From Patescibacteria group bacterium (GTDB lineage: Bacteria > Patescibacteriota > Patescibacteriia > JACRDY01): 64,000 nucleotides of DNA. The position numbers and the translations under genes were made by a program. The number at the start of each line of letters is the position of its first letter. Position 1 is the stretch's first letter. A model generated the notes under the pieces. That model was not told the origin of the DNA. It made no database searches and was given only the letters and a program-made list of their open reading frames with translations. The stretch is taken from assembly GCA_041653535.1 (NCBI GenBank), contig JBAZFH010000002.1, positions 173,011 to 237,010 on the forward strand, given 5' to 3'. Positions 1-64,000 of this stretch are shown here, piece after piece.

Positions 1-2
1 AA

Positions 3-368
3 ATTATTACCCCGATACTCAATCATCACGAGGACAAACCGCCGACATTGGAGGCTGTTATTGTCAAAGTGGCCGACGCTATTTCCGGTGCCAGACCAGG
101 AGCAAGAAAAGATACTTATGAAAATTTTTTGCAGCGTTTGGAAGAACTGGAAAAAATCGCTACTTCTTTTGCCGGAGTGGAAAAAACTTATGCTATTCAG
201 GCTGGTCGTGAAATCCGCGTCTTTATCAATGCTGACGAAATAAACGATCTGCAGGCGACTAAGCTTGCTCGAGATATCGCCAATCGTATCGAAAACGAAC
301 TCAAATACCCCGGTGAAATCAAGGTCAATATTATCCGCGAAATGCGCGTGATTGAATACGCCAGATAA
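3..368 (+). CDS. rny: Ribonuclease Y, C-terminal part. The 5' end lies outside the window.
   Basis: The frame is open from the window edge. The translation ...HHEDKPPTLEAVIVKVADAISGARPGARKDTYENFLQRLEELE...GEIKVNIIREMRVIEYAR matches the HD and C-terminal region of RNase Y. A ymdB-like gene follows, as in the rny-ymdB operon. Confidence 0.85.
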   Translation: MITPILNHHEDKPPTLEAVIVKVADAISGARPGARKDTYENFLQRLEELEKIATSFAGVEKTYAIQAGREIRVFINADEINDLQATKLARDIANRIENELKYPGEIKVNIIREMRVIEYAR

Positions 369-435
369 AATCAATGATTACTAATTGGTAATTTAGAAAT
401 ATTTTTTTACCAGCCAGACGGTCACTCTATAAAAT

Positions 436-1254
436 ATGATAAAAACGAATAACCTTAAAGTTTTGTTTTTCGGCGACGTCATCGGTAAAATCGGTCGGCG
501 GGCGCTGGTTAAGGCTGTGCCGAACCTTCGCAAAAAATACGAAGCTGATTTGGTGATTGTCAATGTAGAAAATCTCGCTCACGGCAAAGGTATTACTCGT
601 AAAACCTGGAACGAGCTGATTGAAAGCGGTATTGATTTTGCTACTTCGGGAAATCACATATTCAAAAAACCAGAAGGAGTAGAAATGCTCGACGAAGATA
701 TTCCGATTATCCGTCCGGCAAATTATGCACACAAAACTCCGGGTAAGGGTTACAAGATAATCGAAACCGCCAAGGGTCCGATAATGATAGTTAATCTTCT
801 GGGTCAATTGTTTATCAAGGATGAACCGGTACCGACTAATCCTTTCACCAAATTAGCGGATATTTTAGCTAACGCCAAACCAAAAAAGGTTAAAATGGTC
901 ATCGTTGATTTTCACGCTGAAGCCACTTCGGAAAAAGTTGCCCTAGGTCGGCAATTTGACGGCGAGGTATCGGCGGTTCTTGGTACTCACACCCATATTC
1001 CTACCGCCGATATGAAAATTTTGCCAAAAGGCACCGGTTATATTACCGACGTCGGTATGGTGGGAGATAAAAATTCTATCTTGGGCGGACAGATTGAACC
1101 GATACTTGATGCTTATATGAACAAAGAACGCAGTTCACGTTTTGAAATATCGGAAAACGGCATCTGCCTGGCTAATTTTGTCTATCTGGAAATCGATACC
1201 GCCAAAGGCTTGACACGTAAAATAAAACGGTTAGACAAGGAAATTGTCGTATAG
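436..1254 (+). CDS. ymdB: YmdB-like metallophosphoesterase (2',3'-cyclic-nucleotide phosphodiesterase family, TIGR00282).
   Basis: 272 aa with FFGDVIG...VENLAHGKG...DFHAEATSEK...GTHTHIPTAD...GYITDVGM. Near-collinear identity with B. subtilis YmdB motifs. Sits immediately downstream of rny. Confidence 0.85.
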   Translation: MIKTNNLKVLFFGDVIGKIGRRALVKAVPNLRKKYEADLVIVNVENLAHGKGITRKTWNELIESGIDFATSGNHIFKKPEGVEMLDEDIPIIRPANYAHKTPGKGYKIIETAKGPIMIVNLLGQLFIKDEPVPTNPFTKLADILANAKPKKVKMVIVDFHAEATSEKVALGRQFDGEVSAVLGTHTHIPTADMKILPKGTGYITDVGMVGDKNSILGGQIEPILDAYMNKERSSRFEISENGICLANFVYLEIDTAKGLTRKIKRLDKEIVV

Positions 1255-1304
1255 TATAATAAAAGAGGTAAAATTAGAATAAATTTAACCACAAGAAAAA
1301 CCAT

Positions 1305-1604
1305 ATGAACAAAGCTACTCTAATCGAAACCCTAGCGCAAAAAGCCAACGTCTCAAAAAAACAGGCCGAGGATTTGGTTGACGCCCTGATGCAAACTATA
1401 ATGGACACTATTAAAGACGGCGGTGAAGTTACTCTTACTGGTTTTGGTACTTTTTCCGCTCGCGTTCGTAAAGGTCGCGAAGGCATTAATCCGAGATCGA
1501 AAACTTCTATTACCATTCCTCCGACTAAAGTAGTCAAATTTAAAGCCGGTAAGGTTTTGAAAGAAACGCTCAAGTCTTCCAGCAATACTCCGGCAGCCGT
1601 ATAA
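1305..1604 (+). CDS. hup: HU family DNA-binding protein.
   Basis: 99 aa, MNKATLIETLAQKANVSKKQAEDLVDALM...GFGTFSARVRKGREGINPRS..., the canonical HU/IHF fold sequence. Confidence 0.9.
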   Translation: MNKATLIETLAQKANVSKKQAEDLVDALMQTIMDTIKDGGEVTLTGFGTFSARVRKGREGINPRSKTSITIPPTKVVKFKAGKVLKETLKSSSNTPAAV

Positions 1605-1629
1605 AATATAGAAAATATTTTTTAAAAAA

Positions 1630-1660
1630 TACCCCGCGATAAGCGAGGTATTTTTATTTA
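1630..1660. terminator. Intrinsic terminator hairpin, probably bidirectional, between hup (+) and clpP (-).
   Basis: TACCCCGCG-ATAA-GCGAGGTA stem-loop followed by TTTTTATTT. An A-run lies upstream, giving a U-tract on the opposite strand. Confidence 0.55.
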
Positions 1661-1712
1661 GTTTATAGAAGTTAGGTTGTTTTAGACCGTAATTTTTCCG
1701 CGTAAACAAAAA

Positions 1713-2300
1713 TTATTTGCTATTGATAATAATTTTATCGATAATGCCGTATTTTTTAGCTTCTTCTGCGTCCATGAAGAAATCACGATCGCCGTCTTTT
1801 TCTATTTTAACAACCGGCTGGCCGGTATGTTTGGCTAGCAGCTTATTCATTTTTTCGTGAACCTTGATAATTCTTTCAGCGCGGATTTTGACATCAGCAG
1901 CTTGTCCTTCGGCGCCGCCCATTACTTGATGAATCATTATTTCCGAATTAGGCAGAGCGTATCTTTTTCCTTTAGTACCAGCGGCAAGTAGCGTCGCTCC
2001 CATGGAAGCTGCCTGACCAACACAAATAGTGGCAACGTCACATTTTACATACTGCATGGTATCGTAAATAGCCAGCCCGGCAGTTACGCTGCCTCCGGGG
2101 GAATTGATATAAAGCTTGATGTCTTTTTTGCTGTCTTCAGCGTCCAAAAATAAGAATTGAGCGATGACAATGTTGGCGACAACATCGTCAATAGGAGATC
2201 CTAAAAATATAATCCGGTCTTTGAGCAAACGAGAATAAATGTCGTAAGCGCGTTCGCCGAACTGGGATTTTTCAATAACAGTAGGGATAAGGTAATTCAT
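1713..2300 (-). CDS. clpP: ATP-dependent Clp protease proteolytic subunit.
   Basis: 195 aa with [19 protein letters not shown]...GQAASMGA...IMIHQ. Catalytic Ser/His context is typical of ClpP. Confidence 0.95.
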
Positions 2301-2475
2301 AAATTAAGATTTTAAGAAGTTAATTCCAAAAAGCCAGTTTTGTTTTTGGGAGATGAATAAATGGTAGCATTGATGCGGTTAATTTTCAAGAACTTTAGCT
2401 TTGTCTGAAAACACTGAAAATTTTGGCATTTATGAAAATAATAAAAAGAAAACGGGTATAAGAAGGTTTAAATAT

Positions 2476-3468
2476 CTAATTAATAACCGTTACTTTCCAG
2501 CCCTTGCCTTCTACTTTTTCTATCCGTCCCCGTACCAAAAATCCGGCGGATTTTTTGTGCCCGCCGCCGCCATATTGACGAGCGATTTCCGACACATCGA
2601 CGTCATCACGAGTGGTGCGCAGACTGCCGCGGACAAAACCGCCATCTTCTTCTTTGAAAATGATTACTGCTTTTGCCGTACCAAGGTTGTTTAAAAAATT
2701 TGCCACGCCGGCAAAATCATCAGGTGATACTTTGTTATCCTCTAAATCTTTAAGGGTGATGGCAGTGGTGGCTATTCCTGTTTGCGGGTCTTCTTCTAGG
2801 CGCAGGAGGGCAATTCCCCAAAGATGTAAAATAGGCAGTTTTTTGTTTTGCCAAGTATTTATTGTTACTTCTTGCAGTCGTGCGCCAAAACCAAGCAGTT
2901 CAGCGCCGGTACGTAAAGCGGTAAAAGTCGTTCCTAGATTTGTGAAATTTTCCGTATCGGTGACCAGTCCTGTCAGTAAGCAAGTGGCGATATCTTTGGT
3001 TATTATTATTCCCATTTGTACAAAAAGATTGTAAACTATTTCGCAAGTAGAAGAAGCGTCGGTTATTACCAGCGAGATATCAAAAAAATTCGGTTCGGGG
3101 TTTTGGTGATGATCAATATTGATAAAAGTTGTTCCTGTTTTTTTTATTTCACGTAGCTTTTCTTCGATGCCGGAATTTTTTAGTTGACCAAAATCAACCA
3201 TGACGACCAGATCGTATTCTTTCGTATAAATTTCTTCCGGGTTGTTTTTTAAAAAATTAACTCCGGGTAAATAACTCAAGCTGGCAGGAACGGGATAAAG
3301 ATTGAAAATCGTAAAATTTTTTGTGATACTTTTTAGATAATGACCAAAAGCAAAACAAGATCCGAGGCTATCTCCGTCCGGTTTGGGAATTGAGTGCCCC
3401 AAAATCAAAATTTTTTTTGAAGTCAATATTTTATCTAAAATTTTTTGGGCTAAAAATAGATCAACCAT
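2476..3468 (-). CDS. nrnA: DHH/DHHA1 phosphoesterase (NrnA-like oligoribonuclease / pAp phosphatase).
   Basis: 330 aa with ILILGHSIPKPDGDSLGS, NIDHHQN (DHH motif) and a C-terminal GGGHKKSAG (DHHA1 GGGH motif). Confidence 0.8.
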   Translation of the reverse strand: MVDLFLAQKILDKILTSKKILILGHSIPKPDGDSLGSCFAFGHYLKSITKNFTIFNLYPVPASLSYLPGVNFLKNNPEEIYTKEYDLVVMVDFGQLKNSGIEEKLREIKKTGTTFINIDHHQNPEPNFFDISLVITDASSTCEIVYNLFVQMGIIITKDIATCLLTGLVTDTENFTNLGTTFTALRTGAELLGFGARLQEVTINTWQNKKLPILHLWGIALLRLEEDPQTGIATTAITLKDLEDNKVSPDDFAGVANFLNNLGTAKAVIIFKEEDGGFVRGSLRTTRDDVDVSEIARQYGGGGHKKSAGFLVRGRIEKVEGKGWKVTVIN

Positions 3469-3518
3469 AAATTAGTGTAGAAAGGGTAAGCGTAAAATAT
3501 AGAGAGGGGTATATTTTT

Positions 3519-3866
3519 TTATTTTTTACTCTCCTGGCGGATTTGCTCAAGCAGTCTTTCTACTTCTTGTGCCGCCATCGCTCCTCGGTCAATGCGAAAA
3601 GACAGTAGTGGGGTAAATTGCCAATCCAGTTTGGCAGCCAATAAACGGCGCAATTCTTTGACGCTATCGCGCAGCTTACCATAAACAATACCAATATTTT
3701 CTTCGGGGCTGACGGTTATCCAGATTTTGGCGGAGCGCAGGTTTGGAGATATTTGCGCGCGCAAAACAGTTACCAAAGAATCTTTTGGCAATTCGATCTC
3801 TCTTGCTATGATTTCGCTTAATTTGTCGCGCAGCACTTCTCCGGCGCGTTGGGCTCTATTAGACAT
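3519..3866 (-). CDS. rbfA: Ribosome-binding factor A.
   Basis: 115 aa, RAQRAGEVLRDKLSEIIAREI...LVTVLRAQISPNLRSAKIWITV, typical RbfA. Transcribed divergently from infB. Confidence 0.85.
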   Translation of the reverse strand: MSNRAQRAGEVLRDKLSEIIAREIELPKDSLVTVLRAQISPNLRSAKIWITVSPEENIGIVYGKLRDSVKELRRLLAAKLDWQFTPLLSFRIDRGAMAAQEVERLLEQIRQESKK

Positions 3867-3992
3867 AAGTTCACTATATTATAGCACAAAATGATTTTTG
3901 TAAAGGTGCGGCAGGTAAAAGACGGAATGTATGATATAAGATTTGTAATTTTTAATCTCCAGCCGTTAGCCTTCAATCATTTATTTCCAAAT

Positions 3993-4021
3993 TGACTTTT
4001 TGTCATAAATAACGTAAACTT
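3993..4021 (+). promoter_or_regulatory. Putative sigma-70-like promoter for infB.
   Basis: TTGACT (3993-3998), 17-nt spacer, TAAACT (4016-4021), about 14 nt before the infB ATG. Weak -10 and a short leader. Confidence 0.3.
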
Positions 4022-4034
4022 TTGAATACTTGTT

Positions 4035-6041
4035 ATGAATGTTACTGAGCTAGCACGAAAACTAAGAGTAACAACAAAAGAGCTACTGGAACTTTTGCCG
4101 CAGCTTGGTTTTGATATTGGCGCGCGAGCGATAAAAGTTGATCCGCGGGTAGCGTCGCAAATTTTACGGGAATGGCCGCGTTTTTATCGTGAACATCAGG
4201 CTAAGCTTGAGGCTATTCGCAAGCAAAAATTAATCGAAGAACGTAAGCTCAAAATGCAGGACAGCGGTCCGGTAAAACTGTCGGCAGTGATGACTGTCCG
4301 TGAATTCGCGGAAAAATTGGAAGTGCCGGTCAATCAGGTGATCGCCGAACTGATGAACAATGGAATCTTGGCAACGCTTAATGAGAGAATAGACTATGAC
4401 ACCGCTGCCATCGTGGCGGAAGGTTTTGGTTTTACGGTAGAAAAGTCGGAAGATGTCGCTTCCGACGTTGATATCGATAAGGATAAAAGAATAAGAGATA
4501 TCCTTGATAGTGCTGATAAAGAAAAATTGCAAGCACGTCCGCCGGTAGTAGTGGTGATGGGTCACGTCGATCACGGCAAAACTAAATTACTCGACGCTAT
4601 TCGTAAAACAAACGTTATTGATACGGAACACGGCGGTATTACTCAACACATCGGCGCGTATCAAACCATTTTTCAGGGACGGGCGATCACTTTTATCGAC
4701 ACTCCTGGTCACGAGGCTTTTACTACTATGCGTTCCCGCGGTGCCAAGGTCGCCGATATCGCCATACTTGTAGTAGCTGCCGATGATTCGATAAAACCGC
4801 AAACCGTGGAAGTAATTCAGATTTTACAGGCGCTCAATTTGCCTTTTATCGTGGCGATAAATAAAATCGATAAACCAGATGCCAATATTGAAAAGGTAAA
4901 ACAAGATTTGGCGCAGCGAAATTTATTGCCAGAAGATTGGGGCGGCAAAGTTGTTTGTGTGCCTATTTCCGCTAAACAAGGAACTAATATTAATCAACTT
5001 CTGGAGATGATCTTGTTGATTATGGATTTGAATAAAGAAAAAACTATGGCCGATCCTACCGGTCCGGCATGCGGTACTATTATCGAAGCTCATAAAGATG
5101 CCGGCGAAGGAGCCGTGGCAACATTGTTAGTGCAAACCGGTACTTTAAAAGTAAATGATATTTTGTCTATTAATGGCGCTTTTTACGGTCGGGTGCGGGC
5201 GATGAAAGATTGGATCGGCAAAGATGTTTTTGCCGCTCCGCCGGGAATGCCGGTCAAGATTTTAGGTTGGCGGGCGGAAGCCGCGGTCGGTGATATATTA
5301 GAAGTCGTATCCGATGTCAAAAAACTAAACGAACAAAAGATAAAGAAGCAAAAACCGTCGTCTGTTTCTAGCGCCGTAGTAACGCAAACCGAAAATTCCA
5401 GCGAAGAAGACGAGGAGAAGATAAAGACTCTGAATATAGTTTTGCGCAGCGATGTACTGGGTTCGACCGAAGCGATTGTCGAATCTTTGGCTAAACTAGA
5501 AATTCCGCATGGTGTAAAGTATAAAATAGTTTCTCAAGGGCTGGGTAATATAGTTGAATCCGACGTTTTGCGTGCCGAAGGCGACAACGGCGTGGTACTC
5601 GGTTTTAACGTTCAGGTTACGCCACTGGCTAATAAAATAGCGGATGAAAAAAAGGTAGAGGTAAAAACCTATAAAATCATTTATGAGTTGCTTGATTTGG
5701 TAAGAACAAAACTAAACGCTATGATTGAAGTAGAGATTAAAGAAAACGATATCGGCAAGGTGGAAGTTTTGGCGTTATTTAGAAAAGATAAGGTTGGTCA
5801 AGTGGTTGGCGGTCGTGTTAAGTCTGGCAAGATAGAAACCGGAGCCAAGGTTCGCGTGATGCGCGAGAATCTTGATTTAGCGCGACTGAAAATTTTGGAG
5901 TTACAAACCACCAAGCAGATAGTCAAAGACGTAGAGAAAGGTTTTGAATGTGGTATTAAATTAGAAGGAAAATTTGAGGTAGCTGTTGGTGATACGCTGG
6001 AAGTCTATCAGGAAGAAATGATAGAGAGAAAAGTAAAATAA
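4035..6041 (+). CDS. infB: Translation initiation factor IF-2 (short form).
   Basis: 668 aa with G-domain VVVMGHVDHGKTKLLDAIR, DTPGHEAFT, NKIDK, plus the C-terminal beta-barrel domains. Confidence 0.95.
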   Translation: MNVTELARKLRVTTKELLELLPQLGFDIGARAIKVDPRVASQILREWPRFYREHQAKLEAIRKQKLIEERKLKMQDSGPVKLSAVMTVREFAEKLEVPVNQVIAELMNNGILATLNERIDYDTAAIVAEGFGFTVEKSEDVASDVDIDKDKRIRDILDSADKEKLQARPPVVVVMGHVDHGKTKLLDAIRKTNVIDTEHGGITQHIGAYQTIFQGRAITFIDTPGHEAFTTMRSRGAKVADIAILVVAADDSIKPQTVEVIQILQALNLPFIVAINKIDKPDANIEKVKQDLAQRNLLPEDWGGKVVCVPISAKQGTNINQLLEMILLIMDLNKEKTMADPTGPACGTIIEAHKDAGEGAVATLLVQTGTLKVNDILSINGAFYGRVRAMKDWIGKDVFAAPPGMPVKILGWRAEAAVGDILEVVSDVKKLNEQKIKKQKPSSVSSAVVTQTENSSEEDEEKIKTLNIVLRSDVLGSTEAIVESLAKLEIPHGVKYKIVSQGLGNIVESDVLRAEGDNGVVLGFNVQVTPLANKIADEKKVEVKTYKIIYELLDLVRTKLNAMIEVEIKENDIGKVEVLALFRKDKVGQVVGGRVKSGKIETGAKVRVMRENLDLARLKILELQTTKQIVKDVEKGFECGIKLEGKFEVAVGDTLEVYQEEMIERKVK

Positions 6042-6067
6042 TTAATGATTAACAATTAATAATTTAT

Positions 6068-6391
6068 ATGTCTGAGATTATATTAGATGACAAAAATTTT
6101 GAGGCAGAAGTACTCGCCTCTGACGTGCCGGTGCTTGTAGATTTTTATGCCGTTTGGTGCGGTCCGTGCAAAATACAGGGGCCGATGATTGATGAATTAG
6201 CCGAGGAGATGAAGGACCAAAAAGTAAAAATCGCCAAACTGGACGTTGACAAAGCGCCGGAATTTTCCCAGAAATACGAAATTATGTCTGTTCCTACCTT
6301 GATTATTTTTAAAGGCGGGCAAATAGTCGAACGCATGACTGGGATGAGAACAAAAGAGGAATTAAAAGAAAAGTTGGAAAAGTTAATATAA
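6068..6391 (+). CDS. trxA: Thioredoxin.
   Basis: 107 aa with the WCGPCK active site. Confidence 0.95.
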   Translation: MSEIILDDKNFEAEVLASDVPVLVDFYAVWCGPCKIQGPMIDELAEEMKDQKVKIAKLDVDKAPEFSQKYEIMSVPTLIIFKGGQIVERMTGMRTKEELKEKLEKLI

Positions 6392-6418
6392 TATAATAAG
6401 TTTTTAGAATATTTTAAA

Positions 6419-6445
6419 ACTCCGTTTATTGGGCGGAGTTTTTTA
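6419..6445. terminator. Bidirectional intrinsic terminator shared by trxA (+) and the TrmB-like gene (-).
   Basis: ACTCCG-TTTATTGGG-CGGAGT, a perfect 6-bp stem with TTTTTT downstream and AAAA upstream. It overlaps the stop codon of the minus-strand gene. Confidence 0.65.
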
Positions 6446-7211
6446 ATATTATCCCGCTAGACACGGACCACAATCCTTCAAATATCGCGAGCATGGTATC
6501 GTGAAATTCTTTTGATTGGATTAGTACTGCCGACAGTTCTTTGAGTGAAGAAATAATCAGCACTTTGTCATCGTAAATATCGATGACTGAAGAAAATTTT
6601 CCGTACATTACCGGCGGCAGGACGCGAGGGTTGCGTTCCAGGAGCTGTTGCGGGGTCATTAGTTTTTGACTTTCTTGGTATTCCCAGAGCGATCGGCTGG
6701 TAATACCTTTGGCTTGGCGGGTTTCCACGAAATATTTGGCGTAATTTTTATCAAATTCAGAAAAAAAGTTTTTAATGGGAGAAATAATATCCCAGTGTTT
6801 TGATTTGCAGTAGAGTGCGTCTTCGATTACTGTTTTTACGCCCTCGATCCCTTCATAGTGATAGACGCTGATTTTATTTTCCGGCTGTTCCATGCTTTGT
6901 AGCAGGAGCGGGATAATAGCGGAGATTTCACCTTTTTGTTTTTCTAGCATTCTAATTTTTTCTTGGAGCAGGTTTTGGATGTTTTTCGGGTCGGTGGCGG
7001 TGAAAAGTATTTTTTGTCCGGAAATTTTTTTCCCGACCAGTCCCTTGTCTGTCAAAGTGCCTAGGGCGTGATAAATTGTCGTCCGGTTAACGTTGGTTTG
7101 TTTGACCAGTTCATTTACCCCGATCGTCGAGTATTTCAAAGCAGCGAGGTATATCTTTACTTCAGTTTGCGTCAGACCTAGATTTTTTAGAGAGTCGGTG
7201 ATTTGGGACAT
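6426..7211 (-). CDS. TrmB-family transcriptional regulator (sugar-responsive HTH regulator family).
   Basis: An N-terminal winged HTH (LGLTQTEVKIYLAALKYSTIGVNELVKQTNVNRTTIYHALGTLTDKGLV) followed by a C-terminal TrmB-type domain. The start is set at the internal ATG (MSQITDSL...) rather than the ORF-track 7310 start, whose N-terminal 33 aa are low-complexity. Confidence 0.7.
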   Translation of the reverse strand: MSQITDSLKNLGLTQTEVKIYLAALKYSTIGVNELVKQTNVNRTTIYHALGTLTDKGLVGKKISGQKILFTATDPKNIQNLLQEKIRMLEKQKGEISAIIPLLLQSMEQPENKISVYHYEGIEGVKTVIEDALYCKSKHWDIISPIKNFFSEFDKNYAKYFVETRQAKGITSRSLWEYQESQKLMTPQQLLERNPRVLPPVMYGKFSSVIDIYDDKVLIISSLKELSAVLIQSKEFHDTMLAIFEGLWSVSSGIILKNSAQ

Positions 7212-7464
7212 ATTGGTAGTTGGTAGATGGTAGTTGGGGATTAGGGTCAAGAGAAATAAGAAATTGGAAATGACTATTATAATAATATTAGTTATTGATG
7301 GTTTTGTCAAAGATTGTTTGTAATGAAATATATTTAAAATTAGATAAAAAATTTATTTGTTTATCAATAGTTATAAACACATATTAACACTTTTGGTATT
7401 TAGCTGTTAAATATAGGTGGAAAAAGAACATTAAAAATTGAAACAAACAAAAAGGAGGATAACG

Positions 7465-8349
7465 ATGATTATCGATGTCCATACCCATACTACTACGCAC
7501 GATCTGTGGGATTTACATACCAAAACCGCCACACTGACCGATCTGGAAGGATTGGCCGCGCAGTACGACGTCAGGAAAATCATCCTGATGGCAACGTATT
7601 TTCCGACCAAAGGCACGGGACTGCACAATTTGGATCTGCTGCGCCGAATCGGAGAAAGCAAACTTTTTGCCATGTGCGCCAGTCTAAACGCTATGACTGC
7701 TGACGGTCTACACATCGGTCTGCAGGAGATCAGCCTCTTGGCGCGAGAAAAAATGATCGTCGGGATTAAGCTCTATCCCGGTTATCAAAATTTTCACCTT
7801 TCCGATCGACGAATCGATCCACTGTATGAGCTCGCGGAAAAGTATCGTTTGCCGGTGACGGTTCATACCGGTGAGTTGCATCACTGCTGCCCGGTCAAAG
7901 ATCGGGGAGAGGGTCGCGGTCGCTGCGGTCAAGTCTGCCCGATTGACGAGTGGCAAAATTTGGCGCGACCGTCGCAGATTATCGAAGCAGCGACACGCTT
8001 TCCCGAAGTCAATTTTGTGCTGGCACATCTGGCCAATCCCTACTTCAGTGAGTTGCTGTATGACGTGATGGCAGTATTGCCAAACGTCTACACGGATATT
8101 TCCGGACAGTTTCGTTCGGGAACAGAAGAAGCGACTGAGGAATACAAAGATGAAGTGTTGGCGCAAATCAAAATGTTTATTTCGTCAGGGCAAGCCGGCA
8201 TCGATCGAGTGATGTTTGGTACAGACTTTCCTATTCAGTCTTACGCCGACACGGTTGATTTCGTGGAACGGCTGGGACTAGGTAAAGAAGACAAGGAAAA
8301 AATCTACTGGCGTAACGCCGCAAGGCTGTTTGCGTTGGATATAGGGTAA
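7465..8349 (+). CDS. Metal-dependent amidohydrolase (TIM-barrel, amidohydrolase_2-like).
   Basis: The MIIDVHTHT N-terminal His motif, later HTGE and HLANPY motifs, and a C-terminal FGTDFP. The start is moved to the ATG at 7465, which has AAAGGAGG 7 nt upstream; the ORF track began at TTG 7438. Confidence 0.7.
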   Translation: MIIDVHTHTTTHDLWDLHTKTATLTDLEGLAAQYDVRKIILMATYFPTKGTGLHNLDLLRRIGESKLFAMCASLNAMTADGLHIGLQEISLLAREKMIVGIKLYPGYQNFHLSDRRIDPLYELAEKYRLPVTVHTGELHHCCPVKDRGEGRGRCGQVCPIDEWQNLARPSQIIEAATRFPEVNFVLAHLANPYFSELLYDVMAVLPNVYTDISGQFRSGTEEATEEYKDEVLAQIKMFISSGQAGIDRVMFGTDFPIQSYADTVDFVERLGLGKEDKEKIYWRNAARLFALDIG

Positions 8350-8360
8350 GGAGACGGAAT

Positions 8361-9056
8361 ATGGAAAGAAAAAGAATTTTGGTTACCGCCGGGTCCACAG
8401 TAGTGCCTATTGATCAGGTGCGAGTTATTTCCAATATCTTTAAGGGCAAAACCGGAACGGCTATTGCTGCACATTTTGCAGAGCGAGGACACGGCGTGAC
8501 TTTGCTCACCTCAAATCCAGAGCTGCTTGAAGATTACCGCGAGATCAGCAATGGCTGGAATATTCAGGTGGTGAAATTCCGGACGTTCAACGACCTGGCT
8601 AGCGCAATGAAAAAGCTGATCACTGCCGGCGCATATGACATGATCGTTCATTCGGCCGCAGTCAGCGACTATCAGGTCGCTCAAGTACTGACGAAAGATG
8701 TAGGAGGTCAGTTGTTGCCACTAGACGCTGGTACAAAAGTTTCTTCTCGGCACGGCAAGCTGTATCTGGAAATGGTGCCGACAGCAAAATTGATCGACAA
8801 GATTCGGACCGATTGGGGTTTTGCCGGCTATCTGGTCAAGTTCAAACTGCAGGTGGGAATCGGCGACGGAGAGCTAGTCAATATCGCCCGTCAGAGCCGA
8901 GCTGATTCGGCATCAGACCTAATCATCGCCAACTGTCTGGAGTGGGCCGCTCAATATGCCTATGCTATTGGGTCTGATAATACGGCAGAGAAAATTTCGC
9001 GGGAAAAAATCGGCGAGACGATTGAAAGGAGGGCGGGTTGGTATGACGAAAAATAA
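8361..9056 (+). CDS. coaB: Phosphopantothenate--cysteine ligase, stand-alone CoaB domain.
   Basis: 231 aa, ILVTAGSTVVPIDQVRVISNIFKGKTGTAIAAHFAERGHGVTLL...HSAAVSDY, the DFP C-terminal (CoaB) signature. An AAGGAG RBS lies upstream. Confidence 0.8.
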   Translation: MERKRILVTAGSTVVPIDQVRVISNIFKGKTGTAIAAHFAERGHGVTLLTSNPELLEDYREISNGWNIQVVKFRTFNDLASAMKKLITAGAYDMIVHSAAVSDYQVAQVLTKDVGGQLLPLDAGTKVSSRHGKLYLEMVPTAKLIDKIRTDWGFAGYLVKFKLQVGIGDGELVNIARQSRADSASDLIIANCLEWAAQYAYAIGSDNTAEKISREKIGETIERRAGWYDEK

Positions 9057-9702
9057 AGTTTTACTCGGGCTGACTGGGAGTGTAGCTTCCAAGCTCGACA
9101 GGCAAATTGTGGCAGCGCTAAAAGCAGAAGGTTGCGAGGTGATCGTTGTTCCAACTATTGCTTCGCTGTATTTCAGCTGGTCTCTCAAGCTCGAGTTTGT
9201 TAAAGCGTTGCTAGCAAGCAAGCTTGGCTTACTTGGTAGGATGTTAGCGCGGGTAATCGAGCTATTGTTTCCAAGCAAACTCGGAGCGCCGGTAGTTACC
9301 GATGCCGCCGAATGGCGCGGACTCAACTACAAAAAAAATATGCCGATCGAGCATATTGTCTTGCGCGACTGGGCTGATGTGCTGGTAATCGCGCCGCTGT
9401 CGGCTAACACGCTTGGCAAAATCGCAAACGGTCTAGCAGACAATCTACTGACTTGTATTGTCCGCGCTTGGGATCCGGCCAAACCAGTTGTGCTGGCACC
9501 GGCTATGAATACCAAGATGTGGCAGTCGTCGTTTACCGCAACGCACTTGCAAAGTTTGAAAAATATTTTTCAGCTGTGTGTAGTGCCACCGGTAAGTAAA
9601 AAGTTGGCTTGCGGCGATGAAGGAGTTGGTGCACTGGCTGCTATTACTGACATCGTCGCTGCTGTCGGCGTTGCCACAAAATCGTCTCTCGACGTTGTCT
9701 AG
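9043..9702 (+). CDS. coaC: Phosphopantothenoylcysteine decarboxylase, stand-alone CoaC flavoprotein (HFCD family).
   Basis: VLLGLTGSVAS...VLVIAPLSANTLGKIANGLADNLLT...VLAPAMNTKMW...ACGDEGVGAL. Start moved to ATG 9043 (GAAAGGAGG RBS); the ORF-track 8956 start is an out-of-context extension. Overlaps the coaB stop by 14 nt. Confidence 0.75.
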   Translation: MTKNKVLLGLTGSVASKLDRQIVAALKAEGCEVIVVPTIASLYFSWSLKLEFVKALLASKLGLLGRMLARVIELLFPSKLGAPVVTDAAEWRGLNYKKNMPIEHIVLRDWADVLVIAPLSANTLGKIANGLADNLLTCIVRAWDPAKPVVLAPAMNTKMWQSSFTATHLQSLKNIFQLCVVPPVSKKLACGDEGVGALAAITDIVAAVGVATKSSLDVV

Positions 9703-9733
9703 TTGCAAATAACCTGAAAAAAAGGAGCGGTCA

Positions 9734-9991
9734 ATGGAAGCGTACAAAACAGTTTGTCCAGATTGCGGCTATGTCCGGTTTTGGACCGGTTGGAAAACCG
9801 GTTTGGGCAAGACCAAAGAACAGCTGGAACAGATGAGCCGTGATTTCAAGACATGCAAGAAATGCGGTTCGGTTAACGCCAAAACCGGTTCTGACCGTGA
9901 GTCTGAAATAGGCCGCGATTTTGCTGCCATGGACAAAGAGGCAGTGCGAGTCATTGGCGATTTTATCAAAGAACGGTTGGGGGTAAAATAG
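9734..9991 (+). CDS. Small zinc-ribbon protein (CxxC...CxxC), function unknown.
   Basis: 85 aa with CPDCG...CKKCG. AAAGGAG RBS 5 nt upstream. Confidence 0.6.
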   Translation: MEAYKTVCPDCGYVRFWTGWKTGLGKTKEQLEQMSRDFKTCKKCGSVNAKTGSDRESEIGRDFAAMDKEAVRVIGDFIKERLGVK

Positions 9992-9992
9992 A

Positions 9993-10250
9993 ATGAAAGT
10001 CCGTGTTTATGGAGAAGATAAGGCAGGACTTGTCGCTGATACAACGGTGATTCAAATAACGTGTCCGCATTGCAACAGCGATCTGGACGTGACTTTTAGC
10101 GACATCAGTCGTTGTGCCGGTTTTCGTCACGATGTAGATGCTTGCGGAGTAAGGACTTGCTGCGGTGCCTGCAATCAGTATTTTCTCATTTCGCAAGACA
10201 AGATGCCAAAAAATTGGCTAAAGGCGTTATTTCCGCCTGATGAGTTTTGA
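9993..10250 (+). CDS. Small Cys-rich protein (CPHC...C...CCGAC), function unknown.
   Basis: 85 aa. The start is 1 nt after the previous stop, so it is probably translationally coupled. An intrinsic terminator follows. Confidence 0.55.
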   Translation: MKVRVYGEDKAGLVADTTVIQITCPHCNSDLDVTFSDISRCAGFRHDVDACGVRTCCGACNQYFLISQDKMPKNWLKALFPPDEF

Positions 10251-10258
10251 AAAAAAAC

Positions 10259-10287
10259 AAAACCCCGTACCAAGTATGGGGTTTTTA
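10259..10287 (+). terminator. Intrinsic terminator.
   Basis: AAAACCCCGTA-CCAAG-TATGGGGTTTTT, a 7-bp stem with one G-U pair and a U-tract. Confidence 0.65.
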
Positions 10288-10352
10288 AAATATTGACTTT
10301 TTTCTGTTATTATTCTAAGTTATATAGTTAAATAAAAAAGGAGGGCGTTAAC

Positions 10353-10724
10353 ATGTACAGAGACATTGAACCGGATGGACGCGTCCGCAGCGTTCTTTTC
10401 GCGGGATGGCTGGTTGTTGTGGGGTTGATGATCACCGTATTCTTTTTTCACATTTTAGGAAAGGTTGCTTGGGGGTTGTTTATTGCTCTTTATTCTTTGC
10501 CCTGGTGCATTTGGGGGTTTGTCACTATCGGCGCTTATGTTTTGCAGTTTAAAATGAACATGACGATGGGTAGTGGCAGTAAGGAAAAAAAAGAAGATTG
10601 GCGACGCGGCGGCAACAGACGGTACAGATATTCTGGTATTCCGGGGGGAAATTCCAGTGGTCTTTGGAATCAAGGTCGGGTTTGGGATCCGGAAAAAAAC
10701 CAATGGGAAGAAAAAAAGGAGTAA
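10353..10724 (+). CDS. Small membrane protein with two TM helices and a Gly/Arg-rich tail, hypothetical.
   Basis: 123 aa. AAAGGAGGG RBS. Hydrophobic stretches LFAGWLVVVGLMITVFFF and LFIALYSLPWCIWGFVTIGAYV. Confidence 0.6.
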   Translation: MYRDIEPDGRVRSVLFAGWLVVVGLMITVFFFHILGKVAWGLFIALYSLPWCIWGFVTIGAYVLQFKMNMTMGSGSKEKKEDWRRGGNRRYRYSGIPGGNSSGLWNQGRVWDPEKNQWEEKKE

Positions 10725-10758
10725 TGAGACGACTTAAATAACGCGAGGAGGGGAGAAA

Positions 10759-10983
10759 ATGAACCGCGTTAAGCAAGAGCCAAAACCCGGCAGAAAGTGC
10801 GTTCTTTGCGGTATGCCGCTGAGTATGTACAATCCAAACAATCAGTGTTTTTGTCATCAAACAGGGTTGAAAAACGACCCCTTGTTTCTACGAGTAGAAA
10901 AAACTGGTTGTTTTTCAACTGGAATTCGGGGCTTCGATTTTCGTCGGACCATGTCCGACTACGAAGGAAGATCGGTTGATTAA
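10759..10983 (+). CDS. Small Cys-containing protein, hypothetical.
   Basis: 74 aa with CVLCG...CFCH. GAGGAGGGG RBS. A strong terminator follows. Confidence 0.5.
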   Translation: MNRVKQEPKPGRKCVLCGMPLSMYNPNNQCFCHQTGLKNDPLFLRVEKTGCFSTGIRGFDFRRTMSDYEGRSVD

Positions 10984-10989
10984 AAATCT

Positions 10990-11026
10990 ATCCGCCCGAT
11001 ACACTAGTCGGGCGGATTTTTATTTT
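10990..11026 (+). terminator. Intrinsic terminator.
   Basis: TCCGCCCGA-TACACTAG-TCGGGCGGA, a perfect 9-bp stem followed by TTTTTATTTT. Confidence 0.8.
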
Positions 11027-11162
11027 CTTGAAAAAAAAGGTTAAAAGTAGTACACTGCTACTGCTTTATTTGGTAGCTGCGGATTGGTGGTTGATGATTG
11101 GGATCTAGAAAATTTTTCTAACCATCCGCCTACGTCCGCCGCCGCGGACTTCGGCGAGGCAA

Positions 11163-11197
11163 GCTAACCATTAACCATTAATCATTAATCATTAATT
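11163..11197. repeat. Short tandem repeat (AAYCATT)x4-5 directly upstream of trxB.
   Basis: AACCATT AACCATT AATCATT AATCATT AATTACT, read directly. Confidence 0.8.
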
Positions 11198-11206
11198 ACT
11201 ATTTTT

Positions 11207-12148
11207 ATGGAAAATCAATACGATGTTGTCATCGTCGGTGGCGGTCCGGCTGGTATCGTTGCCGCTATTTATGCCGCGCGTAAACAATTAAATACCGTTA
11301 TTATCACCCCTGACCTCGGCGGTCAGATGGCGATTACCAACCATATAGAAAATTACCCCGGTTTTGAAAATATTTCCGGTCCAGAGTTGGTAAACAAATT
11401 TCGTTTGCAGGTGGAAAAGCTGGGCGGTAAATTTATTTTTGATCAAGTCGTCGGTATAGAGCCGGTTGACAGTATTTTTAAAGTCAAAACTTCTGGCAGG
11501 GAATTTATGACTCGAACAGTTGTCCTGGCTTTTGGTTTGACACCACGAGGGCTAGATGTTCCCGGAGAAGAAAAGTTTAAAGGACGCGGTATCGCTTTCT
11601 GTGCTACTTGTGACGCGCCGCTTTATAAAGGAAAAACCGTGGCAGTAGTTGGCGGTGGTAACAGCGCGATGGAAGCTATTACCGAGTTGTCTAAAATCGC
11701 TACCAAAGTTTATGCCACGCATCGCGGCGACAAATTTAGCACCGCTGATCCAGTCGAAGTAGAAAAGATTAGTGGTTACGCCAATGTCGAAGTGATGTTG
11801 AACAGTGAAATCACAGGGTTTATCGGGGATAAAAAATTAGAAAAAATTTTGGTTCATAATAATAAAAATGAAAAGCCGGATTTTGAGTTGGCGGTCGACG
11901 GCGTGTTTTTAGAAATCGGTTACGTGACTAAAACCGACTGGCTAAAAGGGTTTGTGGATATTGATGAAAAAGGACATGTATTAATCAATGAAAAGGCCGA
12001 AACTTCTCGACCCGGCGTTTATGCCGCTGGTGATGTGACCAATACGACTTATAAACAAATTGTTATTTCCGGCGGCGAGGGTGCCAAAGCCGCGTTGTCA
12101 GCTTATAAATATTTAAACAACTCCAAAACGGTTACGCCGGATTGGTAG
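11207..12148 (+). CDS. trxB: Thioredoxin-disulfide reductase.
   Basis: 313 aa with the VVIVGGGPAG FAD motif, the CATCDA redox-active disulfide and the GGGNSA NADPH motif. Confidence 0.95.
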   Translation: MENQYDVVIVGGGPAGIVAAIYAARKQLNTVIITPDLGGQMAITNHIENYPGFENISGPELVNKFRLQVEKLGGKFIFDQVVGIEPVDSIFKVKTSGREFMTRTVVLAFGLTPRGLDVPGEEKFKGRGIAFCATCDAPLYKGKTVAVVGGGNSAMEAITELSKIATKVYATHRGDKFSTADPVEVEKISGYANVEVMLNSEITGFIGDKKLEKILVHNNKNEKPDFELAVDGVFLEIGYVTKTDWLKGFVDIDEKGHVLINEKAETSRPGVYAAGDVTNTTYKQIVISGGEGAKAALSAYKYLNNSKTVTPDW

Positions 12149-12187
12149 TGGATAGTCCAGAGTCCAAAGTCCAGAGTTTGGGGTAAA

Positions 12188-12235
12188 TCCTCCTAACCTC
12201 CTAACCTCCTAACCTCCTAACCTTTTAACTTCCTA
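12188..12235. repeat. Tandem octamer repeat (CCTCCTAA)x4 plus two degenerate copies, 5-50 nt upstream of the gdhA start.
   Basis: AATCCTCCTAACCTCCTAACCTCCTAACCTCCTAACCTTTTAACTTCCTAC. Preceded by an AGTCCAGAG / AGTCCAAAG / AGTCCAGAG mini-repeat at 12152-12178. Confidence 0.85.
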
Positions 12236-12240
12236 CTATT

Positions 12241-13482
12241 ATGTCTAATGCATTTTCCAACGCCATGAAGCAGCTTGACGTCGCTGCCAAATATTTGGAT
12301 TTTGAGCCAGAGATTTTGGATAAACTACGATCGCCGAAAAGAGCGTTCAATTTTTCTCTTCCGGTAAAAATGGATAATGGCACGACAAAAACTTTTGAAG
12401 GTTATCGCGTGCAATACAACGATGCCAGAGGTCCTTTTAAAGGTGGAATCCGTTTTCATCCTAAAGCCGACATGAACGAAGTAAAGGCATTGTCTTTTTG
12501 GATGACGATTAAGTGCGCTGTTGTCGGTATTCCTTTTGGTGGTGGCAAAGGCGGCGTGACAGTCGACCCCAAAAAATTGTCAGCAACTGAGCTAGAAAAT
12601 CTTTCTCGCGCTTATGCTCGCGCACTGGGTAAAAATATTGGTCCATATATTGATGTGCCGGCGCCCGATGTTTACACTACGCCGCAGATCATGGCTTGGA
12701 TGATGGATGAATACGAAAAATTGGTTGGTTGTCATGCGCCAGGAGTGATTACTGGCAAGCCTCTGTCTGTTGGCGGATCGCTAGGTCGCGACACAGCTAC
12801 GGCGCAAGGAGCTTTTTATGTTTTGCAGAGTTTGGCTAAAAAAATTAGATTAAACAAAAAAGCGAGTTTGGCAATACAGGGTTTTGGTAACGCCGGTTAC
12901 CATCTGGCGCGGTTAGCTTACGATGCCGGTTACGTTATTAAGGCGATAGCCGATTCGCGCGGCGGAATAGTGGCGCTGGACGCTAAAGGTTTTGATCCAA
13001 AAGAAGTGGTGGTTTACAAGGAAAATAATGGTGAACTGGGCAGTAATAAAACTAAGTACAAAAAAATAGTAAGTGAAAAAGTTTTGGAAGAAAAAGTGGA
13101 CGTGGTGGTTCCGGCGGCGCTAGAAAATCAAATTACCCTAAAAAATGTCGGCAAGATTAAAGCCGCGGTAGTACTGGAAGTGGCTAACGGACCGACTACT
13201 CCCGAGGCTGACGTGAAGTTGTTTAAAAAAAGCGTGGTGGTTTGCCCGGATGTTTTGACCAACGCCGGTGGCGTGACCGTTTCATACTTTGAGTGGGTGC
13301 AAAATTTGCAGGGTTATTATTGGACGGAAAAAGAAGTGTTTAGTAAGCTGCAGCCGATTATGGAGAGTTCATTTGCGGCTGTTTGGGATATTTCTCAAGA
13401 AAAAAAAGTTGATCTGCGTACTGCTAGTTTTGTTTTGGCAATCAAGCGTGTGGTGGAGGCGATGAAGGCGAGAGGGTATTAA
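12241..13482 (+). CDS. gdhA: Glutamate dehydrogenase (Glu/Leu/Phe/Val dehydrogenase family).
   Basis: 413 aa with KGGIRFHP, GIPFGGGKGG and the GFGNAGYH Rossmann motif. Confidence 0.9.
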   Translation: MSNAFSNAMKQLDVAAKYLDFEPEILDKLRSPKRAFNFSLPVKMDNGTTKTFEGYRVQYNDARGPFKGGIRFHPKADMNEVKALSFWMTIKCAVVGIPFGGGKGGVTVDPKKLSATELENLSRAYARALGKNIGPYIDVPAPDVYTTPQIMAWMMDEYEKLVGCHAPGVITGKPLSVGGSLGRDTATAQGAFYVLQSLAKKIRLNKKASLAIQGFGNAGYHLARLAYDAGYVIKAIADSRGGIVALDAKGFDPKEVVVYKENNGELGSNKTKYKKIVSEKVLEEKVDVVVPAALENQITLKNVGKIKAAVVLEVANGPTTPEADVKLFKKSVVVCPDVLTNAGGVTVSYFEWVQNLQGYYWTEKEVFSKLQPIMESSFAAVWDISQEKKVDLRTASFVLAIKRVVEAMKARGY

Positions 13483-13501
13483 AAAGTAAAAAGTAAAAAA
13501 A

Positions 13502-13575
13502 CTGCGGGAGGCCGCGGTTTTTTGTATACTAAGTTTAGCCCCTGTATGCCGTTCCCTGCATACTTCGTTTTTATA
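13502..13575 (+). terminator. Two consecutive terminator-like hairpins after gdhA.
   Basis: CTGCGG-GAGG-CCGCGG followed by TTTTTT (13502-13523). Then GTATGC-CGTTCCCT-GCATAC followed by TTCGTTTTT (13545-13573). Confidence 0.55.
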
Positions 13576-13651
13576 TTGACTAGCTATAGATTCCGTAGTA
13601 AGGTGTTAAATCAAGACAAAAGGTTCTTTTACGTAAAGAAGGAGTAGTCAA

Positions 13652-13879
13652 ATGAAAAGTTTTCTTTTGCGGAAGTGGCACGAGTTCATGGCTAAGAGTG
13701 ACGAGACTATTTGGTTGACGGTAATCCTTTCTGTCCTTTGCGCCGTTTGCGCGATTCTTGTCACCTTCGGGCTTGGCAACAATCCGGTGGTTTTTTTTCT
13801 CTTGGCCGTATTCTACGGCGCCCTTGCAGCAGTCCTTTTCTTTGTCACACCAAAGGTGCCATCACCACCGCCATTTTGA
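13652..13879 (+). CDS. Small membrane protein with two TM helices and a PSPPPF tail, hypothetical.
   Basis: 75 aa. GAAGGAG RBS. A terminator immediately follows. Confidence 0.55.
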   Translation: MKSFLLRKWHEFMAKSDETIWLTVILSVLCAVCAILVTFGLGNNPVVFFLLAVFYGALAAVLFFVTPKVPSPPPF

Positions 13880-13893
13880 CCAATCACCCAACG

Positions 13894-13925
13894 CCCTCGC
13901 GTTTCATATGACGCGGGGGTTTTTA
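13894..13925 (+). terminator. Intrinsic terminator.
   Basis: CCCTCGCGT-TTCATATG-ACGCGGGGG, a 9-bp stem with one G-U pair, followed by TTTTT. Confidence 0.75.
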
Positions 13926-13997
13926 ATTAGTATATAGTATATAGTATATACTATATAGTATAGAGTATAGAGGAAATTTACAAAAACCCTATATACT
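13926..13997. repeat. AT-rich TATAGTATA-type repeat block with a 16-bp inverted repeat, upstream of rnhB.
   Basis: TAGTATATAGTATATA (13928-13943) is the reverse complement of TATATACTATATACTA (13981-13996). Internal TATAGTATA iterations lie between them. Confidence 0.7.
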
Positions 13998-14011
13998 ATA
14001 TACTAATTTCC

Positions 14012-14629
14012 ATGATTACCCCGACTTTTAAACTTGAACAAATCGCCTTGGCTGACGGTTTCACTCTGATCGCCGGTATTGACGAAGCTGGTCGTGGACC
14101 TTGGGCTGGACCGCTCTGCGCTGCCGCAGTTATTTTGGATATCGCCAGTTTTAGCAACGACGCTGTTCGTGACTCCAAGATGTTAACGGCCAAAAAGCGT
14201 GAAGAGCTTTCTCCTTGGATTAAGGAAAACTGTATTGCTTGGTCGGCCGGTGAAGTTTCTTCCGAGGAGATCGACGCCATTGGTCTGCAAATGGGCAACA
14301 AAACCGCCATGAAGCGCGCGATAGAAAACCTCGCCACCAAGCCTGATTTTATCTTGACCGACTATGTCGGTCGGATTGAGTTTCGTACGCCTTTTAAAGT
14401 AGTAAAAATGGGCGACAAACTTTCTATTTCTATTGCCGCGGCTTCGATTATCGCCAAGGTTCATCGTGATGAGATAATGATGCGCCTAGCAGAGCAATAT
14501 CCAGAATATCGTTTTGACCTGCACAAAGGTTACGGCACGGCGCTCCACCAAGAAATGATCCAAAAATACGGACTTTGTCCGATTCATCGGCGCAGCTTTC
14601 GGCCGATCAAACAGGTTGCGAAAAGCTAA
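14012..14629 (+). CDS. rnhB: Ribonuclease HII.
   Basis: 205 aa. IAGIDEAGRGPWAGPL and later conserved blocks match RNase HII. Confidence 0.9.
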   Translation: MITPTFKLEQIALADGFTLIAGIDEAGRGPWAGPLCAAAVILDIASFSNDAVRDSKMLTAKKREELSPWIKENCIAWSAGEVSSEEIDAIGLQMGNKTAMKRAIENLATKPDFILTDYVGRIEFRTPFKVVKMGDKLSISIAAASIIAKVHRDEIMMRLAEQYPEYRFDLHKGYGTALHQEMIQKYGLCPIHRRSFRPIKQVAKS

Positions 14630-14691
14630 AATAGGTAGTAAAATCATAAATAACTAAGCTACAGCTATTTATTTTTTTATTTATCAAAAAT

Positions 14692-15000
14692 ATGGCAAAA
14701 GAACCATGGAGTGATGAGTCAATTACCGGTCCAAGAGTGGTGCCGTCTAACGCGGAGTTTGTTGATGTTCCCACTGACCCAAAAGTTGATGAAAAGATTT
14801 TTATCATGTCTTTGGTTTTACGTCCTGGTGAAAACCAGGTTGATACAGAAAAAATCCGTGATCGTTTTCAGAGAGTGGTAAGACATCTGGCAGCGCTAGA
14901 GGAAGAACTATTTGCCGGATTTGGCGAAGAAATGAAAAAAGCCGATTTGGAAGAGCTGCGTGACCGTTTCGAAAAATTAGTTAAAGAAAAAGCAGCCTAA
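14692..15000 (+). CDS. Hypothetical protein.
   Basis: 102-aa ORF filling the rnhB-leuS gap. Charged C-terminal half. No recognisable motif and no clear SD. Confidence 0.45.
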   Translation: MAKEPWSDESITGPRVVPSNAEFVDVPTDPKVDEKIFIMSLVLRPGENQVDTEKIRDRFQRVVRHLAALEEELFAGFGEEMKKADLEELRDRFEKLVKEKAA

Positions 15001-15009
15001 GATAATTTT

Positions 15010-18000
15010 ATGAATGAATATAATCACCAAGAAATAGAAAAGAAATGGCAGAAGGTTTGGACAGGGCAAAATATTTATCGCACTCGAGAAGACAAGGGTA
15101 GACCCAAGTTTTACATTTTGGATATGTTTCCCTATCCCTCTGGTGTGGGACTACATGTTGGTCATCCCAAAGGATATATTGCTACTGATATTTTTGGTCG
15201 GGCTAAATCAATGCAGGGCTACAATGTGCTCCATCCCATGGGATGGGACGCTTTTGGCTTGCCGGCAGAAAACTACGCTATCCAAAACAAAGTTCATCCG
15301 CGCCAGGCGACAGAAGAAAATATCAAAACTTTCAAAAATCAGCTAGCCATACTCGGTTTCACTTACGATTGGGAAAGAGAAATCAATACTACTGACCCGG
15401 CGTATTACAAATGGACGCAGTGGGCTTTTATTCAGATGTTCAAAAAAGGTCTTGCTTACGAATCATACGAGCCGATCAACTGGTGTCCATCTTGCAAAAC
15501 CGGTCTAGCCAACGAAGATCTGGAAAACGGTCTTTGCGAACGTTGCGGTTCAGAAGTAGAACGTAAACCCATTCGACAGTGGGTGCTAAAGATTACCGAT
15601 TACGCCGACCGACTACTAAACGATTTGGAAAAATTGCCGGACTGGGAAGAGTCGATCAAAGAAATGCAGAGGAATTGGATTGGGAGGTCGGAGGGGGTAG
15701 AGATAGAATTTAAAATTAAAAATAATGGTGAGCAGCAGTATAACCCACCAATTAATTGGTGGGTTAACAGTGGTGACGGAGACGTTTGGTTTTTTGTTAC
15801 TTTCCCGACTTACAGCCGAGGTTTATTTTTTGAAGAGCAAGGTGAGGCTCAGAAAATAATCAATATTTTTGAGCAGATTGTTAAGGAAAAAAAATATCAA
15901 GTGGCAGATATCGCGGTTATGCCAGAGCACGTACACCTGCTTGTTAAACGCGGAAAAAAAGACGATTTGGAAAAGATTGTTAAAAACCTCAAAGGTATTA
16001 GTTCTCGTTTGTATGATCAAAGCGAGGAGCATTTATGGGCTAAAAGTTTTGAATACGAAACGATAGAGAACCAAGTAGATTTTGATAAGGTGATTAGTTA
16101 TTTACAAAATAATCCGATCAAGGCGGGTTTGCCAAAAGATGGTAGACTTTTATCCGAGTATCGGATGACTACGATTGGTGGGTCAGTCGACAGGATTAAG
16201 GTGTTTACTACTCGACCGGACACGCTCTATGGCGCAACTTATTTAGTATTGTCGCCGGAGTACGCGTGGTTAAACTCAGTGTCGCCGGAGTACGCGTGGT
16301 TAAACCACCAATTAATTGGTGGTTTAACCAATGCAGATGAAGTGGTGGCTTATATCGAGAAGACCAAGCAAAAAACCGATCTAGCTCGCCAGGCGGAAAA
16401 AGAAAAAACCGGCGTTGAGTTAAAAGGCATCAAAGCTATCAATCCGGTTAATGGCGACGAGCTGCCGATTTTTATTGCCGACTATGTTTTGTCCAGTTAC
16501 GGCACGGGAGCTATCATGGCAGTGCCAGCTCACGATGAAAGAGATTTTGAATTTGCCAAGAAATTTAACTTGCCGATCATTCCGGTTATTAAAGATGAGG
16601 ATAAAGATAAACGTGGAACAATTTTGGTTATTCATGGACTATGCGGAAATTCTAATGAAAATTGGTTTCCGTGGTTAAAAGATAATGCCCAAAAAATTGG
16701 TTATGAGGTTTTAGTCCCAGATCTACCAAATGCAGATGAACCAAAAATGGAAGAATGGTTGTCGGTTTTAGCTGGTCTAAAAGAAAAATTAGTTGGTGAG
16801 ATAATTGTAATTGGTCATAGTTTGGGCGCTGCAGTGGCTTGTAAATTTGTTGAAGAAAATAATTTGAAAATAAATAAGTTAATTTTAGTTGCGCCGACTG
16901 GGTCAAGTCAAGGTGAAGATAATTGGCAAGCGTTAAAAAGTGCTGGTGTAACAGATAGTGGCATTCAAGCAATTAAAGATTTTAACGGAGTGAAAATTGA
17001 TTGGAAAAATTTGCAAAGTTTAATCGAAAGTCCGTTTATTTGTATGTCAGACAATGATCCATATATTCCGTTGGAAGTTCAGAATGATTATAAAGGAATA
17101 AATCCGGCAATTAGAATATTTTCTAACTGCGGTCATTTTAATCAAAAAGCGGGTTTTATCAAGTTTCCTGAATTAATGGCGGAGATCATGGATGGGGCTT
17201 ATGTCGGCAAAGGTGGTTTGGTTAATTCAGGAGAATTTGATGGTATGGAAGTTGATGAAGCCAAGAAAAAAATTACTAAAAAAGTTGGCGGCAAACTGAC
17301 CGTCCAATACAAACTTCGCGATTGGGTGTTTTCTCGCCAGCGTTATTGGGGCGAGCCGATTCCGCTCGTCAAATGCGACAAATGCGGCTGGGTAGCAGTA
17401 CCGGAAAAAGATTTGCCGGTCGAGCTTCCTGATGTAAGATTTTACGAGCCAACCGGTACGGGTGAATCACCGCTAGCTAATATTACCGACTGGGTAAATA
17501 CCACTTGCCCGGAGTGCGGCGGACCAGCTAAACGTGAAACCAACACCATGCCACAGTGGGCTGGATCATCTTGGTATTATTTACGTTATATCGATCCGCA
17601 CAATGATACGGCGCTAGTCGACAAGAAAAAAGAAAAATATTGGTCGCCGGTTGATTTTTACGTTGGTGGAGCTGAGCACGCGACACGACATTTGATTTAC
17701 GCTAGATTTTGGCACAAATTTTTGTATGATATTGGCGCGGTAAATTATGATGAGCCGTTTAAGAGATTGCAACACGTTGGATTGATACTAGCTGAAGACG
17801 GTCGCAAGATGAGTAAGCGTTGGGGCAACGTGATAAACCCAAACGATATCGTCCGCGATTATGGCGCTGACGCCATGCGTGTTTACGAAATGTTTATGGG
17901 ACCTTTTTCGCAACCCTGCGCTTGGAGTACAGATGGGTTGGTTGGAGCTAGAAGATTTTTGGTTAAGATATGGAAATTGCAAGATAAAGTAAAGGAGACG

Positions 18001-18474
18001 GAAATTGAGAAATTAGAAATTAAGAAATTGGTTCATAAGACGATTAAAAAGGTTACCGAAGATATTGAAAACTTTAGGTTCAACACCGCTATCTCGGCGA
18101 TGATGATTTTGGTTAACGAAATGGAAAAGGAAGAAAGTATTTCAGCCGCCAATTTTCAATTTCTCATTTCTATATTATCTCCTTTTGCTCCGCATATCTG
18201 CGAAGAGTTGTGGCAAAAGCTTGGTCACATTGACAGTATTACTGTGCGGCCTTGGCCGAAATATGACGAGAAGCTGATTGTTGACGACGTTGTTAGCTTA
18301 GTCGTTCAGGTCAACGGCAAACTAAGAGAAAATATTGAAGTAGCAAAAGACATCACGGAAAAAGAAGCAACCGAGCTGGTGCTAGCAAGCGAAAAAATAC
18401 AGAAATGGCTAGAAGGGAAAACACCAAAGAAAATAATTTTTGTTCCGGGTAAATTAATTAATATAGTTGTTTAA
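15010..18474 (+). CDS. leuS: Leucine--tRNA ligase carrying two large in-frame insertions (HUH-transposase-like and alpha/beta-hydrolase-like).
   Basis: Class I motifs are present: PYPSGVGLHVGHP (HIGH), the NWIGRSEG zinc-domain end, FTTRPDTLYGATY (editing-domain start), AVPAHDERDFEFAKKF, NSGEFDG, RDWVFSRQRYWGEPIP and KMSKRWGN (KMSKS). At 1154 aa it is about 300 aa longer than typical bacterial LeuS. Confidence 0.9.
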   Translation: MNEYNHQEIEKKWQKVWTGQNIYRTREDKGRPKFYILDMFPYPSGVGLHVGHPKGYIATDIFGRAKSMQGYNVLHPMGWDAFGLPAENYAIQNKVHPRQATEENIKTFKNQLAILGFTYDWEREINTTDPAYYKWTQWAFIQMFKKGLAYESYEPINWCPSCKTGLANEDLENGLCERCGSEVERKPIRQWVLKITDYADRLLNDLEKLPDWEESIKEMQRNWIGRSEGVEIEFKIKNNGEQQYNPPINWWVNSGDGDVWFFVTFPTYSRGLFFEEQGEAQKIINIFEQIVKEKKYQVADIAVMPEHVHLLVKRGKKDDLEKIVKNLKGISSRLYDQSEEHLWAKSFEYETIENQVDFDKVISYLQNNPIKAGLPKDGRLLSEYRMTTIGGSVDRIKVFTTRPDTLYGATYLVLSPEYAWLNSVSPEYAWLNHQLIGGLTNADEVVAYIEKTKQKTDLARQAEKEKTGVELKGIKAINPVNGDELPIFIADYVLSSYGTGAIMAVPAHDERDFEFAKKFNLPIIPVIKDEDKDKRGTILVIHGLCGNSNENWFPWLKDNAQKIGYEVLVPDLPNADEPKMEEWLSVLAGLKEKLVGEIIVIGHSLGAAVACKFVEENNLKINKLILVAPTGSSQGEDNWQALKSAGVTDSGIQAIKDFNGVKIDWKNLQSLIESPFICMSDNDPYIPLEVQNDYKGINPAIRIFSNCGHFNQKAGFIKFPELMAEIMDGAYVGKGGLVNSGEFDGMEVDEAKKKITKKVGGKLTVQYKLRDWVFSRQRYWGEPIPLVKCDKCGWVAVPEKDLPVELPDVRFYEPTGTGESPLANITDWVNTTCPECGGPAKRETNTMPQWAGSSWYYLRYIDPHNDTALVDKKKEKYWSPVDFYVGGAEHATRHLIYARFWHKFLYDIGAVNYDEPFKRLQHVGLILAEDGRKMSKRWGNVINPNDIVRDYGADAMRVYEMFMGPFSQPCAWSTDGLVGARRFLVKIWKLQDKVKETEIEKLEIKKLVHKTIKKVTEDIENFRFNTAISAMMILVNEMEKEESISAANFQFLISILSPFAPHICEELWQKLGHIDSITVRPWPKYDEKLIVDDVVSLVVQVNGKLRENIEVAKDITEKEATELVLASEKIQKWLEGKTPKKIIFVPGKLINIVV
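15741..15766. repeat. Perfect 26-nt palindrome TAACCCACCAATTAATTGGTGGGTTA (left REP-like hairpin).
   Basis: Read directly. It is self-complementary across its whole length. Confidence 0.9.
16250..16305 (+). repeat. 26-bp direct tandem duplication (TGTCGCCGGAGTACGCGTGGTTAAAC, twice, 4-nt spacer) abutting the right palindrome.
   Basis: Copies at 16250-16275 and 16280-16305. The peptide SPEYAWLN is encoded twice in frame. Confidence 0.85.
16298..16329. repeat. Perfect 32-nt palindrome GGTTAAACCACCAATTAATTGGTGGTTTAACC (right REP-like hairpin).
   Basis: Read directly. It shares an 18-nt core with the left palindrome. Confidence 0.9.
16611..17202 (+). other. In-frame YdeN/RBBP9-like alpha/beta serine-hydrolase domain inserted in leuS.
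   Basis: ILVIHGLCGNSNENWFPWLKD...LPNADEPKMEEWL...IVIGHSLGAAVACKFVE (GxSxG nucleophile elbow)...ILVAPTG. Collinear with the B. subtilis YdeN serine hydrolase family (PF06821). Sits between the AVPAHDERDFEFAKKF block and NSGEFDG, where canonical LeuS has about 20 residues. Confidence 0.65.
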
Positions 18475-18475
18475 T

Positions 18476-18964
18476 ATGATGGAAGGTGGTGAAATAATAG
18501 AGCAAAGAAAAACAGACGGTTCTGGAGTTAAAGAAGAGGCGGCTTTGCTTATAGAGCTTCAGGCTGCAGCGGAAAAAGAATTGTCAGATTTGATTTCCCT
18601 TTTTGAGAGAGAAATCACTGCTCCTACCAAACAATTTTCCTTATTTATAAAAAATTCCGTCGAGAGGCTGAAAAACAATCGTGACAGTGGGGGTGGTGAA
18701 ATCAAAGATGGTTTTAATGATATCTTTTCTCGTTATAATGCGGTTTATTCCAAAAGAAAAGAGGATGGAGTTTTTCGTCACAACCTTTTTGATTATTTTG
18801 TTCACGCGGTAGGCGTTTTGGATTTGTTGAAAATGGATATTGATGAAGGCAAAGACAGTAAAAAAAGAAGAAAACAGGCGTTGGAGCTCATTCGTTATGA
18901 CTATGAAAAAGCCAAGTCTTTTCTGGCGCAAAAAATAAACGGTTCTAACGGAAAAGAAGTCTAA
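18476..18964 (+). CDS. Hypothetical protein.
   Basis: 163-aa ORF. ATG at 18476 is 1 nt after the leuS stop. No recognisable motifs. Confidence 0.5.
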   Translation: MMEGGEIIEQRKTDGSGVKEEAALLIELQAAAEKELSDLISLFEREITAPTKQFSLFIKNSVERLKNNRDSGGGEIKDGFNDIFSRYNAVYSKRKEDGVFRHNLFDYFVHAVGVLDLLKMDIDEGKDSKKRRKQALELIRYDYEKAKSFLAQKINGSNGKEV

Positions 18965-18969
18965 GTTTT

Positions 18970-19671
18970 ATGCAAGCAGTGATACTAGCCGCCGGTCGTG
19001 GCGTACGTATGCAGCCTTTGACTTACGAAATACCAAAACCGATGCTCCGAGTGCAAGGCAAACCCATACTTGCTTACACCATAGATTTGTTGCCGGCAGA
19101 AATCGACGAAATTATTATTGTTGTTGGTTATCTCGGCGATCAGATCAAGGAATATTTCGGGCAAGACTACAACGGTAGAAAGGTTGTTTATGTCGAGCAG
19201 CAAGAACTGCTCGGTACAGGGCACGCATTGTCTTTATGTCGGGATATATTGCACGACAGATTTCTGGTTTTGATGGGAGATGATATATATTCTGCTGCCG
19301 ATATTCCGCGCTGTTTGGAGTACGAGCAAAGTATACTTGCCAAAGAAGTGACAGCCGAAGAAAAAAGAAATTACGGGGCGTTTGAAATAAACGACAAAGG
19401 AGATCTGATCGGTATTACCGAAAAAGAATTGCCGACCGGAGATAAGTTTTTGGTCAACACCGGTTTGTATGTACTAGACATGACATTTTTTGACTACGAT
19501 TTAGTCTCGATCAAAGACGGCAAAGAGTTTGGCCTACCGCAGACACTGGTGAATGTGGCCAAAGATCATCCGATCCGCATCGTGAAAACAGATTACTGGT
19601 TGCCGATAGGTTATCCTGATGATATCGAAAAAGCGGAGATATATTTGAGGAAAAATGGAGTGATTAGATAG
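18970..19671 (+). CDS. Sugar-1-phosphate nucleotidyltransferase (NTP_transferase family).
   Basis: 233 aa. The MQAVILAAGRGVRMQP...PKPML N-terminal G-x-G-x-R nucleotide-binding motif, then LGTGHA. Confidence 0.75.
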   Translation: MQAVILAAGRGVRMQPLTYEIPKPMLRVQGKPILAYTIDLLPAEIDEIIIVVGYLGDQIKEYFGQDYNGRKVVYVEQQELLGTGHALSLCRDILHDRFLVLMGDDIYSAADIPRCLEYEQSILAKEVTAEEKRNYGAFEINDKGDLIGITEKELPTGDKFLVNTGLYVLDMTFFDYDLVSIKDGKEFGLPQTLVNVAKDHPIRIVKTDYWLPIGYPDDIEKAEIYLRKNGVIR

Positions 19672-19705
19672 ATACTAGCCGCTAGCCGCTAGCGGCTAGT
19701 ATCTA
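19669..19705. repeat. Perfect 37-nt palindrome overlapping the stop codon of the nucleotidyltransferase gene.
   Basis: TAGATACTAGCCGCTAGC-C-GCTAGCGGCTAGTATCTA: 18-bp arms around a single central C. No adjacent U-tract. Confidence 0.85.
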
Positions 19706-19761
19706 GGTCTTAGTATTTAGTATCTAGGGAACATTATCGCTTAATTTATAACCACCGTCCT

Positions 19762-20298
19762 ATGAACCTAGACGAAAAGATTCGCAAGATTCCCAATTGG
19801 CCAAAAGAGGGTATTTTGTTTTACGACGTGACTACGCTTTTTGAAGATCCGGCGGCGCTACGTTATACTATCGACAAAATGATCGAGCCGTATCGCGGAC
19901 AAAAAATCGACAAGATAGTAGCTATCGACGCGCGCGGATTCTTGCTCGCAACGCCAATGGCGCTAGAAATGAACACCGGAGTATCTCTAGTCCGCAAGAA
20001 AGGCAAACTACCCCACAAAACTGTGGAAGCTAGTTACGAAAAAGAATATGGTCCAGATACGATAGTCATGCACGAAGATACTATCAAACCCGGGGAAAAG
20101 GTTTTGATTGTTGACGATCTGCTTGCTACCGGCGGCACGATGCTGGCGTCAGTGGAGCTGGTACGAAAGCTTGGAGGAGAGGTAGTGGGTGCTAGCGTTT
20201 TGGTAAACCTGTCGTTTTTGCCAGGGCTGGAAAAGTTGAAAGCTGAAGGAATAAGAGTAAATTATTTGGTGGAGTATAATAATGAGGCGGTAGTGTAA
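19762..20298 (+). CDS. apt: Adenine phosphoribosyltransferase.
   Basis: 178 aa with the VLIVDDLLATGGT PRPP-binding motif. Typical APRT length. Confidence 0.9.
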   Translation: MNLDEKIRKIPNWPKEGILFYDVTTLFEDPAALRYTIDKMIEPYRGQKIDKIVAIDARGFLLATPMALEMNTGVSLVRKKGKLPHKTVEASYEKEYGPDTIVMHEDTIKPGEKVLIVDDLLATGGTMLASVELVRKLGGEVVGASVLVNLSFLPGLEKLKAEGIRVNYLVEYNNEAVV

Positions 20299-20318
20299 TC
20301 TAATAATGATAAAAAAGC

Positions 20319-21104
20319 TTGTTTATGGATTTGTTTAAAAGTGCGGCAAAAGGTTATACGAAATATCGCGGAGAATATCCTAAAGAAGTAATTGAGAAAA
20401 TAATTGCTAAATTAAATTTAGATGGGTCAGGGCGTCTTTTGGATATCGGCTGTGGCGACGGCACATTAACCTTCGCATTATCGAAGTATTTTAAAGAAGT
20501 AGTTGCAGTGGATATAAGTATTGAAATGATAAATGAAGGGAAAAAAAGAGCCAAAGCATTAGGTGTTAACAATATTAATTGGATCGTAAAGAGCGCCAAT
20601 AGCTTAAATGATGATATCGGCAGATTTGATTGTATTACAATTGCTAAAGCGTTACATTGGTTTGATATAGAAAAAGTTTTATCTTTAAGCCATAAAATTT
20701 TAAAACATAATAGCGCAATTGTTATTTTAGGAGGAAAGAGTATTTGGAATTATGCACCAACAGAATGGGAGAAAAAAATAATTGAAATTATTAAAAAATA
20801 TCTTGGACCGGAAAGGATGACTATAAATGGCAAATTTCTGGTTTCACAAAAGCCCTACGAGGGTTATTTAAAGGAAGCGGGTTTTAAAAATATAAAGGTG
20901 TTTGGATATACTACGCCCAAAGGTCCTAAAACAGTTGACGAAGTTTTAGCCGAGCAGTTTTCGACTTCCTATGCGGCAAAAGAGCTTTTTGGCAATAGAT
21001 TAATCAATTTTGAACAAGAGTTGAAAAATGAATTATTAAAGATTCGTCCAGATAACAAATTTGTCAGCGAGTCTAGAGGAGATGTAATTATGGGGTTTAA
21101 ATAA
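20319..21104 (+). CDS. Class I SAM-dependent methyltransferase.
   Basis: LLDIGCGDGTLT motif I, acidic motif II (VDIS) and a Rossmann-fold layout. Confidence 0.8.
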   Translation: MFMDLFKSAAKGYTKYRGEYPKEVIEKIIAKLNLDGSGRLLDIGCGDGTLTFALSKYFKEVVAVDISIEMINEGKKRAKALGVNNINWIVKSANSLNDDIGRFDCITIAKALHWFDIEKVLSLSHKILKHNSAIVILGGKSIWNYAPTEWEKKIIEIIKKYLGPERMTINGKFLVSQKPYEGYLKEAGFKNIKVFGYTTPKGPKTVDEVLAEQFSTSYAAKELFGNRLINFEQELKNELLKIRPDNKFVSESRGDVIMGFK

Positions 21105-21136
21105 TAGTTGAATGAATTAAGAATAATAAATAAAAT

Positions 21137-21868
21137 ATGAAAATCGGCATTATCGGTGGTAGTGGTCTAGATGATCCAAAGATTCTAGAAAACGCCACAG
21201 AAAAAGAAGTGGAGACACCTTATGGTATGCCTGCCAGTGCTTTGATTATTGGTAAAATTGGTAATACTGATGTAGTGGTGGCTTCACGCCATGGTAAAGA
21301 TCACACTATTACTCCAACGCACGTTCCTTTTCGCGCCAACATTTGGGCGCTCAAAGAAGAGGGCTGCACCCATATTTTGGCAACCACTGCTTGCGGCTCG
21401 CTACGCGAAGAAATTAAACCGGGCGACTTGGTTTTTATCGATCAGTTTATTGATAACACCAAACATCGGATTCTGACTTTTTTTGAAGATCGGGTAGTAC
21501 ATACGCCAATGGCCGAACCGTTTAGTCGGGAACTGCGCGACAAACTTTCAGCTGCAGCTAAAGACCTTGGCTTTGCTTATCACGATAAAGGTACGATGGT
21601 AACTATCGAAGGACCGCGCTTTTCTACCAAAGCCGAATCGCATATGTTTCGCGCTTGGGGCGCTGACGTGGTTAATATGTCGACAGTACCTGAAGTGATA
21701 CTAGCTAACGAGCTTGGCATTCCTTATCAATCAATTGCTATGGCAACAGATTATGACTGCTGGAAAGAGGATGTTGAGCCGGTAAGCTTTGAAATGATTT
21801 TGCAGCGGATGGCGGAAAACGCCGATAAAGTGAGGAAGCTGATTATCCAGGTAATAAAAAATTTTTAA
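21137..21868 (+). CDS. mtnP: S-methyl-5'-thioadenosine phosphorylase (MTAP/MtnP family; predicted also to cleave 5'-deoxyadenosine).
   Basis: 243 aa. [13 protein letters not shown]...[10 protein letters not shown]...[27 protein letters not shown]...[17 protein letters not shown]...[13 protein letters not shown]...ATDYDCWKE is almost collinear with eukaryotic and bacterial MTAP. Confidence 0.9.
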
Positions 21869-21896
21869 CAATTTAATAATTTAATTAAAAAAAAGT

Positions 21897-22445
21897 ATGA
21901 AAAAAAATTGGCAAATATTTGTCGTTTTGGCAATAATAATTTTGGCAGCTGCTTCGCGCTTAGTTCATCATCCGTTTAATTTTACGCCGATCATTGCTTT
22001 GGCGTTATTTGCTGGTTGTTATTCCAAAAAACATTGGGCGATAATTTTGCCTTTGGGAGCGATGTTGGTCAGCGATTATTTTATTGGTTTTTATGACTGG
22101 CAGGTGATGGCTTCGGTCTACGTCGGTTTTGCCATCGCTTTTTATATCGGTTGGTTTTTAAAAAAACACAAAACCTGGTACGGGGTTGGTGCCGCAGCGC
22201 TTATTTCCTCGGTGGTGTTTTTTGGGGTAACCAATTTCGCAGTTTGGGGATTTTTTGAATGGTATCCGCATACTTGGGCGGGGCTGGTTTCTTGTTTCAC
22301 CTTAGCTTTGCCATTTTTTCGCAACAGCTTAGCCGGAGATCTGATTTACAGCGCCGCTTTATTCGGATTATTTGAAACAGCTATTTATTTCGTAGATAAA
22401 AAAAATTGGATAAAGCAAAACACGACTTCTCCGGAAAAGGTGTAG
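21897..22445 (+). CDS. Polytopic membrane protein (about 5 TM helices), function unknown.
   Basis: 182 aa. Hydrophobic segments throughout. No catalytic motif recognised. Confidence 0.55.
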   Translation: MKKNWQIFVVLAIIILAAASRLVHHPFNFTPIIALALFAGCYSKKHWAIILPLGAMLVSDYFIGFYDWQVMASVYVGFAIAFYIGWFLKKHKTWYGVGAAALISSVVFFGVTNFAVWGFFEWYPHTWAGLVSCFTLALPFFRNSLAGDLIYSAALFGLFETAIYFVDKKNWIKQNTTSPEKV

Positions 22446-22461
22446 TTAATGTCTAAAAAAT

Positions 22462-23421
22462 ATGGATAGTCAAAAACAAATTTCGATTGTTATTCCTCTT
22501 TACAATGAAGCAGGCAATCTCGAAAAATTATACAGCGACCTAAAAGATGTTTTAGCCAAAATTTCTTGTTCTTGTAATTATGAAATTATTTTTGTTGACG
22601 ACGGCAGTACCGATGGCAGCACCGAAATGGTTTTGCGTTTTGCTGCGAATGATCGGGCGGTAAAAGTGATAGAGTTCTCTCGTAACTTTGGTAAAGAGCT
22701 CGCTATAACCGCCGGCGTAAATAATTGCGAGGGAGATGCCTGTATTATCATGGATGCCGATTTACAGCATCCGATCGGGTTAATACCGGAGTTTGTCAAA
22801 AAATGGGAAGCAGGCGCCGAAGTGGTAGTGGGTGTTCGTGAAAAAAATAAAAACGAAGGTTTGACAAAAAAAATCGGTTCAATCCTTTTTTATAAAATTA
22901 TCGGTATGATTAGCGAGACAGAAATGGTGCCGCGTTCAACCGACTACCGTCTGCTTGACCGTAAAGTGATAAAAGAGTTTAACCGCTTTACGGAAAAAAA
23001 TCGTATTACCCGTGGATTAATTGCTTGGCTCGGTTTCAAAAAAGATTATATTTATTTTGCCGCCAACGCGCGCTATTCGGGCAGAGCCAGCTATGGATTT
23101 TTTAAACTAATCAAGCTGGCTTTATCGGCTTTCGTTACTCATAGTCTTTTTCCGCTAAAATTGGCCGGCTATGTTGGGGTTTTTATCACCATTTTTTCCG
23201 CAATAACCGGAATTTTTATCTTTACCGACAAATATATTCTCAATAATCTTTGGAACCTCAACTTTACCGGGACGGCTTTGCTAGCGGTTTTAATCATTTT
23301 TTTCGTCGGCATCATTCTTTGTTGCCTGGGATTGATCGCTCTGTATATTGCCAATATTCATGAAGAGGTTTCTCATCGGCCTCTATATATTGTCCGCCGC
23401 AGAGAAAACTTTGATAATTAG
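22462..23421 (+). CDS. Polyprenol-phosphate hexose transferase, GT2 (GtrB/CsbB/ArnC/DPM1-like).
   Basis: ISIVIPLYNEAGNL...IFVDDGSTDGS...FSRNFGKE...IMDADLQHP...RGLIAWLGF...YSGRASYGF. Two C-terminal TM helices, the classic architecture. Confidence 0.85.
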   Translation: MDSQKQISIVIPLYNEAGNLEKLYSDLKDVLAKISCSCNYEIIFVDDGSTDGSTEMVLRFAANDRAVKVIEFSRNFGKELAITAGVNNCEGDACIIMDADLQHPIGLIPEFVKKWEAGAEVVVGVREKNKNEGLTKKIGSILFYKIIGMISETEMVPRSTDYRLLDRKVIKEFNRFTEKNRITRGLIAWLGFKKDYIYFAANARYSGRASYGFFKLIKLALSAFVTHSLFPLKLAGYVGVFITIFSAITGIFIFTDKYILNNLWNLNFTGTALLAVLIIFFVGIILCCLGLIALYIANIHEEVSHRPLYIVRRRENFDN

Positions 23422-23445
23422 CAGGCAGTTCAATTTATTTATTTT

Positions 23446-24423
23446 ATGATTAAATACAGCTTTATCATACCGGTAAAGGAAATTAACGATTATATCCAGG
23501 AAACCGTTGCTGCTATTTTGAAAATTTCTCGCGACGATTACGAAATAATTATTTATCCGGATGTCGCTACTTCTGACGTCTGGTTAAAGACAAGGCAGAT
23601 TGCCACCGGACATGTCGGTCCGGCGCAAAAAAGAAGCTTGGCGATAAATGACGCCGCTAGCGAGATATTGGTTTTTGTTGATGACGATGCTTACCCGCAG
23701 GCGGATTTTTTGGACAAACTCGATGACGATTTTTCGTCGGCAGAGGTCGTGGCTGTCGGCGGTCCGGCTATTACTCCGGCAAGCGACGGTTTTTGGCAAA
23801 AAGTTTCCGGCGCTGTTTTTTTGAGTAAACTGTCGGGCGGATTTCCCGAACGTTACGCTGCAGTTGGTGTTAAACATTTTGTTGATGACTGGCCGAGTGT
23901 TAACCTGTCAGTGCGCAAAACAGATTTTTCCGCTGTCGGCGGTTTCGATAGCGTTTATTGGCCGGGCGAGGATACTAAACTTTGTATTGATCTGATTAAA
24001 AAAGCTAAAGGTAAAATACTCTATGATCCGGCTTTGATTTGCTTTCACCATCGTCGAGATGGATTTTTCAGACACTTAAAACAAATCGGCAATTATGGAC
24101 TTCATCGTGGGTTTTTTGTCAAAAAATTTCCCCAGACATCTTTGAAGTTAAAATATTTCTTTCCCGGTTTTTTTCTTTTGTTTGTACTGGTCGGAGCGCT
24201 TTTTAGTTTATACTCGCCATTTTTTTTAAAACTATATATACTAGGTTGGCTGGTTTATGTTTTGATTTTGGTTAAAGCCCTGCTGGAAATAAGTAAATAT
24301 GAGAAAAATTGGTCGATATTGCTTAATTCTTTATACTATATATTTTTTACCCATATTTTCTACGGCATTCGTTTTATTCAAGGTCTGATTTTTACGAGAG
24401 ACTTAAAAAGCAAATTAAGGTAA
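23446..24423 (+). CDS. GT2 glycosyltransferase with a C-terminal membrane domain.
   Basis: FIIPVKE N-terminal GT-A, DDD-type motif (VFVDDDAYP), GEDTKLC, and 3-4 C-terminal TM helices. Confidence 0.7.
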   Translation: MIKYSFIIPVKEINDYIQETVAAILKISRDDYEIIIYPDVATSDVWLKTRQIATGHVGPAQKRSLAINDAASEILVFVDDDAYPQADFLDKLDDDFSSAEVVAVGGPAITPASDGFWQKVSGAVFLSKLSGGFPERYAAVGVKHFVDDWPSVNLSVRKTDFSAVGGFDSVYWPGEDTKLCIDLIKKAKGKILYDPALICFHHRRDGFFRHLKQIGNYGLHRGFFVKKFPQTSLKLKYFFPGFFLLFVLVGALFSLYSPFFLKLYILGWLVYVLILVKALLEISKYEKNWSILLNSLYYIFFTHIFYGIRFIQGLIFTRDLKSKLR

Positions 24424-24427
24424 CAGC

Positions 24428-25885
24428 ATGAGAATTTCTATTTCTTATCCGCCTCTGGAATCGCCAAAAGGTACGCCGCTACTCAGCCAAAATCGGCAAT
24501 TTCAGTGGTTTAACAGTCCAACTTATATTTATCCGATGATTCCGGCTTACGCCGCGACGCTTTTGCAATCCCAAGGTCATGAGGTTTTATGGGATGACGG
24601 TATTGCCGAAGGTTTGGAATATAAAAAATGGTTAGAAAAACTATTGCATTTTTATCCTGAGTTGGTTGCTATCGAAACAAAAACTCCAGTGGTTAAAAAA
24701 CACTGGGAGATTATTAAGCAAATAAAAGACGTTATACCGAGCGGCAAGATAGTTCTGATGGGAGATCATGTTAGCGCTTTGCCGCAAGAATCGTTTGAAC
24801 AGTGTCCAGTAGATTTTGTGATTGCCGGCGGTAATTATGATTTTATTTTAGCTAATATCGCCGGATATTTGGCAAAACGGGAAAAACTGGGCGGCGGTAT
24901 TTGGTACCGCGACGGTAAAGAAATAAAAAATACCGGAGAGTACGATCCGCATGTTCATAATTTAGACGAACTGCCGATGATCGACCGCGAATTAACGCGC
25001 TTCCGTCTTTATGCTTACCAAAACGGAAATTTCAAATACACTCCCGGTTCATATATGATGAGTGGGCGTGATTGTTGGTGGGGGCGCTGCACTTTTTGTT
25101 CTTGGACAACGATTTTTCCCGGTAAAAATTTTCGCGTTCGCAGCGCGGAAAAAGCTCTAGACGAAGTCGGTAATTTGATAAAATTGGGAATCAAAGAAAT
25201 TATGGAAGATTCCGGTAGTTTGCCCGTCGGTAAATGGCTGGAGGATTTTTGTCAGGGCATGATTAAACGTGGTTACAGCAAAAAGGTGGTGATGAGTTGT
25301 AATATGCGTATCAATGGTATTAAAGATCCGGCTCTTTGGTGGTTGATGAAAGAGGCGGGTTTTCGTTTTATTTTATTTGGACTGGAGTCGGCTAACCAAG
25401 TAACTTTAGACCGAATAGAAAAAGGATTACGGGTCGAGGAAATAGAGCCGGGGTTAAAAATGTGCAAAGAAGCCGGACTTGAGCCGCACATTACGGCGAT
25501 GATCGGCTATCCTTGGGAGACTAAAACGGATGCCAAGAAAACGGTTGATCTGGCAAAAAGTTTATTTAAAAAGGGTTATGTTGATACGCTACAGGCGACG
25601 ATTGTTATACCTTATCCGGGAACTCCGTTGTATAAATATTGCAAGGAAAACAATTTACTGAATTTTGACGATTACGATCGTTTTGATCAGCGCGAGCAAG
25701 TAATGAAATCCGAGCTGACTACGACTGATGTTAAAGAATTGACTCAGGGGTTGTACAAATCATTTGTCACGCCAAAATTTTTGTTTAAAAAAATCATCAG
25801 TATTCGTAGTTTTGCCGATGTTAAATTTCTGGTTCGAGCGGCGATAAGGGTAGTTGGTCACTTGACCGACTTTAGTAAAAAATAA
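24428..25885 (+). CDS. B12-binding-domain radical SAM enzyme (class B-like) with an atypical Cys spacing.
   Basis: An N-terminal Rossmann-like B12-type domain, then the SGRDCWWGRCTFCSW cluster (C-x4-C-x2-C) and GYPWET / IPYPGTPLY blocks typical of class B radical SAM proteins. Confidence 0.65.
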   Translation: MRISISYPPLESPKGTPLLSQNRQFQWFNSPTYIYPMIPAYAATLLQSQGHEVLWDDGIAEGLEYKKWLEKLLHFYPELVAIETKTPVVKKHWEIIKQIKDVIPSGKIVLMGDHVSALPQESFEQCPVDFVIAGGNYDFILANIAGYLAKREKLGGGIWYRDGKEIKNTGEYDPHVHNLDELPMIDRELTRFRLYAYQNGNFKYTPGSYMMSGRDCWWGRCTFCSWTTIFPGKNFRVRSAEKALDEVGNLIKLGIKEIMEDSGSLPVGKWLEDFCQGMIKRGYSKKVVMSCNMRINGIKDPALWWLMKEAGFRFILFGLESANQVTLDRIEKGLRVEEIEPGLKMCKEAGLEPHITAMIGYPWETKTDAKKTVDLAKSLFKKGYVDTLQATIVIPYPGTPLYKYCKENNLLNFDDYDRFDQREQVMKSELTTTDVKELTQGLYKSFVTPKFLFKKIISIRSFADVKFLVRAAIRVVGHLTDFSKK

Positions 25886-25895
25886 AATAAAAAAA

Positions 25896-27191
25896 ATGAA
25901 AAAATATATTTTGGCCTTAGCAAGCAACAGGATAGTGCGTAACAGTTCTATTCTTTTTATTGGTTCAATGATTTGTGCGGTCGGCAACTACCTTTTTCAT
26001 TTAATAACCGCTCGAATGTTGACTGTTAACGCTTATGGCGAGATGGAGTCATTGATTGCTCTGTTCTATATTATCTCCGTACCGGCTGGAACGATTATGA
26101 CCGTGATTATCAAATATTCTGCTCAATTCAGCGCCGAAGGAAGACTTGATAAAGTACATAAATTATTTACCGCTTTCAGTCATAAGCTGCTCTTGGCCGG
26201 ATTTATTTGTTTTATTGTTATTTTTTTTCTTAGTCCGTGGATTGCCAAATTTTTACAACTATCTTCAGTTTTACCCGTGATAATTTTAGGAACAATAATG
26301 ATTACGGCGCTGCTGTTGTCTTGTGGTCGTGGAGTTCTCAACGGTTTGCAAAAATTTTTTTCAACGGCGATAAATATGGTTATTGAAGTTTTAACCAAAA
26401 TTATTTTAGCCTTTGCTTTTATTTATTTCGCTTTCGGCGTTAATGGCGCAATCGGAGCAATCAGTATCGCTGCTCTAACCGCTTATCTCTTCGTTTTCAA
26501 ACCATTACGTTTTTTGCTTAAGGAAAAAATCGACGAAACAAAAATTGATTATAAAGAAATTTTTCTTTTTTCTTTGCCGACACTTTTTATTACTCTGTTT
26601 CTCAATCTTTTTTATAATGTTGACGTTTTGTTGGTCAAACATTTTTTTGATCCGAGTATGGCCGGGCAATACAGTGCATTGACGGTGCTTGGTCGGATAG
26701 TATTTTTTGTAACCATGACCATCTCGACGGTGGTTTTTCCACTGACAGCCGAAGCCCATACTAAAAACGAAAATCATAGGAAGATTTTGAATCAAGGTTT
26801 TATTTTAGTAAGTTTAATAGCTGGAACGGCTTTGTTTTTATTTTTTTCCGTCCCGGGACTGGTTATCAAAATTTTAATCGGTAGTAAATTTTTGGCAGTC
26901 GCCCCGTATCTTGGCTGGTTTGGACTGGCGATGTTTTTTTATTCTTTGGTTTATCTTTTAACTCAATATTTTTTGTCTATTGGTAAAACCAAATGTCTAT
27001 ACATTGTAACCGTCGGTGTCGCAGTGCAGGTAACGTTGATAATGTTGTTTCATAATAGTATCGTGCAGATAGTGCAGATAATGAACGTAGTAATGATTGG
27101 GACGACACTGGCTTTGCTTATTTATTATAAAAAAATCGGTAAGATATTAATGGTAGATAGGCAGCAGATACAAGAAGTAATAACGCAATAA
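25896..27191 (+). CDS. Polysaccharide/oligosaccharide flippase (Wzx/MOP superfamily).
   Basis: 431 aa with about 12 predicted TM helices. Polysacc_synt-like profile. Embedded among glycosyltransferases. Confidence 0.7.
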   Translation: MKKYILALASNRIVRNSSILFIGSMICAVGNYLFHLITARMLTVNAYGEMESLIALFYIISVPAGTIMTVIIKYSAQFSAEGRLDKVHKLFTAFSHKLLLAGFICFIVIFFLSPWIAKFLQLSSVLPVIILGTIMITALLLSCGRGVLNGLQKFFSTAINMVIEVLTKIILAFAFIYFAFGVNGAIGAISIAALTAYLFVFKPLRFLLKEKIDETKIDYKEIFLFSLPTLFITLFLNLFYNVDVLLVKHFFDPSMAGQYSALTVLGRIVFFVTMTISTVVFPLTAEAHTKNENHRKILNQGFILVSLIAGTALFLFFSVPGLVIKILIGSKFLAVAPYLGWFGLAMFFYSLVYLLTQYFLSIGKTKCLYIVTVGVAVQVTLIMLFHNSIVQIVQIMNVVMIGTTLALLIYYKKIGKILMVDRQQIQEVITQ

Positions 27192-27200
27192 GTAATTATT

Positions 27201-28205
27201 ATGGAGCGGTTATTTGTTTCAATTGTTATGCCGACGTTTAATTCGGCTAGAACGCTGGAGGCGGCTTTAGCGGCGATAAAAAATCAAAATTATCCGGCGG
27301 ACAAAGTTGAGATAATTATTGCTGATGCCGGATCGACCGATAAAACCAGACAGATCGCCAATAAATATACTAACTTGATTTTTGATAATCCTCTGACTAC
27401 CGGCGAAGCGGGCAAAGCCGTGGCGGTAAAAAAAGCCAAGGGCGATATTGTCGCACTAATAGATTCGGACAATATTTTACCGACTAACGATTGGTTGGAA
27501 AAAATGGTCGCGCCATTTGACGACCCGGAGATTATCGGCAGTGAACCGTTAGAATATACGTATCGTCCGACGGATCACTATATTACGCGCTACTGCGCCC
27601 TGATTGGTATGAACGACCCTCTGTGTTATTTTTTGGGCAATTATGATCGTTATAGCTTTTTAAGTAAAAAATGGAACGGACTACAAATTAAAGTCGAAGA
27701 GCAAGACGATTATCTGAAAGTCTTTTTGGAACCAGGGAAAATGCCGACGATTGGCGCCAATGGTACGATGATTAGAAAGCAGTATTTGCAAAACGTTGGT
27801 GACTATTTGATGGATATAGATATTATTTACGATTTAGTTGCTTCTGGCAAAAATAAATTTGCCAAAGTAAAAGTAGGTATCATTCATCTTTTCGGCGGCA
27901 GTCTAAAAACTTTTTACCGTAAACAAAAAAGGAGGGTGAAAGATTATTTGTATTTTAAAGACAAGGGTAACCGTAGTTATCCCTGGAAAAGTCAGTCTCG
28001 CGTTGGTTTGGTCAAATTTGTTGTTTATTGTCTTTTGATTTTTCCTTTAATTTTTCAGAGCATAATCGGATTTTGCCGCCGGCGTGATTGGGTTTGGTTT
28101 CTGCATCCGGTGTTTTGTTGGATTACTTTTTGGGTTTACGGTTGGGGGACAATCTTTAGTTTGTGGCATAAAGAGCAGATGAGTCGAGAAAAGTACGGAC
28201 AGTAG
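27201..28205 (+). CDS. GT2 glycosyltransferase with a C-terminal membrane anchor.
   Basis: VSIVMPTFNSARTLEAAL...IIADAGSTD...IDSDN (DxD) and a C-terminal hydrophobic region. Confidence 0.75.
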   Translation: MERLFVSIVMPTFNSARTLEAALAAIKNQNYPADKVEIIIADAGSTDKTRQIANKYTNLIFDNPLTTGEAGKAVAVKKAKGDIVALIDSDNILPTNDWLEKMVAPFDDPEIIGSEPLEYTYRPTDHYITRYCALIGMNDPLCYFLGNYDRYSFLSKKWNGLQIKVEEQDDYLKVFLEPGKMPTIGANGTMIRKQYLQNVGDYLMDIDIIYDLVASGKNKFAKVKVGIIHLFGGSLKTFYRKQKRRVKDYLYFKDKGNRSYPWKSQSRVGLVKFVVYCLLIFPLIFQSIIGFCRRRDWVWFLHPVFCWITFWVYGWGTIFSLWHKEQMSREKYGQ

Positions 28206-28274
28206 TTGATATCTTGATTTTGACGGTAAATAAGCATATTCTTAATATACGATAAATAAAGAGCTTCTTTTTTT

Positions 28275-29312
28275 ATGCAAAATTATTTGATTATCGGCGG
28301 TGCTGGTTTTATTGGCTCTAACATTGCTAGCTATCTGTGTTCTGTCGGTAAAAGCGTTACAATTCTAGACAATTTTTCTCGCCGAGGAACAGATCTCAAT
28401 CTCAAATGGCTGCAAACAAGTTATCCGGACATTAAGGTGGTAAAAGCTGATGTTCGTCATGATTTAGACAAACTTAACGAAGCCGTAGCGCAAAACGAGG
28501 TTGTCTATCATTTAGCGGCGCAGGTAGCAGTTACCACTTCGGTCAAAAATCCCAGAGAAGATTTTGAGATTAATGCGCTCGGCACGTTTAACGTTTTGGA
28601 GGCCGCCAGGCTTTCCGCTCGAAAACCGATTGTGATTTTTTCTTCCACCAATAAAGTTTATGGCGGCATGGAAGATGTTAAAATAGTTCATGACGAAAAA
28701 CGTTACAGTTACGCCGATTATCCACTTGGTATTCCCGAAGATCGCTTGCTTGATTTTCATTCTCCTTACGGTTGTTCCAAGGGTACCGGCGACCAATATG
28801 TCCGCGACTATGCCAGAATCTACGATATTCCCACTGTAGTTTTCCGCCAATCTTGTATTTATGGCACGCATCAGTTCGGTTTGGAAGACCAAGGCTGGGT
28901 AGCTTGGTTTACTATTGCCTCGCTGCTTAGTAAACCGTTGAAAATTTACGGCGACGGCAAGCAGGTTCGCGATGTGCTTTTTGTTGATGATTTAGTCAGA
29001 GCTTTTGTTAGTGCTACGGACAATATAGAAAAAACCAAAGGAAAAATTTTCAATATCGGCGGCGGGGCTAGCTATACCATGTCGCTGCTTGAGCTAGTTA
29101 GTTATCTGGAAGAATTTCTTGGTCAAAAAATCACTTATTCTTTTGCCGATTGGCGACCGGGAGATCAGCCGGTCTATATTAGCGACGTGCGCAAAGCCAA
29201 AGAAGTATTTGGCTGGCAACCGCAGATTGATGTGAAGCAAGGCGTGTCTAAGCTCGTCTTTTGGGTAAAAGAAAATCGGGCGATGATCGAAGATGTTTTC
29301 AAAGACATGTAA
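28275..29312 (+). CDS. NAD-dependent epimerase/dehydratase (extended SDR).
   Basis: LIIGGAGFIGSN Rossmann motif, STNKVYG and YGCSK (YxxxK) catalytic motif. Confidence 0.8.
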   Translation: MQNYLIIGGAGFIGSNIASYLCSVGKSVTILDNFSRRGTDLNLKWLQTSYPDIKVVKADVRHDLDKLNEAVAQNEVVYHLAAQVAVTTSVKNPREDFEINALGTFNVLEAARLSARKPIVIFSSTNKVYGGMEDVKIVHDEKRYSYADYPLGIPEDRLLDFHSPYGCSKGTGDQYVRDYARIYDIPTVVFRQSCIYGTHQFGLEDQGWVAWFTIASLLSKPLKIYGDGKQVRDVLFVDDLVRAFVSATDNIEKTKGKIFNIGGGASYTMSLLELVSYLEEFLGQKITYSFADWRPGDQPVYISDVRKAKEVFGWQPQIDVKQGVSKLVFWVKENRAMIEDVFKDM

Positions 29313-29327
29313 AATAATTATAAAATT

Positions 29328-30431
29328 ATGAAAATTTTAGTTACCGGCGGCGCCGGATTTATTGGTTCTCATCTAGTCGACCGTCTTATCGAGCAGGGTC
29401 ACGAGGTCAGAATTTTTGATAATCTGACTGAACAAGTGCATCAAGGTAAAATTCCTGAATACCTGAACCCCAAAGCCGAGTTTATCAAAGGTGATGTTTT
29501 AGACCGCGCGGCGCTTGCCGCAGCGCTTGCAGGAATAGATGTGGTCTTTCACTTTGCTTCGGCAGTCGGAGTAGGACAGTCGCAATATCAGATTTATCAT
29601 TATGTGAATACCAATGTCGGCGGTACGGCTAACTTGCTAGATATTATTGTTAACGACAAACTGCCGATAAGAAAAGTGATTGTCGCTGCTTCTATGAGTA
29701 GCTACGGCGAAGGTCTTTATAATTGCGACAAATGCGGCGCGGTTAGACCAGAGCTACGTTCGCAAGTAGTAGATGGCGATTGGGAACCGCGTTGTCCGCT
29801 TTGTGGCGGAACAGTCAAACCGATACCGACCAATGAAAAAGCGGTGCAATATTGCAATTCTATTTACGCTTTGACTAAAAAAGCTCAAGAAGATATGGTA
29901 ACAAACATCGGTCGAACTTATAATATTCCGACTGTTGCCCTTCGTTTTTTTAATGTCTATGGTCCCAGACAGAGCCTGTCTAATCCTTACACCGGCGTAG
30001 CGGCAATTTTTATGAGTCGGATCAAAAACGGTAACTCGCCGGTGATCTATGAAGACGGGCTTCAGACACGCGATTTTGTTTCTGTTTACGATATTGCTGA
30101 TGCTAATATTGCCGCGATGAATAGTGCTAGCTCCGACTACGAAGTTTTCAATGTTGGTAGCGGCACGGCTTTACCAATTAAAGAAGTGGCGGAAATTTTG
30201 GCCAAACTCTATGGTAATGATGTTAAACCAGAAATAACTAGCCAGTTTCGCAAAGGCGATGTGCGGCATTGTTTTGCCGACATGACAAAGGCTAAAGAAA
30301 AATTGGGCTGGCAGCCAAAAATTTCTTTCGAGCAAGGTATGGCTGATCTGATCGCTTGGAGTCGTGATGCCGAGGCGGTAGACAGTCTGGATAAAGCCAT
30401 TGCCGAGATGAAGGAAAAGGGTTTAGTTTAG
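29328..30431 (+). CDS. NAD-dependent epimerase/dehydratase (extended SDR) with an internal 4-Cys zinc-ribbon insertion.
   Basis: ILVTGGAGFIGSH, YALTK (YxxxK), and an inserted YNCDKCGAVRPELRSQVVDGDWEPRCPLCGG at about aa 133-165. Confidence 0.8.
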   Translation: MKILVTGGAGFIGSHLVDRLIEQGHEVRIFDNLTEQVHQGKIPEYLNPKAEFIKGDVLDRAALAAALAGIDVVFHFASAVGVGQSQYQIYHYVNTNVGGTANLLDIIVNDKLPIRKVIVAASMSSYGEGLYNCDKCGAVRPELRSQVVDGDWEPRCPLCGGTVKPIPTNEKAVQYCNSIYALTKKAQEDMVTNIGRTYNIPTVALRFFNVYGPRQSLSNPYTGVAAIFMSRIKNGNSPVIYEDGLQTRDFVSVYDIADANIAAMNSASSDYEVFNVGSGTALPIKEVAEILAKLYGNDVKPEITSQFRKGDVRHCFADMTKAKEKLGWQPKISFEQGMADLIAWSRDAEAVDSLDKAIAEMKEKGLV

Positions 30432-30441
30432 AAGAAAAAAA

Positions 30442-32766
30442 ATGAAAATATTATTTCTCAATCATAACCAGGAAAAGGTTGGTACTTATTACCGTTGTTT
30501 TTTCTTGGGAAAATATTTGTCGCAAATCGGTTACCAAATCACCATGATTTGCGCCAGCGGAAAAAGTTTTGATCTGCGGATTCGTCGGCAGAAAATTAAC
30601 GACAACTTTACTATTATTACTCTACCGCGGATCAAGTACAGCCGCTATCTTACTGGTCAGCTTTTACTTCGTTTGCCGCTGACTATTTTTTACATTTTTT
30701 CTTTATCTTACGACATTTGTCACGCCTTTACCGTCGCTCAACCGCAAATCGGTATTCCGGCTTGGGTAGCCAAAAAAATAAGAGGCAAAAAATTGATTGT
30801 CGATTGGGATGACCTGTGGGGCGGTGGTTTTGCCGACTATCATGCCTGGCCGATCAAACCGGTTTTGTCTTGGTTTGAGAATTCTGTCCCGCGACTCGGC
30901 GATCGGATAACTTATGTTTCCGAATATCTGGGTGAAAGGATAAATAAACTCGGGTTGATGGATCGCGCGGCCAAAATACCTAATGGTTCTGACCCAGAAA
31001 AAATACTGTCGCTAGATAAAGCTGTCGTTCGTCAAAAGTTGGGACTAGCTTTGGACAAAAAATATTTAGTAGCTATGGGTAATACTTATTTGGAGAGTTT
31101 TGCCCTAATGCTGACGGCTTTTGCCGAAGTGGTTAAGAAAAACAGTAATGCCTTTTTGATTCTACTTGGCAATGCCGAAATCTCTCCAGCGCTGCAAGAC
31201 CTTTTTGCCAAAATAAAAGACAATGTTATTATTGGCGGTTTTGTGCCGATTGAAAAAGCTGCGGCGTACCTCAGCGCCGCTGACGTTTTAGTGCTGCCCA
31301 TGGACAGCAATCCTATTGAGTTTGCTCGTTTTCCGATTCGTCTGGGCGACTATCTTTGCGCCGGTAGGCCGGTTGTTTCCAATGCTGTCGGCGAAGTAAA
31401 ATATTATTTGGAAAAATATAATTGTGGTTTGATCTCGGCGCCGCAAGATACCGACGCAATGGCTAATAATGTTTTGACTTTACTATCCGATCAGGAACAG
31501 TCGCAGAAGCTGGGTCTTGCCGCTCGGCAAGTGGCAGAAAATATTTTGCCGTGGAAAAAAGCCGCGTTTGAGTTATCTACGGTTTATAATGATTTAGCGA
31601 GCGAAGAGGTCAGAAACAAAAAAATATCAGGGATTATTATTTTGTCGCCGTTTTACGAACCAAACACCGGAGGAGTGGAAACTCATTTACGCGATTTATC
31701 TAAATATTTAGTTAAACAAGACTATCGCGTGGCGGTATTAACTTATCAGCCGCTTACCACCAAAGCCAAGGCCCCGATCTGGGAGCAACCAGGAGAAGGT
31801 TTCATTATCCACCGTATTCCTTGGGTTGGTCATAATCTTTTTCATAAATTAGAAGAGCATCCGTTTTTTCAATTTTTATATCTGACACCGATCCTTTTTG
31901 TTTATACGTTTTTCTTTTTATTATTTAATCGTCGCAAATACGAAGTAATTCACGCTCACGGGCTTACTTCGGCGCTGATCAGTAACTTCATGCAGAAAAT
32001 TTTTCATATCCGTTTTGTGGTTAGCATGCACGCAATCTACGGTTTTCGTCCCGACTGGTGGCTAGCCAAAGTTTGCCGGTTTATTTTAGCTCCAGCCAAA
32101 AAAATATTTTGTCTTGCTGAAGCATCGCGTGACGATATTCGACAGTTGGACCTGGAAGAAAAAAGATTGGATCTTTATATCCAGTGGGTGGATCAGGACA
32201 ATTTTAAGCCGCGAGATAAAAAAGAATGTCGAGCGACGTTAAAATTGACCGATAAATTTACTGTGCTTTTTGTTGGACGCCTAATCGAGAAAAAGGGCGC
32301 CGGTGTTTTGCTTGAGGTAGCAAAAAAACTGCCAAACATTAATTTTATTTTTATCGGCGATGGGCCAATGTATGATGATTTGAAAAAAGCGGAGGGAATA
32401 TCCGGTAATGTAATTGCTGCCGGCAAAAAAGAACAAGAAGAAGTGGCCGAATATTTTGGCGCTTGCAATGTAGTAGTGGTGCCGTCGCAGTATCCCGAAG
32501 GTTTTGCTCGAGTGGTTTTGGAAACATTGTCTAGCGGTCGGCCGATTATTGCGGCTAACGCCGGTTGTCTGCCGGAAATGATTACTGAAAAAGTAGGGGT
32601 GCTGCTAGAACCAACAGCGGAAAACATTACCAATCAGCTAGAGGATTTTTACAATAACCCAGACAAACTTTTGGCGCTGGAAGCAAATTGCCGAGAATAC
32701 GCGCTTGAACATTTCGGTGAGGCGCACGCCAAACCAATCGAAGAGTCTTACTACATAACCGAATAA
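30442..32766 (+). CDS. Fused tandem GT4 glycosyltransferase (two GT-B modules).
   Basis: 774 aa. The first module ends ...FARFPIRLGDYLCAGRPVVSNAVGE. The second starts KKISGIIILSPFY...GGVETH and ends ...EGFARVVLETLSSGRPIIAANAGCLPEM, the E-x7-E-type GT4 motif. Confidence 0.75.
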   Translation: MKILFLNHNQEKVGTYYRCFFLGKYLSQIGYQITMICASGKSFDLRIRRQKINDNFTIITLPRIKYSRYLTGQLLLRLPLTIFYIFSLSYDICHAFTVAQPQIGIPAWVAKKIRGKKLIVDWDDLWGGGFADYHAWPIKPVLSWFENSVPRLGDRITYVSEYLGERINKLGLMDRAAKIPNGSDPEKILSLDKAVVRQKLGLALDKKYLVAMGNTYLESFALMLTAFAEVVKKNSNAFLILLGNAEISPALQDLFAKIKDNVIIGGFVPIEKAAAYLSAADVLVLPMDSNPIEFARFPIRLGDYLCAGRPVVSNAVGEVKYYLEKYNCGLISAPQDTDAMANNVLTLLSDQEQSQKLGLAARQVAENILPWKKAAFELSTVYNDLASEEVRNKKISGIIILSPFYEPNTGGVETHLRDLSKYLVKQDYRVAVLTYQPLTTKAKAPIWEQPGEGFIIHRIPWVGHNLFHKLEEHPFFQFLYLTPILFVYTFFFLLFNRRKYEVIHAHGLTSALISNFMQKIFHIRFVVSMHAIYGFRPDWWLAKVCRFILAPAKKIFCLAEASRDDIRQLDLEEKRLDLYIQWVDQDNFKPRDKKECRATLKLTDKFTVLFVGRLIEKKGAGVLLEVAKKLPNINFIFIGDGPMYDDLKKAEGISGNVIAAGKKEQEEVAEYFGACNVVVVPSQYPEGFARVVLETLSSGRPIIAANAGCLPEMITEKVGVLLEPTAENITNQLEDFYNNPDKLLALEANCREYALEHFGEAHAKPIEESYYITE

Positions 32767-32768
32767 TT

Positions 32769-33797
32769 TTGGCTATGTCTCTTGCTACCAAGGCGTACAA
32801 TTTTATTATTTACAATCGTCTGGTCAAACGTCTTGCCGGATGGTTTTTGCGTCAGCGGTTTTTTAATCAAAATTATTTTTATCAACAGAAATACCAGCGG
32901 TTACTAAAAAATAAAATGGGAAAATATCAGCGAGTGCCTTTTCGGGTGATGATTGAGAACACCAATGCATGCAATTCCAACTGTGTTTTTTGCCCGCATC
33001 CGGCAATGAAAAGAAAAATCGGCAATATGTCGATGGAGCTTTTTCAAAAAATTGTCGATCAGTGTGTTAGCCTAGGCATTGATTATGTTACCATCTATGG
33101 CTTTGGCGAGCCGCTGCTCGACCCTGAGTTTGTCGCCAAAGTAAAATACGCCAAAAGTCGCGGTATCAAAAGAGTGACTACTAACACCAACGGCGCGCTT
33201 TTAACCGAAGAAAGAAGTAGAGCGCTTGTCGAAGCCGGCATTGATGAGATCTATATCAGCTTTGACGCAGCAACAGCTGAAACCTTTCGCAAGATTCGTC
33301 CGGCTCTTAACTTCGATAAAATAGAAAAAAATATTTTCGACTTGGCCAGGATCAGAAAAGAAATGGGATCAAAAAAACCAGAAATAGTTTTGAGTTTTGT
33401 CGAGACTGGCGACAACAAACAAGAAGTAAAAAAATATATCAAAAAATGGCAAAAAACAGTTGATCATATTTCTATTTCTTTCATCCATAACTGGACAGGT
33501 GACCTTTTTGATAAGCTAAAAATAAAACAGCGAGATTGGCTACGTGATCCGTGTCGTTTGATTTGGACCGACATGGTAATCAGCTGGGACGGCACAGTGC
33601 CGCTTTGTTGTAACGACTACGAAAATAAAATAATTTTAGGTGATATTAACAAGCAGACGGTTGCCGAGGTTTGGGGCGGAGAAAAGCTGCGGCAATTTCG
33701 TTATTATCATCAAAAAGGAGAATTTAAGAGTATTAACATTTGTGCTGATTGTGTGTATAATTGTCATCATAAGTCGCCATGGTGGGTCGGCAAATAA
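32769..33797 (+). CDS. Radical SAM enzyme with a C-terminal SPASM/twitch Cys-rich domain.
   Basis: The CNSNCVFCP (C-x3-C-x2-C) motif. C-terminal Cys run CCNDYE...CADCVYNC. Confidence 0.8.
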   Translation: MAMSLATKAYNFIIYNRLVKRLAGWFLRQRFFNQNYFYQQKYQRLLKNKMGKYQRVPFRVMIENTNACNSNCVFCPHPAMKRKIGNMSMELFQKIVDQCVSLGIDYVTIYGFGEPLLDPEFVAKVKYAKSRGIKRVTTNTNGALLTEERSRALVEAGIDEIYISFDAATAETFRKIRPALNFDKIEKNIFDLARIRKEMGSKKPEIVLSFVETGDNKQEVKKYIKKWQKTVDHISISFIHNWTGDLFDKLKIKQRDWLRDPCRLIWTDMVISWDGTVPLCCNDYENKIILGDINKQTVAEVWGGEKLRQFRYYHQKGEFKSINICADCVYNCHHKSPWWVGK

Positions 33798-33806
33798 ACC
33801 TTTAAT

Positions 33807-34424
33807 ATGTCAAAAAGGCAAGATCGCGCTACTATTACCAGAATAAAAAAAATATCCCGGTTGATACCAGGCGGGAAAATTTTAGATATTGGTTGCCGGG
33901 AAAATTTATTACAAGATTTTTTACCAGCAGGAACGGAATACTTCGGTTTAGAAGTGAGTAGTACCAACAGCAGCCAAAACGGGGAAAAAAATAAATTTTT
34001 GCCGCAAGGAATTTGTGATGACAAGTCGAGAGAGGTTTTTGGCGATTTGAAATTTGACGCAGTAGTTTTGGCGGAAACCCTGGAACACTTATTAGAGCCT
34101 TTTCAAGCTCTGGATAATATAAAATTTTTATTGCGCGACGGCGGTCAGCTTATTGGTAGTGTGCCGAACGCCGTTGCCTGGCGTTATTTCTTTTTTTTGG
34201 AATTATTAGGTGACGGAATGAACGATTTTGTTGCGCCGAAATGGGATGGTCATGAGCACTTTTTTGCTTTTAATAAATATATTTTAAGAACGCTTTTAAT
34301 GCGAGCAGGGTTTAAAAAAATAACGATCAAAGAGTGGGGAAGCTGGATTCCTGGTACAGGAATTTTTTTACCTTTCAATTTTCGCGGTTCGCATTTGATT
34401 TTCACGGCGGAAAAACAATCTTGA
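33807..34424 (+). CDS. Class I SAM-dependent methyltransferase.
   Basis: ILDIGCRENLL motif I region and a Rossmann layout, 205 aa. Confidence 0.6.
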   Translation: MSKRQDRATITRIKKISRLIPGGKILDIGCRENLLQDFLPAGTEYFGLEVSSTNSSQNGEKNKFLPQGICDDKSREVFGDLKFDAVVLAETLEHLLEPFQALDNIKFLLRDGGQLIGSVPNAVAWRYFFFLELLGDGMNDFVAPKWDGHEHFFAFNKYILRTLLMRAGFKKITIKEWGSWIPGTGIFLPFNFRGSHLIFTAEKQS

Positions 34425-34452
34425 AGTTTTAATCAACTTAATCGTTAAAAGT

Positions 34453-35871
34453 ATGGCACAAGTGGTTTTAATTCAGGCTTCTATGGGATTTTATGGCGAT
34501 GAAGGAATAGTCGCCGACCAGACTTCTAATCCGCCGATGGGTCTTTTATATATTGCTGCTTATTTAGAAAAATACGGAGTTTCGGTCAGACTAATTGATC
34601 CTTTTCCGGAACAGCTCAATTTAGCTGATATCCTCAAAGAGATTGAATTAGAAAAACCCTTGGTTATCGGTATTTCTGCTATGACTCCGGGTATTCCTAC
34701 TGCTTACAAAATGGCGCAAGCCATTCGCGGGCGGTTTGGTCCGCGACCTTTTATAGGCGTCGGAGGTATTCATACGAGCGTTGATCCGGGTTTTATTGAT
34801 CGTTATCCAATTTTTGATTTTGAAGTCGTTGGGGAAGGGGAGGTAACTTTTTACGAAGTCCTTCAAACTGTTTTGGCTGGTAAAATACCGCAGAAAAAAT
34901 ATTTTGGTAAAATTATAGAAAATCTTGATGATTTGCCTTTTCCCGCCAGACATCTTTTGCGAGGTAGATATTTTTGTCCGCACGATGAAACAGAGGCAGA
35001 TGATCCGGAAGTAACTATTATTGCTTCACGAGGCTGTCCTTTTCACTGCATTTTTTGTTCCAAGCCGGGATTTAGGGATCGTTATCGCTATCGTTCGGCA
35101 AAAAATATTGTAGACGAAATGGAAAGAGATTATAAACTATGCAACGGCAAGTTTAATTTTGTTGACGATACCATCGGAGCCAATCAGCAGAGAGCGATAG
35201 AGTTTTGCGAAGAAATAATGTCACGAAAACTAAAGGTTCAGTTTGCCGTCCAGATGAGAGCAACTGACGCCAGCGATGTTTTTTTTAAAAAATTAGCGGC
35301 ATCAGGTTGTCGCGAAATATTTTTTGGTGTTGAATCCGGCAGTAATCGAGTGAGAAATGAAATAATCGAAAAAAGAGTCCCAGAGGAAAAATTATTTGAG
35401 GCGGTTAAACTTTGCCGTCGTTATGGCATGCAGTCAAATTTTTACCTGATGCTCGGATTTCCTACGGAAACAAAAAAAGATTTAGAAGATACGGTCAATA
35501 TCGGCGTCAGGACCAAAGTTGATTTTATCGGTTTGCATGTTACTCAGATCATTCCCGGGTCCCGTTTGTATGATTTAGCCATCAAAGAAGGTAAGATGTC
35601 TAACGATCTGTTGGATCAATATATTCGTGGCGAGTTAGGTAATAATTTTTTTGAAGTTTTTCCAAAATATATTCCCGATGGTTTGACGATTAAAGATTTA
35701 GAGGCTGCCAGAACACTTGCTTATCGTAAATTTTTTATCAATCCTGGTTGGTGGTATCGTCGCATCAGGTCTTATTTCAAACACCCCGATCGGTTGGTTA
35801 AAGATTGGAAACAATTCAGATTAGGAATTTATGTTTTAATTCACGGGCATACTAAATCGGCAGCATCTTAG
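34453..35871 (+). CDS. B12-binding-domain radical SAM enzyme (class B).
   Basis: N-terminal B12-like domain (GLLYIAAYLEKYGVSVRLIDP...IGISAMT), then the ASRGCPFHCIFCSKP C-x3-C-x2-C motif. Confidence 0.8.
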   Translation: MAQVVLIQASMGFYGDEGIVADQTSNPPMGLLYIAAYLEKYGVSVRLIDPFPEQLNLADILKEIELEKPLVIGISAMTPGIPTAYKMAQAIRGRFGPRPFIGVGGIHTSVDPGFIDRYPIFDFEVVGEGEVTFYEVLQTVLAGKIPQKKYFGKIIENLDDLPFPARHLLRGRYFCPHDETEADDPEVTIIASRGCPFHCIFCSKPGFRDRYRYRSAKNIVDEMERDYKLCNGKFNFVDDTIGANQQRAIEFCEEIMSRKLKVQFAVQMRATDASDVFFKKLAASGCREIFFGVESGSNRVRNEIIEKRVPEEKLFEAVKLCRRYGMQSNFYLMLGFPTETKKDLEDTVNIGVRTKVDFIGLHVTQIIPGSRLYDLAIKEGKMSNDLLDQYIRGELGNNFFEVFPKYIPDGLTIKDLEAARTLAYRKFFINPGWWYRRIRSYFKHPDRLVKDWKQFRLGIYVLIHGHTKSAAS

Positions 35872-35900
35872 TTTCTCATTTTCTAAAACAGTTTTTTAAT

Positions 35901-38342
35901 ATGAAAAGACTTTTCCAGTCCAAACATTTTTGGCCGGTTTTGATTGTTGTTTTGGCCGGTTTGGCGGTTTTTACTTGGTTTAAGGGCGATTTGATTTTTA
36001 GTTATGGCGACGTGAGGTTCAATTTTTCTCCTCTGGAAACTTTTAAAAACTATTTTTATACTTGGAGCAGAGAAGATACCGGCTCGCCGGTAATACAGGC
36101 GATGCCGTTTATTTTTTACCAAATTTGTTTGGCTATTTGGGCAAAGATCGGTCTGCCATTATTTTTATTCCAACGGTTGGCTTATTATTTTTTGTTTGTT
36201 TCCGGCGGTTTGGGGGTCTATGTTTTGTTAACTACTGTTTTTCGCGGCGAACGACGTTATTTAATAGGGCTGTTAGCAGCTCTTTTTTATATGTTTAATA
36301 TTTATGCTCTAGTTATGGTTTGGGGCATGGGTATCCAGATTATTTATTTTTATCCTTTTTTGCCATGGTTGCTAACCCTTTTTATTAGGGGGATAGAGGG
36401 TGGGAAGGTGATAATCTATTTGCTTCTTTTTTCTCTGCTCAATTTTTTAGTCGCTATTGCTTACAGTAACGCTTCTTATGTGGTTTTAGTCTGGTTGCCG
36501 ATTTTTGCTTATTTTATTTTTTATTTGTTTGTTAATCGTCGTGACCGGCAAAAGGTCAGGGTCGCTTGTATTTTTACAGCTTTATTGGTGGTCGTTTGGT
36601 TATTGCTAAACCTTTATTGGTTAGTACCTTTTGTCTATGATATTTCTTCTTTTTCTTCAGCCGCTTTGAAAAATGCAGCTTATTCTCACAGTTTGGGCGA
36701 GACGGTTCGGGGTGCGAGCGTGACGGCACATTTGTCTAATGCCGTCAGACTTTTTGGCTATCAGCCTTTTGATGATAATTTTTCTTATGCGCCAGGAGAT
36801 TATTTTCATTCGTATTCGCCGGTCTATAACGGCAAAATATTTTTTACTATACTTAGCTATACTATTCCGCTGCTAGCTTTGGGAAGTTTATTATTTTTAT
36901 TTAAAGAAGAGAAAAAAGAAAAAAGGCGTTTAGTGTTTTTTTTGTTGTTTTCAGTTGCCGCTTTATTTTTGTATAAGGGATCGCAACCTCCGTTTGGAGG
37001 CTTATATGTTTGGGCAGTAAACAAGTTTTCTTTGTTTGGTGCTTTTCGTCATCCGATGGGGAAATTCGGCACGTTTCTTGTCTTGGGTTATGCTGTCTTG
37101 ATCGGCTACACTCTCAGCGAAATTTATTTGTGGTTAAAGAAGAAAATAAATGCAACTAATGCCAAAACAGTTTTGGTTGTTATTTGTGTTTTATTGTTTG
37201 TTATTTATCAGTATCCATTTTGGCAAGGAGATGTTTTTCATGAAAAAGGACTAATTTCTCGGTCAGCTTTAGTGGGCGTTCCTGATTATTATCGAGAGGC
37301 GGCTGGCTGGCTGGCGACGCAGCCGGAAAATTTTAGAATTTATCCTGTGCCTGAGACGGGTTTTTTTGGTACCGCGTTGCGTTGGGATAACGGTTACGAT
37401 GGAGCTGATCCCGCCTATCCTCTTTTATTACGATCGGTAACGCATTTGATGAATGAAAACGGAATCGAAATAAAAATTTGGGACGAAATTTCAGCCGAGA
37501 CGGTTAACGAGCAAAACGCGGCATTATTGATGGGACTGCTAAATACTAAATATGCTATGGTGAGAAAAGACGTGGCGAAAGAATATTTTAATATGCCGAA
37601 AGTCACTTTTGATCTGGCCGTGAAGCATTTGGAAAAAGAAGAAATAGCCGGCTTAAAATTCGATCGGAATATTGGTCAGTTGGATTTTTATTTGTTGGAG
37701 GATAAATATTTTTATCCTCGTATCTACGTTCCGACATTTTGCGCTCTAAGCTCCGATTGGTTGCAAGCCTTGAAATTAGTCAACACTAGACTGGAAAAAG
37801 ACAAGATAGCGATTTTTACTTCTACGGATCCGGAGAAAACCTTTGGTCAGATCCGTAAAGATTCAGCCTTTGATTTTAGTGCTACGGCGGTTTTGGACGG
37901 CAAAAAAGAATCATTGGAAAATCTGACGTTGAAAACGGCACCAGACATAAAATTTGAAAGAATAAACCCGACAAAATATCGAGTCGAAGTTAGTAATGCC
38001 CAAGGTAACTTTCTTTTGGTACTGTCAGATAGTTTTAATAATGAATGGAAAGCCTATTTAATACCTGATACAAAGCGGGTTAATAGTTTTTTTGGTCAGA
38101 TTGCCGAAACGTGGAGTTTGCAGCCGATTGCCGATGATAAGCACTTTTGGGTTAATAAATACGCTAATGCTTGGTATGTGGAGCGACCGGAACAAAAAGA
38201 GGACTTTACCATTATTTTAGAATTTTGGCCGCAGCGCCTAGTTTATTGGAGCTTGACCGCAAGTGTCGTTGCCTGGTTGGTTTTTATTATAGTATTGATT
38301 ATTGTTAGCCGAAAAAAAAGAAAGTCAATTAAAGATATTTAG
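35901..38342 (+). CDS. Large polytopic membrane protein (putative GT-C-fold glycosyltransferase, YfhO/AftD-like), with a C-terminal EFWPQR-TM anchor.
   Basis: 813 aa. About 12 N-terminal TM helices, a large soluble domain and a terminal TM. Paralogous to the 54459-57677 protein: INPTKY..., NNEWKAYL / NFNTFWRVYV, YANAWYVERP / YANGWWIKRP, and ILEFWPQRLVYW / IIEFWPQRIYYL. Confidence 0.55.
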   Translation: MKRLFQSKHFWPVLIVVLAGLAVFTWFKGDLIFSYGDVRFNFSPLETFKNYFYTWSREDTGSPVIQAMPFIFYQICLAIWAKIGLPLFLFQRLAYYFLFVSGGLGVYVLLTTVFRGERRYLIGLLAALFYMFNIYALVMVWGMGIQIIYFYPFLPWLLTLFIRGIEGGKVIIYLLLFSLLNFLVAIAYSNASYVVLVWLPIFAYFIFYLFVNRRDRQKVRVACIFTALLVVVWLLLNLYWLVPFVYDISSFSSAALKNAAYSHSLGETVRGASVTAHLSNAVRLFGYQPFDDNFSYAPGDYFHSYSPVYNGKIFFTILSYTIPLLALGSLLFLFKEEKKEKRRLVFFLLFSVAALFLYKGSQPPFGGLYVWAVNKFSLFGAFRHPMGKFGTFLVLGYAVLIGYTLSEIYLWLKKKINATNAKTVLVVICVLLFVIYQYPFWQGDVFHEKGLISRSALVGVPDYYREAAGWLATQPENFRIYPVPETGFFGTALRWDNGYDGADPAYPLLLRSVTHLMNENGIEIKIWDEISAETVNEQNAALLMGLLNTKYAMVRKDVAKEYFNMPKVTFDLAVKHLEKEEIAGLKFDRNIGQLDFYLLEDKYFYPRIYVPTFCALSSDWLQALKLVNTRLEKDKIAIFTSTDPEKTFGQIRKDSAFDFSATAVLDGKKESLENLTLKTAPDIKFERINPTKYRVEVSNAQGNFLLVLSDSFNNEWKAYLIPDTKRVNSFFGQIAETWSLQPIADDKHFWVNKYANAWYVERPEQKEDFTIILEFWPQRLVYWSLTASVVAWLVFIIVLIIVSRKKRKSIKDI

Positions 38343-38409
38343 AAAATTGAGAAAAATTTGGCTATCTTTACAAGAAAAGTTAATGGGAGTAGACTGTAAA
38401 AACTAAAAT

Positions 38410-39567
38410 ATGTCCAAGAAAATCTACATAATAGCCAATACCATGATAGAACCGGGCATGAGCGGCGGTAATAGAATTTTTATTGAATTAGCCAAAAATT
38501 GGGTAAAAACCGGTCATCAGGTTACGGTTTTTACCTCTCCTGTTGGTAAGCAGATTTGTCAGGCTAATGATTTGATGGGCGCTCGGTATGTCACTTGGCC
38601 GGCACAAAATTTTCGCTTTTTAGGGATTTTCGGTCAATACTTTGTCGGTGTTTTTTGGGGTTTATGGAATGCGCTAAAAAGTTGGCGCGGATTTGAAAAT
38701 GTTATTGTTTGGTCAACGTCTGATTTTTGGCCGGATGCTTTATCGGGATTACTTTTTAAAATCATTAACCCCAAATGTTTCTGGATTGCTTCGGTATTTA
38801 TGTTTGCTCCGAATCCTTTCAAACAGACTAAATTTTACGTCAAAGCTTTTTTACATTTTATTACCCAGAAACCAATTTATTTTCTCAGTAAAAAAATAGC
38901 GCAGATGATTTTTGTTACCAATGACGGTGACAGAGATTTTGTTGTAGGCGATGGAGTGCCGGCCGAGCGGGTAGTATCGATCCGCGGCGGCGTTAATCTT
39001 GATTATATTCAAAGTATCAGAGCCGAAGGAAAAAAATATCTTGGTATTTTTATGGGACGGGTGCATCGCCACAAAGGAATTTTAGAGCTGCTTGATGTCT
39101 GGAGAAAGGTTTGTGATGTTATGCCGCAGGCCAAGCTAGCAGTGGTAGGAGAAGGTCCACAGGAAAAAGAAGCCAAAGAAAAAGCGGAAAAATTGGGATT
39201 AAAAAATAATGTCGTATTTTTTGGTTTTGTGGATGGTGACTACAAATATATTTTGATGAAAGAAAGTCAGATGTTTTTACATTCCTCGGTCTGGGATAGC
39301 GGCGGCATGAGTGCGGCCGAAGGCATGGCTTGCGGTTTGCCGGTAGTTGGTTATGATTTGCCGGCTTTCAAAACATATTATCCTAAAGGTATGCTCAAAG
39401 CGCCGCTTGGAGATCGGGATAAATATGCCGAATTGATTATCAGTCTAGCAAACGATGTTAGTCTTTATCAAAAGATCAGCGCTAAAGCTCTAGACTGGGC
39501 AAATGGTTGGGACTGGGCGGTAAATGCTAGTCGTATTATGCAAGCGATTGATGGAATTTTAAAATAA
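38410..39567 (+). CDS. GT4 glycosyltransferase.
   Basis: 385 aa. Two GT-B halves. C-terminal EGMACGLPVVGYDLPAF motif. Confidence 0.8.
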   Translation: MSKKIYIIANTMIEPGMSGGNRIFIELAKNWVKTGHQVTVFTSPVGKQICQANDLMGARYVTWPAQNFRFLGIFGQYFVGVFWGLWNALKSWRGFENVIVWSTSDFWPDALSGLLFKIINPKCFWIASVFMFAPNPFKQTKFYVKAFLHFITQKPIYFLSKKIAQMIFVTNDGDRDFVVGDGVPAERVVSIRGGVNLDYIQSIRAEGKKYLGIFMGRVHRHKGILELLDVWRKVCDVMPQAKLAVVGEGPQEKEAKEKAEKLGLKNNVVFFGFVDGDYKYILMKESQMFLHSSVWDSGGMSAAEGMACGLPVVGYDLPAFKTYYPKGMLKAPLGDRDKYAELIISLANDVSLYQKISAKALDWANGWDWAVNASRIMQAIDGILK

Positions 39568-39574
39568 TTTTTAT

Positions 39575-40240
39575 ATGTTTAATGAACAAAAAGGTTCTAA
39601 GGCTTATCCTGAATATGATCCGACTGACGAGGACTCGGAGATTTCTCGGCTTTATAAGTTAATCAAAGAACAACCGTTGGAGCAGTCAGATGCTGCTGTG
39701 TGGTTGGAGGGCGAAGCAGACGACCGCAATGTAAAGTGTATAAGGATCGTTCAGAGTGATTATGCACCCAAGCTAGTTTTATCGGGTGGCGTTGATAAGG
39801 CGCCAACGGATATTCCATCTCAAAAAATGGCCGAGGTGTTCGTTCAATCTGGAATTAGTCGTGATCAAATCATTATAGACCCTACGTCTTTGAATACGAA
39901 GGAGCAGGCAGTAAATGTTTTGCGTTTAGTTAAAGATAATGATTGGCACAAAATAATCTTAGTAGCTAATCCATATCACCAGATTAGAGTTTTTTTGACT
40001 TTTTTGGCGGAGCTTAAAAAACAAGGTATGGACAAGATGGTTAAAATCATCAATGCCCCAGCGGATTTGAATTGGTTTAGGACCACAGCTCGAGGTCGCG
40101 ATGAAGTTGATTTGTTTAACGAAGAAGAAATCCCTCGGTTGATAAAATATGGTCAGGATGGTGTTGATGGCAAAAAAGCAGACGTCGCTAAGTTATCAGA
40201 GGGCTTAGATTATATAGAATATTGGAATAATCAATTATAA
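39575..40240 (+). CDS. DUF218 (YdcF/ElyC/SanA-like) domain protein.
   Basis: LVLSGGVDKAP...QKMAEVFVQSGISRDQIIIDPTSLNTKEQA...ILVANPYHQIRVF fits the DUF218 pattern. Confidence 0.5.
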   Translation: MFNEQKGSKAYPEYDPTDEDSEISRLYKLIKEQPLEQSDAAVWLEGEADDRNVKCIRIVQSDYAPKLVLSGGVDKAPTDIPSQKMAEVFVQSGISRDQIIIDPTSLNTKEQAVNVLRLVKDNDWHKIILVANPYHQIRVFLTFLAELKKQGMDKMVKIINAPADLNWFRTTARGRDEVDLFNEEEIPRLIKYGQDGVDGKKADVAKLSEGLDYIEYWNNQL

Positions 40241-40249
40241 ATTTATTTT

Positions 40250-41266
40250 ATGTTCAGAGGCAAAAGAATACTAGTTACCGGGGGGACGGGATCGTTTGGC
40301 CATCAAATAGTTAATGATTTGATTCCTTACGAACCGGCCGAGATACGGGTTTTTTCCCGTGATGAAAAAAAGCAGCACGACATGCGTTTGGAATATCCGG
40401 ATGTTAAGTTTTTAACTTTTGTTATTGGTGATGTTCGCGATGCTGCGTCAGTACGATCAGCAATGAGAGGAATTGATATAGTTTTCAACGCCGCGGCATT
40501 AAAACAAGTTCCTTCCTGCGAATATCATGTTATCCAGGCAGTCAAAACCAACATTCTTGGTCCGCACAACGTTATCGAAGCGGCTTTGCAAGAAGACGTT
40601 GAGAAGGTGATAACTATTTCAACAGACAAAGCGTGCGAACCGATCAACGCCATGGGTATCAGTAAGGCAATGCAAGAGCGTTTGTTTGTTTCGGCCAACC
40701 TTGAAAAAGGTAACAAAAGAACAGTCTTTGCCGGCGTTCGTTATGGCAACGTGCTTGGTTCTCGCGGGTCAGTAGTGCCGCTATTTAAACAGCTTGCCGA
40801 AGAAGGCAAGGATTTACCGATTACCGACAGACTAATGACGCGTTTTATTATTACTTTACCTCAATCAATAGAGCTAGTTTTTTATGCAGCCGAGCATGCT
40901 GTCGGTGGTGAAATGTTTGTCAAAAAAATGCCAGCGCACACCATCACTGATTTGGCAGAAATTATCTTAGCCCGACACGGCAAAAATGAAAATCAAAAGG
41001 TAGTAGAAAAAGGAATCCGTCCCGGAGAAAAGATTCATGAGAGTCTGGTTTCTCCTTCCGAGTCACTGCACTGTATTGATCAGGGCGACTACTTTGTTAT
41101 TTTGCCGCAGATATCACTACCCGATGTAGAAGCTAAATACGGTTCGTTAATAAACAATCTCCCTGGTCCGACGCAGCAAAAATCTTTCCGCTATTCTTCG
41201 GAAAATACTCAACGTCTAAGCAAAGAAGATCTTGGGGAGCTACTAAAAAATGAAGGCTGGATCTAA
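40250..41266 (+). CDS. UDP-GlcNAc inverting 4,6-dehydratase family (PseB/FlaA1/CapE/WbjB-like).
   Basis: ILVTGGTGSFGHQIV, TDKACEPINAMGISK, VRYGNVLGSRGSVVPLFK, GIRPGEKIHE and a C-terminal YSSEN. Near-collinear with the PseB/CapE family. Confidence 0.85.
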   Translation: MFRGKRILVTGGTGSFGHQIVNDLIPYEPAEIRVFSRDEKKQHDMRLEYPDVKFLTFVIGDVRDAASVRSAMRGIDIVFNAAALKQVPSCEYHVIQAVKTNILGPHNVIEAALQEDVEKVITISTDKACEPINAMGISKAMQERLFVSANLEKGNKRTVFAGVRYGNVLGSRGSVVPLFKQLAEEGKDLPITDRLMTRFIITLPQSIELVFYAAEHAVGGEMFVKKMPAHTITDLAEIILARHGKNENQKVVEKGIRPGEKIHESLVSPSESLHCIDQGDYFVILPQISLPDVEAKYGSLINNLPGPTQQKSFRYSSENTQRLSKEDLGELLKNEGWI

Positions 41267-42173
41267 AATTTTAATTACTGGCGGTAGCGGCATGCTGGGT
41301 AGCAGCCTATTTTTTACGTGGCAGGAAAAAGCTGACATTTATCTTTTGTCGCGTGAGTTGCCGGCTTACGATCAGGAAAAAAGTGTTAGCGTTGATCTAA
41401 CCGACGGGCAAAAAACTCTTGAAGCGGTAAAGAAAATAAGTCCAGATATTATCGTTCACACCGCGGCAATGACTAACGTTGACTATTGTGAAGATAACCC
41501 AGAGCAAGCGCGTGCGGTTAATGTAATGGCAACAGAAAATATTGCTTTAGCTACCAAAGAGATTGGCGCCAAACTGGTTTATATTTCTACTGATTTTGTC
41601 TTTGACGGCAAAAAAGGAAATTATACCGAGGAAGATGTGCCAAATCCTCTCAGCGTCTATGCTAAAACAAAATGGGAAGGCGAAGAAGTGGTGAGAAATA
41701 TTTTAACTGACTGGTTGATTATTCGCACTACCATCTATGGCTGGAATATTTTACAAAAAAGTTGTTTTCCCGAAGCGGTAATCAATGCTTTGAGTCAAGG
41801 TAAAGAGTTTACCCCGTTTGAAGATCAATACAGCACGCCGGTTTTTACCGAAACTCTGGCCGATGTTTTATGGCAGTTGCTGGAGAAAAATAAAATCGGA
41901 ATTTATAATGTTACTTGCAATGAAATTTTGTCTAAATATCAGTGGGCGCAGATGGTTGCTGATGAGTTCGGTCTGGATCAAAGCAGCTTACGACCGGTCC
42001 CTTTTGCGTTAGCCATACTGCGAGCGCCACGTCCGGTTAACGCTTCTTTAAATAACGCCAAGTTGCTTAGTGAACTAGGTTGGGATAAAATTAGTCTGAA
42101 AGACGATATAAAGAAAATGCATCTAAGGCAAAATTTTTATGGTCAATATAAAAAATCTAGAGAAAAAAGTTGA
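41250..42173 (+). CDS. RmlD-like NDP-4-keto-6-deoxyhexose 4-reductase (dTDP-4-dehydrorhamnose reductase family).
   Basis: ILITGGSGMLGSS, HTAAMTNVDYCE and YISTDFVFDG...YAKTKWEGE (RmlD substrate-binding domain). Overlaps the upstream gene by 17 nt. Confidence 0.8.
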   Translation: MKAGSKILITGGSGMLGSSLFFTWQEKADIYLLSRELPAYDQEKSVSVDLTDGQKTLEAVKKISPDIIVHTAAMTNVDYCEDNPEQARAVNVMATENIALATKEIGAKLVYISTDFVFDGKKGNYTEEDVPNPLSVYAKTKWEGEEVVRNILTDWLIIRTTIYGWNILQKSCFPEAVINALSQGKEFTPFEDQYSTPVFTETLADVLWQLLEKNKIGIYNVTCNEILSKYQWAQMVADEFGLDQSSLRPVPFALAILRAPRPVNASLNNAKLLSELGWDKISLKDDIKKMHLRQNFYGQYKKSREKS

Positions 42174-42525
42174 TGATCGCGGCTGGTTAGCTGAAATAAT
42201 CCGCGCCGAAGATGTCGAGCCAAAAGAATTCGGTCAGTTTTTGATTACTACCGCCAAACCAGGGATTACCAAAGGCGGTCATTACCACAAAAGAAAAAAT
42301 GAATGGTATTGTGTCATTCGCGGTAAAGCCGAGCTTTATCTAAAAAATTTGACTAGCGGGCAGGAGGAAAACGTAATTTTGGACGAAAATAATTTGCAGT
42401 TAGTAAAAATCGAGCCAAACGTTTTTCATAGCATTAAAAATATCGGTGAAGACGAAATGTATCTCCTTGCTTATACTACGGAGGTGTTCAACTCCGAAGA
42501 TCCGGATACCTTTACTCTAAGTTAA
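42139..42525 (+). CDS. Cupin-fold sugar epimerase/isomerase (RmlC / CapF-C-terminal / WxcM-like).
   Basis: 128 aa. DDRGWLAEI...GGHYHKRKNEWYCVIRGKAE...FHSIKN double-stranded beta-helix motifs. Overlaps the upstream gene. Confidence 0.65.
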   Translation: MVNIKNLEKKVDDRGWLAEIIRAEDVEPKEFGQFLITTAKPGITKGGHYHKRKNEWYCVIRGKAELYLKNLTSGQEENVILDENNLQLVKIEPNVFHSIKNIGEDEMYLLAYTTEVFNSEDPDTFTLS

Positions 42526-42531
42526 TATAAG

Positions 42532-43416
42532 ATGAAAAAAATATTTTGCCCGATCTGCGGTGAGGGTAAATACGAAGATTTTTTAGACACCCGAGATGCT
42601 AGATATAGTCAAGCGGGCGTTTTTAAATTGGTTAAATGTATCCAATGCGATATGGTTTTTTTAGCCGTTATTCCCGAGGGAGACGAGTGGAAAAAGTTTT
42701 ACCCGGATGACTATTGGGCGGAAGAAGATAGTTTTTTCAATAATTTTGTTATCAATTTTTTATTGGCTAATTTTTTGCGGCTGATAAAAAAATATAAAAA
42801 ATATGGTAGCGTTCTTGATGTCGGGTGTGGCACCGGTAGAGTTTTGGAATATTTAGCGAGTAAGGGATGGCGGGTTTGGGGTCAAGAAATATCATCAGTT
42901 GCTTGCCGCCAAGCTGAGAGAAGAATAGAAAATGTTTATTGTGGTCCGCTTAAAGCCGCGACTTATCAAGAAAAATTTTTTGACGTGATAATCCTAAATT
43001 ATGTTTTTCATCAGATGATCGATTTAGCCGAAGAGCTGGCCCAAATAAAAAAAATAATCAAAGATGATGGAATAATGGTTTTTAGTATTCCCAATGTTGA
43101 CAGTCGTCAGTTGACGATAACTCAGCGGGATTGGTTTTGTATTGATTCTCCTCGCCATATTTATTTTTTTTCCCCAAAAACGATCAAAAGATTTTTTGAA
43201 AAAGAGGGACTAGAGATTGTTGATATAAGTTTCCCGTTATTTCAATTGCCACTCGATTTTTTTCATGGTCTGACTGCAAAATATTTTGGCAATAAAAAGG
43301 GGACAAAATATTGGTTTTTGTTTTTTCCGCTTTTAGTTTTTTCGTTGTTAATAAAAGTTATACCAGCCTACCGTAGTTGTATGACAGTGGCATGTAAAAA
43401 ACAATATGTCGAATAG
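42532..43416 (+). CDS. SAM-dependent methyltransferase with an N-terminal zinc ribbon and a C-terminal hydrophobic tail.
   Basis: CPICGEG...CIQCDM zinc ribbon. LDVGCGTGRVLEYL motif I. C-terminal WFLFFPLLVFSLLIKVIP. Confidence 0.75.
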   Translation: MKKIFCPICGEGKYEDFLDTRDARYSQAGVFKLVKCIQCDMVFLAVIPEGDEWKKFYPDDYWAEEDSFFNNFVINFLLANFLRLIKKYKKYGSVLDVGCGTGRVLEYLASKGWRVWGQEISSVACRQAERRIENVYCGPLKAATYQEKFFDVIILNYVFHQMIDLAEELAQIKKIIKDDGIMVFSIPNVDSRQLTITQRDWFCIDSPRHIYFFSPKTIKRFFEKEGLEIVDISFPLFQLPLDFFHGLTAKYFGNKKGTKYWFLFFPLLVFSLLIKVIPAYRSCMTVACKKQYVE

Positions 43417-44218
43417 TGCCAGGAGAATGGTAAAAAATTTAATCTGGTTGTACAAGTATGTCTTAGAGTATTTAGGTTCTTTTTTTGTTATCGAGGGAGA
43501 TTTATCGCGGTTAGTAATCACCGTTGATGTAGAGACCGCTGTCGATTTTTGCAATTGGCAGCCAGAGGCCGTTGCGTTAAAACATGCTGAAATCTCTCGA
43601 AGTGCTATAACGGAAATGATCGCTTTGACTAGGCAGTACAATGTGCCTATTACGTGGTTTTGTACTGGGAAGACTATTTTAAAAAACGAACAAGAGCCGT
43701 TAAATTATTTTGGTGATCTAATTGATGGCTTAACCGATTCCGGAGTGGGGCACGAAATAGCTTCGCATACTTTTAGCCATCCGCATTGTTCCAAAATCAG
43801 TCGACAGGATTTTATTCAAGAGATGCAAAAATTGAAAGAAGCCTTTGTCCAAAGAGGATTGGCATTTAGCAGCCATGCTTATCCTTGGAACGAGGTTGCT
43901 TATCTCGAGGAGTTACCAAAATTTAGCGTTCAAACTGTCAGAATAAAAGAAGGACTCTTTCCAAGTGTTATAAGTCAGCCGGAAAAATCGATTGTCAATT
44001 TAGTTAAACAATCTCTTGAAGGCACGCCACTTAGTTTTTGGTTGATTAAATTTGGTCTGCATATTGCCCGGCGAAAAAAAGCCTGTTTTGTCTGGTTGCT
44101 GCACCCGGAAAATTTTTATTATCAGCAAGATAAAGAGATAATAAAAAAAGTTTTTGACTACGCCGTTTATTTGCGGAAAAAAGGAGAACTAAAAATTATT
44201 ACCGTTAAAGAAATATGA
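43406..44218 (+). CDS. Polysaccharide deacetylase (CE4 / NodB homology).
   Basis: TVDVE (the TFDD-equivalent Asp motif region). HEIASHTFSHPH (the H-[ST]-x-x-H-P zinc-binding motif). Confidence 0.7.
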   Translation: MSNSARRMVKNLIWLYKYVLEYLGSFFVIEGDLSRLVITVDVETAVDFCNWQPEAVALKHAEISRSAITEMIALTRQYNVPITWFCTGKTILKNEQEPLNYFGDLIDGLTDSGVGHEIASHTFSHPHCSKISRQDFIQEMQKLKEAFVQRGLAFSSHAYPWNEVAYLEELPKFSVQTVRIKEGLFPSVISQPEKSIVNLVKQSLEGTPLSFWLIKFGLHIARRKKACFVWLLHPENFYYQQDKEIIKKVFDYAVYLRKKGELKIITVKEI

Positions 44219-45129
44219 ATAAAGAAAAATGCATAGTTTGCGGTCAAACGCAGCTTGACAATGTTTTTGAAATCCAAAGACCGGATTTTTCTCGTCCGGT
44301 AGGGATTGTTGTTTGTCGTAACTGTGGTTTTATTTTTCAGTCAGTGGGTCTGACACAGCAGGAAACAGCTTTATATTATAATCGGGAATACTATCAGCGT
44401 CAGACGTCTTTTTTGGAAAAAATGTTGGTGCTTTTTTTAGAATGGCTGGTGGCAATAGAAATCGGCAAAAATCGTTCCGGTGGGTTGATTTTAGATATTG
44501 GTTGTGGGGAAGGAAATTTTTTAAATAGTATGAAAAGAAATGGTTGGCGAACCTTCGGTATTGACACCTCGGCTGTTGCCTGTGAGGTGGCGACTAAAAA
44601 ATTAGGCAACGATGCTGTCGTGTTAAATAAAAATCTTGAAGATTGCGGATTTGCTGATAACTATTTTGATGTCGTAACTTTGTGGCATGTTTTGGAACAT
44701 ATCGAGAATCCCGACCGGTTACTCACCGAAATACGGCGTATTCTTAAACCAAATGGTATGCTGGTTGTTGAAGTGCCAAATTTATCTAGTCCGGTTTTTA
44801 AACTCACCAAGCAGGGGTACTTTAGTTTTGACGACCCGACTCACTTGTATCATTTTAGCGCTAAGACGCTAAATAAGTTGATTGAAAAAAACGGCTTTTC
44901 TTTTAAAAAACGGGGTTGCACGACATTCAATATTGTTTTATCATTATTTACTAGCATATCGCGCCGATTGTATTATCGAGATAAAATAAATTCTAAGGTG
45001 ATAAGGAGCCTGGTTTTTGTTGTTTTGTTTCCACTTTTGACGATTTTGACCTTAATTTTTGGATTTTTGACGCTAATACGTCCGCTAGGCAGTGTTTTGC
45101 GATTTTACTACTCAAATAATCAAAAATAA
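44215..45129 (+). CDS. SAM-dependent methyltransferase with an N-terminal zinc ribbon and a C-terminal hydrophobic tail.
   Basis: CIVCGQT...CRNCGF. LDIGCGEGNFLN motif I. C-terminal TM-like LVFVVLFPLLTILTLIFGFL. A paralogue of 42532-43416. Confidence 0.75.
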   Translation: MNKEKCIVCGQTQLDNVFEIQRPDFSRPVGIVVCRNCGFIFQSVGLTQQETALYYNREYYQRQTSFLEKMLVLFLEWLVAIEIGKNRSGGLILDIGCGEGNFLNSMKRNGWRTFGIDTSAVACEVATKKLGNDAVVLNKNLEDCGFADNYFDVVTLWHVLEHIENPDRLLTEIRRILKPNGMLVVEVPNLSSPVFKLTKQGYFSFDDPTHLYHFSAKTLNKLIEKNGFSFKKRGCTTFNIVLSLFTSISRRLYYRDKINSKVIRSLVFVVLFPLLTILTLIFGFLTLIRPLGSVLRFYYSNNQK

Positions 45130-46617
45130 ATGAAGGTATTGCTTTCTAATCCTCCTTGCCGCGTTGATTCGGGTGACGGCAAAGAAAAGTTTTTTATCCG
45201 TGCTGGCTCTCGCTGGCCATTTTCTGTCACAAAGAAAAAAGAGGAGAAAGCGGACTATTTACCGTTTCCTTTTTATTTAGCCTATACCGCCGCTCTTTTA
45301 GAAAAAAAAGGTTTTGATATTGTGGTTAACGACGCGGTGACGCTAAACAAAACAGAGGAAGAGTTTCTACAAGAAATCGTGCGAGACAATCCTGATATAA
45401 TTTTATTCGAAACCTCAACGCCGACGATCAATCATGACTTAGTATTAGTTAATAAAATAAAAAAACTTTTACCTAAAATAAAAATTGCTCTTGCCGGACC
45501 TCATGTTTCAACTTTTTTTCAAGAAACCATGAAAAAATCTCCAGTTGTAGATTTTATTTTTATTCAAGAATACGAGCTGTCCTTCACTGAATTAGTCGAA
45601 CGGTTAGTACAAGGAAAGACTTTTGATGATATTACGGGGCTAGTTTGGCGTTCCGGTGAGCAGATAAAAAATAATCCACCAAAACTGATTGATCCGCTTG
45701 ATCAACTGCCGCCGCCGGCTCGTCGTTTTTTCCCTATTGATTTGTATTGGGACGGATTTTGCCAATATCGGCCGGCAGTACAGATGCATGCCACCAGAGG
45801 TTGTCCTTTTCGCTGTAATTTTTGTCTTTGGAACCAAGTAATGTACAACAATGCCAAATATCGTACATTTGGTGTTAAAAGAATCGTCGATGAAATGAAG
45901 GACTGCCAGAAAAAATACGGCGCCAAAGAAGTTTATTTTGACGACGATACTTTTACCGGCAATAAGCAATTTGTTTTAGATTTTTGTCGAGAGATAAAAA
46001 ATCGTGGTCTTAATATCCATTGGTCGTGTATGGGTGATGCCATGATCACCGACGAAGAAATGGTGGAAGCGATGGCGGATGCTGGTTGTGTTGGTATGAA
46101 ATTTGGCGTTGAGTCGGGAGATGCGGAGGTTTTAAAAAAAATTTGTAAGCCGGTGGTTCATGAAAAGATAAAAAAAGTAGCGCGACTACTAGCCAAAAAG
46201 CATATTAAGACTCATGCTACTTTTACTTTCGGTCTTTCAGGAGAAACTAAAGAGAGCATGAAAAAAACCATGGATTTTGCTAAAGAATTGGACGTTGATA
46301 GCGTGCAGTTTTCTATTAATACGCCTTTTCCGGGTACCAGGTATTACCAGGAATCTCAAGAAAAAGGTTTGTTACTAGCCAAAGATTGGTCGGACTACGA
46401 CGGGGCGACTTCTTCGATAGTTAAATTTGAAAATTTGACCAACGAGGAAGTAGAGTGGCGTTATTGCAGTGCTAGCGGTGAGTGGTTGCGTTATAAGCTA
46501 AAAAGCCCGCGTTGGGTGTTGCGACAGGTCTATAATTTTTTCCGTTTGCTGGTCGGACAAGGTACGGTTGGCGCCGGGCAAAAGTTAAAAAGGCTTTTTG
46601 AATTAATTAAATCTTAA
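45130..46617 (+). CDS. B12-binding-domain radical SAM enzyme (class B).
   Basis: N-terminal B12-like domain, then ATRGCPFRCNFCLW (C-x3-C-x2-C) and TFGLSGET / NTPFPGT blocks. The start abuts the upstream stop. Confidence 0.8.
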   Translation: MKVLLSNPPCRVDSGDGKEKFFIRAGSRWPFSVTKKKEEKADYLPFPFYLAYTAALLEKKGFDIVVNDAVTLNKTEEEFLQEIVRDNPDIILFETSTPTINHDLVLVNKIKKLLPKIKIALAGPHVSTFFQETMKKSPVVDFIFIQEYELSFTELVERLVQGKTFDDITGLVWRSGEQIKNNPPKLIDPLDQLPPPARRFFPIDLYWDGFCQYRPAVQMHATRGCPFRCNFCLWNQVMYNNAKYRTFGVKRIVDEMKDCQKKYGAKEVYFDDDTFTGNKQFVLDFCREIKNRGLNIHWSCMGDAMITDEEMVEAMADAGCVGMKFGVESGDAEVLKKICKPVVHEKIKKVARLLAKKHIKTHATFTFGLSGETKESMKKTMDFAKELDVDSVQFSINTPFPGTRYYQESQEKGLLLAKDWSDYDGATSSIVKFENLTNEEVEWRYCSASGEWLRYKLKSPRWVLRQVYNFFRLLVGQGTVGAGQKLKRLFELIKS

Positions 46618-46622
46618 TCAAT

Positions 46623-47765
46623 ATGAAAATCGGGGTTCTTATCGGACAGGTAGTACAGATAGGCGGTGTGTGTATTGCCGCTTTTGAAGAAGTGCGTAAT
46701 TTGCGAGCCGTTGGTCATGATGCCGAGCTGGTTATTTTGCAGGAGCGACCGGAATTTCGATTTGATGATTTTGCCGGCGATATTCCGATACGCTATATTT
46801 CTCGTGAGCTGCCGGCGTGGGCACGGATAGATTTCAAAATTCCATTTTTTTCTTTTTTTAGATTTTTTCATCTGCGCAGTTTTTTTACCGCCAAAAAAGT
46901 CATCAGAGATCAGGAGTATGATTTGCTGATTGTCCACGAAACATACAATTGTTTTGCTGCGCTATCTCTCAAGAAAGACCGTCATATTCCTTTCAAAGTT
47001 TTTTTGTGGGACCCGGCATCGTATATTTTGCCGAGAGTTTATCAAAACAGTTTTCTTGGTTTATTTTTACCGATACTTTTTCCTCTTAGCCTGCTACTTG
47101 ATAAAAAGATAATTAAAGAAGCCGAAGAGGTTATTGTTTGTTCTGATTTGCACAAAAAGTATATCGAAGGTATCGGCGGACGGGACAAAACTAAAATCGT
47201 TTATCCAGGTTGCTATCCCCTGGAAAAGTTACCAGAAGAAAAAAAACAATATCTATTAGCACTAACCAAATGGGATATCGGAAAAAATCCTTTCTTGCTT
47301 TTAGATGTTTTAAAAATATTGGTTGATAAAAATATAAAATTAATTGTTGCCGGAAATTGGGTGCAAGAAGATTATCGTCTGGAGTTTATTGATAAAATAA
47401 AGCAAGAAGGATTGGTTGATAGGGTAGGACTGATTGATAGGGTGGATGATCTGCAAAAGATACAGCTTTTTTCCGGCGCGATTGTCCTCGTTCATCCGAT
47501 TATCGAAGCTTTTGGCATGATGTGTTTAGAAGCGGCCGGTTGCGGATGTCCCAGCATTATCCCCAAAGGATCGGGGGTAACAAATATTTTTGAACACGGT
47601 ACGCAGGGTTTTTTTCCGACCGAAGGGGATATCAACGCTTACGCCGGCTATATAAACGATTTGGTAGCAGATACGGCTTTAGCGGCAAAAATGGGTAATG
47701 CAGCCTGGGAAGTGGCTAAACAAAACACCTGGGTAGAGCACGCTAAAAAGATATTGATGCAATAA
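46623..47765 (+). CDS. GT4 glycosyltransferase.
   Basis: 380 aa. GT-B layout. C-terminal EAFGMMCLEAAGCGCPSIIPKGSG motif. Confidence 0.75.
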   Translation: MKIGVLIGQVVQIGGVCIAAFEEVRNLRAVGHDAELVILQERPEFRFDDFAGDIPIRYISRELPAWARIDFKIPFFSFFRFFHLRSFFTAKKVIRDQEYDLLIVHETYNCFAALSLKKDRHIPFKVFLWDPASYILPRVYQNSFLGLFLPILFPLSLLLDKKIIKEAEEVIVCSDLHKKYIEGIGGRDKTKIVYPGCYPLEKLPEEKKQYLLALTKWDIGKNPFLLLDVLKILVDKNIKLIVAGNWVQEDYRLEFIDKIKQEGLVDRVGLIDRVDDLQKIQLFSGAIVLVHPIIEAFGMMCLEAAGCGCPSIIPKGSGVTNIFEHGTQGFFPTEGDINAYAGYINDLVADTALAAKMGNAAWEVAKQNTWVEHAKKILMQ

Positions 47766-47778
47766 ATATTCTTTAGCG

Positions 47779-48573
47779 ATGAACAAAGAACTAAACAATT
47801 CGGACGGCAATATCGGATCTTATGACCGGCAGTATTTTTTGGAGAAAGAATCCGGTCGGTACGATTTTCGTAATAAAATAATAAATCAAAGATTTAAAGA
47901 TATTTTGCGGTTGGTTGCTTTGAGTAGTAACGACAAGGTTTTAGATTTAGGGTCTGGTCGCGGCGAGATGGGTGATATTTTGCAAGGCAGTGCAGGAGAA
48001 ATTGTTTTAGCGGATTATTCTGATGAAGCGTTGGCGATAATAAGGGGGCATATTGTGGCAAATGAGAGGGTGAGGATAGAAAAGATCAACGCCAAAAGTA
48101 TTCCTTATCCCGACGAATATTTTGACAAGGTGTTCTTTTTGGAAGTTATCGAGCATCTCTATTTACCAGAAGCGGAAGATGTTTTAAGGGAAATAAAAAG
48201 AGTTTTAAAAAATGGTGGAGAGCTGATTTTATCTACTGGTCCAAACAAATATTTATCTTCTCCGCAATACTTTATCGCTCAAAAGGTTTTTAACCTAAAA
48301 ACAGAGTGGGGTAAATATCATTTAAACGAATTTTCGTATTTTTCACTTAGAAAAGCGGTCAAAAAAAATTTTAGTGATTTTAAAATATATTGTTATGAAG
48401 ATCCAGGATGGTTTTATTCGACAATAAAAAGCCAAAATCTTCCCAGACTAATCAAAGAGGTCACGCGTCTACTTAACAAAGTATATGATTTGAGTCTTTT
48501 TAGACTTCTGAGAACAAAGCTGCCGCTCAGAAAGTTTTTTGCTCACCGTTTCATATTAATAGCTAAGAAATAA
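47779..48573 (+). CDS. Class I SAM-dependent methyltransferase.
   Basis: VLDLGSGRGEM motif I. LEVIEHL post-I motif typical of Methyltransf_11/23. Confidence 0.75.
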   Translation: MNKELNNSDGNIGSYDRQYFLEKESGRYDFRNKIINQRFKDILRLVALSSNDKVLDLGSGRGEMGDILQGSAGEIVLADYSDEALAIIRGHIVANERVRIEKINAKSIPYPDEYFDKVFFLEVIEHLYLPEAEDVLREIKRVLKNGGELILSTGPNKYLSSPQYFIAQKVFNLKTEWGKYHLNEFSYFSLRKAVKKNFSDFKIYCYEDPGWFYSTIKSQNLPRLIKEVTRLLNKVYDLSLFRLLRTKLPLRKFFAHRFILIAKK

Positions 48574-48590
48574 AAAATAATTGATATTCT

Positions 48591-49253
48591 ATGTCCAGAA
48601 TAGATGATTCCCGTCAGGGTTACGACGAACTTCATAAAGATCAAGGCTTTAGCGAGGAGCCGGAGTACTATGAAGTTGTCGGCGCGTTAGTCAAGGGTAA
48701 AAAAAGCGTAGATATTGGTTGTGGCTATGGTTTTATCGAAATGTATTCTCCAGAAACAGTGGCGGTTGATTTTTCCGAAGAAGCGTTAAAAGTAGCGCAG
48801 CAAAATGGCGCGCGGCAAACAGTGAAAGCGCCAGCCGAAGAACTGCCGTTTGCCAGCGATGAGTTTGAAGTAGCGACAAGTATTGGTGTTTTGGAACACT
48901 GCGCCGATCAAAAAAAAGCAATTCAAGAAATGGTTAGGGTTTCCAAAATTCAAATTTTAGCAGTTCATGCCAAGTTGCCTTATGGTTTAGAATTAGTACG
49001 CCGTCCGCTCATTAAATTTTTTGGTCTCAAAGATCAGCCAATCGAAGACCCTCTGACTATGAAACAGATTAAGCAGCTGCTCAAAGACGCCGGCTCGCGC
49101 GTTATCGTCGAAGGTTTTTGGAACTATATTGATCTGCGCTGGCTTTGGAAAAAAATTCCTTATAGTTTGGTGAAATGGCCGTCTCATCATTTTGTCATTG
49201 CTATTAAAACACCAAACCTCGAACGTAAATTTTTAGGAGAAAATGAAAGATAA
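48591..49253 (+). CDS. Class I SAM-dependent methyltransferase.
   Basis: SVDIGCGYGF motif I. GVLEHC. 220 aa. Confidence 0.7.
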   Translation: MSRIDDSRQGYDELHKDQGFSEEPEYYEVVGALVKGKKSVDIGCGYGFIEMYSPETVAVDFSEEALKVAQQNGARQTVKAPAEELPFASDEFEVATSIGVLEHCADQKKAIQEMVRVSKIQILAVHAKLPYGLELVRRPLIKFFGLKDQPIEDPLTMKQIKQLLKDAGSRVIVEGFWNYIDLRWLWKKIPYSLVKWPSHHFVIAIKTPNLERKFLGENER

Positions 49254-50376
49254 TATTGGAAAGATTATCAAAACTATTGTTAACAACCCGGGCAATATAC
49301 CCTGGCGCGGTTTTCAGTTCGCCCGAAGGATTTTTCCGCTAGATTATTATTTTGCCTCCGGTCACGCTTTTCCCCCAGACATTATTACCATACTGATCAC
49401 TAGGCGTTGTAATTTTAGTTGTCCGGGTTGTTCTTCTGCTTCACCGCTGTACACCAAAGATTGCGCGGACAAAAAAGAAATGAGCTTGGAGGAAATAAAG
49501 AAACTAATTGACCAAGTCGCTTGGTTTAAACCAGCGATATATTTTAACGGTGGCGAGCCAACACTCCGTCCTGATCTGATCGAGGCGATAAAATATGCCA
49601 AAAGCAAAGGGTTGATAACGGCGCTGACCACCAACGGCAGTTTGATGGACGAAGATTTGACGGCAAAAATAGTTTCCAGCGGGCTTGATTTTTATTCTAC
49701 CTCTATCGACGGTCCAGCAGAGTATCACAATGCTCGTCGCGGTTTTACTTTTGCTTATGAAAACGCTACCAGGGGAATTATCAATCTTTTGCTTGCTAGA
49801 AAAAAGGCAGGCGTTGCCACACCGCATATTCGCATTTCTTGTATCACTAACAGTGAGAAGGTGGATTATAACTGGCACGTTTTGCACTTAGCGAACGACC
49901 TTGGCACTGACGAAGTGGCTTTTGGTAATCTAATGTTTTATTCACCAGAAGTTGAAAAAAAACAAAATGATTTTATTGCCGCGCATGGCACTGGCGGACA
50001 AGAAGTGATTGGTTTAGCCGTTAATGACGGCAAGATAGCGGTTGATGCCCCGGCATTAAAAGAGTTTTATCGCACCGCGAAGCAAAAATCCAAAATACCG
50101 GTTTACCTGGTGTTAAACGAGGGAGACGTTGATAGTTTCTATTCCTGGCGGTATCCGGCTAAAAGCCGTTGTCTTACTCCTTGGCTGGTGGCAGTGGTTT
50201 TACCAAACGGCGATGTGACGGTTTGCCAAAATTTAATACTAGGAAATATTTTGCAAGACAAATTTACAAAAATCTGGAATAACAAAAAGTTTAAATATTT
50301 TCGTTTAGCCAGAAAGAAATACCAGATGCCGGCTTGTTTTCGTTGTATCGAAGGTCAGGAAATAAAATTTGATTAA
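49243..50376 (+). CDS. Radical SAM enzyme with a C-terminal SPASM domain.
   Basis: TRRCNFSCPGC (C-x3-C-x2-C). C-terminal C...C...CFRC cysteines. Overlaps the upstream MT by 11 nt. Confidence 0.8.
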   Translation: MKDNIGKIIKTIVNNPGNIPWRGFQFARRIFPLDYYFASGHAFPPDIITILITRRCNFSCPGCSSASPLYTKDCADKKEMSLEEIKKLIDQVAWFKPAIYFNGGEPTLRPDLIEAIKYAKSKGLITALTTNGSLMDEDLTAKIVSSGLDFYSTSIDGPAEYHNARRGFTFAYENATRGIINLLLARKKAGVATPHIRISCITNSEKVDYNWHVLHLANDLGTDEVAFGNLMFYSPEVEKKQNDFIAAHGTGGQEVIGLAVNDGKIAVDAPALKEFYRTAKQKSKIPVYLVLNEGDVDSFYSWRYPAKSRCLTPWLVAVVLPNGDVTVCQNLILGNILQDKFTKIWNNKKFKYFRLARKKYQMPACFRCIEGQEIKFD

Positions 50377-50377
50377 T

Positions 50378-51574
50378 ATGCGGATATGTTTTTTTAATCT
50401 TAATCGGCTTGATTACGAAGGTGGCGCCGAAAAGTATTTTGTCGAGACGGCTGCCGCGCTAAAAAGGGATGGTCAGGATGTTTTTTTTGTTTGTGATAAT
50501 TACTTTTACGTTCGGATTCGGCCAAAAATAGAAAATTTTATTTTTCGTCTGATCGGAGCGCCACTGCATCAAAATGGGATTACTTCCCGCCAGCTGGAAG
50601 AAGATCTGAAAATATTTGATAGCTACAAAATGCCGCTATTATTTCAGTTGCCGTTTTCCGCCGCACGCAGGAAAATCAAAAAATTATTAGCCCAAGCCGA
50701 CGTAATTTATTGCAAAAACGAGTTTATTGATTCTTGGTATTTGAAACGTTTAATCGGCAAAAAGGGATTTGCCAAAGTAGTGCTTGGATTACACACTGCT
50801 ATTTTTTTAGCCAATGCAGAATCTTTTCATTCGCGAGTTCATAATTTTTTGTATTTTTCGCGCGTTTACCAAAAAGTTTTGCAGCTTTGCGGCGCCGTTC
50901 ATGTGATCAACAATTCCTATAAAGATAAATTGGTCGAAAGTTTCAAGCTTGATCCGGGAAAAATTGTCTTTGTGCCAAACGGAATAAAAGAAAACGATTT
51001 GGAAAGGACGACTGCCGGCGAAAGTGACGCTTTTAAGATTTTATTCGCCGGACGCTTTACCGAACAAAAAGGCATTGATTATTTGTCGGAAATCATTGAT
51101 AATCTATCTAAAGATCCAATCTTTTCGCGAATAGAAATATTGATTGCCGGAGCGGGTCAGCGCCAGGATATTGTAGATAAATTGATAAATAAATTTAGTA
51201 ACGTCAAATATCTTGGTTTTGTCAAGGAAATGTCGAATCTTTATCGACAAGTTGATATTTGCATCGTGCCGTCACGTTGGGAAATGTTTCCGTATAATTG
51301 TCTGGAGCCGCAAGCGAAAAGTTTGCCAGTAGTGGCTTTCGACATTCCCGGAACTAAAGATATTGTTGTTAATGGCACGACCGGGTTACTTACTCCGCTT
51401 GGCGAGGCGAATTCCTTTAGCGGGGCAATAAAAAAAATGTTTGATCTAAAGGCTAATAACCGCGTCGAGTGGCAAGTGATGAAAGATGCGGCTTACAAAA
51501 ATGTTTCGGAAAGATTTACTCTGACAGCTGTGGCAAAAGAACTGGAAAAACTTTTTGAAAAAGTAAAAAAATAA
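50378..51574 (+). CDS. GT4 glycosyltransferase.
   Basis: GT-B layout. EMFPYNCLEPQAKSLPVVAFDIPG motif. ATG 50378 is preferred over the TTG 50369 of the ORF track. Confidence 0.75.
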   Translation: MRICFFNLNRLDYEGGAEKYFVETAAALKRDGQDVFFVCDNYFYVRIRPKIENFIFRLIGAPLHQNGITSRQLEEDLKIFDSYKMPLLFQLPFSAARRKIKKLLAQADVIYCKNEFIDSWYLKRLIGKKGFAKVVLGLHTAIFLANAESFHSRVHNFLYFSRVYQKVLQLCGAVHVINNSYKDKLVESFKLDPGKIVFVPNGIKENDLERTTAGESDAFKILFAGRFTEQKGIDYLSEIIDNLSKDPIFSRIEILIAGAGQRQDIVDKLINKFSNVKYLGFVKEMSNLYRQVDICIVPSRWEMFPYNCLEPQAKSLPVVAFDIPGTKDIVVNGTTGLLTPLGEANSFSGAIKKMFDLKANNRVEWQVMKDAAYKNVSERFTLTAVAKELEKLFEKVKK

Positions 51575-51575
51575 T

Positions 51576-52127
51576 ATGGTAGAGCTGCAAAAAATAAACT
51601 TTGGTTGCGGGCACAAACATTTGTCCGGTTTTATTAATGTTGATAATAACCCCAACGTCAAAGAAGCTGATGTTGTTCATGACTTAAATATCTTTCCTTA
51701 TCCTTTTGCTGATTCTTCGGTTAACGAAGTAATCATGGACCATGTTTTGGAACACTTGGACGATCCGATTCGGGTGATTGAAGAGCTATATCGAATCAGT
51801 GCTGACGGGGCGATGCTTTATATCAAGACGCCGCATTTTTCTTGCAACTGGCTGCACCCGGGGCACAAAAATGGGATTAGCACGATGCTTTTCAGCTATT
51901 TTGTTCATGACGGAGATGATTACTACGGAGATTGTTACTTTGAAGTAAAGAAAATCAAGTTAAGCTGGTTGCGTCCAGCAAACAAACATTCGGTTGCGCT
52001 CAATACGCTTTCCCGGATAATTAATTTTTTCGCCAACCTCAATATTGGTTTCTGTCAGCGAGTTTGGTGTTACTGGGTGGGGGGATTTGAAGAGTTAGAA
52101 TTTGAAACCAAAGTAATAAAAAAATAA
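51576..52127 (+). CDS. Class I SAM-dependent methyltransferase (small).
   Basis: INFGCGHKHLSGFINVD motif I, DHVLEHL. 183 aa. Confidence 0.65.
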   Translation: MVELQKINFGCGHKHLSGFINVDNNPNVKEADVVHDLNIFPYPFADSSVNEVIMDHVLEHLDDPIRVIEELYRISADGAMLYIKTPHFSCNWLHPGHKNGISTMLFSYFVHDGDDYYGDCYFEVKKIKLSWLRPANKHSVALNTLSRIINFFANLNIGFCQRVWCYWVGGFEELEFETKVIKK

Positions 52128-52128
52128 A

Positions 52129-53346
52129 ATGACAGAGTTTTTTTTCTCGGAAATAGAAAAATATAAATATCCGGATTTTCTGATTGATATTATCCAGGAT
52201 TCTTTGAATATTTTTCTTGGTAATATCGGTGAAGACAATCTTGCCGCCGTTGTCCTTCATGGTAGCACCGCGAAGGGTAAAATTACTATTATTGGTGATC
52301 AGCTCTACAGCGATGTGGAGTTTTTTGTCTTTGTTCGCCGTAGCGTTAGCGGCGCGGCAGCAGAAAAAATAAGAAACGATTTGGTGGCGATAAAAGAAAA
52401 GTACCATCAAAAAAACCGTTTTTTTCATGTCGACTTTATTATTAAGAAAAAGTGTTTAATGCGGTTTTATCAGAGAAACCTTTTGATCTATGAGCTGAAA
52501 AACGCCGGTAAGGTTTTGTACGGTGATCTGAATATTCTTTCTAATATCCCGAAGATCGATGAAAAAAACATTAATCTGAGAGCCGTCAACGATATTATGC
52601 TTATGCGCTTGAGGGTTTTCTTGAAAGATTTTAGTTTTAATCCTGGTGACAAAGAGGATTATTATGCGTTACTAAAAAATGTTTATCAGTATTTAATGGC
52701 GGTGGTTGTTTTTAATAAAGGGATTTTGTTACCTAGCGGTTATGACAGGTATAAATATGTCGAAGCGCACCACGAGGACTATTTATTTTTGGGGGACAGA
52801 TTTTTTTCCAATTATTATTTTTCCAGTCGGATGAAATTTCCGATGCACTTTGCGGAAAACGAGAGAAACGTGTCTTTTGATAAGGGGTATTTTGATTACG
52901 CCAAAGAAGTGGTGGGCGGCATGTTTTTAGTTCTGAGACTTTTACTTCAAAAAAACAATCTGTCCCAGTCAGAGATAAATGAGGAGAACGTTTTTTCTGT
53001 TTTAGACAGATCAGCCGATATTTTTAATGACAGCTGGTTCGATGTTTATAGTCTGGCTTGTCGGGTGCGCTATCTCAAGCAAGTTGTTTTATCGGGTAAG
53101 ATTTTTTCTCTATTTAAAGCTTTTAGACCGATAAAAAAGAAATTGGTTTTGGCGTATCTGGCGCTTTGTTTTGCTCTCAAAAAACAACTAAATGGCGAAT
53201 CACCAGATTTGTATTTGCAGTTGGCGGCAAAATATACCAAGCAACTCAGTTACGAAAATACAAAGTTTTCTCTGACAGGGGACTTTAAAAAAGATTTTTA
53301 TTTCCTTAAAGCGGAGCTGCTCACTATTTATCGAATTGTTTTTTAA
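52129..53346 (+). CDS. Nucleotidyltransferase-fold (pol-beta-like) domain protein, function unknown.
   Basis: VLHGSTAKGK...SDVEFFVFV resembles the minimal NTase motif hG[GS]...D.[DE]. The rest is an uncharacterised helical region. 405 aa. Confidence 0.45.
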   Translation: MTEFFFSEIEKYKYPDFLIDIIQDSLNIFLGNIGEDNLAAVVLHGSTAKGKITIIGDQLYSDVEFFVFVRRSVSGAAAEKIRNDLVAIKEKYHQKNRFFHVDFIIKKKCLMRFYQRNLLIYELKNAGKVLYGDLNILSNIPKIDEKNINLRAVNDIMLMRLRVFLKDFSFNPGDKEDYYALLKNVYQYLMAVVVFNKGILLPSGYDRYKYVEAHHEDYLFLGDRFFSNYYFSSRMKFPMHFAENERNVSFDKGYFDYAKEVVGGMFLVLRLLLQKNNLSQSEINEENVFSVLDRSADIFNDSWFDVYSLACRVRYLKQVVLSGKIFSLFKAFRPIKKKLVLAYLALCFALKKQLNGESPDLYLQLAAKYTKQLSYENTKFSLTGDFKKDFYFLKAELLTIYRIVF

Positions 53347-53347
53347 T

Positions 53348-54454
53348 ATGGCTAATCTGGTTATCTTCATCGACGGTTTTCCTTACGATCAGCTGGCGCA
53401 GACCGATTTTTTGAATAATCTCAAAAAAAGTCGTCGTATTCCCGGTATCGGCTATAGTTTTAATCTTTATTTGGAGATGTTTGCTGGACTAGTGCCAGAT
53501 CAAAGCGGTGTGTTTTGTGAGTTTGCTTTTGAGCCGCAACGGTTGCAAAATAAAACCGTTCGTATTTTAATGCCGGTTTTGAAAATTATTGATAAACTCG
53601 GTATCTTTTCTTCTCTTTTTAAACGTTTTGTCACAGGGTATTGTGGTTTTAAGTTTCACAACGTGCCGTTTGCCTACCGATATTTTTTCACCGACGCGGG
53701 AAAACAAATCCAACGTCCTGATCTGCGGGAAAAAACTATTTTTAAGAAAATAGAAAAGTTAAGTAATGGTAAAATTTTTGATCATAGCATTTGCTGCTAT
53801 ACCGACAAAGAAAGCGTGGGTCTTTTTTATCAAAATATTGACGCCGATAATCTTTTTATTCATTTCACCGAGCTGGATGGAGCCGGTCACGCCGGATTTT
53901 TGAGCGCCGAATATTTTGCTAAGCTAAAATGGCTTGATGATAAGCTGAAAAATATCTGGCAAAAATATCAAGAGCGGCATCCGGGAGCAAATCTTATTAT
54001 TTTGTCAGATCATGGTTTTTGCTCGGTTGAGAAATTTATCCGACCGGAGTTTGAAAGAATCGGCAGCTTAAAAGCCGGTAGAGATTATTTTTATTTTGTT
54101 GATACGACTATGGTTAAGTTTTGGTTTTTATCACAAGCGGCAAAAGAAGCGGTTTTGAAATATTTAAGCGGTTTGGATTTTGGCAGGGTTTTAAGTGAAC
54201 AAGAACGTTTGGCTTCAGGAATAGCAGACAAAAAGTTTGCTGACGAGATTTTTTTACTTCAGCCCGGCATTGCCTTTTTCCCTTCTTTTTACGGTGGAAT
54301 CATTAAGGTTAAAGGAGTACACGGTTACGGTCCGGAGTGTAGCGGACATCACGGAATATTTTTGTATAATACGCCAAGGCGGGTTGAAATTGCGCCTATC
54401 ATCAATAACAAAGAAACATATCAGTGCATTTTAGATATTTTAGATTTAAAATAA
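53348..54454 (+). CDS. Alkaline-phosphatase-superfamily enzyme (type I phosphodiesterase / nucleotide pyrophosphatase-like).
   Basis: LVIFIDGFPYD, HFTELDGAGH and ILSDHGF, the metal-ligand motifs of the NPP/phosphodiesterase family. ATG 53348 is 2 nt after the previous stop. Confidence 0.65.
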   Translation: MANLVIFIDGFPYDQLAQTDFLNNLKKSRRIPGIGYSFNLYLEMFAGLVPDQSGVFCEFAFEPQRLQNKTVRILMPVLKIIDKLGIFSSLFKRFVTGYCGFKFHNVPFAYRYFFTDAGKQIQRPDLREKTIFKKIEKLSNGKIFDHSICCYTDKESVGLFYQNIDADNLFIHFTELDGAGHAGFLSAEYFAKLKWLDDKLKNIWQKYQERHPGANLIILSDHGFCSVEKFIRPEFERIGSLKAGRDYFYFVDTTMVKFWFLSQAAKEAVLKYLSGLDFGRVLSEQERLASGIADKKFADEIFLLQPGIAFFPSFYGGIIKVKGVHGYGPECSGHHGIFLYNTPRRVEIAPIINNKETYQCILDILDLK

Positions 54455-54458
54455 TAAG

Positions 54459-57400
54459 ATGATTGTCTTGGAAAAAATAAAAAAGTATTGGCCGATTTTA
54501 TTTATTTTAGTTTTGGGTTCTTTGCCCTTGGTTTGGTTTAGAGATGGTCTGCTTATCGCCGGCGGCGACAATGATTGGTATCTTAACCCGGTAAAGCTTT
54601 TTCACGATGCCCTTTACACCTGGTCAGGGCTAAAAAGCGCTGGAGAAATAAATTTTTTGGTTTGTCATATTTTTCCATTGCCTGCTTTTTGGGCTTTATT
54701 AAAACTGGTCGGTTTGAGTTTGGTTAATATCCAGAGGCTATGGACTATTTTGATTTTCGTTACCCCGGCTCTATCGATTTATTATTTGGTTATCAGATAT
54801 TTTGGCGCAGACAAAAAGGAGGTTAAATATCAGCTCGTCGGACTGCTAGCCGCTATCCTCTATAGCTTCAATATGTTTTTGATTAATAGTCCGCTCAACT
54901 CCGTTGCTTCTCCGGTGCTGGCAATCATGCCGCTGATGCTTTGGTTCTTTATTTCGGCTTTGGAGCAAGAAAAATTTTCTTTCAAATATCCGGCGGCTAT
55001 TAGCGTGTTATCTATTTTCCTCTTTTTTTCGAACACCAATCTGGCGGAAGTTAGTATTATACCACTGGTCCTCGGTCTTTATTTGTTATTTTTTGTTGCT
55101 TTCAACTTTAAATTTTTTAAAATAGTTCATGCTTTCAAAGTAGTCGTGGCTAGTGTAGTCGCATATCTGGCGGTTAACTCCTGGTGGTTGCTGATAATAT
55201 CTTTTTCTTTTGTTGAAGCTGCTTCCAAAGCAGGAGAAATTGTAAAAAGTATCAGTTTTGTCGAACGTAGTTATTTGTTTGAAGTATTTAGATTGATGGG
55301 TTTTTGGGCTTTTAGGATCAAAACCGGCGCGGGGCTTTCAAACGTGCCGTACAGTGATTTGTATTATCAACCTTTACTTATAATCTTGACCTACCTAATT
55401 CCACTAGTGGTATTTTTCGCTTTAATTTTTCGACCGCGGGACAAGAAGATTATTTTTTTCTCCCTGATTTTTTTGCTGGGAATATTTTTAGCCAAGGGGA
55501 CCAATGAACCGTTTGGTGTCGTCTATGGTTTTTTGTTTGAAAAGATCCCTGGATTTTGGGTTTTTCGCAACCCTTACTCCAAATTTATGCCTTTGACGAT
55601 ATTTGGTTTTTCGATTTTGTATGGTTTATCTGCCGCCGATATATATTATGGAGCAAAAAAGTGGTTTGTAACCAAGATAAAAAACCGGCAAAGGGCGGTA
55701 GCGATGGCTTTGATTATCCTTGTGTTTTTGGGGTTACTGCCAATTGCGGCTGCCTGGCCAATACTGACCGGTAAATTTTTGTCCGATGCTTCCTGGTATG
55801 GTACACCTGAAAAATCAATGCATGTCCAAGTGCCGGACTACTGGCAGCAAGCAAACAAATGGTTTACAGAAAACGACCCTGAAGGTAGAGTTTTGCTTTT
55901 ACCCAAAGCAGGATATGGGCATTGTTATAAATGGTTGTCGGGAATATGCACCGGAGGATATGTTGCCAACTATCTTATACCAAATCCGATTATCAGCTAT
56001 CCCAATCTAAAAATAGATTCTCCGTACGATAACACGATTGATAGTCTTTTTTCTTACATTAAACCGCAGACCAGGGTTGATCTTGCCGAATTACTGGGTG
56101 TTTTTAATATTAAATATATCTTGCAGCAAGACGATTTACTGTGGCAAAGGGCGGGCACCGATTCTTATTCGCCGGAACAGATAAAAAATATTTTAGCGGA
56201 GCAGCCGGGGATAGAGTTTATAAAAAATTTTGGCAAGTTGAATCTTTATCAGATTAAAGGTGATTATTACGTGCAGAGAATTTTTGCCCCACGTAAAGTT
56301 AGTTATACGTCTAGCAAAGATCCCCTGGAGACAAGTCAGGCGGTTTTACTCAACAAAAAAAACGTGACGGAAGAGTCGATGTTCGAAATAAAAGATGGTT
56401 TGGATAGTTCAGACAAGGATTTGATAGCAACAAAAAGACTAGCCGATACTAACGGTTATAGTCTAGATATACCAGCGCAGGCAGAATATGATTTTTATTT
56501 GATTCAAAAACCAATCTCGCCGCAAGTTGTGGTCTGTGCCGGATGCCCGTCGGGTTTTGGTATTAGTCTTGGCGATGAATATTCGGGGAAACAATTATTT
56601 TTTACTAAAGCAATAAGTGGTGGAGTTTACTTTGATAATGACAAAAAGATTTCTTTGTCCTGGCGTCGGTCGATAAAGATTTATCCTTTAGACGTTAATG
56701 ATGTGGGTATTGATAGTCCGATAGTCGGTTGGAGTTTTATCCAAAATGTTGGGGCGGTAGATCTTTACGGGTCGCAGCTGTCGGAAAATTTTCCCGAAGA
56801 CTACAAAACGTCATCAGAAGCAAAAATATTTTTTGCCGGTTTCCGGGATGGACAGCAACTGGGCGAAGACTGGGGGGTCGAAATTTTTCCCGATTCTTTT
56901 GAAATAGGGACTATGAAGACCAGAAGGGTGGTGGTTAGTGTGCCAGCGGGAACTAGACCCGGGGAGGGCTATCGATTCGTTTATCTCAAAAAACCAAGCA
57001 TGCTTTCCGATTTAGATTTTGGGAGCAATGTCGGCACAAGCAGTGTTTTATCTGTCGGTTCTGCAAGTCTCGCTGCCGGCAATCATCGTGTTTTATTGAC
57101 CGGACTGACCAGCGAGGATTTGGATAAAATGACTTTTGTTGCCAAGAAAAAGGTGGTGGAAGGCGGAGTGGTGGTGCCAAAAATAACATTCAAAAAAATC
57201 AACCCGACAAAGTATAAAGTGATGGTTAGTGGAGCTGTAACCGATTTTTCTTTGGTTTTTTCTGAAAACTTTAATACTTTTTGGAGGGTTTATGTCTTTC
57301 CTCAAGTATTTTTAAGCCAAAGGGAACTTTCGGGCAAGCCTTTTTCGCCAGTGTCATCAAGCGGTCCGGTAGACGCTGATTTTGTAAGCGAGGAATATGG

Positions 57401-57677
57401 CGGATCCACGCAGAATAATAATCTTACGTCGCCTTTTTACAAGACATATTTTAGGTCTTCGCTTGGCGAGCACCAGCATTTTTTGGCCAATGGTTATGCT
57501 AATGGTTGGTGGATTAAGCGACCGGACTGCCTTGAACAAGGAGATAAGTGTCAGAATTTCGAAATCATTATTGAATTTTGGCCACAAAGGATTTATTATC
57601 TCGGTGGCTTGATTTCCGGTCTGTCATTTTGTTTGATATTGTTTTATTTGATCAAAAAAATACGGTCGAGGGAATAA
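54459..57677 (+). CDS. Very large polytopic membrane protein (putative GT-C-fold glycosyltransferase), paralogue of 35901-38342.
   Basis: 1072 aa. About 13 N-terminal TM helices, an extracytoplasmic domain of about 600 aa and a terminal EFWPQR-TM anchor. The conserved blocks are listed for the paralogue. Confidence 0.55.
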   Translation: MIVLEKIKKYWPILFILVLGSLPLVWFRDGLLIAGGDNDWYLNPVKLFHDALYTWSGLKSAGEINFLVCHIFPLPAFWALLKLVGLSLVNIQRLWTILIFVTPALSIYYLVIRYFGADKKEVKYQLVGLLAAILYSFNMFLINSPLNSVASPVLAIMPLMLWFFISALEQEKFSFKYPAAISVLSIFLFFSNTNLAEVSIIPLVLGLYLLFFVAFNFKFFKIVHAFKVVVASVVAYLAVNSWWLLIISFSFVEAASKAGEIVKSISFVERSYLFEVFRLMGFWAFRIKTGAGLSNVPYSDLYYQPLLIILTYLIPLVVFFALIFRPRDKKIIFFSLIFLLGIFLAKGTNEPFGVVYGFLFEKIPGFWVFRNPYSKFMPLTIFGFSILYGLSAADIYYGAKKWFVTKIKNRQRAVAMALIILVFLGLLPIAAAWPILTGKFLSDASWYGTPEKSMHVQVPDYWQQANKWFTENDPEGRVLLLPKAGYGHCYKWLSGICTGGYVANYLIPNPIISYPNLKIDSPYDNTIDSLFSYIKPQTRVDLAELLGVFNIKYILQQDDLLWQRAGTDSYSPEQIKNILAEQPGIEFIKNFGKLNLYQIKGDYYVQRIFAPRKVSYTSSKDPLETSQAVLLNKKNVTEESMFEIKDGLDSSDKDLIATKRLADTNGYSLDIPAQAEYDFYLIQKPISPQVVVCAGCPSGFGISLGDEYSGKQLFFTKAISGGVYFDNDKKISLSWRRSIKIYPLDVNDVGIDSPIVGWSFIQNVGAVDLYGSQLSENFPEDYKTSSEAKIFFAGFRDGQQLGEDWGVEIFPDSFEIGTMKTRRVVVSVPAGTRPGEGYRFVYLKKPSMLSDLDFGSNVGTSSVLSVGSASLAAGNHRVLLTGLTSEDLDKMTFVAKKKVVEGGVVVPKITFKKINPTKYKVMVSGAVTDFSLVFSENFNTFWRVYVFPQVFLSQRELSGKPFSPVSSSGPVDADFVSEEYGGSTQNNNLTSPFYKTYFRSSLGEHQHFLANGYANGWWIKRPDCLEQGDKCQNFEIIIEFWPQRIYYLGGLISGLSFCLILFYLIKKIRSRE

Positions 57678-57682
57678 AAATT

Positions 57683-59539
57683 ATGAAAAATAAAATTATT
57701 AAAATCATAAAAGCCATGTTTAGTTGGTGGTCGGCGGGAGAGCGGATAATATTTTTAGAGTACGCCGCACTGTCTATTTTTATATTATTGCCGATATTTA
57801 AACCCGGATATATTTTTGCTCTGGACTTTACCGCCGCTCCGCATTTTGATTTTCCATCCACAGTTTCTTTCGAGTACCCGTGGTTAGTTTTTTTGTGGTT
57901 ATTAAATCTGTTTATTCCGGCGGCAGTGATACAAAAGATAATTTGCTTCGCCATTCTGTTTTTAGCCGGCATCGGTGCACATTATTTTGTCGGAAAGTTT
58001 TCGTCGACTAAATGGTCAAAATATTTTGCCGGTTTGTTGTTTATCTTTAATCCGTTAGTTTATTCTCGTTTAGCTTATGGTCAGTTTCGTTTTTTGTTAG
58101 GGTACGCTCTATTGCCGTGGTTATTTTTAGCTGGCTTGCGGTTTTTGAAACAACCATTGATTAAAAAGACGTTTTATTTAGCGCTACTCCTAACGGTTTG
58201 CGGAGCAGTCAGTCTCCATATTTTGTTTATATTTTCTTTTGTTTTTATCGCGACGTGGCTGACTCGTTTTTTTCAATCAATTTATAACAGAAATTATTTG
58301 TTTGAATTTTTAAAACAAACCGTTTTTTTATTGCTATTATTTTTGTTTTTAAATAGTTATTGGTTATTACCGGTTTTTGTCAACCATTCTAGCGTCAACA
58401 ATGCTCTGTCATCTTTTGACCAGCGGGACGTCTTTGGTTTTCAGACCAATGCCGACTCTCGCTTTGGGGTTTTTGTTAACACAGCAGCGATGTATGGTTT
58501 TTGGGGTGACAGAGAGGGTCGTTATTTTTCTCAAAAAACAGTAGTCTCTTATTGGTTTGTTTTGTTTCTAGTGTTATTATTTTTTGTTTTTTGGGGCGTT
58601 GGTTTGTTGTTTTGGAAATTAATCAAGAAATATCATCAGTTCAGATTATTGACAAACCCGTCTGTTGCTCAGCTAAAAGATGAACGATTATCGGAAGATA
58701 TTTGGCTTGCCCTCCCAATATTTTTTTGTGCCGTTGTCGCTTTGTTTATGGCTGTCGGCGTGGCGCATCCATTTTCTGCGCTGATTTCTCAGTGGTTATA
58801 CCAAAACTTTTCTTTTTATAAAGGTTTTAGGGAGCCGCAAAAATGGGTAGTGGTCTTGATTTTAGCTTATACCTATTTTGCTTCATTTGGTGTTGATGAT
58901 TTGGTAAAGAAAGCCGCCCGCGGTCTTGAGTATTTGGCCAGGAGAGCCAATCAACTAAAAACAAAGAAACCGATTTTATTTTTATTGTCAGTTTTTAGAA
59001 AAGTTTTGCCCGTGATATTTCTGATCGTTCCTTTGTTCTACAGTCCGATATTATTGCTAGGGCTTGGTCGCCAGATGTGCGTTGGTTCTTATCCGGCCAG
59101 TTGGTACGAGTCTAACGAGCTGTTAAATTCTGATCAGGAAAATTTTCAGACGCTTTTTCTGCCATGGCACATGTATCTCAATCTGTCTTTTGCTTGTAAC
59201 AAGGTAGTAACAAATCCTGCCGCTGCCTTTTTTGATAAACCATTTATAGTCGGAGACAATATTGAATTTGGAAATATTTATAACCAAAATAATCGGGCTG
59301 ATTCAAAATATGTCGAAGAAAACATATTGCAAAACAAAGGGCGGTTTACTCAAAAAGACGGCGGGGGTTTAGGAGAAGTGTTGAATACGATAAACGTTAA
59401 GTATGTTGTTTGGGCAAAAGAGTCGGATTTTTTTAATTATGATTTTGTTAAATTGGCGCCGGACTTAGAATTGGTTTATGATAGAGACAGGATTCAAATT
59501 TATAAAAATTTAAAATGGCAAGATGAAAAAAATAGATAA
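57683..59539 (+). CDS. Large polytopic membrane protein related to the N-terminal TM region of the two giant paralogues.
   Basis: 618 aa from ATG 57683; the ORF-track 57578 start is an extension overlapping the upstream gene. Multiple TM helices with the FALDFTAAPHFDFP loop motif. Lacks the EFWPQR C-terminal anchor. Confidence 0.5.
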   Translation: MKNKIIKIIKAMFSWWSAGERIIFLEYAALSIFILLPIFKPGYIFALDFTAAPHFDFPSTVSFEYPWLVFLWLLNLFIPAAVIQKIICFAILFLAGIGAHYFVGKFSSTKWSKYFAGLLFIFNPLVYSRLAYGQFRFLLGYALLPWLFLAGLRFLKQPLIKKTFYLALLLTVCGAVSLHILFIFSFVFIATWLTRFFQSIYNRNYLFEFLKQTVFLLLLFLFLNSYWLLPVFVNHSSVNNALSSFDQRDVFGFQTNADSRFGVFVNTAAMYGFWGDREGRYFSQKTVVSYWFVLFLVLLFFVFWGVGLLFWKLIKKYHQFRLLTNPSVAQLKDERLSEDIWLALPIFFCAVVALFMAVGVAHPFSALISQWLYQNFSFYKGFREPQKWVVVLILAYTYFASFGVDDLVKKAARGLEYLARRANQLKTKKPILFLLSVFRKVLPVIFLIVPLFYSPILLLGLGRQMCVGSYPASWYESNELLNSDQENFQTLFLPWHMYLNLSFACNKVVTNPAAAFFDKPFIVGDNIEFGNIYNQNNRADSKYVEENILQNKGRFTQKDGGGLGEVLNTINVKYVVWAKESDFFNYDFVKLAPDLELVYDRDRIQIYKNLKWQDEKNR

Positions 59540-60350
59540 AGAAAAAATAATTTTTGGCGTCAAGCTGATAATTTTGCTGTTAGTTGTGATTTTTAGTTTG
59601 TATAAAGACATTACCATTGTTGGTTTGTTGGTTCTGGCTTTTTCGGCATATGTTATTTTGTGGCAACAAGAGATCGCTACTAGTTTTGTAGCTGGGATTT
59701 TGTTACTGATTGTCTCACAGGTTATAACCGTATTTCGTTCAGAGGTCAGTGCGCGGTCATTGGCTGGTTATGGCTTGGTATTAATTTTAGTATCTATTTT
59801 TACTTGGTTTTTTGTTTACTTCAAAGATAAGCTTAGATTTATTCTGAGAAGATTTATTTTTAGTAAGACAGAACCATTAGTTGCGGAAGGGATTGGTAAT
59901 TATAAAAAAGCAGTGGCGAGGTTGAAAGATTCTAATAAAGGGACAAATATGTCTTTTACCAAACGAATACAGCAGCGGTGGTCGTTGATAATAATGCTGC
60001 TTTTGAGTATTTGGAAGGGTAGCCGATTTTTTGTAGTCAAAATCGCCGCCATGATTTTGTTGTTTCTGATTATACTGGTTATGACAAGTTGGTCGATTCT
60101 AAATACTTTTATTTTATTGGTGATGTTTATAGGAATTTTATTCAACATTGATGCCCGACCGGTTTTTCTATTAGGTATAATTTTGTTAATAGGGATACCG
60201 ATATTTTTGATTTTGGGTAAAGAGGGGGTAAGCGCTGTTTTAGCAATTTACGCCTATCACGCCTTAATTATTGGTTTTATATGGGACTTGGCAGGTGCAA
60301 TAAGGATCAAATATCAGGGCGCGCGACCGATCTGTGCCAGGTTTGAGTAA
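59523..60350 (+). CDS. Polytopic membrane protein, hypothetical.
   Basis: 275 aa with at least 6 TM helices. Overlaps the upstream gene by 17 nt. No motif recognised. Confidence 0.5.
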   Translation: MKKIDKEKIIFGVKLIILLLVVIFSLYKDITIVGLLVLAFSAYVILWQQEIATSFVAGILLLIVSQVITVFRSEVSARSLAGYGLVLILVSIFTWFFVYFKDKLRFILRRFIFSKTEPLVAEGIGNYKKAVARLKDSNKGTNMSFTKRIQQRWSLIIMLLLSIWKGSRFFVVKIAAMILLFLIILVMTSWSILNTFILLVMFIGILFNIDARPVFLLGIILLIGIPIFLILGKEGVSAVLAIYAYHALIIGFIWDLAGAIRIKYQGARPICARFE

Positions 60351-60378
60351 TTGTGGATAACTGGCTTTTATTGAATTG

Positions 60379-60407
60379 TTGGCTTTTTCTATTTATTTTG
60401 GTATAAT
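60379..60407 (+). promoter_or_regulatory. Strong sigma-70-like promoter for the surface-protein gene.
   Basis: TTGGCT (60379-60384), 17-nt spacer, TATAAT (60402-60407), about 90 nt upstream of the ATG at 60498. Confidence 0.55.
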
Positions 60408-60497
60408 AATAACCAGTAAAAATATCTCTAATTTTAAACAAGTAGTTGGTTTTAAAATATTTAACTTAATATAAAGAAAAAAATAAAAAACCTTATT

Positions 60498-61487
60498 ATG
60501 GGTCAATTATTCAAAAATTTATCTCGCAACGAAAATTTCGTTGTAAAAGGGCTTTTAATAGCAGCTTTGCTAGTTCTAGCCGCGTCTATTTCTTCGACTG
60601 TTTATTCACAAATACAAGGATATGTTGGTTATGGTTATGGCTATAATGCCTGGGGCTATGGCTATGGTTATGGATCTTCTCTTCCGTCAGCTGTTAGCGA
60701 TCTTGCTTTGAGCACGACTACTAGTAGCGGCGAATTAAGAGCCAGTTGGACTGCGGTAACCACTTGTATGGATGAAACAAGTCTTGATAATTTTGCTTAT
60801 TACAAGGTTTACTGGGCTACTTCGTCAACAGACGCCAATAGCACGTCCCGTTTAAGTGCGATCGTTGCTACTCAGGGTAGTGGTACGATTAATGCTACTA
60901 TCAGTGGCTTAACAGCAGGAACTACTTATTATATGGCTATTTATACAGTTGATTCCATGGGAAACTGGAGCAATATTTCTAACGTTTCTTCTTTGGCAGC
61001 TGGTGCGACTAGCACTGCTGGTCAAAATGGCGGTGGCGGCGGTGGTGGATCAAGTACCACTACTAGTCCGACTACCGGTGAGTCAGTGCCTGTGGTTGTG
61101 GTTGCTCCTACCCCTGCTTTGGGAGTTGTCACCGGATTTACCACGCCAACTGTTACTGGGGTAAAGAGTGAATCTTTGAGAACTGGTAATTTCGCTTATG
61201 GCTACGCTCGCGTTGCTTCCCTGGCAGTGGAGCAGGGTCTGGCTAAATACCTAGCTACGAACCTGGAAAATAAATTCGGCAGAGCTACTTTCAACAGTTT
61301 GTTCCGCAAAGCCACAAAGACTTCTGGGCAATGGTGGTACGCTTATGTAAATGCTTATACTTATGGCGGCTACACATTAAAGGAAGTCCAACAAGGCGTG
61401 AAGTTTGGCGGTAAAACCGTTCATCCGACCATACCGGCTTCTGCTTGGAGAAATAGCGCGGATTATAAGGCTTACATCAATAAATAG
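60498..61487 (+). CDS. Secreted or cell-surface protein with an N-terminal hydrophobic anchor/signal, Gly-Tyr repeats, an FN3-like domain and a Ser/Thr/Gly-rich linker.
   Basis: VVKGLLIAALLVLAASISSTVYS; GYVGYGYGYNAWGYGYGYG; SWTAV...YYKVYWATSS...TYYMAIYTVD (FN3-like); GGGGGGGSSTTTSPTTGESVPVVVVAPTPA. Confidence 0.7.
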   Translation: MGQLFKNLSRNENFVVKGLLIAALLVLAASISSTVYSQIQGYVGYGYGYNAWGYGYGYGSSLPSAVSDLALSTTTSSGELRASWTAVTTCMDETSLDNFAYYKVYWATSSTDANSTSRLSAIVATQGSGTINATISGLTAGTTYYMAIYTVDSMGNWSNISNVSSLAAGATSTAGQNGGGGGGGSSTTTSPTTGESVPVVVVAPTPALGVVTGFTTPTVTGVKSESLRTGNFAYGYARVASLAVEQGLAKYLATNLENKFGRATFNSLFRKATKTSGQWWYAYVNAYTYGGYTLKEVQQGVKFGGKTVHPTIPASAWRNSADYKAYINK

Positions 61488-61506
61488 AATCTAGATAGAT
61501 AGAATA

Positions 61507-61540
61507 AAAAGACCTCGGGAAATCCGGGGTCTTTTGTATT
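61507..61540 (+). terminator. Intrinsic terminator.
   Basis: AAAAGACCTCGG-GAAAT-CCGGGGTCTTTT, a 12-bp stem with one G-U pair, followed by GTATTTT. Confidence 0.8.
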
Positions 61541-61578
61541 TTAGAAATATTTAATCTTTAGAGAGTTAAAATAGCGGC

Positions 61579-62904
61579 ATGGAAGCTAGGCGTTTTAGAT
61601 TTTATTTACTGGTTATTTTATTAATAATAGCGATTGTTCGTTATTATTTATGGTTGCCGCAAAATGAGCCACGACAAGTGATTTATTACAATGGTCAAAA
61701 GCTTGATTTTAAAGCATTAGTGGTGGACGACCCCAAATACAACATTGACTCCGGTAAATTGGTCGTACAGCCAGAAAATTTGAAAGGAAAGGTTTTGGTT
61801 ACAACAGAACTTTACCCTAGATATTATTATGGTGATTTATTACAGATTAGCTGTCGTCTTGTCGCGCCAAAAGCCAAGGAGGGCTTTGCTTACGATAAAT
61901 ATTTGGCTAAGTCCGATATTTATTCTATTTGTTATCAGCCCAAAATAAACATCGTTGCCCGTGGTCAGGGCAGCAGCATCAAGCAGGCAATTTTTGCTTT
62001 TAAACAAAAGGCAATAAGGGTAATTGATCGGCAATTGCCGTCGCCGACTTCGGCGCTACTGACCGCTATTATTTTTGGTGATACTGGTAAAATACCCGCG
62101 GCGCTGGCTGATAATTTTTCTCGAACCGGAACAACGCATATTATGGCCGTATCAGGAATGAATATTACTTTATTGGTGGCGATTATGCTTAATTTTTTGG
62201 TGGCGGTCGGTCTGCGGCGTAAAACCGCTTATTATTTTATAGTTGTATTTTTATCAACTTTTGTTTTTTTGATTGGCGCGCCGGCTTCAGCGGTACGGGC
62301 GTTGATAATGGGTATACTGTGGCTGACCGCGGCGCAAATCGGGAGAATTAACAACTCCGGTTGGGCACTTACTTTAGCCGGCGCGGTGATGCTGGCGCTT
62401 AACCCGATGTTATTATTTTACGACGCTGGTTTTCAATTATCTTTTTTATCAATGTGGGGGCTGGGTAAATTTGGTGATCTGGTAAATAGATTTTTGGAAA
62501 AAGCAAAAATACCATCGGCTTTCGCTATCCGCGAGTCTCTTGCCTCTACTATCGCCGCGCAGATTGGCACTTTACCTCTCATGGTTTATAGTTTTCACAG
62601 TATTTCTATTATTTCACTGTTAGTAAACGTTTTAGTTTTGCCAGTAATACCAGTGGTGATGATTACCGGGTTGATTTTAGTTACTCTAGGCTTGGCGATT
62701 AAGGTATCGTTAATATTTTTATCATGGTTCGTATATTTATTTTTGTACTACATGGTCGGCATAATTAATTTTTTTGGAAAAGTGGATTTTGCGGCTTTAA
62801 ACATCAATATTGGCTTGTGGTCGGTCGTGGTTTACTATTTGTTGTTATTAGTAGCGCTTTATTGGAAGAAAGTAATTTTATGCTACCAAAGATTAAAAAA
62901 ATAA
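61579..62904 (+). CDS. comEC: ComEC/Rec2 DNA-uptake channel, N-terminal part (DUF4131 plus competence domain).
   Basis: Periplasmic OB-like N-terminus, then TGTTHIMAVSGMNITLL and multiple TM helices. Confidence 0.8.
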   Translation: MEARRFRFYLLVILLIIAIVRYYLWLPQNEPRQVIYYNGQKLDFKALVVDDPKYNIDSGKLVVQPENLKGKVLVTTELYPRYYYGDLLQISCRLVAPKAKEGFAYDKYLAKSDIYSICYQPKINIVARGQGSSIKQAIFAFKQKAIRVIDRQLPSPTSALLTAIIFGDTGKIPAALADNFSRTGTTHIMAVSGMNITLLVAIMLNFLVAVGLRRKTAYYFIVVFLSTFVFLIGAPASAVRALIMGILWLTAAQIGRINNSGWALTLAGAVMLALNPMLLFYDAGFQLSFLSMWGLGKFGDLVNRFLEKAKIPSAFAIRESLASTIAAQIGTLPLMVYSFHSISIISLLVNVLVLPVIPVVMITGLILVTLGLAIKVSLIFLSWFVYLFLYYMVGIINFFGKVDFAALNINIGLWSVVVYYLLLLVALYWKKVILCYQRLKK

Positions 62905-63749
62905 TTTTGTGGTTAGTGTTGCTCGAGATGGTTTTAGTTGTACTATTTTTTTTATCTTTTCGTTTTGGTTGGTCAAGTAAAAAAATAGAAGTGGTTTTTT
63001 GTGACGTCGGTCAAGGCGACGCAATGCTAATAAAAACTTTTACCGGTCAAGACGTTCTTATTGACGGTGGACCAGGGGATGCGGTTTTGAGCTGCCTTGG
63101 TAATCATTTGCCGTTTTATGACCGTAGTCTGGATTTGGTAATACTCACACATCCGCATCAAGACCATCTGGGTGGGCTAGTCGCAGTTTTGGATAAATAT
63201 AGCGTTAATAGTATTATTGCTAGCGGTCTTGATATTGCCGTAGGTAATGCAACGGGTAAGGAACTAGGGCAAAAGATAAAGGAGAAAAATATTAAAACCA
63301 CTAGTGCTGTCGCTGGTCAGGTGGTTGATTTTGGACAAGGAATAAAGATGGAAATATTATTTCCCTTAAGTAAAAAAAATGACTCCAAAAAAGATTTGAA
63401 TGATATTTCTATAGTTAGCCGTCTGGTTTATAAAGATAATGAATTTTTATTTATGGGCGACGCCGGGATTGAGACGGAAGAAGTGATTTTGTTAAGCAAT
63501 AAAAATGTATCAAGTGACGTTTTAAAAGTTGGTCATCATGGCAGTTTTTATTCCAGTAGTGAAAATTTTTTGCAGGCAGTTTTACCAAAAGTAGCAGTTA
63601 TTTCCGTCGGTGAAAACAACAAGTTTGGTCATCCGTCTAATTTAGTCGTCAAGAGATTGGAAAGACGCGGGGTCAGGATTTTTCGTACCGACCAAGACGG
63701 CGATATTGTATTGATAAGCGATGGGGTAAAAATTTATGACAAAAATTAA
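62880..63749 (+). CDS. comEC: ComEC C-terminal metallo-beta-lactamase domain, encoded as a separate overlapping ORF.
   Basis: An N-terminal TM, then VLIDGGPG...LVILTHPHQDHLGGL...VGHHGS (MBL fold). It overlaps the upstream ORF by 25 nt in another frame, across an A8 tract at 62895-62902. Confidence 0.7.
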   Translation: MLPKIKKIILWLVLLEMVLVVLFFLSFRFGWSSKKIEVVFCDVGQGDAMLIKTFTGQDVLIDGGPGDAVLSCLGNHLPFYDRSLDLVILTHPHQDHLGGLVAVLDKYSVNSIIASGLDIAVGNATGKELGQKIKEKNIKTTSAVAGQVVDFGQGIKMEILFPLSKKNDSKKDLNDISIVSRLVYKDNEFLFMGDAGIETEEVILLSNKNVSSDVLKVGHHGSFYSSSENFLQAVLPKVAVISVGENNKFGHPSNLVVKRLERRGVRIFRTDQDGDIVLISDGVKIYDKN

Positions 63750-63874
63750 AAGCGAGAAAGAAAATTAGACCATTTGTTGTCACATTAATTATATCGCCGT
63801 CAGTTTTTATTTTGTAACGATTATTCGTGTTGGTCCGTTTTTGGTGTGGTAGCAGGCGGTAATGTCCTGTCGCC

Positions 63875-63902
63875 TTGCCAAAAGGACGTATTTTGCTATA
63901 AT
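63875..63902 (+). promoter_or_regulatory. Sigma-70-like promoter for ndk.
   Basis: TTGCCA (63875-63880), 16-nt spacer, TATAAT (63897-63902), 33 nt upstream of the ATG at 63936. Confidence 0.5.
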
Positions 63903-63935
63903 AGAGCCAATAATTTTTTAAAAAGAAAAATCATA

Positions 63936-64000
63936 TGGAACACCCAAAAGAGGAAAAAACCCTGGTTATCATTAAACCAGACGGAGTACAAAGAACATTG
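63936..64000 (+). CDS. ndk: Nucleoside diphosphate kinase, 5' end. Continues beyond the window.
   Basis: MEHPKEEKTLVIIKPDGVQRTL matches the NDK N-terminus (ERTL.IIKPDGVQR). Confidence 0.75.

What the first reader, a model, noticed from the sequence alone, without database searches (positions are those of the whole stretch)
6426..9702. coaB and coaC as separate genes in reversed domain order, coupled to an amidohydrolase and a divergent TrmB-like regulator
In most bacteria CoaC and CoaB are fused as Dfp/CoaBC, with CoaC at the N-terminus. Here the amidohydrolase stop is 12 nt before the coaB start. coaB (231 aa) and a separate coaC (220 aa) follow, and the coaC start overlaps the coaB stop. 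CoaC carries an insertion of about 50 aa (SLYFSWSLKLEFVKALLASKLGLLGRMLARVIELLFPSKLGAPVV) relative to E. coli Dfp. A TrmB-family regulator is transcribed divergently from a 250-bp AT-rich intergenic region. Partial CoA pathways are typical of reduced genomes. An unknown TIM-barrel hydrolase in the same operon could supply or trim the substrate, for example by acting on a pantetheine-like compound.
Basis: partly seen in the sequence, partly recalled or inferred. Interest (0 to 1): 0.5.

Follow-up and report, generated by a model that had tools for sequence, protein, structure and literature searches.

The report
Hydrolase-coupled CoaB–CoaC operon in CPR
A tiny-genome (Patescibacteria) bacterium carries a regulated operon joining two coenzyme-A enzymes (CoaB, CoaC) to an uncharacterised metal hydrolase, and in sister genomes that hydrolase's place is taken by a relative of the human disease protein TANGO2, which points to an undescribed step that recycles the vitamin-B5 part of coenzyme A.

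Summary
Window 6426-10250 encodes a divergent TrmB-like regulator, then on the + strand an Amidohydro_2 hydrolase, a stand-alone CoaB, a stand-alone CoaC (14-nt overlap with coaB) and two small Zn-ribbon ORFs. CoaB keeps every ligase motif. CoaC keeps His/Asn/Cys and is far closer to eukaryotic PPCDC (AtHAL3a 1e-41) than to EpiD/MrsD (1e-9), so neither refutation test is triggered.

New here:
- Hydrolase→CoaB→CoaC recurs in 27 of 32 evaluable genome loci across CPR lineages and DPANN-labelled archaea, with unrelated flanks.
- A 13-nt motif (TATAAACACATAT) upstream of the hydrolase co-occurs with the TrmB gene.
- The hydrolase has no characterised close relative. It carries a dihydroorotase-like ligand pattern (HxH, Lys, His, His, Asp).
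- In 21 of 21 evaluable metagenome loci with closely related CoaB, the partner is either this hydrolase (15) or a TANGO2-family Cys-Ntn hydrolase (6), never both.

Best reading (inferred, untested): the hydrolase cleaves a pantetheine-type amide to give 4'-phosphopantothenate, which CoaB and CoaC rebuild into 4'-phosphopantetheine. I call it a new variant of a known kind. Interest is moderately high because of the TANGO2 link.

The parts
6426..7211 (-). TrmB-family winged-HTH regulator. It is 261 aa from Met34, although the ORF is open back to the TTG at 7310.
   Evidence: Pfam TrmB 2.5e-13, covering only the N-terminal HTH at residues 41-109. Homologues are 46-66% identical and align from residue 33/34. 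It lies divergent to the operon in 11 of 36 genome loci, and in further metagenome loci.
7212..7464 (.). AT-rich (24.5% GC) divergent promoter and operator region.
   Evidence: GC content. A minus-strand promoter TTGACA-17-TATTAT lies at 7310-7282, inside the upstream extension of the TrmB ORF. On the plus strand, TTAACA-17-TAAATA follows the conserved motif, and the Shine-Dalgarno AAAGGAGG precedes the ATG at 7465.
7354..7384 (+). Candidate TrmB operator. The dyad is TGTTTAT-N8-ATAAACA, with conserved core TATAAACACATAT at 7372-7384.
   Evidence: The core occurs with at most 1 mismatch in 8 of 12 TrmB-bearing loci. It is always on the amidohydrolase strand. With at most 3 mismatches it is found in 11 of 12 loci, 70-274 nt upstream of the start codon. 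It occurs in none of the TrmB-less loci within 512 kb searched, apart from one likely chance hit. It recurs in four more TrmB-positive metagenome loci and only once in the window.
7465..8349 (+). Amidohydro_2 (TIM-barrel) metal hydrolase of 294 aa, from an uncharacterised subfamily.
8361..9056 (+). Stand-alone CoaB (phosphopantothenate-cysteine ligase), 231 aa, CPR clade.
   Evidence: Pfam DFP 1.1e-27. PDB matches: S. pneumoniae CoaB-type 2gk4 at 2e-14, human PPCS at 2e-10, E. coli and Mycobacterium CoaB at 1e-7. Invariant motifs are listed.
9043..9702 (+). Stand-alone CoaC (phosphopantothenoylcysteine decarboxylase), 219 aa, eukaryote-like type. The start overlaps coaB by 14 nt.
   Evidence: H104, N156 (PAMNT) and C190 (LACGD) are invariant.
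9178..9267 (+). Lineage-specific insertion in CoaC, residues ~46-75.
   Evidence: It is absent from AtHAL3a, fungal PPCDC and many CPR homologues, and present with variable length in others. AF2 predicts two helices (46-60 and 62-75) at pLDDT about 90.
9734..9991 (+). Small Zn-ribbon ORF 1 (85 aa) of unknown role, tightly packed after coaC.
   Evidence: CxxC...CxxC pattern, with sub-threshold Zn-ribbon Pfam hits. The Shine-Dalgarno AAAGGAGCG precedes the ATG. Not found in other loci.
9993..10250 (+). Small Zn-ribbon ORF 2 (85 aa). It is homologous to the 70-77 aa accessory ORF that sits between the hydrolase and coaB in other loci.
   Evidence: Alignment. A profile HMM scores it 2.4e-27. It is present in only 7 distinct loci of the first locus set, all TrmB-positive. 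The start lies 1 nt after the ORF 1 stop.
10990..11017 (+). Strong terminator-like hairpin, the possible end of the transcription unit.
   Evidence: An 11-bp stem with 7 GC pairs and a T-run. Two unannotated small ORFs (10353-10724 and 10759-10983) lie before it, so whether it belongs to the operon is uncertain.

Best explanation
This is a regulated three-enzyme module found in CPR bacteria and in contigs labelled as DPANN archaea. It has two parts that differ in how well they are supported.

Shown by sequence:
- CoaB is an intact nucleotide-dependent ligase. It would join L-cysteine to 4'-phosphopantothenate.
- CoaC is an intact FMN-type decarboxylase of the eukaryotic PPCDC type. It would convert that product to 4'-phosphopantetheine.
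- Both genes are translationally coupled to each other and to the upstream hydrolase.
- The operon is most likely controlled by the divergent TrmB-like protein through a conserved operator at the operon promoter.

Inferred:
- The hydrolase is a dihydroorotase-like, probably binuclear, metallo-amidohydrolase.
- It cleaves the pantothenoyl-cysteamine amide of a pantetheine-type compound. Candidates are 4'-phosphopantetheine that is oxidised, S-modified or scavenged, possibly released from CoA.
- The product would be 4'-phosphopantothenate, which is exactly the CoaB substrate. No pantothenate kinase would therefore be needed.
- CoaB and CoaC would then install a fresh cysteamine thiol. The module would act as a salvage or 're-thiolation' loop for the vitamin-B5 moiety in organisms that cannot make pantothenate.
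- In sister genomes a TANGO2-family Cys-Ntn hydrolase would do the same job.
For: - Identity of CoaB and CoaC.
- Coupling: 11-nt gap and 14-nt overlap here, and 4-nt overlaps elsewhere.
- Synteny from the hydrolase side: hydrolase→CoaB→CoaC is present in 27 of 32 evaluable loci taken from one genome per species. These span several CPR lineages, by record title, plus archaeal-labelled loci that are only 30-38% identical, and the flanking genes differ.
- Synteny from the CoaB side: of the 21 evaluable metagenome loci whose CoaB is at least 46% identical, 15 have this hydrolase and 6 have a TANGO2-family gene. None has both and none has neither.
- The TANGO2 assignment rests on Pfam scores of 66-91 bits, an N-terminal MCTLIV sequence, the NRDE motif, and a 3e-8 match to human TANGO2 crystal structures.
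- Locus L046 has the same TrmB(-)/hydrolase/CoaB/CoaC layout, with TANGO2 in the hydrolase slot.
- The two unrelated folds share one kind of chemistry, amide hydrolysis. Cys-Ntn enzymes include bile-salt hydrolase, which cleaves N-acyl glycine and taurine conjugates (PMC13044924). A member of the amidohydrolase superfamily, PTER, is an N-acetyltaurine amidohydrolase (PDB title).
- Metal ligand pattern: HxH at strand 1, Lys at strand 4, His at strands 5 and 6, and Asp at strand 8 are invariant. From memory, their spacing matches E. coli dihydroorotase (H16/H18/K102/H139/H177/D250).
- The operon holds only the two enzymes needed to rebuild the cysteamine end. No PanK, CoaD or CoaE recurs nearby.
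- Hints from other loci: a NUDIX gene with a weak CoA-pyrophosphatase match sits inside one DPANN operon. A non-CPR homologue, 54% identical, lies among CoA-transferase, acyl-CoA synthetase and enoyl-CoA hydratase genes.
- Literature: oxidised 4'-phosphopantetheine is a recognised damage product that PANK4/DUF89 acts on (PMC8669784). TANGO2 binds acyl-CoA (PMC11867700). TANGO2 deficiency is relieved by vitamin B5, and a CoA-salvage defect has been proposed (PMC11179719).
Against: - No substrate has been tested, and the hydrolase has no characterised close relative.
- Its fold neighbours are lactonases, decarboxylases and hydratases as well as amidases, so ester or lactone hydrolysis is equally allowed.
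- About 15% of hydrolase loci lack CoaB and CoaC (L008, L027, L032, L033, L035).
- Distant family members pair or fuse with a radical SAM enzyme instead.
- The loop does not explain the accessory genes seen in subsets: the DFP-like plus class-II-aldolase-like protein, the methyltransferase, and the Zn-ribbon.
- Whether these genomes lack PanK and possess CoaD and CoaE could not be checked. The only evidence is one short contig, L042, carrying a PPAT-kinase fusion next to a hydrolase remnant.
- CoaB and CoaC score far below the NCBIfam equivalog cut-offs, so a related but different substrate is not excluded.
- The metal-site geometry was inferred from strand positions, not from coordinates.
Confidence: 0.4

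Rival explanations
1. This is an ordinary partial CoA pathway, and the hydrolase supplies a different input. For example, it could free pantothenate or phosphopantothenate from some other conjugate or lactone. Alternatively it could free L-cysteine from a dipeptide or a cyclic precursor. CoaB and CoaC would simply be steps 2 and 3 downstream of a kinase encoded elsewhere.
Against: TANGO2-type Cys-Ntn hydrolases, which replace the hydrolase, are known for linear amide cleavage, not lactones (PMC13044924). No transporter or kinase recurs in the neighbourhood. A cysteine-supplying role does not explain why only CoaB and CoaC are linked.
Confidence: 0.2
2. The three enzymes form a closed catalytic cycle that makes cysteamine. 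Phosphopantothenate acts as a carrier. Cysteine is ligated to it by CoaB, decarboxylated by CoaC, and released as cysteamine by the hydrolase. The cost is one CTP or ATP per turn. Cysteamine would serve as a small thiol or a precursor.
For: The operon contains exactly the ligase, the decarboxylase and a hydrolase, and nothing else of the CoA pathway. In this window it is flanked by thioredoxin and thioredoxin reductase genes. Methyltransferases accompany it in some loci.
Against: The redox-gene flanks are not conserved in other loci. No use for cysteamine in CPR is known. Rescue of human TANGO2 deficiency by vitamin B5 (PMC11179719) fits loss of the B5 moiety better than loss of cysteamine.
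Confidence: 0.12
3. The module makes a thiol metabolite other than CoA. The CoaB-like and CoaC-like enzymes would act on a different phosphorylated carboxylate. That substrate would be built or tailored by the accessory DFP-like/class-II-aldolase-like protein and the methyltransferase.
For: CoaB and CoaC score at less than half the NCBIfam equivalog cut-offs. A second DFP-like domain fused to an aldolase-like domain is fused to CoaC in L007 and L014. A CoaB-aldolase-like-methyltransferase fusion replaces CoaB in L006.
Against: CoaC is 45-53% identical to fungal and plant PPCDC across the substrate clamp. The accessory genes are present in only about 6 of about 31 loci and are absent from this window.
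Confidence: 0.1
4. The cluster is RiPP-like. The Zn-ribbon ORF would be a precursor or carrier peptide. The CoaB-like enzyme would extend its C-terminus with cysteine, and the HFCD enzyme would decarboxylate it.
For: Small Cys-containing ORFs lie in the operon. HFCD enzymes decarboxylate peptidyl-cysteine in lantibiotic pathways (EpiD and MrsD appear as hits).
Against: The flavoprotein is 30 orders of magnitude closer to PPCDC than to EpiD/MrsD, and it keeps the PPCDC-specific reducing Cys. The Zn-ribbon occurs in only 7 loci of the first locus set, and its C-terminus is not conserved.
Confidence: 0.02
5. The hydrolase is a functionally unrelated neighbour that is merely inherited together with coaB and coaC.
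For: Some hydrolase genes stand alone or sit in other contexts.
Against: The adjacency survives across lineages whose enzymes are only 30-55% identical and whose flanks are unrelated. It also survives gene-order permutation in L006. The genes overlap by 4 nt in several loci. The slot is refilled by a different hydrolase family rather than left empty.
Confidence: 0.05

Closest known systems
Stand-alone CoaB and CoaC of Streptococcus/Enterococcus (NCBIfam coaB_strep TIGR02114, coaC_strep TIGR02113) and the eukaryotic PPCS and PPCDC pair
   Same: The ligase and the decarboxylase are separate proteins. The best solved relative of CoaB is the S. pneumoniae CoaB-type protein 2gk4, followed by human PPCS. 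The best relatives of CoaC are AtHAL3a and human PPCDC. All catalytic motifs are kept.
   Different: Scores are far below the equivalog cut-offs: 98-104 against 217-265, and 107 against 261. CoaB belongs to a separate CPR clade of about 1000 proteins. CoaC carries a helical-hairpin insertion in some members. The pair is always linked to a hydrolase gene, which to my knowledge has not been reported for the Firmicute or eukaryotic genes.
Bifunctional Dfp/CoaBC of most bacteria and archaea (TIGR00521)
   Same: It has the same two domains and the same two reactions.
   Different: The domains are not fused here. The gene order is coaB then coaC, the reverse of the Dfp domain order. CoaC is much closer to eukaryotic PPCDC (1e-41) than to bacterial CoaBC (2e-12).
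Amidohydro_2 (PF04909) enzymes: ACMSD, gamma-resorcylate, LigW and IDCase decarboxylases, LigI and fuconolactonase lactonases, and the uncharacterised BB4693 (3irs)
   Different: Identity is only 14-26%. An invariant Lys at the end of strand 4, together with His residues at strands 5 and 6, gives a dihydroorotase- or phosphotriesterase-like binuclear pattern. BB4693 and 3nur do not have it: they carry Asn and Leu at that position. CPR members add a Cys-rich HHCC..C..C loop that the DPANN members lack.
TANGO2/NRDE family (PF05742; the human TANGO2 deficiency disorder protein)
   Same: It occupies the same operon slot next to CPR-type CoaB and CoaC in sister loci. It is a putative amide hydrolase of the Cys-Ntn type (PMC13044924), with links to CoA and vitamin B5 (PMC11867700, PMC11179719).
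   Different: The fold and catalytic machinery are unrelated. It is not present in this window. The window's hydrolase is analogous to it, not homologous.
Vanin/pantetheinase and PANK4-DUF89 (CoA degradation and damage control in animals)
   Same: The proposed chemistry is cleavage or removal of pantetheine-type compounds so that the pantothenate moiety can be recycled. Oxidised 4'-phosphopantetheine is a known damage substrate (PMC8669784).
   Different: Vanins are nitrilase-superfamily enzymes acting on unphosphorylated pantetheine outside the cell. DUF89 is a phosphatase. Neither is encoded next to PPCS and PPCDC genes.

Membership tests
CoaB / phosphopantothenate-cysteine ligase (PF04127 DFP C-terminal domain) | Significant match to the DFP domain over its full length | tested here: met
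   97.5 bits against a cut-off of 22, covering residues 2-196.
CoaB / phosphopantothenate-cysteine ligase | N-terminal nucleotide and substrate motif TxGxTxxxID.VR.I.N...G..G, containing the Arg and Asn needed for the second half-reaction (from memory, E. coli Dfp R206 and N210) | tested here: met
   T9, G11, T13, I17, D18, V20, R21, I23, N25, G29, T31 and G32 are invariant in 19 sequences.
CoaB / phosphopantothenate-cysteine ligase | The AAVxDY motif and the catalytic Lys of K(I/V)xS (from memory, E. coli K289) | tested here: met
   AAVSDY at 99-104, and K126...S129, are invariant. FKL at 161-163 and AN at 190-191 are also invariant.
CoaB / phosphopantothenate-cysteine ligase | Reaches the curated equivalog score (coaB_strep, PRK06732 or coaBC_dfp) | tested here: not met
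   104 against 265, 98.5 against 217, and 88 against 220. It is a separate clade, so it is not filed as one of those equivalogs.
CoaB / phosphopantothenate-cysteine ligase | Enzyme activity with 4'-phosphopantothenate, cysteine and CTP or ATP | not testable with these tools
   A biochemical assay or complementation is needed.
CoaC / PPC decarboxylase (HFCD family, PF02441) | Flavoprotein-domain match | tested here: met
   99 bits against a cut-off of 22.7.
CoaC / PPC decarboxylase | Active-site His (AtHAL3a H90) and the PxMNxxMW motif (N142) | tested here: met
   H104 and PAMNTKMW (N156) are invariant in 16 sequences and align with AtHAL3a.
CoaC / PPC decarboxylase | The Cys of the substrate clamp (AtHAL3a C175). 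It reduces the enethiol and distinguishes PPCDC from EpiD and MrsD. | tested here: met
   LACGD with invariant C190. The AtHAL3a C175S mutant chain 1mvl aligns at the same position.
CoaC / PPC decarboxylase | Closer to PPCDC than to the lantibiotic HFCD enzymes | tested here: met
   AtHAL3a 1.2e-41 and human PPCDC 5e-40, against EpiD 2e-9 and MrsD 9e-9.
CoaC / PPC decarboxylase | Reaches the curated bacterial equivalog score (coaC_strep or coaBC_dfp) | tested here: not met
   107 against 261, and 117 against 220. This is consistent with its eukaryote-like sequence type.
Dfp/CoaBC bifunctional protein | CoaC and CoaB domains fused in one polypeptide, with CoaC at the N-terminus | tested here: not met
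   There are two ORFs, with coaB first, overlapping by 14 nt.
Amidohydro_2 (PF04909), amidohydrolase superfamily | Full-length domain match and a (beta/alpha)8 barrel | tested here: met
Amidohydro_2 decarboxylases and lactonases of known function | Close sequence relationship to a characterised member | tested here: not met
   The best PDB sequence match is 1.5e-8, to the uncharacterised BB4693. The only NCBIfam hit is fuconolactonase at 18 bits against a cut-off of 400.
Binuclear (subtype I, dihydroorotase- or phosphotriesterase-like) amidohydrolases | HxH (strand 1), bridging Lys (strand 4), His (strand 5), His (strand 6) and Asp (strand 8) | tested here: inconclusive
   H6/H8, K102, H134, H188 and D254 are invariant and sit at the predicted strand ends.
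TrmB family transcription regulators | N-terminal TrmB winged-helix DNA-binding domain | tested here: met
   50 bits against a cut-off of 25.6, residues 41-109.
TrmB family transcription regulators | C-terminal sugar-binding effector domain of archaeal TrmB/TrmBL1 | tested here: not met
   No Pfam family matches residues 110-294. The TrmB and TrmBL1 equivalogs score 22-25 bits against cut-offs of 600-650. The effector is unknown.

The most novel reading that the evidence does not exclude
The hydrolase, CoaB and CoaC form a self-contained 'cysteamine-replacement' loop. It recovers 4'-phosphopantothenate from spent or damaged phosphopantetheine or CoA and re-thiolates it. The TANGO2 family, which fills the same slot in sister genomes, would then be a (phospho)pantetheine amidase. 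That would give the human disease protein TANGO2 a concrete, testable biochemical function. It would also explain how CPR and DPANN cells keep CoaB and CoaC without a pantothenate kinase.
Probability: 0.3. Interest if true: 0.85.

Novelty: new variant of a known kind. Interest (0 to 1): 0.65.

Why it matters
- **CPR and DPANN metabolism.** These organisms are thought to scavenge most cofactors, so an isolated CoaB and CoaC pair is a partial pathway with no obvious substrate source. A dedicated hydrolase that yields 4'-phosphopantothenate would close that gap. It would also define a new salvage or repair branch of CoA metabolism.
- **TANGO2.** An unrelated hydrolase family, TANGO2, alternates with this amidohydrolase beside coaB and coaC. 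This is independent comparative-genomic evidence that TANGO2 proteins act on the pantetheine or CoA head group. The function of human TANGO2 is unresolved: it has been proposed as a heme chaperone, an acyl-CoA binder and a putative Ntn hydrolase. Patients respond to vitamin B5. The CPR operons suggest specific substrates to test.
- **Regulation.** The conserved operator paired with a TrmB-like regulator is a tractable handle on gene regulation in uncultivated CPR bacteria.
- **Evolution.** The closeness of CPR CoaC to eukaryotic PPCDC is an evolutionary curiosity worth a proper phylogeny.

Tried and rejected
- **RiPP or carrier-protein idea.** I considered the Zn-ribbon ORF as a LysW-like carrier or a precursor peptide. 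I rejected it because a profile search finds the ORF in only 7 loci of the first locus set, and its C-terminus varies.
- **Hydrolase as a decarboxylase of the ACMSD or LigW type.** This is not supported. Identity is only 14-19%, and the ligand pattern differs, with a Lys at strand 4.
- **Rest of the CoA pathway.**
  - tblastn with remembered E. coli CoaD and CoaE and T. maritima CoaX sequences found nothing in the window.
  - Extra flank, about 5 kb and 3 kb beyond the window ends, also holds no CoA genes.
  - The whole genome could not be reached.
  - The same probes against the first 42 fetched loci hit only L042.
- **Recurrent neighbours.** All-against-all clustering of ORFs in both locus sets found no further conserved partner such as a transporter or kinase.
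- **Loci where the hydrolase lacks CoaB and CoaC.** The neighbours are a radical SAM enzyme, an acetamidase/formamidase, a DSP phosphatase and unknowns, with no consistent clue.
- **Rfam.** No RNA family in the window reaches its gathering score, so a known riboswitch in the leader is unlikely.
- **Literature.** Searches for CPR or DPANN CoA biosynthesis, bacterial pantetheinase, BB4693, and TANGO2 plus phosphopantothenate found no description of this operon. Two TANGO2 papers contain no mention of an operon or gene neighbourhood.
- **Fusions.** I searched 1.84 billion representative proteins for fusions of the hydrolase. The only fusion among the five longest hits checked was with a radical SAM domain.

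Full report
**1. What is in the window**

Between 6426 and 10250 the window encodes, on the minus strand, a TrmB-family regulator. On the plus strand it encodes an Amidohydro_2 hydrolase (7465-8349), a DFP-domain CoaB (8361-9056), a Flavoprotein-domain CoaC (9043-9702) and two 85-aa Zn-ribbon ORFs (9734-9991 and 9993-10250). An independent gene caller on an identical public contig made the same calls. The proteins are named 'Patescibacteria group bacterium' by their source, on a 323-kb contig.

The gene junctions are tight.
- The hydrolase stop and the coaB ATG are 11 nt apart, with a Shine-Dalgarno sequence over the stop.
- coaC starts 14 nt inside coaB.
- Zn-ribbon ORF 2 starts 1 nt after the ORF 1 stop.

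The regulator most probably starts at Met34 (7211). All homologues align from there, and an 11-of-12 sigma-70-type promoter lies inside the longer ORF. This leaves a 253-bp intergenic region of 24.5% GC.

The four plus-strand genes from the hydrolase to Zn-ribbon ORF 1 have about 50% GC, against 40.5% for the window.

**2. CoaB and CoaC look like real enzymes, of an unusual sequence type**

CoaC matches Arabidopsis HAL3a at 1.2e-41 and human PPCDC at 5e-40. It matches mycobacterial CoaBC at only 2e-12 and EpiD/MrsD at about 1e-9. After CPR proteins, its nearest database relatives are fungal PPCDCs at 45-48% identity. The active-site His (H104), the PAMNT asparagine (N156) and the clamp cysteine (C190, LACGD) are invariant.

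It occurs in only part of the CPR clade, with variable length. It is predicted with confidence as a two-helix hairpin.

CoaB is closest to the S. pneumoniae CoaB-type structure 2gk4 (2e-14), then to human PPCS (2e-10), then to E. coli and Mycobacterium CoaB (1e-7). It belongs to a clade of about 1000 proteins whose best 120 members are all short stand-alone proteins 49-58% identical to it. Every ligase motif is invariant. These are the Gly/Thr-rich N-terminal motif with R21 and N25, AAVSDY, the K126-x-x-S129 lysine, FKL, and AN.

Both proteins score well below the NCBIfam equivalog thresholds. I therefore file them as members of the CoaB and CoaC families, but not of the curated Firmicute or Dfp equivalogs.

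**3. The operon is conserved well beyond this genome**

I searched one genome per species with a profile of the hydrolase. This returned 36 loci.
- In 27 of the 32 loci that can be evaluated, CoaB and CoaC follow the hydrolase on the same strand.
- By record title these loci include Parcubacteria/Paceibacteria, Falkowbacteria, Magasanikbacteria, Uhrbacteria and Buchananbacteria.
- Three loci labelled archaeal have hydrolases only 30-38% identical and still sit beside Flavoprotein and DFP genes.
- Flanking genes differ from locus to locus.
- In one Falkowbacteria locus the order is permuted.
- In several loci the three genes overlap by 4 nt.

All-against-all clustering found no other recurrent neighbour except the regulator and, in a minority, the Zn-ribbon.

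**4. Regulation**

The TrmB-like gene lies divergent to the operon in about a third of loci. Its protein is 46-66% identical among them.

In those loci the intergenic region carries a conserved element, TATAAACACATAT.
- It is present with at most one mismatch in 8 of 12 loci, and recognisable in 11 of 12.
- It is always on the hydrolase strand, 70-274 nt upstream of the start codon.
- It is absent from TrmB-less loci.
- It recurs in four further TrmB-positive metagenome loci.

In the window, L022 and L028 it is the right arm of a dyad (TGTTTAT-N8-ATAAACA in the window). It abuts a TTAACA-17-TATAAx promoter. I read it as the operator of the TrmB-like protein. Binding has not been shown.

The two archaeal-labelled loci examined (L038 and L039) have an AbrB/MazE-domain protein in the equivalent divergent position.

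**5. The hydrolase**

It belongs to a tight family.
- Identity is about 50% across CPR lineages.
- 298 proteins match at E ≤ 1e-5 in one database.
- 107 cluster representatives match at E ≤ 1e-30 in another.

The AF2 model is confident, at pLDDT 94. Structural neighbours are only generic, however.
- An uncharacterised 'dihydroorotase family' protein is next.
- COG3618 and LigI lactonases follow.
- The Amidohydro_2 decarboxylases follow those.
- All are at 14-26% identity.

The invariant residues at the ends of strands 1, 4, 5, 6 and 8 are H6/H8, K102, H134, H188 and D254. They are kept even in the distant archaeal homologues. This is the ligand pattern of binuclear amidohydrolases with a bridging, carbamylated lysine. 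From memory, it resembles E. coli dihydroorotase in spacing, and in the local KLYP and VHxGE motifs. BB4693 and 3nur do not have this lysine.

CPR members add an HHCC..C..C loop after strand 5, which the archaeal members lack. The loop is therefore probably structural and not catalytic.

These features favour a metal-dependent hydrolase over a decarboxylase. The substrate cannot be read from sequence.

**6. The key comparative result**

I then approached from the CoaB side, using look-ups for three CoaB homologues and a metagenome scan with the CPR CoaB profile.
- 21 loci have a CoaB at least 46% identical to the window's and enough flanking DNA to evaluate.
- 15 of them have this amidohydrolase next to CoaB and CoaC.
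- 6 have a TANGO2-family protein instead.
- None has both, and none has neither.
- More distant CoaB homologues, mostly on high-GC contigs, usually have neither.

The TANGO2 assignment is solid.
- Pfam PF05742 scores 66-91 bits against a cut-off of 22.6 in five loci.
- The N-terminus reads Met-Cys-Thr-Leu-Ile-Val, and the NRDE motif is present.
- The protein matches the human TANGO2 crystal structures at 3e-8.

Locus L046 has exactly the window's layout, with TANGO2 in the hydrolase slot: TrmB divergent, then TANGO2, CoaB and CoaC. None of the first 42 fetched loci, which include the 36 hydrolase-derived genome loci, holds a TANGO2 gene.

Two unrelated hydrolase folds alternating in one operon position is the classic sign of non-orthologous displacement. 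The slot is required, and its function is something both folds can do.

**7. Proposed mechanism**

What both folds are known to do is hydrolyse non-peptide amides.
- The 2026 crystal structure paper describes human TANGO2 as a putative Cys-Ntn hydrolase with unknown substrate. It compares it with bile-salt hydrolase, which cleaves glycine and taurine conjugates (PMC13044924).
- Within the amidohydrolase superfamily, PTER is an N-acetyltaurine amidohydrolase (PDB title).

The amide of pantetheine, pantothenoyl-NH-CH2-CH2-SH, is of the same chemical type. Cleaving it in 4'-phosphopantetheine gives 4'-phosphopantothenate, which is precisely the CoaB substrate. The operon contains precisely the two enzymes needed to rebuild the cysteamine end, and no kinase.

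I therefore propose a loop: hydrolase, then CoaB, then CoaC. It would salvage the vitamin-B5 moiety from spent, oxidised, S-modified or scavenged phosphopantetheine-type molecules and re-thiolate it.

Supporting hints:
- A NUDIX gene with a weak CoA-pyrophosphatase match and a NuCoA-like motif lies inside one archaeal operon.
- A 54%-identical hydrolase in a non-CPR contig is surrounded by CoA-transferase, acyl-CoA synthetase and enoyl-CoA hydratase genes.
- A short contig carries a PPAT-kinase fusion next to a hydrolase remnant.
- Oxidised phosphopantetheine is a recognised damage product, acted on by PANK4/DUF89 (PMC8669784).
- TANGO2 binds acyl-CoA (PMC11867700).
- TANGO2 deficiency is relieved by vitamin B5, and a CoA-salvage defect has been suggested (PMC11179719).

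Status of each step:
- Shown: gene content, motifs, synteny and displacement.
- Inferred: the substrate of the hydrolase, the direction of flux, and the role of TrmB.

**8. What does not fit, and rival readings**

- About 15% of hydrolase genes lack CoaB and CoaC nearby.
- Distant family members pair or fuse with a radical SAM enzyme.
- Some operons carry extra genes that the loop does not explain:
  - a degenerate DFP-like domain joined to a class-II-aldolase-like domain, either free, fused to CoaC, or inside a CoaB-aldolase-like-methyltransferase protein;
  - a 669-aa methyltransferase;
  - the Zn-ribbon.

These observations keep three rivals alive: a different input substrate (0.2), a cysteamine-producing cycle (0.12), and a non-CoA thiol product (0.1). 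A RiPP-like reading is effectively excluded.

I could not determine whether the genome has PanK, CoaD or CoaE. None lies in the window or in the small extra flank I could fetch.

**9. Novelty and score**

Separate coaB and coaC genes, and the enzymes themselves, are known. I found no description of any of the following in the searchable literature:
- the obligate pairing of the CPR clade's CoaB and CoaC with a hydrolase;
- the uncharacterised dihydroorotase-like Amidohydro_2 subfamily;
- the conserved TrmB operator;
- the alternation with TANGO2.

I rate the finding a new variant of a known kind. Interest is 0.65. For the window alone it is a solid, moderately interesting operon. The TANGO2 displacement raises it, because it makes a long-standing question, what TANGO2 does, directly testable.

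Noticed in passing
window 7465-9991: The hydrolase, coaB, coaC and Zn-ribbon ORF 1 genes have 48-50% GC (GC3 0.52-0.55), against 40.5% for the window and 40-45% for flanking genes. This compositional island may mark horizontal acquisition.
   Followed up: partly
window 9043-9702, and hits: CPR CoaC is much closer to eukaryotic PPCDC than to bacterial CoaBC. It is 45-53% identical to fungal and plant proteins, and matches AtHAL3a at 1e-41 against 2e-12 for bacterial CoaBC. This suggests an old transfer or a shared origin. No tree was built.
   Followed up: partly
L006 2797-4794; L007 5360-7117; L014 9560-11314; L024 3610-4803; L039 8773-9879: An accessory protein made of a degenerate DFP-like domain plus a class-II-aldolase, MtnB or AraD-like domain, with the VHGH metal motif kept. 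It occurs free, fused to CoaC, or as a CoaB-aldolase-like-methyltransferase fusion. Its function is unknown.
   Followed up: partly
L038 9364-9939: A NUDIX gene lies between the flavoprotein and DFP genes of a locus labelled archaeal. Its best, weak NCBIfam hit is CoA pyrophosphatase, and the sequence LMLRRA...FPGEWVFPGG resembles the NuCoA motif.
   Followed up: partly
L042 42-1010 and 1527-1667: A 322-aa ORF fuses PPAT (CoaD, 3e-16) to a P-loop kinase-like domain, an arrangement reminiscent of COASY. It is followed by a 131-aa membrane ORF and a 46-aa C-terminal remnant of the amidohydrolase.
   Followed up: partly
L008 6898-7899; protein P0386: A radical SAM gene overlaps the start of the amidohydrolase gene in a locus without coaB and coaC. 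A 609-aa Amidohydro_2-Radical_SAM fusion exists among distant family members.
   Followed up: no
L044 (contig Ga0209163_1000176): An amidohydrolase 54% identical to the window's sits in a non-CPR-looking contig. Its neighbours are three family-III CoA-transferases, an acyl-CoA synthetase, an enoyl-CoA hydratase and a PocR sensor protein.
   Followed up: no
L046 6070-6234: The TrmB-TANGO2 intergenic region carries a perfect dyad, TTCATAA-N4-TTATGAA, in place of the TATAAACACATAT element. This may be a variant operator for the 46%-identical regulator.
   Followed up: no
L089, L098, L099, L108, L118, L119 (upstream of distant CoaB): In high-GC contigs with more distant CoaB homologues, the upstream gene encodes a lipoprotein-like HExxH...EGLAEY metalloprotease-like protein. 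This may be lineage-specific synteny and not a third hydrolase partner.
   Followed up: no
window 6068-6391 and 11207-12148: Thioredoxin and thioredoxin reductase genes flank the operon in this genome only. The flanks are not conserved in other loci.
   Followed up: partly
window 10353-10983: Two further small ORFs lie between the Zn-ribbon genes and a strong terminator at 10990-11017. One is a 123-aa protein with a hydrophobic N-terminal region. The other is a 74-aa Cys-rich protein. Neither matches any family.
   Followed up: partly
window 22000-60000: A nearly uninterrupted run of about 35 plus-strand genes. From their N-terminal sequences they look like glycosyltransferase, sugar epimerase or dehydratase, methyltransferase and large membrane (GT-C/AftD-like) genes, that is, a very large cell-envelope glycan cluster. 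No tRNA or other Rfam family reached its gathering score anywhere in the 64 kb.
   Followed up: no

What the first reader, a model, noticed from the sequence alone, without database searches (positions are those of the whole stretch)
15739..16329. An HUH tyrosine-transposase (IS200/RAYT-like) domain flanked by two perfect palindromes sits in-frame inside leuS
The leuS ORF runs 1154 codons in AT-rich DNA with no stop. A canonical LeuS needs only a short linker between NWIGRSEG (end of the zinc/catalytic segment) and FTTRPDT (start of the CP1 editing domain). Here that gap holds about 150 extra residues: FFVTFPTYSRG...VMPEHVHLLV...LWAKSFEYETI...ISYLQNNPIKAGL. These are the three signature blocks of Y1 transposases (PF01797): the HuH motif, the catalytic-Tyr region and the C-terminal YI.xNP.KAGL block. 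At the DNA level a 26-nt perfect palindrome (15741-15766) and a 32-nt perfect palindrome (16298-16329) bracket the segment. They share the core CCACCAATTAATTGGTGG. A RAYT gene between REP-like hairpins is a REPtron layout, but here every part, including both hairpins, is translated as LeuS (YNPPINWWVN and AWLNHQLIGGLTN). This is either a mobile element domesticated in-frame in an essential aaRS, or a new kind of in-frame element. I know of no described equivalent.
Basis: partly seen in the sequence, partly recalled or inferred. Interest (0 to 1): 0.88.

Follow-up and report, generated by a model that had tools for sequence, protein, structure and literature searches.

The report
Hairpin-flanked transposase domain translated inside leuS
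A transposase-type DNA-cutting domain and the DNA hairpins such enzymes recognise sit in-frame inside the essential leucyl-tRNA synthetase gene of a Patescibacteria (CPR) bacterium, and the same module recurs in leuS, ileS and restriction-enzyme genes of related bacteria, a layout I found no description of.

Summary
leuS (15010-18474, 1154 codons, no stop) carries about 157 extra codons (15724-16194) between NWIGRSEG and FTTRPDT. They form a Y1/HUH domain of the REP-associated (RAYT) type, with the HUH motif and the catalytic Tyr intact. Two perfect palindromes lie at 15741-15766 and 16297-16330.

One correction: palindrome 2 does not bound the insert. It lies about 100 nt further on, inside CP1, where it replaces native codons.

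The architecture is real and recurrent. Three independent assemblies carry a Y1 domain at the same LeuS site, each with a left-hand palindrome whose stem differs but stays paired (9 of 13 pairs covary). Related Y1 plus palindrome modules are in-frame in two IleS genes. The nearest free-standing relatives are REPtron-like elements, and two of the three sit directly upstream of leuS.

The query leuS looks mosaic. The insert and at least 75 downstream codons resemble a distant LeuS clade, while over 100 closer LeuS lack the insert.

Best reading: a RAYT/REP module living as a translated passenger domain and exchanged between leuS alleles. Nuclease activity and mobility are inferred, not shown. 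No description was found in the searchable literature. Novelty: new variant of a known kind.

The parts
15010..18474 (+). leuS ORF, 1154 aa, the host gene. Its N- and C-terminal cores belong to 'clade Q' of Patescibacteria LeuS.
15724..16194 (+). In-frame insert, aa 239-395, between the strand '..EIEFKIKN' and 'RIKVFTTRPDT' (the hinge between the catalytic core and CP1, called site A here).
   Evidence: Alignments with insert-free LeuS.
15741..15766 (.). Palindrome 1 (P1), 26 nt perfect, TAACCCACCAATT|AATTGGTGGGTTA, translated as NPPINWWV. It is the left-end hairpin of the module.
   Evidence: ssDNA fold -11.3 kcal/mol, z -4.7. The homologous position holds a palindrome in L043, L044 and L132.
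15796..16113 (+). Y1/HUH (RAYT-like) domain core, Pfam aa 263-368. HUH codons 15928-15936 (H-V-H). Catalytic-Tyr codon 16099-16101 (Y in ISYLQNNP).
16174..16183 (+). Half-site ATTGGTGGGT, identical to the right arm of P1, at the right end of the insert (translated TIGG). Possibly the remnant of a right-end hairpin.
   Evidence: Sequence reading. Not seen in L043.
16195..16419 (+). First about 75 codons of CP1 (aa 396-470). They resemble LeuS 'clade P' and P0121 rather than the query's own clade, and include the clade-P one-residue deletion ('DLAR-QAEKEKTG'). Likely transferred together with the insert.
16250..16305 (+). Perfect 26-nt direct repeat TGTCGCCGGAGTACGCGTGGTTAAAC, two copies with a TCAG spacer. 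It adds 10 codons (SPEYAWLNSV). The second copy overlaps the left arm of P2. Absent from L043. Unexplained.
16297..16330 (.). Palindrome 2 (P2), 34 nt perfect, TGGTTAAACCACCAATT|AATTGGTGGTTTAACCA, read in a different frame from P1 (WLNHQLIGGLTN). It replaces native CP1 codons.
   Evidence: ssDNA fold -16.3 kcal/mol, z -5.9. Conserved with two compensatory changes in L043.
16621..17178 (+). Second, unrelated in-frame insert: Ser_hydrolase / alpha-beta hydrolase domain (aa 538-723), after the CP1 core (site B). Not part of the Y1 module, but part of the same insertion-tolerant host.

Best explanation
This is a REPtron-type module: a REP-associated Y1 (HUH) tyrosine endonuclease together with its cognate hairpins. 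It sits in-frame in the surface hinge that links the LeuS catalytic core to the CP1 editing domain.

The module has no start, stop or promoter of its own. It is therefore expressed only as a passenger domain of LeuS, and the hairpins are translated as short linkers. LeuS probably tolerates it because this hinge accepts foreign domains in many Patescibacteria.

The module persists and spreads by being exchanged between leuS alleles. The insert appears to travel together with adjacent CP1 sequence.

**Shown here**
- The domain identity, its intact catalytic motifs and purifying selection on it.
- Hairpins conserved as structures, with compensatory changes.
- Recurrence at the same LeuS site, and in IleS.
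- Kinship with free-standing, hairpin-flanked Y1 elements next to leuS.
- The patchy distribution of the insert and the CP1a similarity shift that suggests a mosaic gene (moderate support).

**Inferred, not shown**
- That the Y1 domain still binds and nicks these hairpins in single-stranded DNA.
- That such nicking, rather than plain homologous recombination, promotes the transfer.
For: **Domain**
- Pfam E 2.4e-15. RAYT model 76 bits.
- A profile of 8 relatives hits ISDra2 TnpA at E 1.8e-13, with HUH and the catalytic Tyr aligned.
- AF2 gives pLDDT above 90 over the core. The top 30 Foldseek hits are all Y1 transposases, including TnpA-REP 4er8 at rmsd 3.2.

**Constraint**
- H69, H71, Y126, N130 and P131 are invariant in both in-frame and free copies.
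- Between the query and P0121, the Y1 core has pN 0.26 against pS 0.80, as constrained as the LeuS core at pN 0.29-0.32.

**Hairpins**
- Both are perfect, and they are the only ones with a stem of 10 or more in coding sequence in the window.
- P1 is 27/28 identical between the query and L043, against 61% DNA identity for the insert as a whole.
- At the same LeuS position, L044 and L132 carry 34- and 30-nt perfect palindromes with different stems.
- Over 9 hairpins, 94.9% of cells pair, 9 of 13 pairs change on both sides, and 0 of 500 shuffles reach this.
- P1 and P2 are read in different frames, so the constraint is on the nucleotides.

**Recurrence**
- LeuS::Y1 occurs in L043, L044 and L132, from independent assemblies.
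- IleS::Y1 occurs in L125 and L126, with palindromes of the same family. Their Y1 scores pass the RAYT cut-off at 81 and 86 bits.

**Free-standing relatives**
- L130 has the order A-B-Y1-B'-A', with the hairpin pairs in inverted order.
- In L128, L129 and L132 the Y1 gene is flanked by hairpins and lies directly 5' of leuS.

**Lateral spread**
- The query's N- and C-terminal cores are 80-83% identical to clade Q and 50-54% to clade P.
- The CP1a segment is nearest to P0121 (70%) and to clade P, and carries the clade-P one-residue deletion. In the bootstrap, clade P beats clade Q in 0.984 of replicates there, against 0.000 for the cores.
- All nearest relatives of both the query and P0121 lack the insert.
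Against: - No second copy of the Y1 domain or of the hairpins occurs in the 64-kb window. The exact 18-nt core appears only as scattered single copies across 185,579 species-representative genomes, though the source genome is not among them.
- L044 and L132 have only the left hairpin, so a canonical two-ended excision is not possible there.
- P2 replaces native codons and lies beyond essential CP1 sequence. Recombination between P1 and P2 would delete FTTRPDT and shift the frame: the spacing is 560 nt, which is 2 mod 3.
- No excision junction, target-site signature or GTAG/CGTC tag was identified.
- The der-Y1-leuS order is conserved between L128 and L132 although their Y1 proteins are only 37% identical. 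That looks like long, stable residence, possibly domestication, rather than active hopping.
- The mosaic signal rests on about 50-64 alignment columns plus one indel.
Confidence: 0.55

Rival explanations
1. Exapted domain. The Y1 domain and its hairpin have been recruited for a LeuS-linked host function. Examples would be binding a hairpin in its own gene or mRNA for autoregulation, or binding a nucleic acid connected with tRNA-Leu handling. On this view the module is kept by host-level selection and is no longer mobile.
For: - Purifying selection on the domain equals that on the LeuS core.
- The nearest free-standing relatives are encoded directly upstream of leuS, overlapping or abutting its start, in a der-Y1-leuS order conserved across divergent genomes.
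- The insert is single-copy in the window.
- L044 and L132 keep only one hairpin.
Against: - More than 100 closer LeuS relatives in each clade do without the insert.
- The same module also sits in IleS and in restriction-modification genes, which points away from a LeuS-specific role.
- The full catalytic set of a DNA-cleaving enzyme is retained.
- The distribution is patchy and the host gene is mosaic.
Confidence: 0.25
2. Old, inert relic. A single ancient in-frame insertion into an ancestral leuS was inherited vertically and lost many times. It is now merely tolerated filler.
For: - The same insertion site is used in LeuS clades that are only about 50% identical.
- Synonymous sites between copies are saturated.
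Against: - Filler would not keep HUH, Tyr and N-P invariant, nor a pN as low as the LeuS core.
- Filler would not keep perfect palindromes through compensatory changes.
- The CP1a segment of the query groups with the other clade.
- Vertical descent would require very many independent losses.
Confidence: 0.12
3. Assembly chimera or pseudogene. The insert, or the palindromes, are artefacts of metagenome assembly, or leuS is broken in this genome.
For: - The 30-nt duplication next to P2 is seen only in this contig and cannot be checked here.
- L044 has one in-frame TAA further down its leuS.
Against: - The reading frame is open for 1154 codons.
- The same architecture appears in three independent assemblies from other samples.
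- The insert is under purifying selection.
Confidence: 0.03

Closest known systems
REPtrons: RAYT (TnpA-REP) genes flanked by REP hairpins, including the TIR-flanked 'TIRYT' forms (PMC3333891, PMC3733652, PMC6006769)
   Same: - A Y1/HUH single-domain enzyme whose best profile match is the RAYT model.
- GC-rich hairpins that differ between copies and appear to co-vary with their own Y1.
- Free-standing relatives (L130, L132) have hairpins on both sides of the gene. In L130 the hairpin pairs are in inverted order.
- Apparently single-copy.
   Different: - Here the enzyme has no gene of its own. It and its hairpins are translated inside an essential aaRS.
- 'Extragenic' does not apply.
- No genome-wide REP family could be demonstrated.
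- No GTAG or CGTC tag was seen next to the hairpins.
IS200/IS605 insertion sequences (TnpA of IS608 and ISDra2; PDB 2a6m, 2xm3)
   Same: - Same fold and catalytic motifs.
- Subterminal hairpins at a left and a right end.
   Different: - The IS200 profile score is just under its cut-off.
- No multiple copies were found.
- The element ends and target tetranucleotide are not identifiable.
- The right hairpin of the query lies inside host coding sequence, so two-ended excision would destroy leuS.
Rickettsia palindromic elements (RPEs), in-frame palindromic repeats in protein-coding genes (PMC10969869)
   Same: Palindromic repeat DNA inserted in-frame, translated as extra peptide in otherwise functional proteins of a reduced genome.
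   Different: - RPEs are about 150 bp, multi-copy and encode no enzyme.
- Here the palindromes are 26-34 nt and private to the locus.
- Here they accompany the enzyme that is expected to recognise them.
Inteins and IStrons: selfish elements that live inside essential genes by staying phenotypically silent (PMC4227781 for IStrons)
   Same: - Residence inside a conserved, essential gene at a recurrent site.
- Patchy distribution.
- Signs that flanking host sequence is transferred together with the insert.
- An IS200/IS605-family transposase is the mobility module of IStrons.
   Different: - No Hint or splicing domain, and no group I intron (Rfam found nothing).
- The element is not removed. It remains in the protein as an extra domain.

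Membership tests
Y1/HUH transposase superfamily (Pfam PF01797) | Significant profile match above the curated cut-off | tested here: met
   57.2 bits against a cut-off of 23, E 2.4e-15, covering profile positions 10-121 of 121.
Y1/HUH transposase superfamily (Pfam PF01797) | HUH metal-binding motif and a single catalytic Tyr on the C-terminal helix | tested here: met
   H-V-H at 15928-15936 aligns with the 'VMPDHVHLL' motif of ISDra2. The Tyr of 'SYLQNNP' aligns with the Tyr of 'QKYIE' in ISDra2; the PDB entry for the Y132F mutant (2xo6) identifies that residue. All are invariant across 8 relatives.
Y1/HUH transposase superfamily (Pfam PF01797) | HUH fold (strand-helix-strand-strand-helix-strand-helix) | tested here: met
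   AF2 model pTM 0.74, core pLDDT above 90. The top 30 Foldseek PDB hits are all Y1 transposases.
RAYT / TnpA-REP (NCBIfam NF047646) | Score at or above the curated equivalog cut-off | tested here: inconclusive
   The query insert scores 76.2 bits against a cut-off of 80 and this is its best-matching model. The related in-frame copies in IleS pass at 81.3 and 86.3 bits.
RAYT / TnpA-REP (REPtron) | Gene flanked by cognate REP hairpins | tested here: met
   P1 lies at the left end, with P2 and a half-site to the right. Free-standing relatives have hairpins on both sides.
RAYT / TnpA-REP (REPtron) | The same REP family dispersed at many extragenic sites in the genome | tested here: inconclusive
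   No further copies in 64 kb. The rest of the source genome was not available. The exact core occurs only as single copies in other genomes.
RAYT / TnpA-REP (REPtron) | Conserved GTAG or CGTC tetranucleotide at the foot of the hairpin (PMC3733652) | tested here: not met
   No GTAG or CGTC abuts P1 or P2, or their homologues, by reading the sequence. GACG occurs 9-15 nt 3' of P1 only. The shared outer motif is GTTAAC instead.
IS200/IS605 insertion sequence | Profile score above the IS200 equivalog cut-off | tested here: inconclusive
   54.7 bits against a cut-off of 55.
IS200/IS605 insertion sequence | Discrete element with left and right hairpins whose excision restores the target; multiple copies | tested here: not met
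   P2 lies inside essential CP1 sequence. The P1-P2 spacing of 560 nt would shift the frame. No other copies were found.
Intein / IStron | Hint splicing domain, or a group I intron ribozyme | tested here: not met
   Pfam lists no Hint or intein family. Rfam found no family in the window at gathering scores.
Any Y1 enzyme | Cleavage and strand transfer on hairpin single-stranded DNA | not testable with these tools
   Requires biochemistry.

The most novel reading that the evidence does not exclude
These modules may be a distinct class of selfish element: 'in-frame REPtrons'. On this reading, Y1/HUH endonucleases and their hairpins colonise permissive hinges of essential class-I aaRS genes (LeuS, IleS) and of restriction-modification genes. 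They are expressed only by read-through of the host ORF. They spread between alleles by hairpin-directed nicking of single-stranded DNA followed by repair that copies flanking host sequence along with the insert. That would make them functionally like inteins, but without splicing.
Probability: 0.3. Interest if true: 0.9.

Novelty: new variant of a known kind. Interest (0 to 1): 0.8.

Why it matters
- RAYTs and REPs are defined as extragenic and as separate genes. Here both the enzyme and its DNA hairpins are part of the coding sequence of an essential translation enzyme, and the same arrangement recurs in LeuS, IleS and restriction-modification genes.
- If the domain is active, this would be a way for a DNA element to persist in very compact genomes without a promoter, start or stop of its own. 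It would also be a route by which new domains enter essential proteins.
- The case offers a natural test of how much foreign protein the hinge between the aaRS core and CP1 can carry.
- It shows nucleotide-level selection (perfect palindromes with compensatory changes) acting inside an ORF on top of protein-level selection.
- The claim can be tested directly with oligonucleotide cleavage assays and with read-level searches for junctions.

Tried and rejected
- **Word-indexed protein search with the insert alone.** It found nothing, not even the query's own protein, so it was uninformative. The exhaustive HMMER search replaced it.
- **Exact 18-nt palindrome core against one genome per species.** It gave 39 single-copy hits, many terminator-like in flanking sequence and none in leuS. 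The idea of a widespread identical REP was rejected. The source genome is not in that collection.
- **Metagenome scan with the three-insert alignment.** It yielded no new in-frame copy.
- **Perfect palindromes around other domains inserted in leuS.** None flank the Ser_hydrolase or ASCH inserts, so hairpins are not a general feature of LeuS inserts. The PDDEXK_3 insert does have a 42-nt imperfect inverted repeat.
- **Rfam over the whole window.** No match, so an intron or IStron reading was rejected.
- **Excision between P1 and P2 restoring leuS.** Rejected: the 560-nt spacing (524 in L043) is 2 mod 3, and the deletion would remove FTTRPDT.
- **A common tetranucleotide after the right arms.** TCAG follows the half-site and the first direct-repeat copy, but this is not conserved in L043, L044, L130 or L132. 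It was left unexplained.
- **Literature.** No paper on in-frame RAYT or Y1 domains in aaRS was found. [quoted passage not shown]
Full report
**1. The observation**

leuS runs from 15010 to 18474 on the + strand as one ORF of 1154 codons. Pfam finds the expected LeuS domains. It also finds Y1_Tnp (PF01797) at aa 263-368 with E 2.4e-15, and a Ser_hydrolase domain at aa 538-723.

Insert-free relatives have about 12 residues between NWIGxSEG and FTTRPDT. The query has about 157 more, aa 239-395, which is 15724-16194.

The two palindromes are real:
- P1 is 15741-15766, 26 nt.
- P2 is 16297-16330, 34 nt.
- Their 18-nt core occurs only twice in the window, and no shuffle gave a match.
- They are the only perfect hairpins with a stem of at least 10 inside coding sequence in the 64 kb.

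- P2 is not at the end of the insert. It lies about 100 nt further on, within CP1, after FTTRPDT...LSPEY.
- A perfect 26-nt direct repeat (16250-16275 and 16280-16305) abuts P2 and adds 10 codons.
- A 10-nt half-site identical to the right arm of P1 (16174-16183) marks the true right end of the insert.

**2. What the insert is**

The best-matching curated model is the REP-associated tyrosine transposase, at 76.2 bits against a cut-off of 80. IS200 scores 54.7 against 55.

A profile built from eight relatives hits ISDra2 TnpA at E 1.8e-13. Its HUH motif aligns with 'VMPDHVHLL', and its Tyr aligns with the Tyr of 'QKYIE', the residue mutated in the Y132F structure.

An AF2 model built on a 60-sequence alignment has pTM 0.74 and pLDDT above 90 over the core. 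The top 30 Foldseek PDB hits are all Y1 transposases, including TnpA-REP bound to a REP hairpin. The peptide encoded by P1 and the C-terminal tail have pLDDT below 50, which suggests flexible linkers.

**3. It is not a one-off**

An exhaustive HMMER search of 1.84 billion representative proteins found 1141 relatives. Most of the 150 listed are proteins of 114-301 aa, the size of free-standing Y1 genes. Seven of the 150 are Y1 domains inside larger proteins:
- two LeuS (P0121 and P0155);
- two class-I aaRS, which NCBIfam identifies as IleS and whose Y1 parts pass the RAYT cut-off at 81 and 86 bits;
- three restriction-modification proteins.

A further LeuS::Y1 turned up by context in L132. All four LeuS copies sit at the same hinge, between '..xVxFxV' and 'xxVFTTRPDT'. 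Because they come from independent assemblies, an assembly artefact is excluded for the architecture as such.

**4. The hairpins are conserved as structures**

- L043 (insert 61% identical) has both P1 and P2 at the same protein positions.
- L044 and L132 (inserts about 27-34% identical to the query's) have, at the P1 position, perfect palindromes of 34 and 30 nt. Their stems differ, but the outer GTTAAC is shared:
  - L044: CTGTTAACCGGGGGTTT|AAACCCCCGGTTAACAG
  - L132: GTTAACCGCGCCCTT|AAGGGCGCGGTTAAC
- The IleS copies carry palindromes of the same family inside the Y1 domain itself:
  - L125: GATTTAACCCACCAGTTAACTGGTGGGTTAAATC
  - L126: GTTAACCTACCACCTAGGTGGTAGGTTAAC
- On nine hairpins, 94.9% of cells pair, 9 of 13 pairs show changes on both sides, and 0 of 500 shuffles reach that. 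One caveat applies: several of these hairpins were found by a palindrome scan. The P1 copies, however, are positionally homologous.
- P1 is 27/28 identical between the query and L043, while the insert overall is 61% identical at the DNA level.
- P1 and P2 are translated in different frames (VNPPxNWWVN and LxHQLxGGLT), so the constraint acts on the nucleotides.
- As single-stranded DNA they fold at -11 to -19 kcal/mol, with z from -4.7 to -7.5.

**5. Link to free-standing elements, and to leuS**

- L130 holds a small unit of about 590 nt in the order A-B-Y1-B'-A', with the two hairpin pairs in inverted order. Its A hairpin (CCCGGCAAT...ATTGCCGGG) matches P1 apart from compensatory stem changes.
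- In L128 and L129, a Y1 gene flanked by hairpins ends in an ATGA overlap with the leuS start.
- In L132, a free Y1 with left and right hairpins lies between der and leuS, and that leuS also carries the in-frame copy.
- In-frame and free copies interleave in the identity matrix. All keep HUH, Y-I-x-x-N-P and G-R-I-L-S.

**6. Selection and history**

Between the query and P0121, the Y1 core has pN 0.26 and pS 0.80 (saturated). The LeuS N- and C-terminal cores of the same pair have pN 0.29 and 0.32. The domain is therefore constrained as a protein.

The host gene is mosaic:

| Region of query LeuS | Identity to clade Q (own) | Identity to clade P | Identity to P0121 |
|---|---|---|---|
| N-terminal core, aa 1-233 | 80% | 54% | 56% |
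| CP1a, aa 396-470 | 54% | 59% | 70% |
| C-terminal core, aa 801-998 | 83% | 50% | 53% |

- CP1a also carries the clade-P one-residue deletion ('DLxR-Q').
- In bootstraps, clade P beats clade Q in 0.984 of replicates for CP1a, and in 0.000 for both cores.
- The nearest relatives of the query and of P0121 all lack PF01797.
- A comparison of P0121 with its close insert-free relative P0291 shows a clean insertion at the hinge. It also shows that P2 replaces about 13 native codons, with a net gain of one, rather than adding length.

Together this favours transfer of the insert plus adjacent CP1 sequence between leuS alleles over vertical descent with many losses. The support is moderate: about 50-64 alignment columns and one indel.

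**7. Mechanism**

Most likely (0.55), this is a RAYT/REP module living as a translated passenger in a permissive hinge of LeuS. The hinge is clearly permissive. Other Patescibacteria LeuS carry Ser_hydrolase, ASCH, PDDEXK_3, NUDIX and other domains at this site and at two further sites.

That the Y1 domain still recognises and nicks its hairpins, and that this promotes the exchange, is inference from the intact catalytic set and the maintained hairpins.

Against an active transposon:
- the module is single-copy in the window;
- L044 and L132 have only a left hairpin;
- P2 sits inside essential sequence;
- the P1-P2 spacing (560 nt here, 524 in L043) is 2 mod 3;
- no tags or junctions were seen;
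- the der-Y1-leuS order is conserved between L128 and L132.

The main rival (0.25) is exaptation for a function linked to LeuS. An inert relic (0.12) and an artefact (0.03) are unlikely.

**8. Comparison and novelty**

The closest known systems are REPtrons/TIRYTs and IS200 (same enzyme, hairpins and layout), Rickettsia RPEs (in-frame palindromes; PMC10969869), and inteins or IStrons (residence in essential genes).

Membership in the Y1 superfamily was tested and met. Membership in RAYT is borderline by score, and the GTAG/CGTC tag was not found. The features of a discrete IS200 element were not met.

I found no paper describing a RAYT or Y1 domain translated inside an aaRS. A phylogenomic survey of HuH enzymes states that it discarded unexpectedly long proteins as fusions or errors (PMC6006769).

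Verdict: a new variant of a known kind, of high interest.

Noticed in passing
window 16621-17178 (leuS aa 538-723): A second in-frame insert in the same leuS: a Ser_hydrolase / alpha-beta hydrolase domain (PF06821, E 8.8e-19), placed after the CP1 core. NCBI names the whole protein 'alpha/beta fold hydrolase', which is a mis-annotation of LeuS.
   Followed up: partly
P0002-P0120 and P0271-P0388 (LeuS relatives); alignment A1: Many Patescibacteria LeuS carry foreign domains (Ser_hydrolase, NUDIX, ASCH, PDDEXK_3, PF10706, PF14907, methyltransferase) at three recurrent sites. The Ser_hydrolase domain occurs at all three sites in different proteins, which suggests domain shuffling within leuS.
   Followed up: partly
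L042 1203-1244 and 1645-1686: The PDDEXK_3 nuclease domain inserted at the same LeuS hinge in P0035 is flanked, in-frame, by a 42-nt imperfect inverted repeat (74% complementary). This may be a second kind of nuclease-plus-inverted-repeat element translated inside leuS.
   Followed up: no
window 16250-16305: A perfect 26-nt direct repeat with a TCAG spacer abuts palindrome 2 and adds 10 codons. It is absent from the homologous locus L043. TCAG also follows the half-site at 16174-16183. The origin is unexplained: slippage at the hairpin, a footprint, or an assembly error.
   Followed up: partly
L044 3830-3832: The leuS that carries the Y1 insert in L044 has a single in-frame TAA after CP1 ('VVEG*KTDSG...SEFLDGL'), and the same frame continues into the next called gene. 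It could be a pseudogene, a sequencing error, read-through or a split LeuS. The break coincides with insertion site B.
   Followed up: no
L128 1501-2136 / 2133; L129; L132 2501-3088 / 3121: Two of the three nearest free-standing Y1 genes lie directly upstream of leuS in a conserved der(-), Y1(+), leuS(+) order (the third is on a contig too short to tell). In L128 the Y1 stop overlaps the leuS start (ATGA). Several of their hairpins lie within the called Y1 ORF, or directly abut its stop (L132).
   Followed up: partly
L125 2222-2255; L126 2296-2325; proteins P0128, P0149, P0167, P0173, P0219, P0255: In the IleS-embedded copies the palindrome lies inside the Y1 domain itself, between the NLKGISS helix and the LW motif. 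Several free-standing Y1 proteins have repeat-like, low-complexity inserts further upstream, between the HUH motif and the I-K-G helix. Translated repeats inside Y1 ORFs seem common in this subfamily.
   Followed up: partly
P0153, P0186, P0237 (L127 2081-2104): Y1 domains are also in-frame inside a Type ISP restriction enzyme, a Type I specificity subunit and an Eco57I-type methyltransferase. The last has a 24-nt perfect palindrome 144 nt downstream of the domain.
   Followed up: partly
window 13931-13957 and 19669-19705: The only other long perfect hairpins in the window. The AT-only one at 13931-13957 lies just upstream of the rnhB-like ORF. The 37-nt one (TAGATACTAGCCGCTAGC...) starts at the stop codon of the 18970-19671 gene and is probably a terminator.
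   Followed up: no
L125 579-947: A 23S_rRNA_IVP-family gene (PF05635) sits immediately upstream of the IleS that carries the Y1, His_Phos_1 and GNAT inserts.
   Followed up: no

What the first reader, a model, noticed from the sequence alone, without database searches (positions are those of the whole stretch)
16611..17202. A YdeN/RBBP9-like alpha/beta serine-hydrolase domain is inserted in-frame in leuS, downstream of the editing domain
Canonical LeuS has about 20 residues between ...PAHDERDFEFAKKF.LPI.PVI and ...NSGEFDG (E. coli: [33 protein letters not shown]). Here that gap holds about 197 residues: ILVIHGLCGNSNENWFPWLKDNAQKIGYEVLVPDLPNADEPKMEEWLSVL...IVIGHSLGAAVACKFVE...ILVAPTG. They are collinear with B. 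subtilis YdeN (HGY..S...HWFPWLK...PNP..P...WL; VAHSLGC). The Ser of the GHSLG nucleophile elbow is intact, so the domain could be an active esterase. An esterase fused next to the CP1 editing site invites a hypothesis: it may act as an extra aminoacyl-ester hydrolase, proofreading or deacylating. Alternatively it may be an unrelated moonlighting activity.
Basis: partly seen in the sequence, partly recalled or inferred. Interest (0 to 1): 0.8.

Follow-up and report, generated by a model that had tools for sequence, protein, structure and literature searches.

The report
Serine hydrolase nested inside LeuRS
The leucyl-tRNA synthetase gene of this Patescibacteria (CPR) genome carries a complete, apparently active YdeN/RBBP9-type serine hydrolase inside its editing domain; this is one case of a widespread pattern, apparently not yet described, in which CPR leuS genes gain, lose and swap whole enzyme domains.

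Summary
Confirmed. leuS (15010-18474, 1154 aa) holds about 200 extra in-frame residues (aa 528-729). They match Pfam PF06821 (68.5 bits, cut-off 22) and fold confidently (pLDDT 94.6). The closest solved structures are YdeN and RBBP9. The Ser604/Asp683/His709 triad is intact.

The insert lies inside the CP1 editing domain, not downstream of it, and the canonical editing motifs are intact.

The hydrolase insert is not a one-off:
- 42 of the 120 best LeuS hits, all named ones Patescibacteria, carry this hydrolase at three or four different loops, sometimes in tandem.
- The same loops elsewhere hold NUDIX, ASCH, Ham1, nucleotidyltransferase and PD-(D/E)XK domains.

Embedded copies are under purifying selection (omega about 0.12). 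They are also patchily distributed, AT-richer at third codon positions than their host genes, and poorly congruent with the host gene. Two 99%-identical alleles differ by a whole NUDIX insert.

Best reading: a working aminoacyl/ester-type hydrolase cassette tethered to LeuRS and exchanged by recombination. A direct proofreading role is neither tested nor excluded. I found no literature on this.

The parts
15010..18474 (+). leuS ORF, 1154 aa, one uninterrupted reading frame. HIGH motif (HVGH, aa 49-52), KMSKR (aa 933-937). No leucine-specific domain.
   Evidence: (TIGR00396 1018 bits, cut-off 548).
16591..17196 (+). The finding: in-frame insert aa 528-729. It consists of a short Lys/Asp-rich linker (KDEDKDKRGT), then the YdeN/RBBP9-type alpha/beta hydrolase fold (about aa 538-728). 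It replaces the short native loop between '..LPIIPVI' and 'AYVGKGGLVNSGEFDG'.
   Evidence: The Pfam PF06821 match covers aa 538-723 = nt 16621-17178.
16819..16821 (+). Codon of Ser604, the nucleophile in GHSLG (equivalent to RBBP9 Ser75).
   Evidence: Invariant in 112 free-standing and 45 LeuS-embedded copies.
17056..17058 (+). Codon of Asp683, the triad acid in SDNDPYIP (equivalent to RBBP9 Asp138).
   Evidence: Invariant in free-standing copies. Present in 32 of 45 embedded copies in the alignment column, with some alignment ambiguity.
17134..17136 (+). Codon of His709, the triad base in CGHF (equivalent to RBBP9 His165).
   Evidence: Conserved in 112/112 free-standing and 44/45 embedded copies.
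16924..16953 (+). Extra 10-residue loop (WQALKSAGVT, aa 639-648) in the cap region. It marks the subfamily to which most close LeuS-embedded copies belong, along with a few free-standing ones such as P0244.
16207..16224 (+). CP1 editing motif TTRPDT (aa 400-405; Thr405 = E. coli T252 from my own knowledge of E. coli LeuRS). Intact.
   Evidence: Invariant in 55 aligned LeuS.
16528..16545 (+). CP1 editing motif AHDERD (aa 507-512; Asp512 = E. coli D345 from my own knowledge). Intact, 16 residues upstream of the insert.
17197..17352 (+). C-terminal remainder of CP1, after the insert (AYVGKGGLVNSGEFDG ... YKLRDWVFSRQRYWG). It shows that the hydrolase is nested inside CP1.
   Evidence: (query 722-929 = Tth 368-580).
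15721..16179 (+). Second in-frame insert (aa 238-390) at the first hairpin of CP1: an IS200/IS605 or RAYT-like HUH Y1 domain. HUH motif H307-V-H309; Tyr364 in SYLQNNP.
   Evidence: PF01797, E 2.4e-15; REP_Tyr_transpos 76 bits against cut-off 80; ISDra2, IS608 and RAYT structures.
15741..15768 (.). 28-nt perfect palindrome TAACCCACCAATTAATTGGTGGGTTAAC at the left edge of the HUH insert. It is translated as NPPINWWVN.
16297..16330 (.). 34-nt perfect palindrome with the same core (93% identical to the first), inside native-length CP1 sequence. It is preceded by a perfect 26-nt tandem duplication with period 30 (16250-16275 and 16280-16305; VSPEYAWLN twice).

Best explanation
The insert is a complete, folded and catalytically competent YdeN/RBBP9-family Ser-Asp-His hydrolase (Ser604, Asp683, His709). 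It sits in a length-variable surface loop of the CP1 editing domain of an otherwise intact bacterial LeuRS, and is made as one polypeptide with it.

It is one member of a pool of exchangeable domain cassettes in Patescibacteria leuS genes. The other cassettes seen are NUDIX, ASCH, Ham1-like, nucleotidyltransferase, PD-(D/E)XK and HUH domains. They occupy three or four permissive loops.

The cassettes are gained, lost and moved between leuS alleles, most likely by homologous recombination in the conserved flanks.

I infer that the hydrolase works autonomously: it cleaves an acyl group, most plausibly an aminoacyl group, from an ester or amide through an acyl-Ser604 intermediate. LeuRS would serve mainly as a permissive, constitutively expressed carrier and not depend on it for fidelity.

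Shown: the identity, fold, triad, nesting, recurrence, purifying selection and cassette-like distribution. Inferred: the chemistry (by analogy with RBBP9), independence from leucylation and editing, and recombination as the route of spread (shown for a NUDIX cassette only).
For: Identity and integrity:
- PF06821 at 68.5 bits; YdeN and RBBP9 profile matches at E 5.6e-42 and 1.6e-34.
- AlphaFold2 pLDDT 94.6; Foldseek TM 0.81/0.88 to 1uxo.
- The domain still folds in the full-length model, pLDDT about 78-95.
- The triad and the family motifs (HG, ENWFPWLK, GHSLG, SDNDPYIP, GHF) are intact.

Selection:
- Ser is conserved in 45/45 and His in 44/45 embedded copies.
- For the pair L052/L055, dN/dS is 0.12 for the hydrolase and 0.11 for the LeuS C-terminal part.

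Recurrence:
- 42 of the 120 best LeuS hits carry the hydrolase: 15 at site A, 4 at site B and 23 at site C. Three have tandem copies.
- About 25 of the 42 long proteins in an exhaustive search are LeuS or LeuS fragments, and none is another aaRS.
- 24 of the 80 best metagenome loci are in leuS, including all of the top 15.

The loops are a general platform: the same sites hold NUDIX, ASCH, PD-(D/E)XK, Ham1-like, nucleotidyltransferase and unknown domains, and Y1_Tnp in this gene.

Cassette dynamics:
- Insert states are patchy on the LeuS core tree.
- Embedded copies are related across different sites, for example P0166 (site C), P0187 (site A) and P0128 (site A) at 60% identity.
- P0142 and P0153 are about 99% identical in DNA, except that 43 nt are replaced by 456 nt encoding NUDIX. 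The replaced tract includes the flanking strand codons.
- GC3 of the insert is 0.24. The LeuS core is 0.44. All 51 other ORFs in the window are at or above 0.28.
- Embedded copies have lower GC3 than their host gene in 22 of 24 further loci (p = 8e-7). Four free-standing genes resemble their neighbours.
- Hydrolase identity correlates poorly with host LeuS identity (r = 0.19; the hydrolase is the more similar of the two in 52 of 190 pairs).

Autonomy:
- Close free-standing homologues exist, for example P0244 at 47% identity.
- Free-standing copies are fused to NUDIX, S33-like hydrolase, Peptidase_S51 or methyltransferase domains. They also sit next to NUDIX, Ham1, S51 and methyltransferase genes.
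- The CP1 editing motifs are intact in the query and in nearly all hosts.
Against: - The hydrolase was found embedded only in LeuRS, at several independent loops. A LeuRS-linked function would predict exactly this. A purely opportunistic carrier model has to add that cassettes spread mainly within leuS.
- RBBP9 chemistry (removal of an amino acid with a free alpha-amine; valyl-ester hydrolysis) matches what aminoacyl-tRNA deacylation needs.
- The geometry between Ser604 and the tRNA 3' end could not be measured, because the tools give no model coordinates.
- The sets of LeuS hits and loci were selected by similarity to the query. The frequencies (42/120, 24/80) and the incongruence statistics are therefore biased.
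- Low GC3 could partly reflect weaker codon selection in a less conserved segment, not foreign origin.
- Recombinational exchange was shown for one allele pair and for a NUDIX cassette, not for the hydrolase.
Confidence: 0.55

Rival explanations
1. Dedicated extra proofreading module. The tethered hydrolase acts in cis on LeuRS products, deacylating mischarged (or D- or otherwise non-cognate) aminoacyl-tRNALeu, or hydrolysing non-cognate aminoacyl-adenylates. It would supplement CP1.
For: - Association with LeuRS only, at 3-4 loops in or next to CP1.
- RBBP9 requires a free alpha-amine and forms an aminoacyl-enzyme intermediate. It is also cited as activating the valyl ester valacyclovir.
- The triad is conserved and omega is about 0.12.
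- The insert begins 16 residues after the editing-site Asp512.
Against: - CP1 editing motifs are intact in host proteins, so no function is missing.
- Many close LeuRS relatives lack any insert.
- The same loops carry chemically unrelated domains.
- The position varies (sites A, B, C and tandem copies), which fits poorly with a fixed geometry towards A76.
- RBBP9's alpha-amine anchor Glu108 is Gln653 here and is not conserved.
- Free-standing subfamily members exist without LeuRS.
Confidence: 0.2
2. Target-attached detoxification or immunity. The hydrolase, like the NUDIX and nucleotidyltransferase cargo elsewhere, inactivates small-molecule LeuRS inhibitors, such as aminoacyl-nucleotide or aminoacyl-ester mimics, at the site where they act.
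For: - The cargo set includes enzyme types used against such compounds, for example an aminoglycoside-nucleotidyltransferase-like domain and NUDIX.
- A standalone Parcubacteria MccH homologue was among those tested for microcin C resistance in E. coli. Most homologues conferred resistance; one Parcubacteria protein (DG742) was inactive (PMC7157772).
- NCBIfam has a model for IleRS with a GNAT domain.
- Patchy, horizontally mobile distribution is typical of resistance functions.
Against: - No inhibitor is known for these organisms.
- There is no homology to known immunity hydrolases such as MccF.
- ASCH, Ham1, PD-(D/E)XK and HUH cargo do not fit this idea.
- The argument is entirely by analogy.
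Confidence: 0.1
3. Neutral or selfish passenger. The insert is tolerated in a permissive loop but does nothing useful, and is on its way to decay.
For: - Patchy distribution.
- Compositional oddity (GC3 0.24).
- Some embedded copies in other lineages have lost the Asp or diverged in family motifs.
Against: - In this gene every family-invariant residue is intact.
- Ser and His are conserved in essentially all embedded copies.
- dN/dS is about 0.12, equal to that of the host.
- The predicted fold is confident.
Confidence: 0.1
4. Artefact: a chimeric assembly or a mis-called frame joins a separate hydrolase gene to leuS.
For: None, beyond the fact that this is a metagenome-assembled genome.
Against: - One uninterrupted ORF with LeuS sequence on both sides.
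- The identical protein is on record from a 323-kb contig.
- At least six other LeuS from independent samples have the hydrolase at the same loop, with matching junctions, and dozens have it at other loops.
Confidence: 0.02

Closest known systems
B. subtilis YdeN (PDB 1uxo) and human RBBP9 (2qs9, 7oex), Pfam PF06821 Ser_hydrolase
   Same: Same small alpha/beta-hydrolase fold (TM 0.81/0.88 to 1uxo). Same order and position of the Ser-Asp-His triad and the GHSxG elbow. Same length, about 185-195 aa.
   Different: Here the domain is nested inside another enzyme, not free-standing. It has an extra 10-residue cap loop (aa 639-648). RBBP9's pocket residues Tyr99 and Glu108 are Thr630 and Gln653, so substrate preference cannot be transferred. 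No activity is assigned to YdeN in the sources I consulted.
The CP1 editing domain of class Ia synthetases (LeuRS, IleRS, ValRS)
   Same: CP1 is itself a hydrolytic domain inserted into the synthetase catalytic fold, and it removes wrong amino acids from tRNA. The new insert repeats that pattern one level deeper: a hydrolase inside a hydrolase inside a synthetase.
   Different: Unrelated fold and chemistry. CP1 has no Ser nucleophile and forms no acyl-enzyme. CP1 is near-universal and vertically inherited, whereas this insert is lineage-restricted, patchy and mobile.
Free-standing trans-editing deacylases (AlaX, YbaK/ProX, D-aminoacyl-tRNA deacylase)
   Different: No match to any such family appeared among the Pfam or NCBIfam hits. 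None of them is an alpha/beta hydrolase, from my own knowledge.
Synthetases with accessory catalytic domains, e.g. IleRS with an N-acetyltransferase domain (NCBIfam NF040702), and appended domains of eukaryotic synthetases
   Same: An extra enzyme or binding domain is carried by an aminoacyl-tRNA synthetase.
   Different: As far as I know (not checked here), those are mostly terminal fusions, fixed in their lineages. Here the domain is nested in internal loops, comes in many kinds, and varies between near-identical alleles.
Inteins and other homing insertions in conserved sites of essential genes
   Same: In-frame insertion in a highly conserved essential gene, patchy distribution, and spread that can use the conserved flanks for recombination.
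   Different: No Hint or intein domain and no splice-junction residues (junctions). The insert stays in the mature protein and is itself an ordinary metabolic-type enzyme.

Membership tests
PF06821 Ser_hydrolase (YdeN/RBBP9 family) | Scores above the curated Pfam gathering threshold | tested here: met
   68.5 bits against a cut-off of 22, aa 538-723, covering profile positions 1-167 of 172.
PF06821 Ser_hydrolase (YdeN/RBBP9 family) | Small alpha/beta-hydrolase fold closest to YdeN and RBBP9 | tested here: met
   AlphaFold2 pLDDT 94.6. Foldseek ranks 1-7 are 1uxo, 2qs9, 7oex and 9fcr, with TM up to 0.88.
PF06821 Ser_hydrolase (YdeN/RBBP9 family) | Ser-Asp-His triad with a GxSxG nucleophile elbow at the family positions | tested here: met
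   Ser604 (GHSLG), Asp683 and His709 align with RBBP9 Ser75, Asp138 and His165. They fall in the invariant columns of 112 homologues.
PF06821 Ser_hydrolase (YdeN/RBBP9 family) | Hydrolase activity (RBBP9: aminopeptidase or aminoacyl-ester hydrolase needing a free alpha-amine) | not testable with these tools
   RBBP9 activity is taken from PMC8866121. The alpha-amine anchor Glu108 is Gln653 here.
Bacterial leucyl-tRNA synthetase (TIGR00396 leuS_bact) | Equivalog model score above cut-off | tested here: met
   1018.4 bits against 548.4, despite two large inserts.
Bacterial leucyl-tRNA synthetase (TIGR00396 leuS_bact) | Class I signature motifs HIGH and KMSKS | tested here: met
   HVGH at aa 49 and KMSKR at aa 933.
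Bacterial leucyl-tRNA synthetase (TIGR00396 leuS_bact) | CP1 editing site (Thr-rich TTRPDT motif and the conserved Asp of HDxRD) | tested here: met
   TTRPDT at aa 400-405 and AHDERD at aa 507-512. Both are invariant across 55 aligned LeuS.
Intein (protein-splicing insertion) | Hint-domain homology and splice-junction residues (Cys/Ser at the N-terminus, His-Asn plus Cys/Ser/Thr at the C-terminus) | tested here: not met
   No Hint or intein family among the Pfam hits. The junctions read ..VIKDEDKDKRGT|ILVIHG.. and ..EIMDG|AYVGKGG...
Known tRNA trans-editing families (AlaX, YbaK/ProX, Dtd) | Sequence homology to one of these families | tested here: not met
   None appears in the Pfam or NCBIfam scans of the protein or of the insert.
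IS200/IS605 TnpA or REP-associated tyrosine transposase (for the second insert, aa 238-390) | Curated model score, HUH motif and catalytic Tyr, flanking hairpins | tested here: inconclusive
   - Pfam PF01797 is met (57 bits against cut-off 23).
- NCBIfam REP_Tyr_transpos scores 76.1 against 80, and IS200 scores 54.6 against 55, both just below cut-off.
- HVH and the Tyr of YLQNNP are present.
- Two near-identical palindromes bracket the domain, but they also enclose genuine LeuS codons, and no further copies exist in the 64-kb window.

The most novel reading that the evidence does not exclude
Patescibacterial leuS works as a recombination-driven platform on which whole catalytic domains are swapped in and out of permissive LeuRS loops. 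The cargo seen includes a Ser-hydrolase, NUDIX, ASCH, Ham1-like, nucleotidyltransferase and nuclease or HUH domains. On this reading the cargo is not random: the serine hydrolase acts in cis on LeuRS chemistry, on aminoacyl esters of tRNALeu or on aminoacyl-nucleotide mimics. That would give these reduced genomes a modular, horizontally exchangeable second layer of quality control, or of inhibitor resistance, built into a synthetase.
Probability: 0.2. Interest if true: 0.85.

Novelty: new variant of a known kind. Interest (0 to 1): 0.7.

Why it matters
Aminoacyl-tRNA synthetases are textbook examples of slowly evolving, vertically inherited enzymes, and new domains on them are usually discussed for eukaryotes. 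Here a bacterial LeuRS carries a second, unrelated hydrolase nested inside its own editing domain.

The comparison shows that this is part of a large pattern in CPR bacteria, for which I found no description. At least seven kinds of small enzyme domain sit in three or four LeuRS loops. They are under purifying selection, yet they are exchanged between alleles.

Three consequences follow:
- It gives a natural map of sites in LeuRS that tolerate domain insertion.
- It gives a testable candidate for a new kind of aminoacyl-ester hydrolase attached to a synthetase.
- It shows domain-level gene flow inside an essential gene that is often used as a phylogenetic marker. This matters for tree building and for annotation: NCBI names this very protein 'alpha/beta fold hydrolase'.

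Tried and rejected
- The word-indexed search with the insert alone returned only free-standing hydrolases and suggested a singleton. That was a sensitivity artefact. The full-length search, the exhaustive search and the metagenome scan all found many embedded copies.
- Mixed alignments of LeuS plus free-standing hydrolases (A1 and A3) scattered the short sequences over the LeuS core, so I did not use them. The structures were predicted from A2 (domain) and A4 (LeuS only).
- The look-up of encoding contigs has no record of the query protein, so the rest of its 323-kb contig could not be checked for a free-standing paralogue. There is none in the 64-kb window.
- Intein, intron and artefact readings were rejected (see the membership test and rivals).
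- I looked for flanking repeats or hairpins at the hydrolase junctions. There is only one weak imperfect inverted repeat (17161-17176 / 17222-17237, 88%), and no palindromes in three other site-B genes. I therefore make no claim of a transposon-like mechanism for the hydrolase.
- The palindrome core was scanned in 596 Gb of genomes. It gave 39 scattered single hits, none in leuS, which looks like chance.
- Rfam and tRNA scans of the window found nothing.
- A NUDIX-hydrolase co-occurrence test used a regular expression that caught only 19 NUDIX inserts, on a set biased by similarity to the query. I do not rely on it.
- Transferring RBBP9 substrate-anchor residues failed: Glu108 and Tyr99 are not conserved.
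- Synonymous sites are saturated in most pairs, so dN/dS is usable for one pair only.
- Literature searches found nothing on LeuRS domain insertions in CPR.
Full report
**The observation**

Window 15010-18474 (+) is a single 1154-aa ORF. It is leuS: TIGR00396 scores 1018 bits against a cut-off of 548. HVGH lies at aa 49, KMSKR at aa 933, and the CP1 editing motifs TTRPDT at aa 400-405 and AHDERD at aa 507-512.

Against T. thermophilus LeuRS (1h3n) the alignment breaks twice:
- Query aa 238-390 have no counterpart between Tth 237 and 238.
- Query aa 529-721 sit between Tth 363 and 368.

The second block is the finding. Its scores:
- Pfam PF06821 Ser_hydrolase: E 8.8e-19, 68.5 bits against a cut-off of 22, aa 538-723.
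- B. subtilis YdeN directly: E 1.2e-12.
- As a profile with 112 homologues: YdeN E 5.6e-42, human RBBP9 E 1.6e-34.

An AlphaFold2 model built from that alignment has pLDDT 94.6 and pTM 0.91. Its best Foldseek matches in the PDB are YdeN (TM 0.81/0.88, rmsd 1.9 A) and then RBBP9. Ser604 (GHSLG), Asp683 and His709 occupy the invariant triad columns and align with RBBP9 Ser75, Asp138 and His165.

One correction is needed. CP1 sequence continues after the insert (AYVGKGGLVNSGEFDG ... YKLRDWVFSRQRYWG), so the hydrolase is nested inside the editing domain, 16 residues after the editing-site Asp512. It is not downstream of CP1. Compared with the insert-less relative P0220, the linker plus hydrolase (aa 528-729) replaces an eight-residue piece of a 17-residue loop.

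**It is not a one-off**

The identical protein is on record from a 323-kb contig of a 'Patescibacteria group bacterium'. NCBI names it 'alpha/beta fold hydrolase' and JGI names it leucyl-tRNA synthetase.

Among the 120 best LeuS hits, 42 carry a PF06821-type domain; every hit that carries an organism name is Patescibacteria or unclassified 'bacterium'. Landmark motifs place the domain at three distinct loops:
- Site A, before TTRPDT: 15 proteins, three of them with two hydrolases in tandem.
- Site B, between HDxRD and SRQRYWG: 4 proteins, including the query.
- Site C, about 14 residues after SRQRYWG, within a CxxC...CxxC element: 23 proteins.

A fourth position, just before 'VxYKLRDW', appears in metagenome loci.

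An exhaustive HMMER search of 1.84 billion representatives gave 2370 hits. Of the 42 long proteins among the best 150, about 25 are LeuS or LeuS fragments. These include most of the very best hits and six more site-B cases (P0243 49% identical; also P0249, P0250, P0251, P0257 and P0291); junctions were confirmed for four of them (P0243, P0250, P0251, P0257), P0249 carries an additional upstream insert, and P0269 and P0291 could not be resolved. None of the long proteins is another aminoacyl-tRNA synthetase.

A metagenome scan found 545 relatives. Of the 80 best loci, 24 are inside leuS, including all of the top 15. Site-B junctions coincide within a few residues in independent samples. This excludes an assembly artefact.

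**The loops are a general landing platform**

In other Patescibacteria LeuRS the same sites hold other domains:
- NUDIX, the usual occupant of site B at about 150 aa, and also found at site A.
- ASCH.
- PD-(D/E)XK.
- A Ham1-like domain.
- An aminoglycoside-nucleotidyltransferase-like domain.
- Domains with no Pfam match.

In this very gene, site A holds an IS200/RAYT-like HUH domain.

**The embedded hydrolase is a working gene, not debris**

- In 45 embedded copies the nucleophile Ser is conserved in 45 and the His in 44. The Asp is present in most, and one divergent site-C clade is ambiguous.
- The query copy keeps every family-wide motif.
- For the one pair whose synonymous sites are not saturated (L052/L055), dN/dS is 0.12 for the hydrolase and 0.11 for the LeuS C-terminal part.
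- In the full-length model the hydrolase still folds (pLDDT about 78-95) and the LeuRS core is intact. The HUH insert is modelled poorly, because it has no alignment depth.

**The inserts behave as exchangeable cassettes**

- Insert states are scattered over a LeuS core tree. The query's nearest neighbours there have no insert.
- Embedded copies are each other's closest relatives across different sites. Examples are the query (site B) with site-C copies at 45-46%, and P0166 (C), P0187 (A) and P0128 (A) at 60%.
- P0142 and P0153 are 98.4% identical as proteins and about 99% as DNA. The exception is that 43 nt in one are replaced by 456 nt encoding NUDIX in the other. The diverged tract includes the flanking strand codons. 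This points to allelic replacement through the conserved flanks, not precise transposition.
- Third-position GC of the query's insert is 0.24. The LeuS core is 0.44, the 51 other ORFs of the window average 0.398 (sd 0.053), and none of them is below 0.28.
- The same depression is seen in 22 of 24 further leuS loci (mean -0.088, Wilcoxon p = 8e-7). Four free-standing homologues resemble their neighbours.
- Hydrolase identity and host LeuS identity are almost uncorrelated (r = 0.19). In 52 of 190 pairs the hydrolase is more similar than the host.
- In locus L072 a 238-aa ORF lies directly upstream of a real leuS that has a different hydrolase at site A. The ORF is made of a duplicated leuS 5' end (24 codons), a site-A junction and a hydrolase. 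It looks like a recombination by-product and a possible route from embedded to free-standing forms.

Caveats: the comparison sets were chosen by similarity to the query, low GC3 may partly reflect weaker codon selection, and recombination was shown for a NUDIX cassette only.

**What the hydrolase may do**

Human RBBP9 removes a single N-terminal amino acid and requires a free alpha-amine (PMC8866121). It is also cited as a valacyclovir (valyl ester) activating enzyme (reference list of PMC7730578). That chemistry, release of an aminoacyl group through an acyl-serine intermediate, is what deacylation of an aminoacyl-tRNA would need.

Several points count against a dedicated proofreading role:
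- The CP1 editing motifs are intact in the query and invariant in 55 aligned LeuS.
- The position of the domain varies, and it can be duplicated.
- Unrelated enzymes use the same loops.
- RBBP9's amine anchor Glu108 and pocket residue Tyr99 are Gln653 and Thr630 here.
- Close free-standing relatives exist, such as P0244 at 47% identity, which has the same extra cap loop.
- Free-standing relatives are fused to NUDIX, an S33-like hydrolase, Peptidase_S51 or a methyltransferase. They also sit next to NUDIX (overlapping genes), Ham1, Peptidase_S51 and methyltransferase genes.

The cargo found in LeuRS therefore mirrors a neighbourhood of small house-keeping hydrolases.

I conclude that the most likely reading is an autonomous aminoacyl/ester-type hydrolase tethered to LeuRS as a cassette (0.55). 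The rivals are cis proofreading (0.2), inhibitor detoxification (0.1) and a functionless passenger (0.1).

**Novelty**

Six literature searches found no description of domain insertions in CPR LeuRS. The sequences themselves are in public databases with automatic names.

Accessory domains on synthetases are a known kind. A serine hydrolase nested in CP1, as part of a multi-cargo, recombining insertion system in a bacterial synthetase, is a new variant of that kind.

Noticed in passing
window 15721-16179 (aa 238-390), with 15741-15768, 16250-16305 and 16297-16330: leuS holds a second in-frame insert: an IS200/IS605 or RAYT-like HUH Y1 domain, with HVH and the Tyr of YLQNNP intact. It is bracketed by two near-identical perfect palindromes (28 and 34 nt, core CCACCAATTAATTGGTGG) that are translated as protein. 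The second palindrome lies in native-length CP1 sequence, where the conserved 'APEH' reads 'SPEY'. It is preceded by a perfect 26-nt tandem duplication with period 30. The window has only these two copies (0 expected by chance). The palindromes also enclose genuine LeuS codons (aa 391-430), so this is not a simple IS insertion.
   Followed up: partly
L128 (P0142) nt 689-731 of the gene, against L129 (P0153) nt 689-1144: Two leuS alleles from sister samples are about 99% identical in DNA but differ by a whole NUDIX domain at site A. The diverged tract includes the flanking beta-strand codons and an AAAATC-type low-complexity linker. This is a recent cassette gain, loss or replacement by recombination.
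   Followed up: yes
L072 3884-4600, and the downstream leuS starting at about 4640: A 238-aa ORF (= P0248) lies directly upstream of a complete leuS that carries a different hydrolase at site A. The ORF consists of a duplicated leuS start (24 codons), a site-A junction and a hydrolase of the query's subfamily, followed by a stop.
   Followed up: partly
Proteins P0128, P0132, P0167, P0242 (site A): Some LeuRS carry two different PF06821 hydrolases in tandem at site A. The order and identity of the two copies differ between LeuRS that are 82% identical (P0128 and P0167).
   Followed up: partly
Proteins P0133, P0149, P0177, P0195, P0214 (site B, about 115-125 aa) and P0231 (a fourth site, 171 aa): Further LeuRS inserts have no Pfam match at all. 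They are unknown domains occupying the same loops.
   Followed up: no
L004 3483-4552; proteins P0274, P0370: The free-standing hydrolase gene overlaps an upstream NUDIX gene by 4 nt. Elsewhere hydrolase and NUDIX are fused in one protein outside LeuRS. The same two domains often co-occur in one LeuRS. This suggests that the two enzymes work together.
   Followed up: partly
window leuS aa 929-933, against Tth LeuRS 581-636: The leucine-specific domain of T. thermophilus and E. coli LeuRS is absent from this LeuRS.
   Followed up: no
window 18467-18964: The next ORF (165 aa, TTG start, no annotation attempted) overlaps the leuS stop codon by 8 nt. It is probably translationally coupled to leuS.
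   Followed up: no
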